Shown here one piece after another: positions 1-37,830 of a DNA stretch of 37,830 nucleotides. This stretch comes from Patescibacteria group bacterium UBA5187 (lineage in GTDB: Bacteria > Patescibacteriota > Minisyncoccia > Phycocordibacterales > PALSA-1337), in the NCBI GenBank assembly GCA_002413065.1, contig DHWH01000010.1, forward strand, positions 348 through 38,177, written 5' to 3'. The translations under genes and the position numbers were made by a program. The notes below the pieces were generated by a model. The model did not search any database and had not been told where the DNA came from. It worked only from the letters and a program-made list of their open reading frames with translations. Positions within the stretch are counted from its first letter, which is position 1. Each line of letters opens with the position of its first letter.

Positions 1-1
1 T

Positions 2-475
2 CCTTTGTCGGCCGATTTGTTCGGTCTGACAACCAGTGCAAGCGGTGATCTCGGCATCGGGCAGAAACTCGAGGACGCTCTTCCGTATTTTGATTACATA
101 TATCCCATGGTATATCCGTCTCACTTCGCCCACGGATTCAATGGTTTCGCCAAACCGGCAGAGCATCCGTACGAGATAATAAAATATTCAATGGATCATG
201 CAGTGACACGCGCTCTCGCAGCTTCATCTACTGCAAGCAAAATTCGCCCATGGCTCCAGGCATTCGATCTGGGTGCCACATATACTCCGGCAATGGTCCG
301 GGCGCAGATGCAAGCCACATATGACTCAGGTCTTACGGGTTGGTTATTATGGAATGCGGGAAGCGTGTATAAAAAAGAGGCACTCGTGCCGAAAGCTTTC
401 ATTTCCAATATATCCAACAGTCCCGCAGGAATATCCACAGGTGCTTCGAGCACACTATTGCACGTTTCAAATTAA
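2..475 (+). CDS. 3' part of a putative glycoside/polysaccharide hydrolase-like protein (DUF4015-type family); 5' end lies outside the window
   Basis: The frame is open from nt 2 to the stop at 473-475. Motifs 'YIYPMVYPSHF' and 'GWLLWNAG' resemble the DUF4015 putative glycosyl-hydrolase family (recognised from memory, not searched). Confidence 0.5.
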   Translation, partial: PLSADLFGLTTSASGDLGIGQKLEDALPYFDYIYPMVYPSHFAHGFNGFAKPAEHPYEIIKYSMDHAVTRALAASSTASKIRPWLQAFDLGATYTPAMVRAQMQATYDSGLTGWLLWNAGSVYKKEALVPKAFISNISNSPAGISTGASSTLLHVSN

Positions 476-582
476 GTGGTACTATTTAAAACCGGATAAA
501 CACATGTTGGATCACCTTGGGAAATAGGGTGAAATCCTCCCGGCATGTATCTCTCTAACCAATCAGTACACCCCTAGTTATT

Positions 583-822
583 ATGGCAAAGAAAGTCCCC
601 AAGGTACTTCGAGTACCCCCATCAGTAGCCGGAAGCCCTGAAGAAGAAGCGAAATGGATTCAGTCTGCCGTACAAAGAATTTTTCGTACGGGCAGGTCAA
701 TCGGGAGTGCAGGTGAGCAACAGCTCTACCTCATTGCCGGTACCAACCAAGTCGTTGTCGCTCGGCCCGATTCTGCGGCAGATCGTATCGAGCAAATATT
801 CAGGAGCCTTCTGGTGACTTAA
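583..822 (+). CDS. Small hypothetical protein (79 aa), no recognisable domain
   Basis: ATG-initiated ORF with protein-like composition, followed by an intrinsic-terminator-like hairpin. No motif recognised and no clear RBS. Confidence 0.4.
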   Translation: MAKKVPKVLRVPPSVAGSPEEEAKWIQSAVQRIFRTGRSIGSAGEQQLYLIAGTNQVVVARPDSAADRIEQIFRSLLVT

Positions 823-848
823 CCCCAGACTGTGGGTCAAACAAACAT

Positions 849-883
849 CCGACACCTCATCACTGGGGAGTCGGTTGTTTTTT
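849..883 (+). terminator. Rho-independent terminator candidate downstream of the 79-aa ORF
   Basis: CCGACACCTC (849-858) pairs with GGGGAGTCGG (865-874): 9 bp including one G-U, with one A/A mismatch. The loop is ATCACT, followed by TTGTTTTTT. Confidence 0.5.
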
Positions 884-909
884 GTCTAAAATCATTGTTT
901 TTGATTTCA

Positions 910-918
910 TGGTATAAT
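910..918 (+). promoter_or_regulatory. Extended -10 promoter candidate (TGgTATAAT) for the long plus-strand gene array
   Basis: TG at 910-911, one nt, then TATAAT at 913-918. It sits in an AT-rich spacer about 80 nt upstream of the ATG at 1000 and just after the terminator. Confidence 0.3.
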
Positions 919-999
919 TATCCCGAAGCATCATTTCTGAAGTTGCCTCGTATAAATTAGTATTATTGAGTCATTTATACAGAGGCACATTTTCATATT

Positions 1000-3042
1000 A
1001 TGGACGAGAATCGCATTACATATTTTGGAGAAACTGACGCTCGCAACAAGCGAGTCAAGTTTGGTATAAAAGCAAAAGACCGCACCAAGCACGTCTATGT
1101 CATCGGAAAAACCGGTATGGGTAAATCAACTCTGCTGGAGAATATGGCCGCGCAGGATATTCAGAACGGGGAAGGCATATGTTTCATTGATCCGCACGGC
1201 AAGACCGCTGATCTCCTTCTTGAGTACGTTCCCAAAGAGCGCATCCGCGATGTCATATATATCGCGCCTTTCGACGTCGAACATCCGATCTCATTTAATG
1301 TTCTTGAAAGCGTAGATCGGGATAAGCGCCACCTTGTTTCCTCGGGACTCATGAGTACGTTCAAAAAGATCTGGGAAGATGCGTGGTCCGCGCGTATGGA
1401 ATATATTCTGACCAATACGCTTTTGGCCCTGCTCGAATATCCCGGCGCAACTCTGCTCGGGGTAAATAGAATGCTGTCCGACAAGGCATACCGCACGGAT
1501 GTGGTTTCGCATATTCAGGATCCGTCCGTCAAAGCATTTTGGACAAAAGAGTTCGCCAACTACACCGAACGACAGGCGGCAGAAGCCGTTCCCGCAATTC
1601 AAAATAAAGTCGGTCAGTTCACGGCTAATCCTCTGATCCGCAACATGATCGGTCAGGCGCAGTCATCTTTCGATTTCCGCAAAGCGATGGATGAGCGCAA
1701 AATCATCATCATCAACTTGTCCAAAGGAAAGATCGGAGACGAAAATATGAAGCTTCTCGGAGGTCTATTGGTGACCAAGATCTATCTCGCTGCCATGTCC
1801 CGTGCCGACGTGCCTGATCGGGTGATGAAGATATTGCCTAACTTCTATCTTTTTGTGGACGAGTTCCAGAACTTTGCGAACGCGTCATTTGCGGACATTC
1901 TTTCCGAAGCCCGTAAATATAAGTTGAATCTCACTATTGCGCACCAATATATTGAGCAGATGGATGAAATCGTCAAGCCGGCTGTATTCGGTAACGTTGG
2001 TACGATGATGGTATTTCGTGTCGGCGCAACTGACGCCGAAGAGTTGGAAAAAGAATTCTCGCCCACTTTTTTGCTTGAGGATCTGGTAAATCTGGGATTC
2101 GCGCAGATTTATCTGAAACTAATGATCGATGGTCTTTCTTCATCGCCATTTTCTGCAATGACGCTTTCGCCTATCGCGCATCCGGATATTTCATATGTTA
2201 AGGAAATCATTGCAGCATCACGCGAACAGTTCTCGCAGCCCCGGGCTTTGGTTGAAGCGGGGATCGTCAAATTCCATGAACCAATGGTGGCCAAAAAACC
2301 GGAAGTTAAAAGTGCGCCTAGTACGCCTGGTGCGGGAACTGTTCCAGTTTCTTCCGCGGCTCCTAGTGCGCCCGTGCCCGCCCGTGTTCCTGCTTCACCT
2401 GTTGTCCCAACTACACCGGCTCCCGCTAAAGCAGTTGCGCCTGTGCCTTCGCCTGCTCCGTCTCCGCAGAAACCTGAGACGCCCAAAACTCCTCCAGTAT
2501 CTCAAACCCCTCCAGCGTCACCCCAGCCGCCCAAAGAACATAAGCCATTCCAGAATCTGTCGGAGCAGATCAAAGTTCAATCTAAAGTTACACCTCCCAT
2601 AGCTGCTAAACCTGTAACACCGACACCTTCTCAAGCTCCTGTGTCGCTATCTTCACTTGCACCCAAACAGCAACAGCCGCCAAAAATCGACCCGAAAGTT
2701 CCTACGCAAAAAAATGTAAATGATCTGCGAAGCGCATTGGCCGCGGTGCTTGCAAAAAATCCTAGCTCGCCTGCTTCAGAGCCAAAAAAATCTCCCCAGC
2801 CAATTCAATCAGCCGCTTCGCCAGTTCCGCCATCCACCCTGCCGCCGCGACCCGAACAGCCTCAAAATGCACCGCTTCAGCCAACTGGGGTGCCACAATC
2901 TGGGTCCGCGAATCCACCTTCCGTGCAAGCAAATCCGCCAGTTGCCAAACAGCAACCACAGCAAGCGCCACAACAGCCTCCGAGAGATGTTCAAAAAGAA
3001 GTTCCCGAAGAAGTTCTTAAAAAGGTATTGAAAATTGACTAA
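1000..3042 (+). CDS. VirD4/TraG/TraD-like type IV coupling-protein-family ATPase with a ~250-aa Pro/Ala/Ser/Gln-rich C-terminal tail
   Basis: 680-aa ORF. It has Walker A 'GKTGMGKST', Walker B-like 'FYLFVDEFQNF' and 'NLTIAHQYIEQ...VFGNVGTMMVFRV', the layout of TraG-D_C/AAA_10 coupling ATPases. From about nt 2290 onward the protein is low-complexity (PAPS/Q-rich). Confidence 0.75.
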   Translation: MDENRITYFGETDARNKRVKFGIKAKDRTKHVYVIGKTGMGKSTLLENMAAQDIQNGEGICFIDPHGKTADLLLEYVPKERIRDVIYIAPFDVEHPISFNVLESVDRDKRHLVSSGLMSTFKKIWEDAWSARMEYILTNTLLALLEYPGATLLGVNRMLSDKAYRTDVVSHIQDPSVKAFWTKEFANYTERQAAEAVPAIQNKVGQFTANPLIRNMIGQAQSSFDFRKAMDERKIIIINLSKGKIGDENMKLLGGLLVTKIYLAAMSRADVPDRVMKILPNFYLFVDEFQNFANASFADILSEARKYKLNLTIAHQYIEQMDEIVKPAVFGNVGTMMVFRVGATDAEELEKEFSPTFLLEDLVNLGFAQIYLKLMIDGLSSSPFSAMTLSPIAHPDISYVKEIIAASREQFSQPRALVEAGIVKFHEPMVAKKPEVKSAPSTPGAGTVPVSSAAPSAPVPARVPASPVVPTTPAPAKAVAPVPSPAPSPQKPETPKTPPVSQTPPASPQPPKEHKPFQNLSEQIKVQSKVTPPIAAKPVTPTPSQAPVSLSSLAPKQQQPPKIDPKVPTQKNVNDLRSALAAVLAKNPSSPASEPKKSPQPIQSAASPVPPSTLPPRPEQPQNAPLQPTGVPQSGSANPPSVQANPPVAKQQPQQAPQQPPRDVQKEVPEEVLKKVLKID

Positions 3043-3062
3043 AGGTGTGGAAGGATGAACAT

Positions 3063-4304
3063 ATGAAGCCGCGCCGTATCCTCATATTCTCTTCGGTCTA
3101 TTACCCGCGTTTTGTCGGTGGTGCTGAAGTTGCCATAAAAGAAATTACCGATCGTATTCCAGCTGAAGAGATGGAATTTGATATGGTCACATTGCATTTA
3201 GATTCAAGTCTTCCTGCATTCGAAAAAATCGGGAATGTAAATATATATCGCGTCGGTTGGGCCGCTCGCCAGAAAACGTCTTCGGATTCATTGGCATGGT
3301 ATTTGCATCTCAATAAATATGCTTTCCTGGTCACGGGCTTTTTGAAAGCAGTCTCATTGGCGAAAAAACAGGTGAGGCAAGGACAACCGTATGATGCTGT
3401 CTGGTCAATGATGGCGACATACAATTCTTTTGCCGCGCTCTTCTTCAAGATGTTACATCCGAAAATACCTTTTTTACTGACCTTGCAGGAAGGGGATCCT
3501 ATCGAATACATGGAACGCCGCGCCCGTCCGCTCTGGCCATTATTCAAAGGCATATTCACGCATGCGGATCATATTCAAACAATATCGACCTTTTTGGCTG
3601 ATTGGGCGCACAATATGGGTGCCACATGTCCGGTTACTGTGGTGCCGAATGCCGTCGATTATGATCTATTTTCCCATACCATTCCTGAATCCGATGCGGC
3701 CGCATTGAAAACTCAGCTTGGAAAAAAAGAAGGAGACATATTTTTGGTCACGACTTCGCGTCTGGTCGTGAAGAATGCCGTAGGCGATGTTATCGAATCG
3801 CTCAGGTATCTTCCTGTGCATGTAAAATTTCTTATTCTTGGCCAAGGATATCAAGAGGCCGAACTCAAAGCCAAAGCAGCGCAGCTGGAGGAGAAGGCAG
3901 GGCAGAAAGATGCTGAAAGCCGGATTCATTTTCTCGGTTACATTCCACATGCGCACATGCCGCCATATCTTCAGATCTCCGATATATTCATCCGTCCGGC
4001 ATTGTCGGAAGGACTTGGTAATTCATTTTTGGAAGCAATGGCCGCGGGTATTCCGGTGATCGCCACCCCTGTCGGAGGCATTCCGGATTTCTTGGTTGAT
4101 GGCGAGACCGGCTTGTTTTGCGAAGTGTCGAATCCGAAAAGCATCGCCCAAAAAGTGGAGAAGCTGATCAAGGATCGCGAATCCCGCGAATACATCGTGA
4201 GACGCGCCCGCGAGATGGTCAAAGAAAAATATCAATGGAAACGGATTGCGGAAAAAATGAAAAATATCCTGCGAGATATTGTCATATCTCGAAGTGAGGT
4301 ATAA
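3063..4304 (+). CDS. Glycosyltransferase family 4 (GT-B fold)
   Basis: C-terminal GT4 signature 'SEGLGNSFLEAMAAGIPVIATPVGGIPDFLVDGETGLF'. ATG 3063 is preceded by GGAAGGA (3049-3055), so I prefer it to the GTG 3045 given in the ORF track. Confidence 0.85.
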   Translation: MKPRRILIFSSVYYPRFVGGAEVAIKEITDRIPAEEMEFDMVTLHLDSSLPAFEKIGNVNIYRVGWAARQKTSSDSLAWYLHLNKYAFLVTGFLKAVSLAKKQVRQGQPYDAVWSMMATYNSFAALFFKMLHPKIPFLLTLQEGDPIEYMERRARPLWPLFKGIFTHADHIQTISTFLADWAHNMGATCPVTVVPNAVDYDLFSHTIPESDAAALKTQLGKKEGDIFLVTTSRLVVKNAVGDVIESLRYLPVHVKFLILGQGYQEAELKAKAAQLEEKAGQKDAESRIHFLGYIPHAHMPPYLQISDIFIRPALSEGLGNSFLEAMAAGIPVIATPVGGIPDFLVDGETGLFCEVSNPKSIAQKVEKLIKDRESREYIVRRAREMVKEKYQWKRIAEKMKNILRDIVISRSEV

Positions 4305-4313
4305 TAGGCAATT

Positions 4314-5339
4314 ATGAAAATCCTTATCGCTTCCGGCATATACCCGCCTGATATCGGCGGACCTGCACAATACGCCCGCAATCTGTTTGAGACATGGAAA
4401 AAGGAAGGCCATGAAGTAAAGGTGGCGGCATATCGTTGGGAACGCGCATTTCCTCCATTAGTGCGGCACATTTTGTATTTTTTGAAAATAATCAGAAAAG
4501 GCTGGAATGCGGATCTCATTTTGGTTCTTGATACCTGGTCAGCCGCAGTGCCTGCCATGGCTGCCTGCGCATGCATGGGTAAGAAATATATAGTTCGCAC
4601 TGGCGGCGACTTTCTGTGGGAAACATACGTTGAGCGAACGGGGGACCTGGTGTTATTCCGTGATTTTTACGCCACGCGAATGGATCGATTTACAGCCAAA
4701 GAAAAAATGATCCACAGACTGGGGGGAGCTTCTCTTCGCAAGGCCGCCGCCGTGATCTTCAGCACGGATTGGCAGAGAAAGATTTTCGAACCCGTATACG
4801 GATTGAATGCGGGTACGAATTTTCTCGTTGAAAATTATTGCGGGCCGCGGGAAGTCGCCCGTGTTCCGGAGAACCGATCTTTCATAGCCGGGACGCGCAC
4901 TCTCAAGTGGAAAAATATTGATGTTCTCAAACAAGCATTCGTTGAGGCGCAGAAAAAAGCTGCGGATTCCGGATTGGCAGAGATTGAACTGGATTGCGGA
5001 AAGGCCGTGTACGACAGCTTCGTCGAGAAGGTTCATCACTCATATGCTGTCGTGCTTGCGTCAATCGGAGACATCAGCCCTAACATGATCTTCGATGCTA
5101 TTCGCACAGGAACGCCTTTTATTCTGACACGCGAAACCGGCATCAAGGACCGCGTCAAAGACTGTGCGGTCTTCGTAGACCCTCAGGACCCGTCGGATAT
5201 CGCCGAAAAAATCGTGTGGATGGCGGATCCGAAAAATCGCGAGTTGCAGGCGGAAAAAGTCAGGCAATTTGCTTTCGTACACACGTGGGAACAGATCGCG
5301 GGCGAGATTGTAGTGGTTTTGGCCAAGACCGGTAAATAA
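4314..5339 (+). CDS. Glycosyltransferase, GT-B fold (GT4-like)
   Basis: The N-terminus 'MKILIASGIYPPDIGGPAQYARNL' is typical of GT4-type enzymes. The C-terminal half is less canonical. The gene begins 9 nt after the upstream stop. Confidence 0.7.
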   Translation: MKILIASGIYPPDIGGPAQYARNLFETWKKEGHEVKVAAYRWERAFPPLVRHILYFLKIIRKGWNADLILVLDTWSAAVPAMAACACMGKKYIVRTGGDFLWETYVERTGDLVLFRDFYATRMDRFTAKEKMIHRLGGASLRKAAAVIFSTDWQRKIFEPVYGLNAGTNFLVENYCGPREVARVPENRSFIAGTRTLKWKNIDVLKQAFVEAQKKAADSGLAEIELDCGKAVYDSFVEKVHHSYAVVLASIGDISPNMIFDAIRTGTPFILTRETGIKDRVKDCAVFVDPQDPSDIAEKIVWMADPKNRELQAEKVRQFAFVHTWEQIAGEIVVVLAKTGK

Positions 5340-5352
5340 TCACCGTACTACT

Positions 5353-6474
5353 ATGCATCTAATAGCCCTCTCAATTGACCGTTCGATTTTTAAGGAAAAC
5401 AGTGCCGTACGTGCGCGGATGGAACAGTATGGGACATTGGTAAACGGCATGGATATCATTGCGCTCGGTGCAGAAAAACAGGCGCATATGCAGCCTGTAA
5501 AACTCAAAAATAATGTCATGGTCCATGCGGCTCCTGGAAATAAACTGGCATCGGTTTTTGCGGCATTACAGATAGCCAAGAAAATAGCGCGTCCCGATAC
5601 CGTTATCATTTCGCAGGATCCGTTCGAGCTCGGTCTGGTCGGCCTCATCATTTCATGGATAACGTCGCGGCCGCTGCATGTCCAGGTTCACATCGATTTT
5701 TTCAATCCATTTTTCAGGCAAGAATCAATACGTCAGCGTTTTCAGGCAATGCTCGCGCCTTTTGTCCTATCTCGGGCCAAGAGCATCAGGGTGGTTTCAG
5801 GAAAGATCGGGTATTATCTTCGCAACGAATTGGGCATTTCCGCAAAAAAGATAACGATAGCGCCGGTTTTTATTGATCTTGAAATTATTAAAAATAAACC
5901 TGTTACCATACATCTTCATACTCGGTTTCCTGAATTCGAATGGATCGTACTCGCCCCATCACGCTATGTGAAGCAGAAAAATCTTCCCCTTGCCATAGAT
6001 GCATTTCAATTATTTTTGAAATCGCATCCCAAAGCCGGTCTTGTGATTGCGGGTGCCGGTCCCGAAGAGGAAAATTTGAAAAAGATAGTGGCTGAGAAGG
6101 GTCTTTTCAGGTCGGTGAAAATCGGTTCGTGGACGGATCAGTTCGCTTCATGCATGAAAACATGCGATGCGTTCCTGCTTTCTTCCGACTATGAAGGGTG
6201 GGGAATGACCGTGATCGAGGCGGCGTCTCTGGGCAAGCCTGTGGTGATGACTGACATAGGATGTGCCGGAGAATTTCTGATAGATAAAAAGAATGGATTG
6301 GTTGTTCCTGCACGCGATCCGCAGGCGATAGCGAATGGGCTTGAAGCATATTATAGTGATCGTGTATTCGCCGAGAATATGGCGAAAGCGGCGCAGAATG
6401 ATGCCGGCACACATATGACTCTTTCCGAATACGATACATTAATGAAGAAGTCATGGGAAAGCGCTCTGCAATAA
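5353..6474 (+). CDS. Glycosyltransferase family 4
   Basis: GT4 motif 'SSDYEGWGMTVIEAASLGKPVVMTDIGCAGEFLIDKKNGLVVP'. The N-terminus 'LSIDRSIFKENSAVRARMEQYG' is common in this GT subfamily. Confidence 0.85.
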   Translation: MHLIALSIDRSIFKENSAVRARMEQYGTLVNGMDIIALGAEKQAHMQPVKLKNNVMVHAAPGNKLASVFAALQIAKKIARPDTVIISQDPFELGLVGLIISWITSRPLHVQVHIDFFNPFFRQESIRQRFQAMLAPFVLSRAKSIRVVSGKIGYYLRNELGISAKKITIAPVFIDLEIIKNKPVTIHLHTRFPEFEWIVLAPSRYVKQKNLPLAIDAFQLFLKSHPKAGLVIAGAGPEEENLKKIVAEKGLFRSVKIGSWTDQFASCMKTCDAFLLSSDYEGWGMTVIEAASLGKPVVMTDIGCAGEFLIDKKNGLVVPARDPQAIANGLEAYYSDRVFAENMAKAAQNDAGTHMTLSEYDTLMKKSWESALQ

Positions 6475-6481
6475 CAGGATT

Positions 6482-7522
6482 ATGGAACTCCTTATTTTTA
6501 CTCAAAAAGTCGATCTGAACGATACTGTTCTCAGCTTTTTTCATAGGTGGATCCTTGAGATCGCAAAACATTTCGAGCAGGTTACGGTCATCTGCCTCTA
6601 CAAAGGAAAATGCGAATTGCCCGCGAACATACGCGTGCTTTCGCTTGGTAAGGAAAATGGCGAATCAAAATTCAAATATCTGAAAAATTTCTATAAGTAC
6701 ATTATTAAGTACAGGAAAGACTATGATGCGGTGTTCGTGCATATGAACCAGGAGTACATGATTTTGGGTGGCATTATATGGAAGATCATGGGCAAGAAAG
6801 CCGCCATGTGGAGGAATCATCATGCAGGAAGCTGGCTGACCGATCTCGCGGCATTTTTCTGCTTCAAAGTTTTCTGTACGTCGCGTTATTCATTTACTGC
6901 AAAATACAAAAAGACCGTGCTCATGCCGGTAGGAGTCGATACAGAACTTTTCGTCGCGGATAAGGGAACGCGTATACAGCGTGAAGAAAGATCGATCCTG
7001 TCGCTCGGTAGAATTTCCATTTCAAAGAGACTGGAATATTTCGTCGATGCATTGGGCAGGCTGGCGCGCAATGCACAGGCATTTCATGCCTCGATCTATG
7101 GTGATGCGTTGCCGAAAGATCAGCCGTATTACGAGATGCTCAAGAAGAAAACCGAGGAATTGCAGATTGCGGACCGCGTAGCATTCTGCGCAGGGATTCC
7201 CAATGATGAGACGCCCGCCGTGTATTCGCGTCACAACATTTTCGTTAATCTGAGTTCAAGCGGAATGTATGACAAGACTATCTTTGAGGCCATGTCGTGC
7301 GAATGCGTCGTTCTCGTTTCGAATGAAAATCTTCACGGGCTTATCGATGAGCAGTATATTTTCAAGGACCGCGATACGGATGAGTTTACGGAGAAATTGT
7401 CGGCCCTTATTTCCATGCCGGAAGATATACGCAGGGAAAAAGCCAAGGAGTTGCGACGTGTGGTAGAATCCAAACACAGCCTTGGTTTATTGGCGAATAA
7501 AATACGCACTGAGTACAACTAA
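6482..7522 (+). CDS. Glycosyltransferase, GT-B fold (GT4-like)
   Basis: 346-aa ORF starting 'MELLIFTQKVDLNDTVLSFFHRW'. The C-terminal half 'NLSSSGMYDKTIFEAMSCECVVLVSN' resembles the Glycos_transf_1 core. Confidence 0.7.
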   Translation: MELLIFTQKVDLNDTVLSFFHRWILEIAKHFEQVTVICLYKGKCELPANIRVLSLGKENGESKFKYLKNFYKYIIKYRKDYDAVFVHMNQEYMILGGIIWKIMGKKAAMWRNHHAGSWLTDLAAFFCFKVFCTSRYSFTAKYKKTVLMPVGVDTELFVADKGTRIQREERSILSLGRISISKRLEYFVDALGRLARNAQAFHASIYGDALPKDQPYYEMLKKKTEELQIADRVAFCAGIPNDETPAVYSRHNIFVNLSSSGMYDKTIFEAMSCECVVLVSNENLHGLIDEQYIFKDRDTDEFTEKLSALISMPEDIRREKAKELRRVVESKHSLGLLANKIRTEYN

Positions 7523-7547
7523 GAAATTCTAATCATAAATCTTACCT

Positions 7548-8198
7548 ATGAGTTCACTGGAAAAAATGTACGAGGAACATCATGCAACCCAGCGGGAGCA
7601 GGGTTTCAGCATTCTCAAAGAAGATCGCGGAACACTGTTTGCATCTCTGGTAGGAACAGGTAAAAAAGTCCTTGACCTCGGTTGCCGCGATGGTGCACTG
7701 ACGGCATATTTTACGTCAGGCAATACCGTTACGGGCGTCGATATCGACAGTCGCTCGCTCGAACGTGCGGCACAACAGTTGGGAATTGAAACAATCCAAT
7801 TGGATATTTATAGCGATTGGGAAGCGCTCCAGGGAAGACAATATGAAGTAGCTGTCGCCGGCGAGGTGTTGGAACATTTATTCCATCCTGCAAAAATAAT
7901 CAAAAAGGTTGCCGATCATCTTGTGCCGGAAGGAACGTTCATCGGTTCCGTGCCCAATGCCTTCAGCATCAAAAATCGCATTCGGCTCGCATCGGGCAGC
8001 AAAAAGGGAACTCCGTTGTCCGATCCTACTCACATCAATCATTTCAGCTTGAAAGAATTGCAGCAAACCCTGGGCACGTATTTTGAAGATGTGGAAATAA
8101 AAGGTTTGGGCAGATATGCGAATTTGGCGCGATTGTTTCCCTCCGCCTGCGCGTTCGATCTCGTATTTGTCGCAAAACGACCAAAAACGTTAGACTAG
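7548..8198 (+). CDS. Class I SAM-dependent methyltransferase
   Basis: Motif I 'KVLDLGCRDG'. Later 'VAGEVLEHLFHP...LVPEGTFIGSVPN' is typical of Methyltransf_11/23. Confidence 0.8.
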   Translation: MSSLEKMYEEHHATQREQGFSILKEDRGTLFASLVGTGKKVLDLGCRDGALTAYFTSGNTVTGVDIDSRSLERAAQQLGIETIQLDIYSDWEALQGRQYEVAVAGEVLEHLFHPAKIIKKVADHLVPEGTFIGSVPNAFSIKNRIRLASGSKKGTPLSDPTHINHFSLKELQQTLGTYFEDVEIKGLGRYANLARLFPSACAFDLVFVAKRPKTLD

Positions 8199-8225
8199 AG
8201 ACATGAAACACGCTTGGGGATACCC

Positions 8226-9425
8226 ATGACACACATGAAGACAGATACGAAAAAACCACTCTCGATATTCATGGTCAATTTTGACTGGGACGATATGTTC
8301 CGGAATTCATTTACTATATTCAAGGAAAAATTGGATCGTGATAAATTGATTCCGGATGTGAATACATTTTTCTTTTTTTCCTGGAGCCGTATCAGTTATG
8401 ACAGCGGATATGATAGCAAAGCGGACAGGTTCAAGACAGTTCATGTAAAAACCCGCATATACAAGCTCAAACCATTGCTCGACATTCGCGCAATGTTCGC
8501 CGTGAGGGCGGCTGCACAAAAATATGCCCAAAGGCCCGACGTATGGATGACATACGATTTCGGAATGCTGCCTGCATTGTGGCTCGCAAAAAAACGCCAT
8601 GGAGGCAAGATCGTCCTGTGCGTGAGCAATCAGCCGACGATATATTCCAAGACAAGACGTTTCGGACTTATCAAAGGTTGGTATTCCTGGATATCCGAAC
8701 GCATGTGGTGGAGACTTGCAGATCATTTCTTTACGATAAATGAGACGATGCGTTCATATTTGCAGGACATAGGAATTCCAGCCAATGATATTACGGTATT
8801 TACTATTGATACGATCGAGCGCGACCGCAGATTCATCGACAAGGTGGAAGCAGGAACGATTCGGAAGAAATACAATATACCTCCGCATATGAAAATCCTA
8901 GTAACGGTGGCTAGGCTGGAAGCAGAGAAAAATTATCCTTTGCTACTCGATTTGTGTGCAGGTCTCGGGCCGAACTATGTGCTCATTGCTCTGGGTCGTG
9001 GAAGCTTGCTTGCCTCGTTGACCGAGCAGGCAAAAAAACTGGGTATGAAGGAAAGAGTGATCTTTACCGGCCTCGTCAGCAGGGAAGAGATTTGGAATTA
9101 TTATCGTGATGCGGATGCGTTCGTGCTTCTCTCAAAGGCCGAAGCCCTCGGTCTGGTATTTTGGGAAGCGATGTACATGAATGTTCCCGTCATCGGCAGT
9201 ACCGCTGACGGCATAGTCGAGACTATTGGAAAAGATGGCGAGCGCGGCAGGATCTGGTCTTCCGACCTTGGGCAAAAAGGATTTAATGAACGCGTTGAAT
9301 ATTGCGTTACTCCGAGTACGGACAGAGATGCGATGCGTGCGCGTGCGAAAGAATATGTCGTTCTTCAGCGCCAAAATAGTGTTACGTTGAATGATTTATA
9401 TGAAAGTATTATATTTACTAAATAA
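8226..9425 (+). CDS. Glycosyltransferase family 4
   Basis: 'LSKAEALGLVFWEAMYMNVPVIGSTADGIVETIGKDGERG' is a GT4 core. The ORF track starts at TTG 8214. ATG 8226 lies 5 nt after GGGGA and is preferred. The N-terminal ~100 aa are atypical. Confidence 0.8.
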   Translation: MTHMKTDTKKPLSIFMVNFDWDDMFRNSFTIFKEKLDRDKLIPDVNTFFFFSWSRISYDSGYDSKADRFKTVHVKTRIYKLKPLLDIRAMFAVRAAAQKYAQRPDVWMTYDFGMLPALWLAKKRHGGKIVLCVSNQPTIYSKTRRFGLIKGWYSWISERMWWRLADHFFTINETMRSYLQDIGIPANDITVFTIDTIERDRRFIDKVEAGTIRKKYNIPPHMKILVTVARLEAEKNYPLLLDLCAGLGPNYVLIALGRGSLLASLTEQAKKLGMKERVIFTGLVSREEIWNYYRDADAFVLLSKAEALGLVFWEAMYMNVPVIGSTADGIVETIGKDGERGRIWSSDLGQKGFNERVEYCVTPSTDRDAMRARAKEYVVLQRQNSVTLNDLYESIIFTK

Positions 9426-10482
9426 GGTTACGGGCCAGACAATCCATAATTTGCAGGCCAACTCCGGCCATGATAGCTGGCTTTTCGGCATGTTGCGCCT
9501 GCCCAAATATGGGGTAGAGACTTCATACCTCGAAATCGAGCAGTTTATTTCGGCCAAGCTGGCGCGGTTCCTGCGAAAACATATCCTGACGATGCATTAT
9601 GCTCATCTGCCGCTTTTTCCCTTATTTTTCAGATACGATGTAGTTTTTACTTCCACGGCATATGGGTCACTGATTCTCAAGGCATTGTTGCGTGTGAAGA
9701 AATTCAAATGGGTCATATTGGATTTCAATGTGCTGGGAACGATAGGCAATGAGAAAAAATTCAGGCAGAAAATATATGCGTGGGCGGTTTCGAAAGCTGA
9801 CGGTGTCGTCACGATATCACAAGCCGCAGCTGACGCTATGAAGAAAAGATTCCCTCATCTGGCTCACAAGATTATTTTTCTGCATGAGGCTACCGATCCG
9901 AATTACTTCAAACCGCAGCCGGATACTCGCCCGGATATTTCTGAAAATCCTGAGAAAAGTATTGTCATTTCGGTCGGTAACTTCGGGCGCGATTTCGATA
10001 CGCTTATCGAGGCAACAAAAGACCTCGGCGTCGAGTGTAGGCTGGCGACGAAATTGATTTCTCCGGAACGTGCGCGAATGTTGCCTCCGCATGTGACCGT
10101 CAAATTGTATAGTCATGCTGAAATGCTCAAAGCGTATGCCGAAGCAAAAATTGCTGTCGTGGGGATTTCATTGAAAGATGATTATTTTGACTCCGTAGGC
10201 ACGTTTGCAGTCGGGGAGGCTCTTTCCATGGGTAAACCTACTATTGTAACTCATACCAAAAGTATGGAGTCTTATATTCAGGATGGCGCAAATGCTTTTT
10301 TTGTCCCGTATAAGGATGCTGCAGCCCTAAAATCAAAAATAGAGGAACTTATGCAAGACGCGGCTCTTCGTAACAGGATAGGAAGCGAAGCTCGTACATT
10401 TGCTGTAGAATACCTTGATCCGGAGAGGTTCGCATCGCGTCTGGCGGATTTTTTAAAAAAAGTGCACTCTGATCCGCAATAG
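9391..10482 (+). CDS. Glycosyltransferase family 4
   Basis: 'VGTFAVGEALSMGKPTIVTHTKSMESYIQDGANAFFVP' is a GT4 core. ATG 9391 overlaps the upstream gene by 35 nt. ATG 9400 ('MKVLYLLNK') is an alternative start. Confidence 0.75.
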   Translation: MIYMKVLYLLNKVTGQTIHNLQANSGHDSWLFGMLRLPKYGVETSYLEIEQFISAKLARFLRKHILTMHYAHLPLFPLFFRYDVVFTSTAYGSLILKALLRVKKFKWVILDFNVLGTIGNEKKFRQKIYAWAVSKADGVVTISQAAADAMKKRFPHLAHKIIFLHEATDPNYFKPQPDTRPDISENPEKSIVISVGNFGRDFDTLIEATKDLGVECRLATKLISPERARMLPPHVTVKLYSHAEMLKAYAEAKIAVVGISLKDDYFDSVGTFAVGEALSMGKPTIVTHTKSMESYIQDGANAFFVPYKDAAALKSKIEELMQDAALRNRIGSEARTFAVEYLDPERFASRLADFLKKVHSDPQ

Positions 10483-10508
10483 TTTCAAATCATATTCGCA
10501 TACTACAT

Positions 10509-11246
10509 ATGGATAAAATCGATTTATCGATAGTCATACCCGCATACAATGAGGCTTCGCGCATCGGTGCGACTTTTGAAAGTCTGGAACGTCATTTTGC
10601 GCGCACAAAAATGTCTCACGAAATCATCGTTGTTGATGATGGGTCTTCCGATACGACATGCGCGGTTGTTGCTTCGTATGCTCCCCGGTTCAAGCATTTC
10701 CGCTTGCTCGAAAATAAGCTCAATAAGGGGAAGGGGTTTTCCGTTCGCCGAGGAATGCTCGAGGCACAGGGTGCATATCGACTATTCATGGATGCTGATA
10801 ATTCCGTGGATATTTCCCATATTGATGAGTTTTTGCGCCATGCCAGCGTATATCCCGATGTTGTGATCGGCTCTATCATGCTGAAGCAGGCGACAGTCCA
10901 TGAACATAGCGGCTGGCATCGTCGTATACTCGGGTATTTTTCGAAACTCTTGATCCGCGTTTGTGCGACTCCGGGGATCTATGATACCCAGCGCGGCTTC
11001 AAACTTTTTTCCGCCAAAGCGGCGCAGTCGATTTTTCTACGGCAGACGATAAAGCGCTTTGGCTTCGATATAGAAATTTTGCTGATTGCCCGGTTGATGG
11101 GATTTTCTGTGAAAGAACTTCCGGTCACATGGGACAATCCTGCCGGATCTACTGTCACGATCAAGTCCTATTTTCAGACATTATATGAACTTGCCCATAT
11201 AGTATATAATCGCATGATCGGAACATATAATGATCGCAAGGCCTAA
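10509..11246 (+). CDS. GT2 polyprenyl-phosphate glycosyltransferase (Dpm1/GtrB/ArnC-like)
   Basis: 'LSIVIPAYNEASRI', 'IIVVDDGSSDTT' and the DXD motif 'FMDADNS'. Its 245-aa length is typical of lipid-phosphate sugar synthases. Confidence 0.85.
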   Translation: MDKIDLSIVIPAYNEASRIGATFESLERHFARTKMSHEIIVVDDGSSDTTCAVVASYAPRFKHFRLLENKLNKGKGFSVRRGMLEAQGAYRLFMDADNSVDISHIDEFLRHASVYPDVVIGSIMLKQATVHEHSGWHRRILGYFSKLLIRVCATPGIYDTQRGFKLFSAKAAQSIFLRQTIKRFGFDIEILLIARLMGFSVKELPVTWDNPAGSTVTIKSYFQTLYELAHIVYNRMIGTYNDRKA

Positions 11247-12909
11247 CATGCATATGCAGAAAAGAAATATATACATACTAGTTATCGTTGGCGCGTTAGT
11301 ATGGACGGCGCTTCATATCCCTGGAATCACGTATGGAACATCCGACACCCCTCTGCATGTCTCGTACATGAGCGCAGACGAACAGTCGCCGATCAACGGG
11401 GCACTTCACATGCTTGAAAGTAAAAGCCTGCTGGGGCTGCGCAATGTACATACGCTTTATTATGGCCCCATTTTTGCAATGATAGGACTGCCGGCAATTG
11501 GTGCCGATTTTATCATTCATAGGATGAGCGGTGCGGTATCGGGAGCTCTCGGGTACAAGGAATTTGTCGTGTGGAATTGGGGCGGCATTCTTCTGTGCGC
11601 GCGCATTATTTCCGTACTTTTTGCCTATCTCGGATTAATGGCTATTTTTCTATTGTTCCGAACACGTAAATTCAATCCATCGCAGAACGCATGGATTCCG
11701 TTTGTGGCTGTAATTTTGCTCGGCTTCAACTATCTTTTCTTTGAATACTCGCATTTTTTCAGGCACTGGATATTCATAGTGGCCATTTTATTCTGGCAGA
11801 TATACGCATTAGTCCGCATTGTCGAACAGACAGAGCGCAGACGAGCATATTGGATCATTCACGTAGTGCTCACTGTTATTTCTTTCGGTATCAGTTATCT
11901 GGGAATCATCTATCAGATAATATGGCTGCCGGTTTTAATCCAATGGTTGAGAGAAAAAAAGTGGATGCAACTCAAGGAATGGATTGGATCAACCATCCTA
12001 GTTCTCGTAGGTTGTCTCCTGATAGTGGCATGGCATCCGTACGGCTTCAGCAGACTTTTGGGCATGGTGGGACTCATTACGCCGCCAGTTTTGAGCCAGG
12101 GTTCCGTTCTTGATCTGACGAGTGTTTCAAGCGGCAGCAACTCCTTTGTTTTTTATGCAGAGATTATTCTTCGTAATAATGTGTGGTTATGCATAGCAGG
12201 TCTCCTGCTTCTTATTGTTGGTATTCGCATGTGTAAAATACATACCCGTTACTGGACGTGGTCTATTTTATTAGCTGCTGTTGCAAACTATATTGTTTTC
12301 AGCATTCCTTTTCATCATGAAAGCCGATACATGCTACCCTCGGTCGTACTTATAGTCATTGCTACTCTCGGCTTGTTTTCGGTCATGTACTCGGAGCTGG
12401 GAAATCGTCGCGCAGTCATTCGCATTTCCGGAATCCTCATATGCATATCGCTTCTGTGGAGCCTTGTTCAATTCGTAGGCTGGCAAAGAATGATAGCTTC
12501 GGGGCCCGCGGAAAGGAGAGAGCTTGTTCCGCAGGTCATGGCATGGCAGGCACAAAATCCAGCGGCAAAAATTCTCATTGTTAAGAATTGGCCGATAGGA
12601 TATGTTCATACGCATGAAGCTTATGCGGATTACATAAAAAGGTATGAAAAGGAATCGACCAATTTGTGGCAATATATTCTGGCCTTGAAGGCGCCTGCAG
12701 GACTCGTGCCTCTCAATGCATACTATAAACATTCCATAGAGCCCCTTACTGAGCAGGACAGACGCATGTATGATCATGTAGTCATAACCCACGATCCTAA
12801 AACCGACGCAGACGTTATCGATATAAGTCCGCAGGATCAGTTCGATTTACATCCATGGACCGTGTGGGATTATGCCCGTTACCAGGAAACGTATGAAATT
12901 ATAAAATAA
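11230..12909 (+). CDS. Large polytopic membrane protein, probable GT-C-type (ArnT/PMT-like) glycosyltransferase
   Basis: 559 aa with at least 10 hydrophobic segments. It lies immediately downstream of the GT2 lipid-sugar synthase. Alternative starts are ATG 11248 and 11254, just after the GT2 stop. No sharp catalytic motif was recognised. Confidence 0.55.
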   Translation: MIARPNMHMQKRNIYILVIVGALVWTALHIPGITYGTSDTPLHVSYMSADEQSPINGALHMLESKSLLGLRNVHTLYYGPIFAMIGLPAIGADFIIHRMSGAVSGALGYKEFVVWNWGGILLCARIISVLFAYLGLMAIFLLFRTRKFNPSQNAWIPFVAVILLGFNYLFFEYSHFFRHWIFIVAILFWQIYALVRIVEQTERRRAYWIIHVVLTVISFGISYLGIIYQIIWLPVLIQWLREKKWMQLKEWIGSTILVLVGCLLIVAWHPYGFSRLLGMVGLITPPVLSQGSVLDLTSVSSGSNSFVFYAEIILRNNVWLCIAGLLLLIVGIRMCKIHTRYWTWSILLAAVANYIVFSIPFHHESRYMLPSVVLIVIATLGLFSVMYSELGNRRAVIRISGILICISLLWSLVQFVGWQRMIASGPAERRELVPQVMAWQAQNPAAKILIVKNWPIGYVHTHEAYADYIKRYEKESTNLWQYILALKAPAGLVPLNAYYKHSIEPLTEQDRRMYDHVVITHDPKTDADVIDISPQDQFDLHPWTVWDYARYQETYEIIK

Positions 12910-12918
12910 TATTCCATC

Positions 12919-13533
12919 ATGCCTACACCATGGAGAAAAGGATTATATGCGAGCATCGCGAACCTGGAACTCTCAGGCAAAGTTCTCGATGTGGGAGGTT
13001 CGCGCAAATCCGGATATCATGAATTATTTTCAGGTACGCATACCATCGAAGTTGTGAATCTCGATGACATGTCCGGTCTTGATCTCAAGTTTGATCTGGA
13101 AAAGCCATTTCCACTTTCTGATGGAACATATGATTCCGTCCTGGCTTTCAATGTTCTTGAACATATTTTTAATTACCGCGAATTTTTGAAGGAATGTTTT
13201 CGTGTCTTGAGGCCGGGCGGCGTGCTCATTATCGGCGTACCTTTTCTTATTCAAGTGCACCCATCTCCGCATGACTATTGGAGATACACTGAAGAAAATC
13301 TGCAGCTTACGCTGAAGTCATCGGGATTTTCAAATATCTCTTTGAAAGCGGTAGGAAAAGGTCCGCTTACGGCGTCAGTTCAGCTTATAAGCGGAATCTT
13401 GAGAATTGCGGTATTACGCGCGATATGCGAATATCTCGCGAGGTTCGGCGACTATATTCTCGGTTTCCTTTCATCTCCCGCCAAGTTGCGGAATATGTAT
13501 CCTTTGGGGTATTTCATTATTGCGCGTAAATGA
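12919..13533 (+). CDS. Class I SAM-dependent methyltransferase
   Basis: 'KVLDVGGSRKSG' is motif I. 'AFNVLEHIFNYREFLKECFRVLRPGGVLIIGVPF' is Methyltransf_11-like. Confidence 0.8.
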   Translation: MPTPWRKGLYASIANLELSGKVLDVGGSRKSGYHELFSGTHTIEVVNLDDMSGLDLKFDLEKPFPLSDGTYDSVLAFNVLEHIFNYREFLKECFRVLRPGGVLIIGVPFLIQVHPSPHDYWRYTEENLQLTLKSSGFSNISLKAVGKGPLTASVQLISGILRIAVLRAICEYLARFGDYILGFLSSPAKLRNMYPLGYFIIARK

Positions 13534-13534
13534 T

Positions 13535-14620
13535 ATGAAAATCCTTTATTTTGGTATTTTCGATCCGACTTTCTCGCGTAATAAAATCTACGCGGAAGGG
13601 TTGCGCCAGAATGGGGTCAAGGTCATTGTTTGCACGGATACGGGCAAAGGCTTTCGGAAATTCTGGAATTTATTCCGCAAACACCACGCGCTCGTGCGCG
13701 CCGCCGCGCATACTTCAAAACCTGCGTATGATGCCATAATCGTCGGATTTCCTGGTTACATCATCGTTCCGTTCGCTCGGCTTATAAAAAAACGTGGTGT
13801 GCCTCTCATATTCGATGCGCTCTGTTCATTTTATGAGACGCAGATCGTTTCTCGCAATGCATATCAGGGTAATCCTTTCAGGATCGTGTATGTACGAATG
13901 ATCGACTGGCTTGCTACACGGTGTGCGGACAAAATCCTCCTGGAGACCGAACACCAGAAAAAATATTTCGTACATAAGCTGGGTGTACGTCCGGAAAAAT
14001 GTATTGTCACGTACACTGGCGTTGATGATTCGCAATTGTATGCCGATGAGTCGGTTAAAAAATCCGATAGGTTCACTGTGCTTTTTCGAGGACGCATCAC
14101 CCGGGAAGCGGGAGCCGTGCATGTACTGCGTGCCGCCAAACTTCTTGAAAAAGAAAATATCCAGTTTTTGATCATTGGTTTCGGATGGGGAGATGCTGTT
14201 GCGGAGTTCAATGCTGTCATGGCGGAACTTAAGCCTGCGAACGTGAAGCATATTTCCAAGCAGCTGCCTCCCGATGAATTGCGGGCTTTGATGTTGCCAT
14301 GCCATGCCAGTCTGGGGCAATTCGAAAATAATGAGAGACTGAGACGGACGATTCCTCATAAAGCTTTTGAAGCATTGGTCATGAAATTGCCGTATGTGAC
14401 CGCCCGCGCGGAAGGTATTTCAGAAATTCTGACAGATGGCGAAAATTGTCTGATGGTCGCTCCTGCCAATCCCAAGGATTTGGCGTCCAAGATCAAAATG
14501 TTGAGGGATGATCGTGCACTTGCCGAGAAATTGGCGGATAATGGATTTGCATTGTACACGCAAGTTTTTGCACCAAAAGTGATCGTACAGCCGATCATCG
14601 ACGAATTAGGAAACCTTTGA
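13535..14620 (+). CDS. Glycosyltransferase family 4
   Basis: ATG 13535 follows the upstream TGA (13531-13533) by 1 nt. The protein starts 'MKILYFGIFDP'. The C-terminal 'IPHKAFEALVMKLPYVTARAEGISEILTDGENCLMV' is a GT-B core. The 5' extension in the ORF track (13406) overlaps the previous gene and is rejected. Confidence 0.8.
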   Translation: MKILYFGIFDPTFSRNKIYAEGLRQNGVKVIVCTDTGKGFRKFWNLFRKHHALVRAAAHTSKPAYDAIIVGFPGYIIVPFARLIKKRGVPLIFDALCSFYETQIVSRNAYQGNPFRIVYVRMIDWLATRCADKILLETEHQKKYFVHKLGVRPEKCIVTYTGVDDSQLYADESVKKSDRFTVLFRGRITREAGAVHVLRAAKLLEKENIQFLIIGFGWGDAVAEFNAVMAELKPANVKHISKQLPPDELRALMLPCHASLGQFENNERLRRTIPHKAFEALVMKLPYVTARAEGISEILTDGENCLMVAPANPKDLASKIKMLRDDRALAEKLADNGFALYTQVFAPKVIVQPIIDELGNL

Positions 14621-14634
14621 TGATATGAAAAATC

Positions 14635-15489
14635 ATGAAGCAAACCATTAAAAAATATATTCCACAGAAAGTATGGCAGGGAGTCCGTAGTTTTCTTATT
14701 TCCATTCGGACTCTTTTGGAGAATCTAGGTCCCTCGATCCGAACCGTGAACTATTGCGGGTACGATCTGTATTACAATTCCGGAAACTCGATCATTCGCC
14801 GGCTTAGAGATGCCGATTCATTCGAATCGGGAACGTGCGACAGTATTGAGCAGGAATTGAAAAAACACGTACAGAAAAATGAGCAGGCTGTGCTTCTCGA
14901 TATTGGTGCAAACCTTGGTCTGATCAGCCTGCGTGTTGCTCGTAATGTGCCACAGGCCCATATATATGCATTTGAGCCGGGACCAAAACAATATTCTCTT
15001 TTGAAAAAAACGCTTGACGCGAACAATCTTTCGGCACGAATACATGCAGCCAATGTTGCTTTATCAGACACTACTGGCACTCAGAAATTTTTTATTCATC
15101 CAAAGAGGGATATGGCCAAAGATGGTCTTCGCGATACAAAAAGAGGAGAGTCCACGATAGCTATTGAAGTCAAAACAATGACTGCGGATGCATGGTGGAT
15201 GGAAGCAGGGAAACCGCGTATTGATGTGGTCAAGATCGATACGGAAGGTGCCGAATTATTGGTTTTGCGCGGCGCTACCAATCTTTTGATGCAGTGCAGG
15301 CCCGCCATTATATTGGAAATTGAGTCATTAAATTTGCGCGCATATCCATATGCGCCTGCGGATATCGTTAGATTCTTGGGAGACAAAAGATATACTCTGC
15401 GCACGCTTGACGGCCTATTGGTAACGAATGAAAATATCGATGCAGTTATCGAAACAGGTGTCGATACGTATATTGCATTGCCATCATGA
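14635..15489 (+). CDS. FkbM-family methyltransferase
   Basis: 'LLDIGANLGLISL', 'AFEPGPKQYSLLKKTL' and 'IDVVKIDTEGAELLVLRGA' are the hallmark blocks of FkbM-type methyltransferases. Confidence 0.8.
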   Translation: MKQTIKKYIPQKVWQGVRSFLISIRTLLENLGPSIRTVNYCGYDLYYNSGNSIIRRLRDADSFESGTCDSIEQELKKHVQKNEQAVLLDIGANLGLISLRVARNVPQAHIYAFEPGPKQYSLLKKTLDANNLSARIHAANVALSDTTGTQKFFIHPKRDMAKDGLRDTKRGESTIAIEVKTMTADAWWMEAGKPRIDVVKIDTEGAELLVLRGATNLLMQCRPAIILEIESLNLRAYPYAPADIVRFLGDKRYTLRTLDGLLVTNENIDAVIETGVDTYIALPS

Positions 15490-16592
15490 TACAAATTCAA
15501 ACAATGGATCCCAAGATAATTTCTATTTTTCTGGCCGAACGCAGGGGAACGGGTCCGGACGTATTTTTTGTTGATTCTGCCAACAAGAAAATCCAGCAGA
15601 ATCAGGCACTCTTCAAGCCGCAGTACCAATTTGCCTATGACGTGCAATTCGTTTCTGACATCGAAAAAGCGGACATGGTGATGATACCGCAGCCGATTTA
15701 TGAAGATTCTCCCGAGACACGCGAATATGTGAAGGGGATCACTCGACTTGCCGTGCGCACCTCATCGCATAGCTCGTCCAGTACTTCGCCGCATACAATT
15801 CCCACACTGCTTTTTATCGGCGGTGATCTGTCGCACACATTGAATTTTCCTGGGACATTCGTATTGAAAGCTACGCAGTACAAATCACTCCTTAAACTCA
15901 ATGACGTCATCATTCCGGCATTCTGCGAAGATTTCGGCTTGCTGTACGGAATGAATATTCGAAAGAAAAGTGCCAAGCCGGTAGTCAGTTTTTGCGGCTG
16001 GGCAGGTTTTCCTACGTTTCGCAATCGAGCAAAATATCTCATTCGCAACTTTATCATTGAATTGAAAAAGCTCATTAAGTTCGATCCGTCACTGGAAGTA
16101 TTCAAAAAGGGAATATATTTCCGGAGAAAAGCATTGAGGCTGTTGTCGAACAGCGGTCTTGTCCAGGCAAAATTCATTACTAGGAATTCATTTTCCGGGC
16201 ATTCCAAGACGATCTCGCTTTCTCCTGAGCAGGCCAGAGAGGAATACGTAGCGAACATGCTTGATTCCGATTTTGTCTTGGCTCCAAAAGGCGACGGGAA
16301 TTACTCGGTGCGATTTTTCGAGGCATTATCATGCGGACGCATTCCTATCCTTATCGATACTGATGTATGTTTGCCGCTGGAAGATGTTATCGACTATTCA
16401 AAGTTCATTATCCGCGTCAATCATCGTGATATCAAAAAACTTCCTGAAATAGTCTCGCGCGTGTACGAAAGCCTTTCTGACGAAAAGTTTGCCGACATGC
16501 AAAAAGCCGCCCGACAGGCTTTTGAAACATATTTGAGATATGATTCATTTTTCAATACGATTTTGCCTCAAATTTGCCTTAAAAATAAGTAA
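15486..16592 (+). CDS. Exostosin (GT47)-like glycosyltransferase
   Basis: 'DFVLAPKGDGNYSVRFFEALSCGRIPILIDTD' matches the conserved C-terminal exostosin block (F.L.P.G.....R..EAL..G.IP). The ATG overlaps the upstream TGA (ATGA). Confidence 0.6.
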   Translation: MIQIQTMDPKIISIFLAERRGTGPDVFFVDSANKKIQQNQALFKPQYQFAYDVQFVSDIEKADMVMIPQPIYEDSPETREYVKGITRLAVRTSSHSSSSTSPHTIPTLLFIGGDLSHTLNFPGTFVLKATQYKSLLKLNDVIIPAFCEDFGLLYGMNIRKKSAKPVVSFCGWAGFPTFRNRAKYLIRNFIIELKKLIKFDPSLEVFKKGIYFRRKALRLLSNSGLVQAKFITRNSFSGHSKTISLSPEQAREEYVANMLDSDFVLAPKGDGNYSVRFFEALSCGRIPILIDTDVCLPLEDVIDYSKFIIRVNHRDIKKLPEIVSRVYESLSDEKFADMQKAARQAFETYLRYDSFFNTILPQICLKNK

Positions 16593-16666
16593 GGATATTA
16601 ATGAGAAAATATTAGGACACGCCAGGCTCTTTGTGGGGCACCAGTTGTATGTTATTATTTCCCGTT

Positions 16667-18176
16667 ATGAGCCAGATGAAAGAACTATCTACAGACATTC
16701 TTATTATAGGGGCGGGTCCTGCGGGAATGGCTGCAGCTATGGAACTTTCCAAGGCAAAAAAAGATTTCATTATCATTGAACGATCGGCATCTGTCGGCGG
16801 CCTTTCCAAAACCTATGCGTTCAAAGAGGGCGATCTGACATTCTATACCGACAATGGTCCCCATCGTTTCTTCTCAAAAAATCCCTATTTGTACGAGTTC
16901 ATCGGCGATCTGCTCAAGGAACAGTGGATAAAAGTAATCCGTCAGACTCGCCAATTCATTGACGGAAAATTTTATGATTATCCGGTGAATGCGCCGCAAG
17001 CCCTTCGCAATATGGGACTCATCAAGTCGGCCCATGTCGGGTTTGATTATTTCTGGGCCAAGATCGTATATGGCGTTTTCAAGAAACCAGTCAAGAATTT
17101 TGAAGATTACGTGATCGCCAATTTCGGGCGTTCGCTGGGAGATTTTAATATTATAAATTATACGGAAAAAGTCTGGGGCATCCCTGCGGCTGAAATTCAT
17201 CCTGACTGGGCGACCCAGCGCATCAAGGGGCTTGATCTCTTGGCGGTCATGAAAGATACGATCCGCCGCGTGATGAAGAAAAAAAGCGCCAGTGGTGCTG
17301 GTGCACCCAAGTCTCTTGTTGACGTGTTTTATTATCCGGATCAGGGGACAGGACTTATTTATGAAACCATACGCGCGCGCCTCGAAGAGCAAGGGTATGT
17401 CATCATGCTCAATTCGTCTCCGAAAGAAATTCAATGCACAAATGGAAAGATGACCAAAGCAATTATCGATACGCCTGAGGGGGGAAATTGCCATAAAATT
17501 CAACTCGCTCGTAGAGTCCGTGCCGATGACCGAATTTATAAAAATCCTGAAGCCTGCCGCACCGCAAAGGGTCATCAAGGCGCTTGCATCCCTTCGTCAC
17601 CGCAGTCAGGTATATATGTTCGTCACGCTTGATAAGGAATCGGTTACAAAGGATCAGTGGATCTATTTTCCATCCCAGAATATTCCCATTGGCCGTGTCA
17701 GTGAAATGAAGAATTTCAGCACATTCATGAGTCCGCCAGGAAAGACATCTTTGTTCTTGGAATTTTTCTGTTTTGAAAATGATTCCGTCTGGAATATGAC
17801 TGCGGATGAGCTCTATGAATATATGATGCCGCACGTGGAAAAAGTCGGCCTATTCACTCGCAAGGAAGTTCGCAAATACTACCTGATCAAGCAGAAAAAT
17901 GTATATCCGATATACGATCTCGATTATAAGAATCCTCTCGGTGTAGCCAAGGAGTTTCTCAATAATTTCAAGAATCTCTACTACATAGGCAGGCCCGGAC
18001 GCTTCCGCTACAACAATCAGGACCACTCCCTGGAAATGGGCATGTGCGCGGCCAAGAGCATTATCGAAGGGAAACACTACGATATCGAATCGATCGGCGA
18101 AGAGAAAGAGTACTATGAAAAAGGTTCGGTGCACGATGCGACGTCCAAACACGAGACAGTGCCCAAGAATGCATGA
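16667..18176 (+). pseudogene. FAD/NAD(P)-binding oxidoreductase (amine-oxidase/protoporphyrinogen-oxidase-like, the type seen in polysaccharide loci), split by a 1-nt insertion in a G6 run
   Basis: Dinucleotide-binding motif 'ILIIGAGPAGMAAA'. ORFs 16631..17632 and 17520..18176 are two halves of one protein. Removing one G from GAGGGGGGA (G run 17479-17484) restores '...AIIDTPEGEIAIKFNSLVESVPMTEFIKILKP...' and yields a single ORF of about 502 aa. Confidence 0.75.
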
Positions 18177-19642
18177 TATTTTCAGTAGATAAAAAGTCCT
18201 CTTGTTTCTTGCCGATTATTCTCGGCATTATTTTTGTGATCATATATATTCCTCTCTGGGGATGGACGGTGCATGTCGCGCATGAACAGGAGCAGGTACA
18301 CAGGGAGGATATCATGCCAGTTCTGGGCTTGGAAGATTCCCTCAATTACCGCGTTCTCGCGGATAACCTTATCCGGCATCATGTCTTTTCTGCGCAGACC
18401 AGCGAGCCATTCATTCACGAGACATTCCGAGTTCCGGGGTATCCATTTTTTGCCGCATTAATTAAAGCGATCGCAGGTTCGTATCTTGCCGTTTCATTCG
18501 TTCAGGTCATTCTCACGTTCGTCACTTCTCTCCTTATATTTTTCCTAGGGAAGAAATTGCATTCGCAGAGAGTCGGATTCATCGCTGCTCTGCTGTTTAT
18601 CATTGATCCTGTCGTTGTCCAGTATACGCTTCTTATGATGTCTGATATTTTGTTCGTCTTTCTGATCACGCTTGCTGTTTATATTTATCTGAATGGATTT
18701 ACATCGGTTGCGCCACTCGCATCATCGGCCTCATCCGTACCGTCGGCATGGCAGGCTTTGAAACGTATGGCAAGTGTCGGACTGATATTGGGTATGGCGA
18801 CTTTGGTAAGGCCTATCTCAATGTATCTCATTATTCCGCTGGTATGCCTTGAATTATTCAGGAATTATTCAAGCGTCGGCTGGAAAAAAAGAATTGCCGC
18901 CGCACTCTGTATCCTTGTCGCATTCGCCGCATGTATTGTTCCGTGGATGATTCGAAACAAGGTGGCAAGCGGCGTCCTCGCAGTATCCTCTATTTCCACT
19001 TACAATCTTTTTGCTTTCAATTTGCCTGGATATTATTTATTTCATGATGGCATCCCTGAATCGCAGACCAAGGAAGCTTTTTTCAGGGAAGCCGGAGGGA
19101 TCAACGAAGATCAGGCGTGCATGCTCGAGTATGCCGGCGTCATCGGCCCTGTCGTATCCGGCAATCTCAAAGAGCATTTTTTCTCGTATGCCTACTTTCA
19201 TATTGCCAAGGTTACTTCGTTCTTTTTCTCATCATCGTACGAATCTCTTCTTACTACATATCTGCAGGTGAGTCCTTACAGAACTGCCCCCATCGAAATT
19301 ATCAAAGACCCGCATCTGAGCGATTTATTCGCCCGGCATGAATGGGTCAGGCTCGGCAAGGGTCTTATGTCGCATATTCCTGCGCTGATCGAGCGTATAT
19401 TCTGGGGCATTATGTTTCTCTGTGCCTGTGCCGCGGTCTGGGTATACAGGCGTTCTGTTGCTGTATGGATGTATGCCGGACTCATCGCGTATTTCGCTGT
19501 CGTTACAGGTCCGGTTGCCAATGCCAGATATCGTTTGCCCGGCATGCCATTTTTGTTCTTGTTGGCGGTTATGGGGATTGTTGCTTTGTGGCCGCTATTG
19601 GTGTGTCTAATGTGTCCGCGGATAGAGGAGAAGAAGCTGTAG
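18173..19642 (+). CDS. GT-C family membrane glycosyltransferase (ArnT/PMT, GT39/GT83-like)
   Basis: 489 aa and polytopic. The first-loop block 'LEDSLNYRVLADNL...ETFRVPGYPFFAALI' resembles PMT_2/ArnT-type enzymes. The ATG overlaps the upstream TGA (ATGA). Confidence 0.7.
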   Translation: MIFSVDKKSSCFLPIILGIIFVIIYIPLWGWTVHVAHEQEQVHREDIMPVLGLEDSLNYRVLADNLIRHHVFSAQTSEPFIHETFRVPGYPFFAALIKAIAGSYLAVSFVQVILTFVTSLLIFFLGKKLHSQRVGFIAALLFIIDPVVVQYTLLMMSDILFVFLITLAVYIYLNGFTSVAPLASSASSVPSAWQALKRMASVGLILGMATLVRPISMYLIIPLVCLELFRNYSSVGWKKRIAAALCILVAFAACIVPWMIRNKVASGVLAVSSISTYNLFAFNLPGYYLFHDGIPESQTKEAFFREAGGINEDQACMLEYAGVIGPVVSGNLKEHFFSYAYFHIAKVTSFFFSSSYESLLTTYLQVSPYRTAPIEIIKDPHLSDLFARHEWVRLGKGLMSHIPALIERIFWGIMFLCACAAVWVYRRSVAVWMYAGLIAYFAVVTGPVANARYRLPGMPFLFLLAVMGIVALWPLLVCLMCPRIEEKKL

Positions 19643-19696
19643 AAGGAATCGCGGAGGATTGATATGGTTGATGCGCGCGACAGATTTATGGTCTGA

Positions 19697-20953
19697 TTAT
19701 TTTTCATGGCTTTTTTTCAGAAGGATGATCGGCAAGATGGTGTTAAACGTGTGTGAAAGTATCTTGGCGACGATCGCTCCCCACAATCCGTAAAAATATA
19801 TGGCTATGAACATGATCACGATTTTGACGATAGGTCCGACTGTTCCCACGATATAGAGCTGTTTTTGAAGGCGCTTCGCGAAAAGGGCGCTCAACGATAT
19901 GTTCGCCATAATGGCGATCAAAGATATCGAAAATACCTGCGAGTAGAGAACCGAATTTTCATATTGAGGGAAGAGCCAGTGGAATGCCGTTGGAGCGATC
20001 AGGATGTAGACTATGGAAATGACGACGGCAATGATGAAGAGCTGGATGCTTTTGCGCCAAATATTCGCGGGCATGGTCGAGTTCTCGTTTTCTGAAAGTT
20101 TCGGCAATGCCGCGGTGGAAATAAAACTGAATAGTACGCGTATGCGTTCAGGAATGGATATCGCGAACGTGTATATGGCGAGTGTCGCCGGACCGAGAAA
20201 GTAATATAGGATCACACTGTCGAGCTGTGCCGCTATCATGCCGAGTATATTGAGAAAGCTGAGATGTTTTCCGTATACGATATCGGCCGGGTCGTAAACG
20301 GGCGAGGGTTTGTATTTTTGGTAGGTCCGTATGCAGAAAAAAATATTCGTGAAGGCATTGGCGGCATAGTAAGCCAGTATAAGATAAGGGACAGAAGGAA
20401 AATAGAATGCCGCCGTTCCGACAAGTATGAAATAAAAAATACTCGAAAAGATGCCATATGACGCCAATGTCCTGAATTCCTTTTTGCCCTGAAGAAAACC
20501 GCTGTATGTGTTCGCGACGCTTGAGAGGGGATACAAGATCGCAATGATGATAAAACATATCCCGTATGCATTATTCGAATGCAGAAAATAATATACGCTG
20601 AATGCCAGCGAGAATGCGCTCGACAGGAGTACCCATTTGAGCTGGACATAGAGGGACTTTTTGAATATTCCTTCACGTCCTTTTGCCACGGCCTGTGTCA
20701 CCGCCGTATTCATTCCCGATAGCGTAAGCGCGACGCCGATGCCCGCTATGGACAGAATATATTTGTAAATGCCGAATACCTCCTTTGAAACGAAATGCGC
20801 AAATAGGATTGAGAGTCCGAATGAGACCAGTGCGCCTACCACTTGGTTCGAGGTGAGCCAAAATCCGCTCTGTGCGGCGTAAACCATATCCGTCTTGGTG
20901 TATTTTTCAGTCCAGCGTAGGAATCTGTAGCTCCGGTCCTTGAGTTTTTCCAT
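19697..20953 (-). CDS. Wzx-like oligosaccharide/polysaccharide flippase (MOP superfamily)
   Basis: 418 aa with about 12 hydrophobic segments. The N-terminus 'RFLRWTEKYTKTDMVYAAQSGFWLTSNQVVGALVSF...HFVSKEVFGIYKYILSI' is typical of polysaccharide biosynthesis (Wzx/RfbX) proteins. Confidence 0.75.
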   Translation of the reverse strand: MEKLKDRSYRFLRWTEKYTKTDMVYAAQSGFWLTSNQVVGALVSFGLSILFAHFVSKEVFGIYKYILSIAGIGVALTLSGMNTAVTQAVAKGREGIFKKSLYVQLKWVLLSSAFSLAFSVYYFLHSNNAYGICFIIIAILYPLSSVANTYSGFLQGKKEFRTLASYGIFSSIFYFILVGTAAFYFPSVPYLILAYYAANAFTNIFFCIRTYQKYKPSPVYDPADIVYGKHLSFLNILGMIAAQLDSVILYYFLGPATLAIYTFAISIPERIRVLFSFISTAALPKLSENENSTMPANIWRKSIQLFIIAVVISIVYILIAPTAFHWLFPQYENSVLYSQVFSISLIAIMANISLSALFAKRLQKQLYIVGTVGPIVKIVIMFIAIYFYGLWGAIVAKILSHTFNTILPIILLKKSHEK

Positions 20954-21008
20954 GTCCGTAATTCTAAGGCAAATGTCCTATTTCCGCTAGCTCTCCCTAT
21001 TTATTTTA

Positions 21009-21017
21009 TGATATAGT
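21009..21017 (+). promoter_or_regulatory. Extended -10 promoter candidate (TGaTATAGT) in the divergent flippase / O-antigen-ligase spacer
   Basis: TG 21009-21010, one nt, then TATAGT 21012-21017, about 78 nt upstream of ATG 21095. Sequence pattern only. Confidence 0.25.
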
Positions 21018-21094
21018 AGGCTTTCCACGCCTAAGTATAGATCAAGCATCCGGTTTTATTACCAGTATCGTCATTAATCCACCTAATCTATCCC

Positions 21095-23284
21095 ATGAAA
21101 AAGATCACGAAATATATTGCTGTTGCGGCATTGTTCCTTGTTCCTATTTTTCCTCTTATTGTCGCAAATTCCTTCTTTTTCCCATTCATAACAGGCAAGG
21201 CATTTTATTTCCGGATTCTTATCGAACTTGCTTTTGCAAGCTGGATTATCCTGGCTTTCCTTGATGCCAAGTTCAGGCCGAAGCTCACTGCACTTACAGT
21301 AGGCATCAGTTTGTTCGCATTGATCGCTCTCGTTGCCGATCTTCTCGGCGTCAATCCTCTTCGCAGTCTTTGGTCAAACTTTGAACGTATGGAGGGATGG
21401 ATAACCATCCTACACTTGTGGGCTTTCTATATCGTGGCGACAAGCATTTTTGGTTCCGGCGAAGAAGGAAAACACCTCTGGCACCGCTGGCTCAATACCT
21501 CGCTGGCCGTTGCCTTCATTGTTGCCCTGTACGGTCTCTTCCAATTATTCGGTTGGGCGCAAGTTCACCAGGGAAGCACTCGTCTCGACGCTTCGCTTGG
21601 TAACTCTGCATACATGGCTGTCTACATGCTTTTCCACGCCTTTATCGCGGCATATTTCTTTTTTGTGGCGCGCATGAAGCGGGCAAAGAATATGGCCAAT
21701 GCCGCAGTCCATCAATGGGTCTACGGAATCGTCTCGGTTCTCTTCGCTTTTATTATTTTTGAAACTCAGACCCGCGGAACCATTCTCGGTCTTATTGGCG
21801 GCATTATGCTTGCTTTGGCCTTGTATGCGATTTTCGGCAAAGGCGAACCAAAAAAGTGGCGCTGGATTTCCGCAGGATTTATCGGCTCCATCATTCTTCT
21901 GGGCATTATTTTCTGGTTCAATCGCACCAATCCAATAATAGAGAGAAATCCGGTCCTCGGACGCTTCTCGCATATTTCATGGACTGATTCCAGTAATCAG
22001 GCTCGTCAGTATATCTGGCCAATGGCATTGAAAGGCGCCATGGAGCGGCCTGTTCTCGGCTGGGGTCAGGAAAATTTCAATTACATCTTTAATGCCGGTT
22101 ACAATCCCGCTATGTATGCGCAGGAACAATGGTTCGATCGCGCGCACAATGTCTTTATCGATTGGCTCGTGGCATCCGGTATAGTCGGTGTCATCGCGTA
22201 TCTCGCATTGTATGTTTTGTTTCTTATTGCCGTATGGAAGTCATCGCTGACTGTTGCGGAAAAAAGCGTTCTTACAGGCCTTCTGGCCGGATACTTCGTC
22301 CACAATGTTTTCGTGTTCGATAACCTGGCAAGTTACGCATTATTCTTCGGAATGCTCGGCTTCGTCAATTCGCTGAAAGAAGGAAAACATATTCGCTTGC
22401 TTGGAACAGAGCCGGCCCGTGTCGATGGCGTCGAGTATGTCGTGGCGCCTGTCGTTATCGTGGCCTTGGTGTTCGTACTATATTTCTTTGACGTTCGCGT
22501 CATTCGTGCAAACACATCTCTCATCGCCGCTCTTCGGGCATGCGGCAGTCCGCAGGCAAGTCCTTCCTTATTTGAGAAGACGCTGGGAGTGGACGCGTAT
22601 GTTGCGAATCAGGAGATCCGAGAGCAGCTGCTTTCATGTGCAGGAAATGTCATTGCAAGCCAGACTATCCCGGGTCCTACCAAGCAGGCATTTTTCGGTT
22701 TGGCTACGCGCGAAATTCAGGCTCAGATAGCCGCAACGCCGAATGATGCGCGCATATACGTTCTTGGCGGCTCATTCCTGAATGGAATTGGACAATACGA
22801 ACAGGCAGAAGGACTTTTGGAAACAGGCCATCAGCTGACGCCAAAAAAGCAGTCGCTTGATTTTGAGCTTGCGAACGATTATCTCAATACAGGAAAGAAA
22901 GAAAAGGCAGTCGAACTCCTCAAGCAGGCTTACGAATCGGCACCTGATTTCCCTCAGGCCAAGTCGGCATATGCCATTACGCTTATTGTTTCAGGAAGAG
23001 AAGCGGAAGCACGAACCATATTCAAAAATGATCCGGAGGTGTTCAATACGGCACAAATGGCTCAGGTATACGCTTCTCTCAAGCAGTATTCAAAAGCAGT
23101 TGCCATTTATGAGGAAATGGTAAAGAAAGATCCTGCGAATATCGAAATACGCGCACAATTGGCGCAAATGCAATATACGGCCGGCATGGTGAGTCAGGCT
23201 ATTCAGACTTTGCGCGACATTGAGAAGACCAACCCGGAACTCAAGGATAAAATAGAAGCGGCTATCAAGCAGGTTCAGAAATAA
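21095..23284 (+). CDS. O-antigen ligase (Wzy_C)-family polytopic membrane protein fused to C-terminal TPR repeats
   Basis: 729 aa. The polytopic N-terminal two thirds contain 'FETQTRGTILGLIGG' and 'PVLGWGQENFNYIF'. The C-terminal ~200 aa carry TPR-like repeats ('LANDYLNTGKKEKAVELLKQAYESAPDFPQA', 'MAQVYASLKQYSKAVAIYEEMVKKDPAN'). Confidence 0.8.
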   Translation: MKKITKYIAVAALFLVPIFPLIVANSFFFPFITGKAFYFRILIELAFASWIILAFLDAKFRPKLTALTVGISLFALIALVADLLGVNPLRSLWSNFERMEGWITILHLWAFYIVATSIFGSGEEGKHLWHRWLNTSLAVAFIVALYGLFQLFGWAQVHQGSTRLDASLGNSAYMAVYMLFHAFIAAYFFFVARMKRAKNMANAAVHQWVYGIVSVLFAFIIFETQTRGTILGLIGGIMLALALYAIFGKGEPKKWRWISAGFIGSIILLGIIFWFNRTNPIIERNPVLGRFSHISWTDSSNQARQYIWPMALKGAMERPVLGWGQENFNYIFNAGYNPAMYAQEQWFDRAHNVFIDWLVASGIVGVIAYLALYVLFLIAVWKSSLTVAEKSVLTGLLAGYFVHNVFVFDNLASYALFFGMLGFVNSLKEGKHIRLLGTEPARVDGVEYVVAPVVIVALVFVLYFFDVRVIRANTSLIAALRACGSPQASPSLFEKTLGVDAYVANQEIREQLLSCAGNVIASQTIPGPTKQAFFGLATREIQAQIAATPNDARIYVLGGSFLNGIGQYEQAEGLLETGHQLTPKKQSLDFELANDYLNTGKKEKAVELLKQAYESAPDFPQAKSAYAITLIVSGREAEARTIFKNDPEVFNTAQMAQVYASLKQYSKAVAIYEEMVKKDPANIEIRAQLAQMQYTAGMVSQAIQTLRDIEKTNPELKDKIEAAIKQVQK

Positions 23285-23320
23285 TATGCGCGCGTTACTA
23301 TCAAATTTAATACATATCGA

Positions 23321-23779
23321 ATGATTGCCTGGCTAAAAGGGAAATATACTACCGCCTGCATTGCCTATCCGGTATCCGCCAAAATTGGCAGGTACGTTAT
23401 TTCCGGAGGCACCGCTGCTGCAGTCAATCTGGTACTTCTTTATATCCTCACGGAATATGCCGGCATGTGGTATCTCTTGTCAGCAGTATGCTCGTTCATC
23501 ATCGCCTTCGGCGTAAGCTTTATTTTGCAAAAGAGCTGGACATTCCAGGATGCATCGAAAGACGGCATTCATCGTCAGCTCCTCGCTTATTTATTAGTTG
23601 CCTTGATCAACTTGGGCCTCAATACCGCTTTGCTGTATTCATTTGTGGAATATGCAAAACTGCATTATCTGCTCTCGCAAATTATGGCCGGCATCATTGT
23701 CGCGGCCGAAAGCTTCTTTGTGTATCAGATTTTTATCTTCAAAAAGCCCCAGATTCAAGCCGAGGTCGAAGCCGAATAG
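23321..23779 (+). CDS. GtrA-family small membrane protein
   Basis: 152 aa with 4 TM segments. 'RYVISGGTAAAVNLVLLYILTEYAGMWYLLSAVCSFIIAFGVSFILQKSWTF' matches the GtrA-like family pattern. Confidence 0.8.
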   Translation: MIAWLKGKYTTACIAYPVSAKIGRYVISGGTAAAVNLVLLYILTEYAGMWYLLSAVCSFIIAFGVSFILQKSWTFQDASKDGIHRQLLAYLLVALINLGLNTALLYSFVEYAKLHYLLSQIMAGIIVAAESFFVYQIFIFKKPQIQAEVEAE

Positions 23780-23876
23780 TGCACAAGTTATCCTCTTGCG
23801 TTCTATTTTTACATGTACTACCATTGTGATGTGAGTACCTCGTGCGGGCTCTCCAATAATAAATGTTTCGCAAAGT

Positions 23877-23896
23877 GGCCCACCTCGGGCCTTTTT
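23877..23896 (+). terminator. Rho-independent terminator candidate after the gtrA-like gene
   Basis: GGCCC (23877-23881), loop ACCTC, GGGCC (23887-23891), then TTTTT (23892-23896). The stem is short (5 GC pairs). Confidence 0.45.
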
Positions 23897-23914
23897 GCGT
23901 ATTGGGTAAGTAAT

Positions 23915-24019
23915 TGGCAAGAGCACACAAGATTCATCTCCAATCCAAATGTTGGTGTTACATAAAATTTCGAGACACGTTCAAACTTGTTTGGAGATGA
24001 ATCTTGTGTGCTCTTGCCA
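23915..24019. repeat. Perfect 29-bp inverted repeat (hairpin/cruciform-forming) with a 47-nt loop
   Basis: TGGCAAGAGCACACAAGATTCATCTCCAA (23915-23943) is the exact reverse complement of TTGGAGATGAATCTTGTGTGCTCTTGCCA (23991-24019), verified base by base. Confidence 0.95.
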
Positions 24020-24062
24020 CGTTCTGCACCCGCACGCTATACTTACTAGAGATTGCACCAAG

Positions 24063-24128
24063 TGACGGCGACGGTTGTACTCACATAAATTTAAACATTT
24101 TATTTGGAGCTCGCACCCGTCGCCATCA
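24063..24128 (+). other. GC-rich stem-loop immediately upstream of murB (possible 5'-leader or regulatory structure)
   Basis: GGCGACGG (24067-24074) pairs with CCGTCGCC (24117-24124). The stem is extended by TGA/TCA across one mismatch. The loop is 42 nt. No T-run follows, and the structure ends 20 nt before ATG 24148. Confidence 0.4.
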
Positions 24129-24147
24129 TTGGGTACAATATATTTCA

Positions 24148-25185
24148 ATGAAAATCCTTGAACATGTTCCGCTCGCGTCTTATACGACTTTCAAAATTGG
24201 CGGTCCGGCACGGTTTTTTTGCGTATGTGCAAATGAGTTGGATCTTGTGGAAGCGGTCATATATGCCAAGAGCAAGGATCTTCCTATTTTTGTGCTTGGC
24301 GGTGGTTCCAATATTCTCATTTCCGACGAAGGATTTACAGGAATGGTCATTAAGATGGAAATAAAAGGCATCGAATATCAGGGTGCAAATCCGGATGGTA
24401 CGGTATGCGTATCCGCTGCCGCAGGAGAAACATGGGATGATCTGGTGAACGACACGGTAGGACGGGGCTTGTATGGATTGGAAAATTTATCGGCCATTCC
24501 CGGAAGTGTCGGTGCGACCCCGGTGCAAAATATCGGCGCATACGGCAGGGAAGCTTCGGAAGTAATCGAATCCGTACGCGTATTGGACACTCACACGCTT
24601 CAACTTTTCGATCTATCGAATTCCGAATGTCATTTTAGTTATCGAGACAGCGTTTTCAAACATGTGAAGGGACGTTACGTCATTACGCGAGTTGATTTTA
24701 ATTTGTCTCCGATCGGCAAGCCTGATATAGAGTACAAAGAGTTGAAAAATTATTTTGCCCCTAAATTTTCTGACCCCGCTTTTACAGGTCCGACTCTGAA
24801 AGAAGTACGACAGGCCGTTATCGATGTGCGCTGGGGCAAATTACCGGATTGGAAATTGTGGGGAACTGCAGGATCATTTTTTAAAAATCCAATGATCTCA
24901 ACCGAGCATTTTTCAGATCTCAAACAAAAATATCCCGAGATTATGGGGTTTCCCGAAGCTAACGGATTGATCAAGGTTTCTTTGGCTTGGATTCTCGACA
25001 AAGTGTGCAATGTGAAAGGATTATGTGTCGGAAATGTGTGCACGTACGACAAGCAGGCGCTTGTGGTTGTTACGAAACCTGGCGCAGCGGCTTCAGAAGT
25101 TGTTGAATTGACGCACGAACTCATGAGACGTACGAAGGAAAAAACGGGCATCGAGATCGAAGCGGAGGTGGAATGGGTGAATTAA
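24148..25185 (+). CDS. murB: UDP-N-acetylenolpyruvoylglucosamine reductase
   Basis: 'LASYTTFKIGGPARFF', 'IFVLGGGSNILISDEGF' and 'LSAIPGSVGATPVQNIGAYG' are canonical MurB blocks. The upstream extension from 24004 runs through the palindrome region and is rejected. Confidence 0.9.
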   Translation: MKILEHVPLASYTTFKIGGPARFFCVCANELDLVEAVIYAKSKDLPIFVLGGGSNILISDEGFTGMVIKMEIKGIEYQGANPDGTVCVSAAAGETWDDLVNDTVGRGLYGLENLSAIPGSVGATPVQNIGAYGREASEVIESVRVLDTHTLQLFDLSNSECHFSYRDSVFKHVKGRYVITRVDFNLSPIGKPDIEYKELKNYFAPKFSDPAFTGPTLKEVRQAVIDVRWGKLPDWKLWGTAGSFFKNPMISTEHFSDLKQKYPEIMGFPEANGLIKVSLAWILDKVCNVKGLCVGNVCTYDKQALVVVTKPGAAASEVVELTHELMRRTKEKTGIEIEAEVEWVN

Positions 25186-25222
25186 ACGGCACTTTTTTAT
25201 TGGGTATGATATAGTGTCTGTC

Positions 25223-27988
25223 ATGGCATTTTTAAGCAAATTATTCAGTCCAACTCATACCAGCGGGGTCAAGAAATTCGAGCCTGCGGCGGCCAAGATC
25301 AATGAACTGGAAGAACAGATCCGGGCTCTTTCCGATGAGCAATTGAAGGGAAAAACAGCCGAGTTCAAGCAAAAGATTCAGGATGCCACGAAAGATGTCA
25401 TCGTGGGCGATGACGCCCAGGTCAAAGCTAAAGAATCCGAAATTCTTCAGGAAATACTTCCCGAAGCTTTCGCAGTAGTCCGTGAAGCGGCCCGCCGCAC
25501 GCTCGGCCAGAGGCACTTCGATGTGCAGCTGATCGGAGGCATGGTTCTTCATTCGGGGGCAATTGCCGAGATGAGAACAGGTGAAGGAAAGACTTTGGTG
25601 GCGACATTGCCTGCATATTTGAATGCATTAACAGGAAAAGGCGTCCACGTAATCACGGTGAACGACTATCTCTCTCGCCGCGACACGGTATGGATGGGAC
25701 AGATTTATTCCTTCCTCGGATTGTCCGTCGCCGTCATCAACAATGACTCCTCATTCCTATATGATCCCCGGCATACCCAAGAAGTAAAAAATAAGGAAAG
25801 GGAAACAGGTACGGTAAGTGAGAGCGTACAGGGCATAGATGTTCTCGATGCGAAACGCGATCAGCTCGGCGCTTTCAAAGTCATACATGAATTTTTGCGG
25901 CCGGTCTCAAGGCATGAAGCATACATGGCCGACATTACATATGGAACCAATAATGAATTCGGTTTCGATTACCTCCGCGACAATCTGGAGTACACTCCCG
26001 ACAAGCTTCGCCAGCGCGAACCGAATTACGCCATTGTCGACGAGATAGACTCTATTCTTATTGATGAGGCGCGTACTCCTTTGATCATTTCAGCGCCGAC
26101 GCGCGATGCGGAAAGCACGTACAAGCAATTCGCTTCGCTCGTCGGTTCATTCAAGGAAACAGAAGACTACATCGTCGAAGAAAAACACAAATCCATATCT
26201 CTGACCTCGGCCGGCATTACCAAGGCTGAAAAAATGCTGGGCATAGAAAATTTGTACACAGACAAGGGTATAAAGTCAGTCCATCATCTGGAAACAGCCA
26301 TCAAGGCAAAGGCCATTTACCGCAAGGACACGGACTATGTCGTAAAGAACAATGAAATCATGATCGTTGATGTATTCACAGGACGCCTCCAGCCGGGACG
26401 CCGATGGTCCGATGGTTTGCATCAGGCCATTGAAGCCAAAGAAGGCGTATCCATCCAGCAGGAATCGCGCACGTACGCTTCCATCACATTCCAGAACTTT
26501 TTCCGCATGTACAAAAAATTGGCCGGTATGACGGGTACCGCTGCCACATCAGCAGAAGAATTTTTCAAAGTGTACGGACTCGAGGTATATACCGTCCCAA
26601 CCAATGTTCCGGCAACCCGTAAAGATCAGAATGACCAGATCTTCCGCACGGAATTGGGCAAGTTCAAAGCCATTGCCAGAAAGGTCAAACAGCTGCACGA
26701 CAAGGGTCAGCCGGTCCTTATCGGCACGGTCTCCATCGAGAAAAACGAAATACTTTCCCAATTCCTGAAAGGTGAGGGCATCCCTCATGAAATTTTGAAT
26801 GCCAAGAACCACGAGCGTGAAGGAGAGATCGTCGCGCAGGCCGGTAAAAATGGCGCGGTCACCATCGCTACCAACATGGCAGGTCGTGGCGTCGACATCA
26901 AACTCGGCGGCAATCCGAATACGCCCGAATCATATGAAGAAATAAAAAAGAACGGCGGTCTTTTCGTGCTCGGTACCGAACGCCATGAAGCGCGCCGCAT
27001 CGACAACCAGCTTCGCGGACGTTCCGGACGTCAGGGAGATCCGGGCGAAACGCAATTCTTCGTGTCTTTGGAAGATACACTGATGCGCGTATTCGCTTCG
27101 GACACATTGAAATCAATGATGGGCCGCTTGGGTATGGCAGAAGATGAAGCTATCGAACATAAACTTATCTCACGTTCTCTCGAATCTGCTCAGGAAAAAA
27201 TCGAAGGGTTCAATTTTGATTCGCGCAAGCACGTTCTCGAATTCGACGATGTGATCAATCATCATCGCGGAGCAATATATAGCAGACGCAGAAAACTGCT
27301 TTTGGGTTCACTGGACGATGTTGAGAACGAGCTTGCAGCTATTACGGAAGGTGTAGAGATCAGGAATTCAGATATGGTCAAGACGCGGACGGCCCAATTC
27401 GAGGCGGATCCAAGTAAACAGGCTCAAGATCAAGATGCGAAAAAAGATACTGAAAAGGGAATGGTTGAAGAAATAATTGCTAAAAAGATTTCCGAATTCG
27501 GACGTGAGGCATTTTTGCAGGCGGTGCGGGTGATTCTTCTTCAGACAATCGATATGTACTGGGTGGAGCATCTCGAAGTCATGGATTATACGCGTTCAAG
27601 CGTAAGTCTCCGTGCATACGGTCAGCGGGATCCATTGGTTGAATACAAGAAAGAAGGCTTGCGTCTCTTCAAGGAAATGCAGAATGCGATGAAAGAACAG
27701 GTTATCAAGATTCTTCAGCACATCGTGCCTGTCGTGAATGGTCAGCCGATTGCAGGACAAAATTCAGCAGATCTGAGGGAAATTCATGAGAATGCGCAGA
27801 TCATCGGTGGAGGCGATGGTTCGGGTAATTCGGGCAGCATTTCGGGCGGCTCAAATAGTTCGCAATTGACCGCAAAAGGCTCGGAAGTCGGACGTAATGA
27901 CCCGTGTCCATGCGGATCAGGAAAAAAATACAAAAATTGCGGATTGAAGAATACGGAGGAGCATCAGCGGCTGATGGTGGGGAAGTAA
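25223..27988 (+). CDS. secA: Preprotein translocase ATPase SecA
   Basis: 'AEMRTGEGKTLVATLPAYLNALTGKGVHVITVNDYLSRRD', 'DITYGTNNEFGFDYLRDN', 'VDEIDSILIDEARTPLIIS' and the C-terminal zinc motif 'CPCGSGKKYKNCG'. ATG 25223 is preferred to GTG 25214. Confidence 0.95.
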   Translation: MAFLSKLFSPTHTSGVKKFEPAAAKINELEEQIRALSDEQLKGKTAEFKQKIQDATKDVIVGDDAQVKAKESEILQEILPEAFAVVREAARRTLGQRHFDVQLIGGMVLHSGAIAEMRTGEGKTLVATLPAYLNALTGKGVHVITVNDYLSRRDTVWMGQIYSFLGLSVAVINNDSSFLYDPRHTQEVKNKERETGTVSESVQGIDVLDAKRDQLGAFKVIHEFLRPVSRHEAYMADITYGTNNEFGFDYLRDNLEYTPDKLRQREPNYAIVDEIDSILIDEARTPLIISAPTRDAESTYKQFASLVGSFKETEDYIVEEKHKSISLTSAGITKAEKMLGIENLYTDKGIKSVHHLETAIKAKAIYRKDTDYVVKNNEIMIVDVFTGRLQPGRRWSDGLHQAIEAKEGVSIQQESRTYASITFQNFFRMYKKLAGMTGTAATSAEEFFKVYGLEVYTVPTNVPATRKDQNDQIFRTELGKFKAIARKVKQLHDKGQPVLIGTVSIEKNEILSQFLKGEGIPHEILNAKNHEREGEIVAQAGKNGAVTIATNMAGRGVDIKLGGNPNTPESYEEIKKNGGLFVLGTERHEARRIDNQLRGRSGRQGDPGETQFFVSLEDTLMRVFASDTLKSMMGRLGMAEDEAIEHKLISRSLESAQEKIEGFNFDSRKHVLEFDDVINHHRGAIYSRRRKLLLGSLDDVENELAAITEGVEIRNSDMVKTRTAQFEADPSKQAQDQDAKKDTEKGMVEEIIAKKISEFGREAFLQAVRVILLQTIDMYWVEHLEVMDYTRSSVSLRAYGQRDPLVEYKKEGLRLFKEMQNAMKEQVIKILQHIVPVVNGQPIAGQNSADLREIHENAQIIGGGDGSGNSGSISGGSNSSQLTAKGSEVGRNDPCPCGSGKKYKNCGLKNTEEHQRLMVGK

Positions 27989-28291
27989 CTAGTCAAAATA
28001 ACGCCGGCCGTGGGGATTGAACTTTTTGATTATCTGTTGAAAGCCGCCTCTTTTGTCGATGAGTTTTCTGGAAATGCCCGAAATCGTTTTTGAACTTAGT
28101 TGTGTCATTTGCTCGATTTGAGAATACGGAGCTCCATCATATAGTAAGCAAGCTGCATGAAGTCTATTGGCAAGTGAGTCGATTTCTTTTTTAGTGAGAA
28201 GATCCTTCAGTAGGTCTCTAATCAAATGTGTGTTTTCTGCTAGCACAAATGCCTGCACGAGTCTTTCTTTGTCAGGATAGTTCCAATACAT
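27989..28291 (-). CDS. TrpR-related YerC/YecD-family DNA-binding protein
   Basis: 100 aa. 'LLKDLLTKKEIDSLANRLHAACLL..GAPYSQIEQMTQLSSKTISGISRKL' matches the YerC/YecD Trp-repressor-like pattern. Confidence 0.75.
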   Translation of the reverse strand: MYWNYPDKERLVQAFVLAENTHLIRDLLKDLLTKKEIDSLANRLHAACLLYDGAPYSQIEQMTQLSSKTISGISRKLIDKRGGFQQIIKKFNPHGRRYFD

Positions 28292-28318
28292 AGGTTGGGG
28301 TAGTATATCAAAAATTGA

Positions 28319-28341
28319 GCCACTTTCCGATGGAAAGTGGC
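28319..28341. promoter_or_regulatory. Perfect 10-3-10 palindrome, candidate operator in the divergent promoter region
   Basis: GCCACTTTCC-GAT-GGAAAGTGGC at 28319-28341. It lies 28 nt upstream of the TrpR-like start codon (28291, minus strand) and 98 nt upstream of the plus-strand zinc-ribbon ORF. Confidence 0.45.
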
Positions 28342-28438
28342 ATATTTCGGAATAATGTATCCTAGCACTTGGATATATTTCGGGCGAGATAGATGCGCAA
28401 TATATTCGAAAGTAGTATTATTATTCACATTACGACCT

Positions 28439-28612
28439 ATGAAAAAAGCCGAACAAAAAATTGGAAAAACAAAAGGCACGAAATCAATTGAACATTTTCA
28501 TCATTTTCGCTGCGGCTCCTGCAACAAATGGTGGGGCATCGGCGATGCGCCATCGAAAAGGAAAGAATGGTATTGTCCATGGTGCGGCATTGAAAATACA
28601 TATGGAAAATAA
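28439..28612 (+). CDS. Small zinc-ribbon protein (57 aa)
   Basis: 'FRCGSCNKWW...WYCPWCG' gives two CxxC pairs. ATG 28439 is preferred to the ORF-track start at 28337. The stop directly abuts the NUDIX gene start. Confidence 0.5.
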   Translation: MKKAEQKIGKTKGTKSIEHFHHFRCGSCNKWWGIGDAPSKRKEWYCPWCGIENTYGK

Positions 28613-28613
28613 A

Positions 28614-29105
28614 ATGGACCACAACCACCAAAACAGACCGAGAAAAATTCTTACCCTATGTTTCGTTCATCAGCATCCGCGAATTCTCTTGGGCATGAAA
28701 AAACAAGGATTTGGAGCAGGACGATGGAATGGGTTCGGCGGCAAAGTCGAACCGGGCGAATCGATCGAGGATGCGGCGCGAAGGGAAATGAAGGAAGAGG
28801 CTGGCATCGAAGTGCGTGAAATTAAAAAAATGGGAGTCATTGATTTTGAGTTTCGCGGCAAACCGGAAATTTTGGAAGTTCACATATTCAAGTCCGTGGA
28901 GTTTTCCGGGGAGCCGACCGAAAGCGATGAAATGCGACCACAATGGTTCTCCGTCGATCAGATTCCTTTTACAGAAATGTGGACTGACGATATATATTGG
29001 CTGCCGCTCTTTTTAAAAAATATAAAATTCACCGCACGGTTTCTTTTTGATGAAAAGGATCAAGTCTTGGAGCATACGATTCACAAAACCATTAAGGTGT
29101 GGTAA
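28614..29105 (+). CDS. NUDIX hydrolase (MutT/NUDT1-like)
   Basis: Nudix box 'GGKVEPGESIEDAARREMKEEAGI'. ATG 28614 follows the upstream TAA by 1 nt. ATG 28602 is an alternative start. Confidence 0.85.
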   Translation: MDHNHQNRPRKILTLCFVHQHPRILLGMKKQGFGAGRWNGFGGKVEPGESIEDAARREMKEEAGIEVREIKKMGVIDFEFRGKPEILEVHIFKSVEFSGEPTESDEMRPQWFSVDQIPFTEMWTDDIYWLPLFLKNIKFTARFLFDEKDQVLEHTIHKTIKVW

Positions 29106-29115
29106 AGTGAAATTC

Positions 29116-30177
29116 ATGAATTCTCGTATTTCTTCATATTTTTTCTTTATATTGCTGTTTGCGGCGGTTGTAGCGGCTGTTCTCATATTGTTTCCTTTCC
29201 TGACCCCTCTTGTATTGGCTATTGCGGCTGCAGTTATCGTGTACCCGGTGTATTCGGGCATTCATCGTTTCTTGGGAACAGGCCCTTTCAAAAACACCAT
29301 TGCGGCTCTGATCACGGTTATTCTGACTCTCGTGGTCATATTGGTGCCACTTTTTTTCCTGGCAGGAAGCGTATACAGCGAAGTTCAGACACTCTACGGC
29401 ATGCTTATCGATGAAGCCAATCGTTCTCAGGTAATAGATGCGCTCAATACGCCATGGAAATCACTTTCCAGTATGGTATTCGGCGTTCTGCCTCAGCACT
29501 CATTCGATTCTCTCAATATCACTGAATATTTGAAAAGCATCCTGGAATGGGTCTTTTCCAACCTCGACAATGTCTTCTCGAGTCTGGCCAAGGTCGTCGC
29601 TTATTCAGTCGTGTTCTTGCTGGCACTCTTTTATTTCCTGCGAGATGGGGAAATGATCAAAAAACGTTTTATCTCCTGGAGTCCATTATTAGATGCGAAT
29701 GACGCGTATATAACCCAGACCTTCAAGAAGGCGATCCGTTCCGTGCTCGCGGGTACGTTGGCAGTCAGCTTGATCGACGGAGTTTCCATCGGCCTTTCGT
29801 TTCTTACGTTCGGCATTCCCGCACCGGCTTTGTGGGGTACGGTCGCGGCTATCGCAGCGCTTGTCCCTGGATTTGGAACCAGTCTTGTAGTTTTGCCTGC
29901 TGTCGCATACCTGGTCTTTACGGGTTCATATGTATATGCTGCCGGTCTTTTGGTCTGGGGCTACGCAACAATTTTTATTGTCGATCACATACTCGGTCCG
30001 AGTCTCGTAAATCGCGGTATACACATTCATCCGTTTCTGATCTTGTTATCGGTATTGGGAGGGCTTCTCGTATTCGGTATCGTCGGATTTGTAATGGGAC
30101 CGCTCATACTCGTCTTTCTTATTACGCTTCTGGACATCTACAAGAACTCTTTTGTGAAGTCAGATACTAAAATATAA
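29116..30177 (+). CDS. AI-2E family transporter (PerM/UPF0118)
   Basis: Polytopic protein. 'FYFLRDGEMI', 'AIRSVLAGTLAVSLIDG' and 'VPGFGTSLVVLPAVAYL' are typical of AI-2E/UPF0118 permeases. ATG 29116 begins the hydrophobic N-terminus. Confidence 0.85.
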   Translation: MNSRISSYFFFILLFAAVVAAVLILFPFLTPLVLAIAAAVIVYPVYSGIHRFLGTGPFKNTIAALITVILTLVVILVPLFFLAGSVYSEVQTLYGMLIDEANRSQVIDALNTPWKSLSSMVFGVLPQHSFDSLNITEYLKSILEWVFSNLDNVFSSLAKVVAYSVVFLLALFYFLRDGEMIKKRFISWSPLLDANDAYITQTFKKAIRSVLAGTLAVSLIDGVSIGLSFLTFGIPAPALWGTVAAIAALVPGFGTSLVVLPAVAYLVFTGSYVYAAGLLVWGYATIFIVDHILGPSLVNRGIHIHPFLILLSVLGGLLVFGIVGFVMGPLILVFLITLLDIYKNSFVKSDTKI

Positions 30178-30191
30178 TATTCTTTACTACC

Positions 30192-31280
30192 ATGGCATTC
30201 ATAGACGAAATACAATTTCATGCGAAAGCAGGCGACGGCGGAATAGGCGTCGTGCGCTGGCGTCATGAGCGCGGCAAAGAATATGCCGGTGCAGCCGGCG
30301 GCAATGGAGGCGCAGGCGGTGACATATATGTACGCGCCGTTCGCGACATCAATATGCTCGCGCGCCACAAGGCCGTGAAGACATTTACTTCAGGCAAGGG
30401 CCGTGATGGTCAGAACTGGAGCATGCAAGGAAAAAGTGGCGAAGATTGCACCATCGATATACCTGTCGGATCAGTCGTTACCAACATGAACAGCGGGCGC
30501 GTCGTTGAGCTTGTTACAGACGGACAGATTTCGAAAATTCTCCACGGAGGACGCGGCGGTCTGGGCAATGAATATTTCAAAGCTTCCACCAATGTGCGTC
30601 CCGAACAATCCACAGGCGGTACGCCCGGGGAAGAAGCGGACTTCAAAGTCGAGCTCAACCTTATTGCTGATGCCGGCCTCATCGGACTTCCTAATGCCGG
30701 CAAGTCAAGTCTGCTCAATGCTCTGACAAATGCGAATGCCAAAGTGGGAAATTATGCGTTCACGACACTCGATCCGAACCTCGGCGCTCTTCCCGGAGGA
30801 TACATTCTCGCCGATCTCCCGGGTCTCATCGAAGGCGCCGCTGAAGGGAAAGGCCTCGGTCACAAGTTTCTCAAGCATGTAAAGCGTACACGAATGGTTC
30901 TTCATCTTGTATCGTTGGAAAATGCAGGCGCAGGTGCGGGCGTCACCGGACTCGAACAAGCCTACCGCACGGTCCGCGAAGAATTGGAAAAATTCGGCAA
31001 CGGCCTCAACGAAAAAACAGAAGTTATTATTTTGACGAAGACTGATATTGCCGATGCGCAGGCCGTCAAGGAAGCTTGCGCCGCATTACAAAAATACGGC
31101 CATGATATTCTTGAAGTCTCCGTTCTCGACGACACCTCGATCAAATCGCTTTCTGATAACATCGCACGAAAGTTGGAGGCGGAAGCTGCGGCAGAGACAA
31201 AGGCATCCATGGATGCAGGCGAAATGTCCGATGCGGATACTGGTTCAGTAATGGAAGGCGCAACAGAGTCCGCTGAGTAA
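30192..31280 (+). CDS. obg: GTPase Obg/CgtA
   Basis: Obg fold 'FIDEIQFHAKAGDGGIGVVRWRHERGKEYAGAAGGNGGAGGDIYV'. G1 motif 'GLPNAGKSSLL', G3 'DLPGLIEGA' and G4 'TKTD'. Confidence 0.92.
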   Translation: MAFIDEIQFHAKAGDGGIGVVRWRHERGKEYAGAAGGNGGAGGDIYVRAVRDINMLARHKAVKTFTSGKGRDGQNWSMQGKSGEDCTIDIPVGSVVTNMNSGRVVELVTDGQISKILHGGRGGLGNEYFKASTNVRPEQSTGGTPGEEADFKVELNLIADAGLIGLPNAGKSSLLNALTNANAKVGNYAFTTLDPNLGALPGGYILADLPGLIEGAAEGKGLGHKFLKHVKRTRMVLHLVSLENAGAGAGVTGLEQAYRTVREELEKFGNGLNEKTEVIILTKTDIADAQAVKEACAALQKYGHDILEVSVLDDTSIKSLSDNIARKLEAEAAAETKASMDAGEMSDADTGSVMEGATESAE

Positions 31281-31323
31281 GAGTTGCCCAGGGCGGAACT
31301 TTCTGGTAATCTCAGCGTCAGAT

Positions 31324-31602
31324 ATGAATACGTCTGAACGCGAACCGTACGAACGTGCACGGAACGCGAAACAATTCCCTAGATATGCTGACGCCTTTTT
31401 GAATGGCGACATTCTCATCTTGGAGAATGTCGAGAAAAGAGAGATGATCTTACGTTGGACCGATACCTCGGTATGTCTTCCGGACATGCGACTTGTCCAG
31501 CATGTATTAAGTCATTTTGCCCGTTGTCCGCTGGAGGTTCAAAAATTTGATATTTGTGGCGATAACGGCAAAGGCATCCAACTCGTATGGCCGATGAGTT
31601 GA
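31324..31602 (+). CDS. Hypothetical small protein (92 aa)
   Basis: ATG ORF filling the space between the convergent obg and DMT genes. No motif recognised. It may be non-coding. Confidence 0.3.
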   Translation: MNTSEREPYERARNAKQFPRYADAFLNGDILILENVEKREMILRWTDTSVCLPDMRLVQHVLSHFARCPLEVQKFDICGDNGKGIQLVWPMS

Positions 31603-31613
31603 TTGATCGACAA

Positions 31614-32524
31614 CTAGGTTCGCCGACTTGCTGGGTAAACCCTGGCTTTTTTTATTTCTGCAAAATATGGCAAAGCTATCGCGCAGATGATTAGTATACC
31701 GCCGATAATGACTTGAGAATTTAATGTTTGGCGGAATATAAGAATACCAAAACCGATACTAAATACGATCTCCAGTAATCCTAATAGGCCACCAATACTT
31801 GCCTCCGCGTATTTGAGTCCGTGGATGATAGCCCAAAATCCTACGAGGCTAACCAGTGTGTATGCGATCTGATACACCCATATCAATTCGAATGAGAACG
31901 GATGCTGAGTCTCTCCGATGTACAACGAGATGATTATGTTCGTAATGAAGATGACTAGCCAACTGAGCCATGACAAATAAAGAGGAGAGTAGTCACCGGA
32001 TAATTTCTTGGAGAACGATATCTCACTTCCACTTGCAATGCCGTTTACGATTGCCATCAGGGCAGCGAAAAGTGCAAAAGCAATGATAGAAAAAGAGAAT
32101 GTTATGTAAAGTCCGAGGCAAGCGATTATAAGTGACACAATTTTTGTAGCAGTGATTTTTTCCTTAAGGAAAAAATACCGACGGCATACATTGTGAGTAG
32201 CATGCTTACAAAGAAGAGCAGTGTTGCCGTACCGATGTCCATGTGATTGAAAGCATAAAATATCGGGGCTTGTGTCAGAGAAGTAGCGATCAGAAATATA
32301 GAAAGCCAACCCCAGTCAGCTTTCTTGATTGGAACAATATGCTTACCGTAGTATAAGATTGGAAATAGTATGACTGTAAGGATTAGTCCTCGAGTCCATC
32401 CCTGATAGAATGGTCCGAACGAACTTCCAATTAATTTTGACCATACGCCGTAACTGCCGAACATCAGTGTAGATAGCAAGATCAATAGGATGCCGCGTTT
32501 CTTTAAATTAACTGCCGAAGTCAT
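31614..32524 (-). pseudogene. EamA/DMT-superfamily transporter split by a 1-nt deletion in a homopolymer (A6 on the plus strand, 32170-32175)
   Basis: ORFs 32126..32524 and 31614..32309 are two halves of a 10-TM DMT protein. Reading GGTATTTTTTCC with seven T instead of six restores '...LLTMYAVGIFFLKEKITATKIVSLIIACLG...' and gives about 303 aa. Confidence 0.75.
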
Positions 32525-32633
32525 TGTTGAAGTATAAGGTAAATAAGAAATAAAAAATAGGATATACCTATCATCGGGGCAGGGGATCTAAGAGCCTGAC
32601 TTCCCAATTACTTTTATATACCCTTACTAACCT

Positions 32634-34088
32634 TTATGAAAGTTTCTCGAGGAGAAGTTTCTTCAGCATCTCAGGGTTTGCGGAGCCTTTTGTGGCCTTC
32701 ATTGCTTGGCCGATGAGGAATTGTAGGGAGGCTACTTTACCAGCTTTATATTCAGTGATGGCTACAGGGTTGTCCATAATGATTTTTTCGAGTGTGGGAA
32801 TGAGGTCTGCGGCATTACTTTTCTGAATGAGGCTGTGCTTTTCGGCGAGTGCTTTTGGTGAGGCTGACGAGTCCTGCAGCAATAATACCAAGAGGTCCTT
32901 TGTTCCGCGCGACGACAAATCTCCAGCAGCGGTCATGTTGATGAGTTCGGCGAATGAGGTGGTCGGGATGCGTGATAATGTTGCGGTGTCGAAATCGAGC
33001 ATACCTTCTTTTTTGAGCATGCCTACATAATCAGTAAGGAGGTAGTTCACGGTAAGTTTTACTTTTTTGAGATCGGTTGTGTAGGAAGAGATGATAGATT
33101 CGAAATACTTCGCGATCATCGGTGATTCGATGAATACTGCAACCTCTTTGTCGGTCATGCCGAAAACAGTTTTGAAACGGTCGCGTTTGATCCACGGCAA
33201 TTCAGGAATTTCTTTTGCGAGTGCCTCGTGCGAGAATTCCGGCACCTGGCTCACTTTTAATTTTGCGATATCAGGATCAGGAAAATATCTGTAGTCATGT
33301 GAACTTTCTTTACTGCGCTGAGAATATGTTTCTTGCTTACCATCATCCCATCCGCGCGTCTCCTGCGAAACCTTCTTACCTTTTTGGAGGAGGGAAGACT
33401 GACGTTCGATCTCGCATGCGATCGCACTTTCGACTGCACGAAACGAGTTTAGATTTTTAACTTCGGTCTTCGTGCCGAATTTTTTGTTGAGCGTATCTTC
33501 GGGTGTTGCGATCGAAATATTTGCTTCGATGCGCATTTCTCCTTTTTCCATATTTGCTTCTCCGGCTCCAAGATAACGGAGAAGGAGTTGCAATTCTTTT
33601 GCGAACCTGACAGCAGTCGCCGCATCATGTATGACGGGTTTTGTAACGAGCTCCATGAGCGGAACTCCGGATCTGTTGAAATTCACCAAACTTTTTTCAT
33701 GAGCATCGTGCGTCGACTGAGCAGTGTCTTCCTCAAGGTGTATGCGTTCGAGTTCAACAGAGGCGAGAGTGCCATTGGAAACAAGAGGGTATTTGTATTG
33801 AGTGATCTGATATCCTTTTGGAATATCGGGATAGAAATAATTTTTACGATCCCATTCAGTAAAATCTGCTAGTGTGCCACCGACAGTAATACCCATTTTG
33901 AGAACATGCTTGATCGCTTTCATGTTGAGCACAGGAAGCGTGCCGGGATGTCCAAGGCAGATGGGGCATACGTTCACATTCGGCTTTTCTTCGTCAGGAT
34001 TGTTTCTGCAAGAACAAAACATCTTGGAAGATGTTTTGAGTTCGGCATGAATCTCAAGGCCGATAGTCGGTATGTATTTGGTTTCCAT
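32634..34088 (-). CDS. gatB: Asp-tRNA(Asn)/Glu-tRNA(Gln) amidotransferase subunit B
   Basis: 'IGLEIHAELKTSSKMFCSC', 'VCPICLGHPGTLPVLN', 'DRKNYFYPDIPKGYQITQ' and the C-terminal YqeY-like tail are canonical GatB features. Confidence 0.93.
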   Translation of the reverse strand: METKYIPTIGLEIHAELKTSSKMFCSCRNNPDEEKPNVNVCPICLGHPGTLPVLNMKAIKHVLKMGITVGGTLADFTEWDRKNYFYPDIPKGYQITQYKYPLVSNGTLASVELERIHLEEDTAQSTHDAHEKSLVNFNRSGVPLMELVTKPVIHDAATAVRFAKELQLLLRYLGAGEANMEKGEMRIEANISIATPEDTLNKKFGTKTEVKNLNSFRAVESAIACEIERQSSLLQKGKKVSQETRGWDDGKQETYSQRSKESSHDYRYFPDPDIAKLKVSQVPEFSHEALAKEIPELPWIKRDRFKTVFGMTDKEVAVFIESPMIAKYFESIISSYTTDLKKVKLTVNYLLTDYVGMLKKEGMLDFDTATLSRIPTTSFAELINMTAAGDLSSRGTKDLLVLLLQDSSASPKALAEKHSLIQKSNAADLIPTLEKIIMDNPVAITEYKAGKVASLQFLIGQAMKATKGSANPEMLKKLLLEKLS

Positions 34089-34112
34089 GAAGAGAAGTGT
34101 AGCGACAGGACT

Positions 34113-34361
34113 CTAATCAGTCAAATGCTGAACAACCAGCTTCCGGACCTCCTTTTTATTGGGTTTCTTGCCTTTACTGGATTCAATCTCCATAAGGAGC
34201 TTCTCGATGTCTTCGAGCTTATAAACCCTATAGTTATTGATAGGATGTCGCGATGCGCAGAATTTGCCGCTGTTGTCCCAGTTCCGCAGGGTCAAAGGAG
34301 TCACACCCAATATCTTGGCTGCATTTTTTATGGTGATGAGTTTTATGGTTGAGATATCCAT
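34113..34361 (-). CDS. MerR/excisionase-type helix-turn-helix DNA-binding protein (82 aa)
   Basis: 'ITIKNAAKILGVTPLTLRNWDNSGKF...RHPINNYRVYKLEDIEKL' matches the MerR-type HTH pattern. It lies 24 nt upstream of gatB on the same strand. Confidence 0.7.
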   Translation of the reverse strand: MDISTIKLITIKNAAKILGVTPLTLRNWDNSGKFCASRHPINNYRVYKLEDIEKLLMEIESSKGKKPNKKEVRKLVVQHLTD

Positions 34362-34793
34362 AGATTAATAAACATTACTATACATTGATAAATATGATAG
34401 TTGAATAAGAAGTTTTTATCATAGTTTATGAAATAATATCAAGTTACCAGATCAGATGATTACATTTTAGCATATCATTCGAAAGATGTAACAGGTGATG
34501 TGACACTATAACTCATTCAAGATTCATCAAGTTATTAAATTACCCAAAAGTTTATTAAATGAGCTTGAAAATGTAGCTCTTTATCAGAAAAGATGGCGCC
34601 TATTTATCTCTTTTGAGGATCCTTTTGCTCTAGCGAGCGTATATCGAGTTACTGACGGTGTCGTCAGAATGATATTTTCTTTTATCACCCTCCTCCACTA
34701 TACCATTCAAAAAATAGTTGGTGTGATGAGTTGTCCACAGAATTTTCGATAAAATAAACACCATATCCGATGTATACTTGTAGGCAAAGGAAC

Positions 34794-35825
34794 ATGAAAG
34801 ATATCTTTAATTTTCAAGGTAAAAATTACATCTCGGCAAAACGAGCTTCCGACATCTCGGATTACTCTTCTGACTATATTGGACAACTTTGCCGTGCTCA
34901 GAAACTTGATTGCCGGATGATTGGACACTCCTGGTTTGTCACGGAAGAGTCATTAAAAACCCATAAGGAAAATGTGCTCAAGGATGAGATTTGCAGGAAC
35001 CGTCTCGACAACCTGCGCGGCAAGAAAAATCAGGCAAAGCAAGCCGCAACGGAAGCGGTCATAGTTCAACTGCCGACATTCATTGCTGACTCCGCAGACA
35101 CATTCCCAAAAGCATCTCCAGAAATATCTCAGGAGATCTTGCCTGAAGCATCTAAGGAAAAAGTTGACGATGAGTATGCATCACTCGCAAGGTCAGTCAT
35201 GCTTAGACGAATTCTTAATCCCGTCATCGTTGTATGTCTCGTGTTCGGCATCACAGTTGGGACAATCTTTACGAGCACGCACATGTCCACGGATTCCGGA
35301 CAGGGAAATAATTCGGCAAGCGTGTATGATGCGGTCAAGTCCATTTTTGCATTTATCCGTGACGAATATGACACAGTGCTCGCGCTCTTTGGTCACGGGA
35401 GTACGCTCACTTTGAACACAGAACTTGTGTCGCCGAATACAAGACAGGTGCCGCCGCTATCACCGTCATCTGTTTCTTTAGATCCGCCGATCGCATCTTC
35501 GGCTGCTCCCGCTATTCCCATTGTCACTCCCGATACTGCCAAAACCGTTACTCAGACATCCGATGCTACTACGAAGAAAATTCCAACGAATAGCGATCCC
35601 GGGTCAGGTATGGCGGTAGTGCCCTCTACAGGCGGAGTGAATATGGATGATGTGCTCAAGAAAAAAATCCAGGGTTCCTTCTCCGATCAGGTTGATGTTC
35701 GACCGGATGTGAGCGGAACGGCAGGCGTGATCACCCCCGTATTTCGTGAAGCCAAAGGCAAAGATTTTATTTATGTGATGGTCCCGGTCAAGCCAACGCA
35801 AAAAACCGATCCAGGCACGCATTAA
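34794..35825 (+). CDS. Single-pass membrane protein with an N-terminal HTH-like cytoplasmic domain and a Ser/Pro/Thr-rich extracytoplasmic region
   Basis: ATG 34794 is preceded by AAAGGA. 'YISAKRASDISDYSSDYIGQLCRAQKLDCRMIGHSWFVTEESL' is excisionase/MerR-HTH-like. There is a TM segment 'ILNPVIVVCLVFGITVGTIFT', then a low-complexity S/P/T-rich stretch, then a conserved-looking C-terminus 'GVITPVFREAKGKDFIYVMVPVKP'. Confidence 0.6.
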   Translation: MKDIFNFQGKNYISAKRASDISDYSSDYIGQLCRAQKLDCRMIGHSWFVTEESLKTHKENVLKDEICRNRLDNLRGKKNQAKQAATEAVIVQLPTFIADSADTFPKASPEISQEILPEASKEKVDDEYASLARSVMLRRILNPVIVVCLVFGITVGTIFTSTHMSTDSGQGNNSASVYDAVKSIFAFIRDEYDTVLALFGHGSTLTLNTELVSPNTRQVPPLSPSSVSLDPPIASSAAPAIPIVTPDTAKTVTQTSDATTKKIPTNSDPGSGMAVVPSTGGVNMDDVLKKKIQGSFSDQVDVRPDVSGTAGVITPVFREAKGKDFIYVMVPVKPTQKTDPGTH

Positions 35826-35863
35826 CAAATTATTGAATTTTATAACCACTTAAACTTATTACC

Positions 35864-36553
35864 ATGATACGAAACAGCATCAATTCAATACTCTACGCCA
35901 GCGCCCTTCTTTTTGTACTGGGCGGGCTATTCACCCTGGCGGAACCGGCTATCGGTTTTGGGGCCGCTACGTCGACTTCGCAATTCATAATCTCGCAGGT
36001 AGTAACATCCGAGATCTCATTCCAAACGCCTGCCACGAATATCACCCTCAGTCCGTCTATCGGAGGTTTGAGCGGAGGTTCATCGGACGGTACGACTCAG
36101 GTAGTCGTCTCTACGAACAATCTGACCGGATATACGATGACTCTTGCGGCAAGTTCGTCCGTAGGAATGATCGGAAATGCCGCTCCATCAAATAACATTC
36201 CCGCATACGTGTCTTCAGTGGCCAATGTGCCTGACTACACGTTCACCACTCCTTCCAACAAGGCTCGTTTTGGATATACGATTTCCGCTTCGACAACCGC
36301 CGAGCTCGATCAAAAATTCCTTACAAATGGGTCTGCATGCAATACTGGTTCCACTAATCCCGGATTGCTTCATTGCTGGCTCAATGCCTCGACGACGGCA
36401 GTAACTCTGATTACATCGGCCGCACCCACGGCCGCTTCCGGTTCAACCTCGACGCTGGCTTTCCATGTCGTTATCAATGCAAATCCGACTCCGGCCATTC
36501 CCAATGACACATATGTGGCCACTACGACATTAACAGCCGTTACCAACCCTTAA
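35864..36553 (+). CDS. Secreted Ser/Thr-rich beta-rich protein, WxL-domain-like or pilin-like architecture
   Basis: 229 aa. N-terminal hydrophobic signal 'ILYASALLFVLGGLFTLAEPA'. About one third Ser/Thr and very few charged residues. It has 'TTQVVVSTNNLTGYTMTLAAS' and the terminal strand 'NDTYVATTTLTAVTNP', plus two Cys in 'GSACNTGSTNPGLLHC'. Confidence 0.65.
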   Translation: MIRNSINSILYASALLFVLGGLFTLAEPAIGFGAATSTSQFIISQVVTSEISFQTPATNITLSPSIGGLSGGSSDGTTQVVVSTNNLTGYTMTLAASSSVGMIGNAAPSNNIPAYVSSVANVPDYTFTTPSNKARFGYTISASTTAELDQKFLTNGSACNTGSTNPGLLHCWLNASTTAVTLITSAAPTAASGSTSTLAFHVVINANPTPAIPNDTYVATTTLTAVTNP

Positions 36554-37633
36554 ATGAAATCTTCACGCACACACTCTATATATAGTATGTTTGCAAGCAT
36601 CGTATGTGCGACGGTTTTTGCATTTAGCATTTCTGTGCTCGTGACTTCACAGGCATCGGCCGCTACATCAAAGTCTGTATCCAAATCTGCAACCACTGCT
36701 TCATCTAAAACAGCGTCCACATCCGTCGCTCTTGCATACGCCATATATCCATTGCCCGACGCCAAGGTCTATAACGATTTTGTGATCGGTCCCGGAAAGA
36801 TCGAACTTGCGCTCAATCCCGGCGAATCCAGGACGGTGAATGTCACCATCGCCAATCGTCTTGGAGCTGAAAAGATATTCAATGTTACTGAAGAAGATAT
36901 CATCGGCTCGCGCGATCTCGCCAAAGCGGTGGTGCTTCTTGGAGATGACCGGGGCCCGTATTCATTGAAGGATATTCTCAATATTCCTTCGGCCCTGATC
37001 AAAATTCCCCATGGGCAAAAAGTTTTCCTTCCCGTCACTATCTCCGTACCGGCGAATGCACAGCCGGGCGGCATGTATGGAAGTGTCGTAGTCTCGGTCG
37101 CAAGCAGTCCGCAAACGGGAGCTACAAATGAAGGAGCAAGCATTGCCAGCAATCCTGTCATCACACGCTTGGCCGCGTTGTTCTTTGTTCGTGTCGCGGG
37201 TCCGGTCGCCGAACAAGGAAAGTTGACCCAGTTTTCTCTCGGAGGCAATCGCTCGATACTTTTCGAGAATGATCCGGTGAACTTTGACCTTGTATTTGAA
37301 AATACGGGAAATATCCACCTTGTTCCGAACGGAATGATCACGATAACGAATCTTGCGGGCGCTCCGGTCGGAACCGTTGCGGTTGATCCCTGGTTCGCGA
37401 TGCCGCAGTCGCTGCGTTTCCGGGAAGTCACATGGGCGCCGCCGTTTCTTTTCGGCCGATATGTGGCGCATGCGGTCATCAATCGCGGCTACGGCAGTAC
37501 GACAGATGTCATGGATGTCGTCTTCTGGGTCATTCCATGGAAGATCATTGCAGTCATTCTTATAGGATTGATACTTCTGATAAGTTCGATCCGTTGGATT
37601 GCTTCACGATTCCATATTTCGAGACGTCAATAA
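36554..37633 (+). CDS. Signal-peptide protein with two Ig-like beta-sandwich modules and a C-terminal TM anchor (DUF916/DUF3324-like architecture)
   Basis: 359 aa. Signal 'FASIVCATVFAFSISVLVTSQASA'. 'LALNPGESRTVNVTIANR', 'VPANAQPGGMYGSVVVS' and 'FDLVFENTGNIHLVPNGMITITN'. C-terminal TM 'IIAVILIGLILLISSI' followed by a basic tail. The ATG immediately follows the upstream TAA. Confidence 0.65.
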   Translation: MKSSRTHSIYSMFASIVCATVFAFSISVLVTSQASAATSKSVSKSATTASSKTASTSVALAYAIYPLPDAKVYNDFVIGPGKIELALNPGESRTVNVTIANRLGAEKIFNVTEEDIIGSRDLAKAVVLLGDDRGPYSLKDILNIPSALIKIPHGQKVFLPVTISVPANAQPGGMYGSVVVSVASSPQTGATNEGASIASNPVITRLAALFFVRVAGPVAEQGKLTQFSLGGNRSILFENDPVNFDLVFENTGNIHLVPNGMITITNLAGAPVGTVAVDPWFAMPQSLRFREVTWAPPFLFGRYVAHAVINRGYGSTTDVMDVVFWVIPWKIIAVILIGLILLISSIRWIASRFHISRRQ

Positions 37634-37641
37634 AATAGCGT

Positions 37642-37830
37642 ATGAATTTTTCAACAAAAACAAAACAGACGATGCGGGCAATGCGAGAAATACGCGCAGC
37701 ACAGGCAGTGCGCACCTTGTTTGCGGGCGTATGTATGCCGGCATTGGTTTTTGTATTGGCTTTTGCCGGCGTGCGCACAGTGTACGGACAAGCCATGTCG
37801 AGTTCCAACTACAAGATACAAAGCGATACG
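37642..37830 (+). CDS. 5' part of a further secreted protein (runs off the window)
   Basis: ATG 37642 lies 8 nt after the upstream stop. There are 63 codons without a stop: a basic N-region, a hydrophobic core 'LFAGVCMPALVFVLAFAG', 'VYGQA', then 'MSSSNYKIQSDT'. It is absent from the ORF track because no stop codon lies within the window. Confidence 0.5.
   Translation, partial: MNFSTKTKQTMRAMREIRAAQAVRTLFAGVCMPALVFVLAFAGVRTVYGQAMSSSNYKIQSDT

Follow-up and report, generated by a model that had tools for sequence, protein, structure and literature searches.

A probable small RNA and murB leader paired in trans, and a separate long hairpin, in an intergenic spacer of a Patescibacteria genome

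Organisation of the spacer between the gtrA-like gene and murB

The 368-nt spacer (23780-24147) situated between a GtrA family gene (PF04138) and murB in the window (the whole stretch of DNA analysed here, 37.8 kb) probably consists of three units, namely a small RNA gene (A), the leader of the murB mRNA (B) with which this RNA would pair in trans, and a separate, dispensable hairpin that resembles MITEs and REPINs (Table 1). The initial annotation had described four dyad symmetries of the spacer, here termed (a) to (d), as layers of one nested palindromic element. Re-reading of the letters reproduced the coordinates of all four, and the flanking genes had been correctly named (PF04138 and MurB were confirmed); the assignment of (a) to (d) to a single element was not supported by comparison with approximately 60 related genomes. 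The products encoded next to the spacer are GtrA, MurB and SecA, and the genes around it are involved in surface polysaccharide synthesis.

Table 1. Features identified in and beside the gtrA-murB spacer (positions are those of the window)
Feature	Position	Strand	Sequence, evidence or remark
DnaA-box-like site, degenerate	23788..23796	+	TTATCCTCT, 7/9 against TTATCCACA; abuts the -35 of A
Predicted promoter of small RNA A	-35 TTGCGT 23796-23801; 17-nt spacer; -10 TACCAT 23819-23824	+	8/12
Putative small RNA A	23831..23896 (end approximate), ~65 nt	+	nhmmer, covarying terminator, conserved promoter
A1, 5' segment of A	23831-23838	+	GUGAGUAC
A2, seed-bearing segment of A	23842-23868	+	GUGCGGGCUCUCCAAUAAUAAAUGUUU; left half of (c)
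Predicted terminator of A, equal to (a)	outer stem 23869-23875/23891-23899; inner stem 23877-23881/23887-23891	+	followed by a U run
Hairpin element (b)	23915..24019, 105 nt	.	arms 23915-23943/23991-24019; 47-nt AT-rich loop
Predicted promoter of B	-35 TTGCCA 24014-24019; 18-nt spacer; -10 TATACT 24038-24043	+	promoter scan, 10/12
Putative leader hairpin B	24050..24140	+	near-invariant in 62 loci; fold; covariation
Stem of B	24052-24077 with 24114-24139	+	few internal mismatches; contains (d)
(d), within B	24067-24074/24117-24124	+	GGCGACGG/CCGTCGCC
B1, in the loop of B	24077-24084	+	GUACUCAC
B2, in the loop of B	24093-24116	+	AAACAUUUUAUUUGGAGCUCGCAC; right half of (c)
murB (UDP-N-acetylenolpyruvoylglucosamine reductase)	24148..25185	+	PF01565, PF02873
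secA, after murB	start 25214 or 25223, end 27988	+	

An assembly artefact, which had been raised as a way in which the palindrome might prove spurious, was ruled out, as the spacer is 100% identical in four assemblies derived from different pipelines (ENA ERZ27248614, JGI 3300011999, JGI 3300001320 and Logan SRR1586289). The same assemblies are identical (100%) over 14-21 kb, with one SNP in one of them. They represent a single clonal population and their population-level information is nil.

No match to Rfam 15 was obtained in the window at gathering thresholds. With relaxed thresholds, the long hairpin was matched only by generic miRNA-precursor models, whose scores stayed below half of the gathering values, and an additional match to the Thr-leader was returned at 15.9 bits. 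No tRNA or tmRNA was found in the window. The hairpin was also compared with retron msr/msd, in which a long variable hairpin stands beside a reverse transcriptase gene, and no reverse transcriptase was identified among the called genes of the contig. A and B are conserved in approximately 60 Paceibacteria species.

Small RNA A

Searches with nhmmer identified A as one copy per locus in approximately 52 loci; in L037 and L065, no copy was detected in the 3.6-6 kb that precede B. A lies on the same strand as B (tandem) in 38 loci and on the opposite strand (divergent) in 13, and was found to be displaced from B by 1.5 kb in L019 and by 3.8 kb in L041. A coding function for A was rejected, as species differ by indels that are not multiples of three.

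Upstream of A, 50+ loci possess a TTGnnn-16/17-(TG)nTATAAT-like pair at a fixed distance to GTGAGTAC, with the sequence of the spacer being variable. This promoter was called by the promoter scan in L009 and L013; that of the window falls below the scan threshold with its score of 8/12. A DnaA box (TTATCCACA or TGTGGATAA with at most one mismatch) was identified at the promoter of A in 36 of 55 related loci, counted at positions -39 to -63 relative to the A start. Of these boxes 17 are perfect, against a background of ~0.013 per locus. Both the promoter and the DnaA box (7/9) are weak in the window itself.

At the 3' end of A, the terminator scan identified symmetry (a) as GGCCC-ACCTC-GGGCC followed by TTTTT (23877-23896), the inner 5-bp GC-rich stem of which is extended by CGCAAAG/CUUUUUGCG. 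This arrangement is that of an intrinsic terminator, a short GC-rich stem-loop with an immediate U tract, and its stem was found to covary (columns 60/75: GC 23, CG 20, AU 3, UA 2). A promoter and terminator of its own, together with a free position and orientation relative to B, are features that A shares with trans-encoded small RNAs. From the comparison of loci, A is a putative transcription unit in its own right, served by a sigma-70-type promoter and an intrinsic terminator.

The murB leader B

B was found to be nearly invariant across ~90 nt in 62 loci, and each of 57 species genomes contains a single copy of a 21-mer taken from it. It precedes murB in all 61 loci that have downstream sequence, always 37-260 nt upstream of the murB start. 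In the window, the murB ATG is located 8 nt past the base of the hairpin and a Shine-Dalgarno sequence is absent. As RNA, B was predicted to fold with -33.6 kcal/mol (z = -6.0), and a compensatory C-G to G-C change in its stem was identified in L013. The GC-rich hairpin (d) belongs to this longer stem, which spans 24052-24139. A mini-ORF within B (MTATAVLT...) was considered and rejected as coding, since its length and start codon vary while its third positions are invariant.

All 60 loci have a TATAAT-like -10 that precedes GATTG by 5-9 nt, together with a TTGnnn -35 and a variable spacer, and the promoter of L009 scores 11/12. The -35 of the window's promoter is formed by the last six bases of the right arm of the 29-bp hairpin. 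Comparison of the loci shows B to be a putative murB mRNA leader on its own promoter, predicted to fold into a long hairpin. Near-invariance over ~90 nt exceeds what pairing with A would demand, and B therefore probably has a further partner, which may be a protein, the ribosome or a ligand.

Pairing of A and B in trans

Symmetry (c), which reads exactly as first reported (23842-23868 against 24093-24116), had been taken for an outer, degenerate inverted repeat of the element. Instead, its two halves behave as an interface for RNA-RNA pairing in trans. At the pair between A seed position Y and B loop position R, 27 species have U-A, 26 have C-G and one has A-U, and no species has a broken pair; across 23 distinct rows, the counts are CG 12, UA 10 and AU 1. 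The covariation score was 0.138, compared with 0.091 +/- 0.010 in shuffles, of which none of 500 reached the observed value. Compensation was likewise identified in the A1:B1 helix, where G-C is replaced by A-U in L029, L038, L061 and L063, and the four A sequences whose first base is A are all matched by a B1 ending in U. Cognate A:B duplexes had a mean energy of -20.2 kcal/mol, compared with -10.4 kcal/mol for shuffled A. Compensatory changes of this kind, as expected between a trans-encoded small RNA and its target, are present in A and B.

Because the two halves of (c) covary, and continue to do so when A is inverted or moved by kilobases, the symmetry is read as pairing between two RNAs; that A and B pair in trans is shown by covariation. 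The initial annotation had further stated that (c) and (d) could not form at the same time. This holds for a single transcript, but not for two RNAs, in which (d) would close the loop that is paired by A.

A single structured RNA covering the whole spacer (a riboswitch-like leader or a large ncRNA), or an inverton, a promoter switch with the (c) repeats as its ends, would also account for some of these observations. The spacer as a whole folds with z values of -10.8 (+ strand) and -10.1 (- strand) in the folding check that had been proposed, the (c) repeats flank a promoter, and surface polysaccharide genes are typical inverton territory. Both versions are nonetheless regarded as highly improbable. 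A conserved terminator and a conserved promoter lie inside the supposed single RNA, no Rfam family matches it, and covariation with B is kept in the 13 loci where A is on the opposite strand and the two where it lies kilobases away. Mismatches between the DNA halves of (c) are G.U-compatible on the + strand only, a signature of RNA and not of a recombination site. One orientation was seen across all assemblies, the left repeat moves with A, and no recombinase was identified among the called neighbours. The single transcript and the inverton were rejected on the variable orientation and position of A and on the strand-specific G.U mismatches.

The 29-bp hairpin between A and B

Hairpin (b) is situated between the terminator of A and the promoter of B. 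Its 29-nt arms are 100% complementary and 47 nt apart, and it is the longest local inverted repeat of the window. The stem is real and far above chance, with no match to the arm being found in the shuffled window even when up to three mismatches were allowed. The element was predicted to be very stable on its own, both as RNA (-58.4 kcal/mol, z = -12.8) and as DNA (-36.2 kcal/mol, z = -11.3). It had been argued from the letters that such a stem exceeds the needs of a terminator or operator and that no ORF explains it, and both points were borne out; the loop is 47 nt long and the stem is followed by CGTTCTG in place of a U tract.

Second copies of (b) were absent from the window in a search allowing three mismatches, as had been stated, and from the 44.7-kb contig (the window and the remaining 6 kb). 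In the additional 6 kb, a palindrome of 23 bp follows an RRM gene and is unrelated to (b). No relative of (b), nor a parent IS element sharing its ends, was identified among 15 other hairpins of related loci or in 62 loci, and a 'CAAG' motif shared with the hairpins of L036 and L062 was dismissed as not significant. BLAST searches of phage and plasmid collections returned nothing. An arm 20-mer and a loop 21-mer gave no matches in two metagenome scans, a weak result given that the organism's own JGI contigs were also missed. Two viral-contig matches to a single-arm 20-mer, both of one phage sequence with unrelated flanks, were judged to be due to chance. The letters flanking the element (...GTAAGTAAT, element, CGTTCTGCAC...) contain no direct repeat, in agreement with the earlier statement that a target-site duplication is lacking; none was found at the hairpins of L062 and L030 either.

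Related loci were then compared for the content of the gap between A and B, which measures 18-685 nt. Approximately 12 of 38 tandem loci, and none of the 13 divergent loci, were found to have a long hairpin there. The loci bearing one are patchy on the MurB tree, with the sister species L016 lacking a hairpin (gap of 18 nt) and most members of the window's clade keeping some long hairpin in the A-B slot. Gap hairpins of different species are unrelated in sequence, and PD-(D/E)XK nuclease gene cassettes were identified in the A-B gap of L052, L017 and L045. In 0.5 Mb from related loci, 32 hairpins of 16 or more perfect pairs were counted. They occupy several intergenic slots and also secA, where the reading frame stays open, and stems in relatives reach 43-45 perfect pairs. 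Two related copies within 8 kb were present in each of L062 and L030, with compensatory differences between arms, and the hairpins of L036 and L062 are homologous, ~60% identical and both perfect (38 and 43 bp). That arms remain perfectly complementary while diverging points to their concerted evolution, and the long hairpins of these genomes offer a clean system for the study of concerted evolution in palindromes. Literature searches returned no paper for IPAKAGIQ or RLRGND (translated repeat strings) and nothing specific on palindromic repeats and structured RNAs of Patescibacteria.

Absence of (b) from L016 and from most related loci, including ~26 other tandem loci, argues that it is dispensable. 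The element would be a lineage-specific palindromic insertion, separate from the A/B module and not part of it, in the one 'safe' slot between the A terminator and the B promoter; in relatives, this slot has received long hairpins of unrelated sequence or PD-(D/E)XK gene cassettes. The predicted -35 hexamer of B now comes from the right arm of (b). A MITE-like origin, one of the possibilities first put forward, is still the best-supported reading, and (b) is classed as a MITE/REPIN-like insertion by analogy with the hairpins of related genomes. The label rests on analogy since no second copy, relative or target-site duplication was found for (b) itself. Like the ends of a MITE, the perfect 29-nt arms make up the entire ends of the 105-nt unit. 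The arms start with TGGCAAG, with no GTAG or CGTC head, and the 29-nt arms and the 47-nt loop set (b) apart from REPs and REPINs; a high copy number was not observed in the 44.7-kb contig.

Selection for (b) as a part of the locus is a less probable, though appreciable, alternative. The hairpin could serve as a transcriptional insulator or back-up terminator between a strongly expressed small RNA and the B promoter. It might also provide read-through RNA with a cleavage site for RNase III, or form a cruciform in response to supercoiling, masking or uncovering the B -35. The initial annotation had listed a structured ncRNA among such functions as well. A perfect stem (29/29) with a built-in promoter -35, stable as both DNA and RNA, has the look of a selected regulatory hairpin. 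The -35 also lies inside the right arm in L036 and L062, as in the window, and is abutted or overlapped by it in L013 and L031. Retention of some long hairpin by most members of the window's clade and the perfection of the diverged L036 and L062 stems could be viewed in the same light. However, A and B are intact in the sister species and in the tandem and divergent loci that lack a hairpin, the stem has no U tract after it, and in seven loci (L008, L009, L011, L053, L057, L058 and L064) 46-119 nt separate the hairpin from the start of B downstream, so that it stands clear of the promoter. The presence of similar hairpins in unrelated slots, even in secA, fits selfish insertion better.

A recent inverted duplication formed on the spot by template switching or fold-back, with the stem perfect because it is young, would agree with the orphan status of (b) and with the missing target-site duplication. 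The top of the left arm and the start of the loop (TCTCCAAT-CC-AAATGTT, 23937-23953) resemble the A seed (TCTCCAATAATAAATGTT), and only 3 of 300 shuffles aligned to the seed as well. The resemblance is, however, marginal and covers ~18 nt, with most of the arm (TGGCAAGAGCACACAAGATTCA) having no local source, and the multi-copy hairpin families of relatives indicate spread and not repeated local origin. Such an origin is considered quite unlikely, and insertion of a MITE/REPIN-like element is preferred.

Proposed function of the A/B module

In the mechanism proposed for A and B, the single-stranded seed of A (UCUCCAAUAAUAAAUGUUU) and the 5' segments would pair with the loop of B, and the two intermolecular helices A2:B2 and A1:B1, together with the stem of B itself, could give rise to a three-way junction. 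This contact may control the translation or stability of the murB(-secA) mRNA, a control that would stand against a background of host genes otherwise appearing to lack Shine-Dalgarno sequences and long leaders. DnaA may modulate A. The expression of A and B, and their effect on murB, are predictions drawn from the comparison of loci.

A more elaborate proposal, which is thought unlikely, is that A and B form a bimolecular structured RNA, a three-way junction of ~150 nt with near-invariant unpaired nucleotides, that acts beyond antisense occlusion through the binding of a ligand or protein, or through a specific cleavage giving a leaderless murB mRNA. DnaA status would in this way be linked to cell-wall synthesis and secretion in Patescibacteria, and the clade's hairpin would be kept as a cruciform, sensitive to supercoiling, by which the leader -35 is gated.

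Patescibacteria have tiny genomes with few recognisable regulators. To our knowledge, very little has been described on how RNAs regulate genes in the Candidate Phyla Radiation (Patescibacteria), and we know of no cultured members of this lineage. Here, a small RNA and its target could be predicted from sequence alone, with perfect covariation across ~55 species, before the essential peptidoglycan gene murB and secA. The DnaA box at the promoter of the small RNA suggests a link of replication status to envelope growth. The separation of stacked dyad symmetries of one spacer into distinct units is also a caution for genome scanning.

Comparison with known systems

CopA-CopT (plasmid R1) and Sok-hok are antisense RNA systems that act on a target loop, while IstR-1/tisB and OhsC/shoB involve chromosomal small RNAs encoded beside their targets. 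The A/B pair resembles all of these in that a short RNA with a promoter and terminator of its own has an exposed seed that pairs with the loop of a stable hairpin in the 5' leader of the target mRNA, and in that the small RNA gene stands beside its target, tandem or divergent, as A does to murB. For CopA-CopT, loop contact is reportedly succeeded by additional helices between the two RNAs, which build a multi-helix junction. As a difference, A is not cis-antisense, as it lies beside and not opposite its putative target and may be situated kilobases away. The predicted target also differs, as murB, with secA behind it, is a housekeeping gene of the cell wall and not a replication or toxin gene. 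Further differences are that A/B is chromosomal and single-copy, occurs in ~60 species of an uncultivated lineage, has a DnaA box at the promoter of the small RNA, is not in Rfam 15, and is known here only through its sequence.

With regard to Rho-independent terminators, (a) fits the type, whereas (b), with its 47-nt loop, lack of a U run and absence from most orthologous loci, does not. The closest kinds to (b) are REPINs or REP doublets, with which the RAYT transposase is associated, MITEs, and Rickettsia palindromic elements (RPEs); no RAYT or other transposase was identified in the 44.7 kb covered. The definitions of REP and MITE applied to (b) follow PMC3733652, PMC3184786 and PMC2229807. 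In PMC3733652, REPs are described as palindromes, imperfect and 20-40 nt long, that carry a conserved GTAG or CGTC head and occur in high copy number. Compared with these, (b) has no such head and its stem of 29 pairs (up to 43-45 in relatives) is much longer. For (b) itself, no second copy was found in the 44.7-kb contig, and neither a relative nor a target-site duplication was found. In common with REPINs, MITEs and RPEs, (b) is a non-coding unit (~100-140 nt in such elements) that is essentially one long hairpin and directly follows a terminator in an intergenic slot. The likeness extends to the hairpins of related genomes, which occur as several copies in families, with compensated arms, and in frame within secA.

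Composition of the gtrA-murB spacer

Inspection of the 368-nt spacer upstream of murB confirmed the observations of the initial annotation, while its interpretation was supported in part. The features it had listed, namely a terminator-like hairpin (a), a 29-bp hairpin (b), an outer degenerate inverted repeat (c) and a GC-rich hairpin (d), were all found in the sequence at the positions assigned to them. The arms of hairpin (b), each of 29 nt, are 100% complementary, are separated by 47 nt and form the longest local inverted repeat of the window, with an arm match of three or fewer mismatches occurring in 0 of 100 window shuffles. The folding energy of this hairpin alone was -58.4 kcal/mol (z = -12.8) for RNA and -36.2 kcal/mol (z = -11.3) for DNA, and that of the whole spacer was approximately 10 standard deviations below that of shuffles on either strand. 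As four assemblies made with different pipelines contain the spacer base for base, an assembly artefact of the fold-back or chimeric type was ruled out. Over 14-21 kb, these assemblies match each other at 100% identity (one SNP, in one assembly) and are thus samples of one clonal population, without population-level information.

The spacer is flanked by a gene for a GtrA-family protein (PF04138) on one side and by genes for MurB and then SecA on the other. The source organism belongs to the Patescibacteria and is of the Paceibacteria/Taylorbacteria kind, and its MurB has no relative of more than 67% identity among 5.8 billion proteins. No match to Rfam 15 at gathering thresholds and no tRNA or tmRNA were found in the window; at relaxed thresholds, only generic miRNA-precursor models were matched, on the long hairpin and at less than half of their gathering scores.

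Comparison with the regions around murB in the closest relatives (loci numbered with an L) showed that the large spacer upstream of murB in every relative fetched consists of two strongly conserved blocks, termed A and B, and a variable middle. The spacer is therefore not the nested palindromic element originally proposed, being a superposition of three units (A, B and the 29-bp hairpin). The GtrA-family gene was found between the Wzy/TPR gene and A in this organism only, with A coming straight after wzy in all of approximately 60 relatives, and would thus be a lineage-specific insertion adjoining the A/B module.

Coordinates of features in the window and in related loci
Locus	Position	Feature
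Window	23321-23779	GtrA-family gene
Window	23780-24147	Spacer
Window	23788-23796	DnaA box upstream of A
Window	23831 to ~23896	Block A, putative small RNA gene
Window	23850-23867	Seed of A (TCTCCAATAATAAATGTT)
Window	23915-23943 / 23991-24019	Arms of the 29-bp hairpin
Window	23937-23953	Hairpin apex: left-arm top and loop start (TCTCCAAT-CC-AAATGTT)
Window	24050-24140	Block B, putative murB leader
Window	4314, 11230, 27989-28291 (- strand), 30192	Examples of gene starts inspected
Window	475-1000, 31280-31614, 34353-34770	Intergenic spacers of unusual length; window otherwise tightly packed
Window	34365-34391 / 34532-34558	Weak 27-nt inverted repeat
L074	19070-19117	23-bp perfect palindrome, 2-nt loop
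L062	2034-2159, 4605-4726	Related hairpin copies, perfect arms (38-45 bp), many differences
L030	3366-3486, 5721-5844	As for L062
L036	917-1030	As for L062
L052	5512-5988	PD-(D/E)XK cassette
L017	846-1226	PD-(D/E)XK cassette
L045	489-742	Broken PD-(D/E)XK cassette
L008	3744-3824	Hairpin only
L056	2009-2102	Hairpin in frame in secA, ORF open
L071	7223-7314	As for L056
L031	5579-5696	As for L056
L009, L018, L019, L023, L024, L026, L039, L041 and others		DnaA box upstream of A

A putative small RNA and the murB leader

Block A was identified, on comparative grounds, as a small RNA gene present in one copy per locus in approximately 52 loci (nhmmer). Upstream of it, at a fixed distance, lie a TTGnnn -35 and a (TG)nTATAAT-like -10 separated by a spacer of variable sequence; this promoter was picked up by a promoter scan in L009 and L013 and is weak in the window (8/12). 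The 3' end of A is a hairpin followed by a U run, corresponding to feature (a), and the terminator stem covaries strongly, with one pair being GC in 23 sequences, CG in 20, AU in 3 and UA in 2. A coding function was ruled out by indels between species whose lengths are not divisible by three. In 38 loci A and B share a strand, and in 13 they are on opposite strands; in two loci A is 1.5 and 3.8 kb distant from B, and in two others a search of several kilobases upstream of B did not find it. Its own promoter and terminator, together with this freedom of orientation and distance, mark A as a putative independent transcription unit.

Block B can be categorized, likewise by comparison, as the leader of murB. 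A 21-mer of this block, TTGGAGCTCRCACCCGTCGCC, is present as a single copy in each of the genomes of 57 species, which are all Patescibacteria; wherever downstream sequence was available (61 of 61 loci), the murB start follows it at a distance of 37-260 nt. In all loci GATTG is preceded, 5-9 nt upstream, by a TATAAT-like -10, which a variable spacer separates from a TTGnnn -35 (promoter scores of 10/12 in the window and 11/12 in L009). The transcript begins with a long hairpin whose stem takes in feature (d) (RNA fold of -33.6 kcal/mol in the window, z = -6.0), and which stops 8 nt short of the murB ATG in the window and 1-5 nt short of it in several relatives; a compensatory C-G to G-C change was found in the stem in L013. 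Approximately 90 nt of B are nearly invariant, although the MurB proteins of these species are only 50-67% identical to that of the window. As this exceeds what pairing with A needs, B probably has a further partner.

Pairing of A and B in trans

The halves of feature (c) lie in A and B, and the comparative data identify it as a predicted RNA-RNA pairing between the two in trans. The 5' part of A is complementary to the loop of B, with the seed ...AAAUGU[Y]U facing A[R]ACAUUU. Across 55 species the Y-R pair is U-A in 27, C-G in 26 and A-U in 1, without a single broken case. In the formal count of 23 distinct rows (CG 12, UA 10, AU 1), the covariation score was 0.138 compared to 0.091 +/- 0.010 for shuffles, above all 500 shuffles and all slid registers. 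The U-A and C-G states are both scattered over the MurB tree, implying several independent switches. A second helix was identified between segment A1 of the small RNA (GUGAGUAC) and loop segment B1 (GUACUCAC), in which G-C is replaced by A-U in L029, L038, L061 and L063; all four A sequences starting with A are matched by a B1 ending in U. Cognate duplexes had a mean energy of -20.2 kcal/mol, compared to -10.4 kcal/mol with shuffled A. The pairing is kept whatever the orientation or distance of A, and the mismatches between the halves of (c) at the DNA level are G.U-compatible on the + strand only. Together, these results rule out three explanations of (c): one structured transcript, the terminal repeats of a MITE, and an inverton.

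The initial annotation considered (c) and (d) mutually exclusive. This holds if both halves of (c) are on one RNA but not for two RNAs, where the closing stem of B, A2:B2 and A1:B1 could form a three-way junction, as judged from strand connectivity. In free B, pairing of B1 with the 3' part of B2 is possible and leaves an apical loop of approximately 23 nt displaying AGACAU; in free A, the 5' part of A2 can be paired with A1, the seed staying single-stranded. These modelled folds suggest a loop-seed contact followed by strand exchange.

The 29-bp hairpin and the A-B gap

The 29-bp hairpin lies between the terminator of A and the promoter of B, its last six bases (TTGCCA) being the -35 of B. 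Compared across loci, it appears variable and dispensable. The distance between A and B is anywhere from 18 to 685 nt, and a long hairpin occupies this A-B gap in approximately 12 of the 38 tandem loci (with perfect stems of 15-43 bp and loops of 36-93 nt) and in none of the 13 divergent loci. Hairpin-bearing loci are patchy on the MurB tree, the sister locus L016 has no long hairpin in its gap, and the gap hairpins of different species are unrelated in sequence to each other. A selected role for the hairpin, as an insulator, an RNase III site or a cruciform at the -35, is considered unlikely.

The gap hairpins can be assigned by comparison to a wider class in the related genomes, with 32 hairpins of at least 16 perfect pairs found in 0.5 Mb of related loci, at sites after wzy, A, B and murB and inside secA with an open frame. 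Within 8 kb, both L062 and L030 contain a pair of related copies, in which differences in one arm are mirrored in the other (for example, AA to GG in one, TT to CC in the other). The gap hairpins of L036 and L062 are homologous; their identity is only approximately 60%, but each has a perfect stem (38 and 43 bp), and the close pair L018/L058 shows multi-nucleotide compensated changes. Such divergence with perfect arms implies that the two arms evolve in concert, by arm-to-arm correction or under strong selection for pairing.

The gap of L052 and that of L017 contain a PD-(D/E)XK nuclease gene (PF13366) flanked by inverted repeats of approximately 43 bp made of ACGAAT repeats; a broken copy was found in L045, and the L008 hairpin, whose arms consist of the same repeats, is apparently a gene-less derivative. 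Of the hairpins inserted in secA, one arm (TGTCATTCCCGCGAAGGCGGGAATCCAG) is common to two species and translates as VIPAKAGIQ...LDSRLRGND; these in-frame elements resemble the Rickettsia palindromic elements. The variable content of the gap, with its hairpins and cassettes, points to an insertion-prone "safe" slot and to hairpins that behave like selfish palindromes of the MITE/REPIN/RPE type.

By analogy with these relatives, the long stem of the window is probably of mobile or selfish origin, a mobile element being one of the options that had been proposed. The absence of a target-site duplication and of a second copy was borne out, the latter now across the 44.7 kb of the contig. No relative was found among hairpins of related loci, phage and plasmid collections or metagenomes, the last being weak evidence since that collection lacks the organism's own contigs; the two viral-contig matches were to a 20-mer of a single arm and were judged to be due to chance. 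The case for a mobile element is therefore one of analogy. An origin by recent inverted duplication of local sequence would fit the likeness of the hairpin apex to the seed of A, which 3 of 300 shuffles equalled; it is considered improbable. The likeness is not seen in most relatives.

Among the other long intergenic spacers, the one containing the weak inverted repeat is AT-rich (GC 0.375). Approximately 5.4 kb past the window end on the same contig (L074), a palindrome unrelated in sequence to the 29-bp hairpin lies directly 3' of an RRM_1-domain gene and looks like a long bidirectional terminator.

Predicted regulation of murB

At the starts of approximately 25 genes of the window, a Shine-Dalgarno sequence was found for almost none, and TATAAT-like -10 hexamers lie 7-12 nt before the ATG in several, which points to frequent use of leaderless or very short-leader mRNAs by this organism. 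The exception is murB, with its structured leader of approximately 98 nt abutting the start codon. Pairing of A with B may alter access to the murB start or trigger processing, and would thereby set expression of murB, probably of secA too, in either direction. A DnaA box (TTATCCACA or TGTGGATAA, at most one mismatch, either orientation) lies just upstream of the A -35 in 36 of 55 loci, against a background of approximately 0.013 per locus, which suggests control of A by DnaA; the box of the window itself is degenerate (7/9).

The conserved small RNA and murB leader pair, the valuable part of this locus, is absent from Rfam 15, and no description of it was found in searches of the literature on palindromic repeats and structured RNAs of Patescibacteria. 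Through this pair, RNA regulation of envelope synthesis in Patescibacteria becomes open to direct testing, and the putative mechanism of the pair is of a known kind, that of a base-pairing small RNA acting on a leader hairpin.

Follow-up and report, generated by a model that had tools for sequence, protein, structure and literature searches.

Does the gene cluster at the end of a contig of Patescibacteria group bacterium UBA5187 encode a divergent WxL-type surface complex, as a first-pass annotation had proposed, or a different kind of surface structure? The window, i.e., the whole stretch of DNA analyzed (37,830 nucleotides; GCA_002413065.1 DHWH01000010.1:348-38177), ends with four genes, g1 to g4, which an ORF check of the window confirmed to be co-directional and tightly packed, with gaps of 38, 0, and 8 nt. 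In the parent contig the operon runs on to six genes, g1 to g6, and adjoins gatB; no usher-like gene was found in the 17-kb locus. The features of the region are the following.

34113-34361, minus strand: small MerR-family HTH gene, 82 aa (Pfam MerR_1 E 1.2e-8, MerR E 1.4e-7)
34362-34793, no strand: AT-rich divergent intergenic spacer, 432 nt, 31.7% GC versus 46.4% for the whole window
34794-35825, plus strand: g1, single-pass membrane protein (alternative ATG possible upstream at 34770), with an HTH_17-like module at the N-terminus, a TM segment (residues 140-158), a linker rich in Ser, Thr, and Pro, and about 60 residues forming a conserved C-terminal domain
35864-36553, plus strand: g2, 229 aa
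35864-35962, plus strand: predicted g2 signal peptide, about residues 1-33 (alignment, hydropathy, AF2 helix 2-33)
35978-36031, plus strand: g2 N-terminal strand 'SQFIISQVVTSEISFQTP', about residues 39-56, candidate donor strand
36032-36553, plus strand: g2 beta-sandwich ('W domain'), residues 57-229, candidate strand-acceptor pilin domain
36554-37633, plus strand: g3, 359 aa, with a DUF916/WxLIP-like domain (about 62-185), a second Ig-like domain (about 205-327), and a TM helix (about 329-352)
From 37642, cut at the window edge (37830), plus strand: g4, 63 codons inside the window

The MerR-family gene is transcribed divergently from g1 and adjoins it in 35 of 80 related loci. The spacer between the two genes presumably serves as promoter region both to the MerR gene and to g1 to g6; promoter-like hexamers were no more frequent in it than expected from shuffling, and an Rfam search of it matched no family. 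This region had been called the largest AT-rich intergenic region of the window. No other large gap is richer in AT, but the longest ORF-free gap lies elsewhere (476-999, 524 nt, counting ORFs of at least 110 aa). The description of g1 as a single-pass protein with an HTH-like N-terminus held on both points, as hydropathy gave only the one TM segment listed above and an HTH_17-type module was recognized at the family level (consensus 'gKkYISA.rAs.i.gY.sDYiGQLCR.gKld..mvGR.WFV.EeSl'). Pfam HTH_17 scored 40.3 bits (cut-off 27) in the g1 homologue L037 and reached E values of 0.01 to 0.03 in three further homologues. The membrane-tethered HTH protein g1 and the divergent MerR protein are candidate regulators of the locus.

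g3 is a remote homologue of WxLIP

The protein encoded by g3 had been assigned the architecture of DUF916+DUF3324 proteins. The DUF916 model PF06030 matched the g3 protein of the window with 21.4 bits (E 2.7e-4), under the gathering score of 27.3, and was matched by 58 of 61 members of the g3 family, with a best E of 3.6e-7. The family profile matched EfmWxLIP1 (PDB 9i25_C) with an E of 1e-8, and hhalign of the family against 13 Firmicute WxLIPs gave 97% probability (E 1e-10), with only the first domain aligned. An AF2 model (pLDDT 85) consists of two beta-sandwich domains and a C-terminal helix; the helices were predicted at residues 8-26 and 329-352, and hydropathy placed a signal-like segment at 12-30 and a TM segment at 331-349. 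The top Foldseek match of this model was 9i1y_A (E 6.6e-13), and since the alignment spans 278 columns, both g3 domains are covered. Next came RbmA, followed by the chaperones CfaA, CsuC, Caf1M, FimC, and PapD; altogether there were 411 matches at E<=1e-3, arrestins and transglutaminase included. These results show that g3 is a real but remote homologue of WxLIP/DUF916. The architecture and the DUF916 part of the original description thus stand, whereas DUF3324 (PF11797) was detected in none of the 61 family members and appears to be recognizable by fold only. From its modeled fold, g3 is a candidate chaperone or strand donor.

g2 lacks detectable WxL homology and resembles fiber subunits in its predicted fold

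WxL domains are characterized by two Trp-x-Leu motifs that lie on neighboring strands, the first of them preceded by a D/R/GTxG turn (PMC9772566). The proposal that g2 is a WxL-like protein was not borne out. PF13731 was absent from g2 at E<=10 and from 60 family members at E<=5, and hhalign against WxL alignments gave probabilities of 1.2% and 1.3%. Reciprocal HMM searches (WxL against CPR ORFs, g2 against Firmicute ORFs) were empty at E<=1, while the g3 control worked. Both Trp-x-Leu motifs are absent, the equivalent positions reading 'TNN..GY.MT' and 'TL.A...P', and the solved WxL chain 9i25_A, which was present in the library, lay outside the best 50 of 767 Foldseek matches of the g2 model. 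One trait of WxL domains is shared, in that the W domain is strictly C-terminal and occurs in small and large proteins. The composition had been read as about one-third Ser/Thr with almost no charged residues; we found 29% Ser+Thr overall, 32% in the mature part, and 11 charged residues. A WxL-like Trp is indeed missing, but the family alignment revealed a single, invariant Trp within a C..CW motif, at a position that is not WxL-like.

In the family alignment, Glu27-Pro28 is invariant and precedes the predicted cleavage region. Few 10-residue blocks in the family are as conserved as the N-terminal strand that follows (2.48 bits per position); residues 39-47 are disordered in the AF2 monomer model (pLDDT <50). 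The W domain contains a conserved Cys pair and was modeled with a pLDDT of 89.5. A Pfam search of g2 matched no family, a comparison with PDB sequences gave no match, and the g2 and g3 families matched no CPR-pilus-named model of NCBIfam, which may not hold Pam models other than PamT. The best Foldseek matches of the g2 model were donor-strand fiber subunits, namely, CfaB, TasA, PapE (1n12), CS17, and Fim subunits, with weak values (E 4e-3, TM-score 0.36-0.51).

The W-domain profile matched 586 clusters at 50% identity. In 139 of 140 representatives the domain ends at most 5 aa from the C-terminus, and in all 20 of 20 proteins of at least 400 aa it is C-terminal, with the preceding strand being part of the match. 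The N-terminal parts of the large proteins include Beta_helix, Laminin_G_3, Cadherin-like, DUF2341, and DUF285 domains. As judged from these profile matches, the W domain also closes giant adhesin-like proteins.

g4 is a paralogue of g2 and a distant relative of PamT

A signal-like N-terminus had been noted for the truncated g4, and hydropathy confirmed such a segment in both g2 and g4. The full gene, recovered from the parent contig (L002:8106-8933), encodes 275 aa with an N-terminal 'SxNY' module. g4 and g2 are paralogues (BLASTP E 3e-25, hhalign 100%). As their alignment begins at about g2 residue 55, past the N-terminal strand, g4 is without this strand. In NCBIfam, g4 matched NF058579 (CPR_pilus_PamT) with an E of 2.1e-12 over profile positions 6-129 of 241, i.e., the N-terminal half; 40 of 40 g4 family members tested matched this model and no other (best E 7.4e-14). 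Because the score is 47 bits versus an equivalog cut-off of 240 and the match is confined to these positions, g4 is a homologue of PamT and not an equivalog. On sequence grounds, the g4 family consists of distant relatives of PamT, and the system has in part been described before. The first-pass annotation had named a clear assignment to some other known family, such as pilins, as grounds for rejecting its proposal; this is approached but not strictly reached, because all PamT scores of the family are far under the cut-off.

Downstream of the window, g5 encodes a protein with a signal peptide, Fn3/Ig-like domains, and a C-terminal TM segment, and it is followed by g6, encoding a tail-fiber/YadA-like giant protein. 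An HMM of the g2 strand matched the mature N-terminus in 22 of 67 g5 proteins (at least 5 bits). It matched 0 of 74 g4, 0 of 82 g3, 0 of 59 g1, and 0 of 48 g6 proteins and 1 of 543 other ORFs. At the same threshold of at least 5 bits the motif is thus recognizable in only about a third of the g5 homologues.

The gene order is conserved across Patescibacteria

The order g1, g2-type, g3, g4-type, g5, g6 is kept across Patescibacteria in about 80 divergent genomes. A g2-type gene adjoins g3 in 75 of 80 genome loci, g3 adjoins a g4-type gene in 72, and g1 is located directly upstream of g2 in 47. The complete triad of g2-type gene, g3, and g4-type gene was present in 67 of the 80 loci, showing a strong conservation of the neighborhood in CPR genomes, for which the first-pass annotation had suggested a check. 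Because of these adjacency counts (75, 72, and 67), the arrangement is not due to chance. Fusions of g3 and g4 recur, and both membrane segments are retained in them. By a published definition (PMC10599100), a WxLIP cluster has two or more WxL-domain proteins encoded no more than four genes away from the WxLIP gene. The neighbors of g3, i.e., g2 and g4, are paralogues of which neither is a WxL-domain protein.

A donor-strand fiber as the probable product of the locus

We consider it probable that g1 to g6 assemble an usher-less, donor-strand-complemented fiber on the surface of a CPR cell with a single membrane, and that this fiber is a distant, simplified version of the Pam pilus. The evidence for strand insertion consists of motifs and fold matches. 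In this model, every component would leave the cell via Sec, and g3 would be kept in the membrane by its C-terminal helix. By analogy to WxLIP-WxL, Pap/Fim chaperones, and PamC/PamD, g3 would insert a beta-strand into the incomplete Ig-like domain of newly exported subunits and thereby hold them. The PamT-like g4 may begin the fiber at the distal tip, because it has a predicted acceptor domain and no donor strand. g2 combines the conserved N-terminal strand with a predicted acceptor domain; it could therefore polymerize and would add head to tail to form the shaft. The large proteins, in which lectin, beta-helix, or cadherin-like parts are followed by strand and W domain, would be built in as adhesins. 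g5 is a putative PamR-like base cap: its mature N-terminus bears the donor-strand motif, and the TM helix at its other end would tether the fiber. In favor of the model are the PamT matches of the g4 family, the paralogy of g2 and g4, the fold matches of g2 and g3, the conserved strand that g2 shares with g5, the tail-fiber-like gene that follows, the conserved gene order, the g3-g4 fusions, and the C-terminal position of the W domain in large proteins. Against it stand the weak Foldseek values of g2, the low and partial PamT match, the missing CPR-pilus-named matches for g2 and g3, the single domain of the pilin, and the recognition of the strand motif in only about a third of the g5 homologues. 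A filament of this lineage is not among the reported observations.

The same data also fit a static docking complex. Here, as in WxL/WxLIP-type display, g3 would insert a strand into g2, g4, and the large W-domain proteins, which would be held non-covalently at the surface without polymerizing. In both sequence and structure, g3 is closest to Enterococcus WxLIPs, including the solved WxLIP-long-WxL complex 9i25. Further parallels are that one WxLIP-like gene between two paralogous small partners is the layout most often seen in WxL clusters (PMC10599100), that the partner domain occurs in small and large proteins and always at their C-terminus, as WxL does (PMC9772566), and that the C-terminal spacing of g2 'Y..T.TL.A...P' mirrors 'Y..TLTW.L...P' on inspection and in the register of a non-significant hhalign alignment. 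However, the methods that recover the g3-WxLIP link detected no sequence homology between g2 and WxL, neither Trp-x-Leu motif exists in g2, and 9i25_A is not among its best 50 fold matches. Static display also leaves unexplained the strand motif common to g2 and g5 and absent in g4, as well as the PamT relationship of g4, whereas the sharing of the N-terminal strand by g2 and a second membrane-anchored protein implies polymerization. We therefore regard static display as unlikely. Still far less credible is that the products are envelope or S-layer-like proteins that form no specific complex and whose genes are clustered solely for joint regulation, with generic Ig folds causing the pilin and WxLIP matches. 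Ig-like beta-sandwiches do yield many weak Foldseek matches, as the 411 obtained for g3 illustrate, and the E values of g2 are weak. This explanation is opposed by the gene order kept over about 80 divergent genomes, the recurrent g3-g4 fusions, the significant homology that sequence comparison shows between g3 and DUF916 and between g4 and PamT, and the specific strand motif in g2 and g5.

Comparison with known systems

The donor-strand fiber proposed here is closest to the Pam pilus ('CPR-type pilus') of Candidatus Mycosynbacter amalyticus (Troman et al., bioRxiv 2026, 10.64898/2026.03.03.709456). Like the fiber proposed here, it is CPR specific, has neither usher nor outer membrane, and is composed of Sec-exported Ig-like proteins with disulfides. 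PamT is a single-domain tip subunit without donor strand, corresponding to g4. PamC, PamD, and PamR are two-domain helpers with a C-terminal TM segment and chaperone/RbmA-like folds, for which g3 and g5 are the candidate counterparts (PamC and PamD were compared by description). PamR, which anchors the base, carries an additional strand at its N-terminus, as is predicted for g5, and a tail-fiber-like gene lies in the neighborhood, corresponding to g6. On the basis of its model, the WxLIP-like g3 appears to resemble the folds reported for PamR and PamC/PamD (RbmA and chaperone folds) in that preprint, in which DUF916 and WxLIP are not mentioned. There are also differences. Only PamT is detectable by sequence, with the 47 bits given above against a cut-off of 240. 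The pilins PamA (55 kDa) and PamB (39 kDa) possess an extra nine-strand N-terminal domain, whereas g2 has 229 aa and one domain. There are two chaperone-like genes in Pam and one here. Our operon opens with a membrane-tethered HTH gene and adjoins gatB, whereas Pam adjoins ATP synthase, and our lineage is Paceibacteria/Parcubacteria-type, whereas the preprint covers mainly Saccharimonadia and Microgenomatia.

According to the accepted model, a WxLIP inserts a strand into its partner. With the WxL/WxLIP (Csc) clusters of Bacilli (Siezen 2006; Hassan & Williamson 2022/2023; PDB 9i1y, 9i25), our locus shares the WxLIP homologue g3, which likewise has a signal peptide, DUF916, a second Ig-like domain, a C-terminal TM segment, and an N-terminal 'Y.D' motif. 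Also shared are the layout of one WxLIP-like gene with two small paralogous partners and a strictly C-terminal partner domain that also closes large multi-domain adhesin-like proteins. In contrast, the partner here is not WxL by HMM, profile-profile comparison, or motif, g3 has no DUF3324 by sequence, and the cluster contains no LPxTG protein or sortase. Moreover, the partner has a conserved N-terminal strand in common with a second membrane-anchored protein, and the host is a CPR bacterium and not a Firmicute. As had been supposed, no link of WxL or DUF916 to CPR bacteria was found in the literature searched.

Chaperone-usher pili (Pap/Fim, class 5 CFA/I, archaic Csu) supply fold matches for g2 (CfaB, PapE, Fim subunits) and g3 (CfaA, CsuC, Caf1M, FimC, PapD), and they share the logic by which the presence or absence of donor strand and acceptor groove defines tip, shaft, and terminator, as well as adhesins with a C-terminal pilin domain. 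Our system differs in having no usher, no outer membrane, and a membrane-anchored chaperone-like g3; Pfam Fimbrial or PapD was not found in the searched proteins. TasA, Bacillus ENA, and Pyrodictium cannulae are, like the proposed fiber, usher-less strand-complemented beta-sandwich fibers, and the g2 fold matches include TasA 8aur, F-ENA 9i65, and CanA 9h8b. The TasA match is weak (TM-score 0.29, rmsd 10.8), as is that of F-ENA 9i65_E (TM-score 0.10-0.14, probability 0.04), and these fibers have a different operon content and no dedicated two-domain membrane-anchored chaperone.

We tentatively suggest, while leaning somewhat against it at present, that the membrane-anchored helper of CPR pili and the WxLIP (DUF916) of Bacilli are homologues. 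WxL complexes and CPR pili would then be the two branches of an ancient system of strand complementation that works without an usher in bacteria with a single membrane, and Parcubacteria-type CPR bacteria would have its minimal form. If this is true, the minimal form would comprise a one-domain pilin in which a strand precedes the acceptor domain, a tip that has only the acceptor, and a membrane anchor that has only the donor; giant lectin or beta-helix adhesins from other loci of the genome would join it via their C-terminal pilin domain.

Results

Layout of the operon

The four ORFs g1 to g4 were found at the coordinates given by the first-pass annotation, and the spacings between g1 and g2, g2 and g3, and g3 and g4 are 38, 0, and 8 nt, respectively. 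The parent contig (JGI, 95,238 bp; locus L002) encodes the g2 protein and includes the window, and it carries the remainder of the operon:

34794-35825, plus strand: g1, ORF; alternative ATG at 34770
35864-36553, plus strand: g2, 229-aa ORF
36554-37633, plus strand: g3, 359-aa ORF
from 37642, past the window end, plus strand: g4, ORF; complete in the parent contig (275 aa)
L002:8941-10146: g5, 401 aa; signal peptide, Fn3/Ig-like domains, C-terminal TM segment
L002:10148-13885: g6, 1245 aa; signal peptide, YadA/BpaC-like head repeats, 'GNVGIGTTSP' motifs, S/T/P tail
L002, directly after g6: RRM gene

The 432-nt spacer 5' of g1 has a GC content of 31.7%, compared to 46.4% for the window; across it from g1, a divergent MerR-family gene (82 aa) is followed by gatB. 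Promoter and terminator scans and an Rfam search of this intergenic spacer gave no signal over background. The public gene call for g3 begins at Leu67 (293 aa) and thereby loses the signal peptide (window 36554-36751); a 64-aa antisense ORF is annotated over the g3 start instead (L002:7014-7208, minus strand). Comparison within the family agrees with the longer g3 ORF, which follows g2 without a gap. The topologies proposed earlier for the products of g1 to g4 agree with hydropathy analysis and AlphaFold2 models.

Conservation of the gene order

Relatives of g3 were detected in at least 159 species genomes among 185,579 scanned. Locus counts refer to the best 80 of these 159 genomes, and many of the loci end at contig ends. 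All 80 are Patescibacteria MAGs, one of them labelled 'Nanoarchaeia', from the groups Taylor-, Kaiser-, Nomura-, Zambryskii-, Jackson-, and Falkowbacteria, Paceibacterota, and Parcubacteria. A g2-type gene adjoins g3 in 75 of the 80 loci, g3 adjoins a g4-type gene in 72, and 67 loci have the triad of all three. In 62 loci g5 borders the g4-type gene, in 47 the g2-type gene borders g1, and 28 show the complete g1-g6 order. On the conservation and the taxonomic surprise, the first-pass annotation was right.

gatB, often with the small MerR gene, adjoins the operon (window 32634-34361) in 47 of the 80 loci, including very divergent genomes, and its orientation varies among related loci. Locus L045 (DATGWK010000115.1), which is labelled 'Candidatus Nanoarchaeia archaeon', has the full bacterial gatB-merR-g1-g5 block; this contig is probably mis-binned.

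g3 is a remote homologue of WxL-interacting proteins

In the g3 protein, a signal peptide precedes two beta-sandwich domains, and a TM helix forms the C-terminal end (hydropathy; AlphaFold2 pLDDT 85). Several independent lines of evidence agree that it is a remote homologue of the WxL-interacting proteins (WxLIPs) with DUF916. The Pfam model PF06030 (DUF916) scores 21.4 bits (E 2.7e-4) with g3 of the window, which is under the 27.3-bit threshold, and is matched by 58 of 61 g3-family members. The single g3 sequence matches the solved WxLIP1 of E. faecium (9i1y, 9i25_C) with E 1e-4, and this match improves to E 1e-8 with a profile of the 61 members. In hhalign, g3 aligned with 13 Firmicute WxLIPs collected from plasmids with 97% probability (E 1e-10), and a conserved N-terminal 'Y.D' motif lies within the alignment. 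The top PDB match of the g3 model was 9i1y_A (E 6.6e-13) over 278 columns, so that both domains align, followed by RbmA and then by the chaperone-usher chaperones CfaA, CsuC, Caf1M, FimC, PapD, and DraB. Of the earlier assignment of g3 as DUF916 plus DUF3324, the DUF916 part was therefore retained, whereas DUF3324 was matched by sequence in none of the 61 family members, with the fold match spanning both domains. In the 'signal-strapping' paper, DUF916 is cited in passing only.

No WxL domain is detectable in g2

The g2 protein contains 29% Ser/Thr and 11 charged residues, and the N-termini of g2 and g4 are signal-like according to hydropathy. Searches of Pfam, NCBIfam, and PDB sequences with g2 and a 60-member profile gave no match. 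For a direct comparison, WxL alignments were built from annotated, Pfam-verified Firmicute loci, comprising 23 WxL domains from 13 Firmicute plasmid loci. hhalign gave a probability of 1.2% for g2 against 9 WxL sequences and of 1.3% for 134 g2-type domains (the beta-sandwich corresponding to g2 residues 57-229) against the 23 WxL domains. Reciprocal HMM searches between g2 and WxL yielded nothing, and the g3 control recovered WxLIPs with E 1e-9. WxL domains are defined by two Trp-x-Leu motifs (PMC9772566), in place of which g2 has 'GY.M' and 'L.A'; the C-terminal motif spacing is equal in g2 and WxL, a likeness that lacks statistical support. The proposal that g2 is WxL-like by descent was wrong, and g2 as a WxL domain was rejected.

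The best fold matches of the g2 model (pLDDT 89.5) were subunits of donor-strand fibres, all of them weak, with CfaB at the top (E 4e-3, TM-score 0.51) and TasA, PapE (1n12), CS17, and Fim subunits next. The solved WxL chain 9i25_A was absent from the best 50 fold matches.

g4 matches the PamT pilus model far below its cut-off

g2 and g4 are paralogous (BLASTP E 3e-25; hhalign 100%), and g4 had no match in the PDB. The NCBIfam model NF058579 'CPR-type pilus protein PamT' matched g4 with E 2.1e-12 and 47 bits, at an equivalog cut-off of 240; all 40 g4-family members tested matched this model, and it alone among those of NCBIfam. This connection to a pilus system described in 2026 had not been made in the first-pass annotation.

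The Pam pilus was described in Ca. Mycosynbacter amalyticus, where the pilins PamA and PamB were identified by cryo-EM of filaments (Troman et al., bioRxiv 2026, 10.64898/2026.03.03.709456). In both, an N-terminal sandwich is followed by a linker donor strand and, at the C-terminus, by a truncated Ig-like domain, and assembly proceeds by donor-strand exchange; PamT, which the authors put at the tip, is a single truncated Ig domain that lacks the linker strand (10.64898/2026.03.03.709456). PamC and PamD have FimC/PapD-like folds and C-terminal TM helices. PamR is RbmA-like; it ends in a TM helix, has one extra strand at its N-terminus, and was proposed to function in fibre termination and anchoring, and the neighbourhood always includes a tail-fibre-like gene (10.64898/2026.03.03.709456). 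The M. amalyticus proteins are PamA (WP_260763287.1), PamB (WP_260763280.1), PamC (WP_260763277.1), PamD (WP_260763284.1), PamR (WP_260763282.1), and PamT (WP_260763289.1); PamA and PamB rank among the most abundant proteins. Pam was reported mainly from Saccharimonadia and Microgenomatia, and the preprint mentions neither WxL and DUF916 nor Paceibacteria and Parcubacteria (10.64898/2026.03.03.709456). Compared with this system, g4 would parallel PamT, g2 the PamA/B shaft, g5 PamR, and g3 PamC/D.

A candidate donor strand is shared by g2 and g5

The N-terminal strand of g2 (residues ~39-56) is unmodelled in the AlphaFold2 monomer and is among the most conserved blocks of the g2 family. g4 is without this strand in the alignment and has an 'SxNY' module at the corresponding N-terminal position. 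The strand was turned into an 18-column HMM, which was run against the N-terminal 120 residues of all ORFs of at least 150 aa in 82 loci with a cut-off of 5 bits. At this cut-off it matched, as expected, 74/74 g2-type proteins, and 22/67 g5 proteins, but no g4 (0/74), g3 (0/82), g1 (0/59), or g6 (0/48). Among 543 other ORFs there was a single match, located directly upstream of a g3; this ORF is probably a divergent form of g2.

In g5, the motif lies directly behind the signal-peptide cleavage site, e.g., 'AA|EDQFIISQTVTG', and in g5 of the window's own operon the cleavage site is likewise followed by the strand, 'AHA|ADNTFTTSLTITG'. Homologues of g5 sharing the motif include those of loci L045, L047, and L083, and a C-terminal TM helix predicted by hydropathy ends the protein. 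Against the PDB, g5 gave only a weak Fn3 match, and against Firmicute WxLIPs hhalign reached 81% over just 46 columns in the region of the second WxLIP domain. Paralogy between g3 and g5 was undetectable (hhalign, 6% probability). Residues 263-377 of g6 are head repeats of the YadA/BpaC type (PDB 7o23_A, E 4.8e-12); a g2-type domain, a TM anchor, and the donor-strand motif were sought in g6 and not found.

The g2-type domain in other proteins

An exhaustive profile search with the g2-type domain yielded 586 clusters at 50% identity. The domain ended five residues or fewer from the C-terminus in 139 of 140 representatives, and it was C-terminal in all 20 proteins of at least 400 aa, where it is preceded by Beta_helix, Laminin_G_3, Cadherin-like, DUF2341, or DUF285 modules. 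One large protein with this ending is P0370. On a metagenome contig (L098:2732-17179), three consecutive giant genes of 1452-1679 codons, carrying DUF2341, Laminin_G_3, and Cadherin-like domains, all end exactly in a g2-type domain, and a fourth giant gene follows that runs past the locus end. Within 8 kb of these genes there was no g3. Fusions of g3 and g4 of ~575 aa occur in several lineages (P0112, P0097, and others; L038:8866-10587) and retain the g3 TM helix, a short basic loop, and the g4 signal peptide with its cleavage site.

g1 as a candidate regulator

The g1 protein has a single TM segment (residues 140-158, hydropathy) behind an N-terminal module that is conserved in the family and duplicated in some members. 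Pfam HTH_17 was reached by one g1 homologue (40.3 bits) and weakly by three more, so that the earlier reading of g1 as a membrane-tethered HTH-like protein was correct. We infer that g1 may act as a membrane-tethered regulator. The TM segment is followed by a variable S/T/P linker (31% S+T+P) and a conserved external motif at the C-terminal end, 'SFSDEV.V.PD.SGT.GVITPVF'. In hhalign, the g1 HTH aligned with the neighbouring MerR family in the right register, but with a probability of just 8.6%; the Pfam scan of g1 homologues told more. The HTH_17-like module (window 34794-35100) is tandemly duplicated in several homologues (L018, L022, L037), and loci without the MerR gene often have two g1 paralogues side by side.

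A glycosylation block upstream of the operon

A glycosylation/polysaccharide block occupies window positions 1000-24000, 11-30 kb upstream of the operon. Examples of its genes are:

18173-19642
19697-20953, minus strand
21095-23284
23321-23779

The block encodes GT2, GT4, and GT47-like glycosyltransferases, methyltransferases, a PMT-family protein mannosyltransferase, a flippase, a Wzy_C+TPR (O-antigen-ligase/PglL-like) protein, and GtrA, followed by MurB and SecA. Because a modification of PamA Ser356 has been reported (10.64898/2026.03.03.709456), the block may glycosylate the Ser/Thr-rich fibre proteins.

Discussion

CPR bacteria are mostly uncultured and are thought to live on host cells. 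To our knowledge, little has been described of how they construct and display their attachment organelles. As the strand is present in g2 and g5 and absent from g4, four kinds of component can be distinguished: g4 would be acceptor-only, g2 donor-plus-acceptor, g5 donor-only and membrane-anchored, and g3 a membrane-anchored, chaperone-like component. Judged from sequence, these four putative kinds make up the complete grammar of a strand-exchange fibre. Candidates for a g3 strand filling the groove of its partner are the loop 184-204 and 'NPVITRLAALFF', and in g5 the candidate donor strand would take up roughly the first 12 mature residues.

We hold with moderate confidence, and as the most likely reading, that the operon encodes a minimal variant, of Paceibacteria type, of the CPR Pam pilus, with a helper homologous to the WxLIPs of Bacilli. 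A static WxL-like docking complex would likewise accommodate the homology of g3 to WxLIPs, and at the level of the interaction between g3 and its partner it is compatible with the pilus; with g2 rejected as a WxL domain and g4 matching the PamT model, we regard a static complex as possible but less likely.

On four plasmids (L010, L014, L015, and L016; Bacillus pXO1-type, Listeria, and B. pumilus plasmids, two of the four conjugative by PLSDB typing), a WxL and WxLIP gene pair is located among transfer-type genes. The neighbours are a CpaF/VirB11 ATPase and CpaB in L010, L014, and L016, and a relaxase, topoisomerase, and SSB in L015, which hints that WxL complexes may take part in mating contact.

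If the operon encodes a minimal Pam-type pilus, the tip, shaft, anchor, chaperone-like helper, and candidate regulator would be defined for Parcubacteria/Paceibacteria, which would give the largest CPR class a list of parts open to testing. The operon is conserved, with at least 159 species-level genomes found in the scan. The conserved strand with the C-terminal domain behind it would form a short motif predicting which giant surface proteins ride on the fibre. The homology of the helper to WxLIPs would tie an adhesion and virulence system of Gram-positive bacteria that is still poorly understood to donor-strand pilus assembly and, in cells that lack an outer membrane, would form an evolutionary bridge to chaperone-usher logic.
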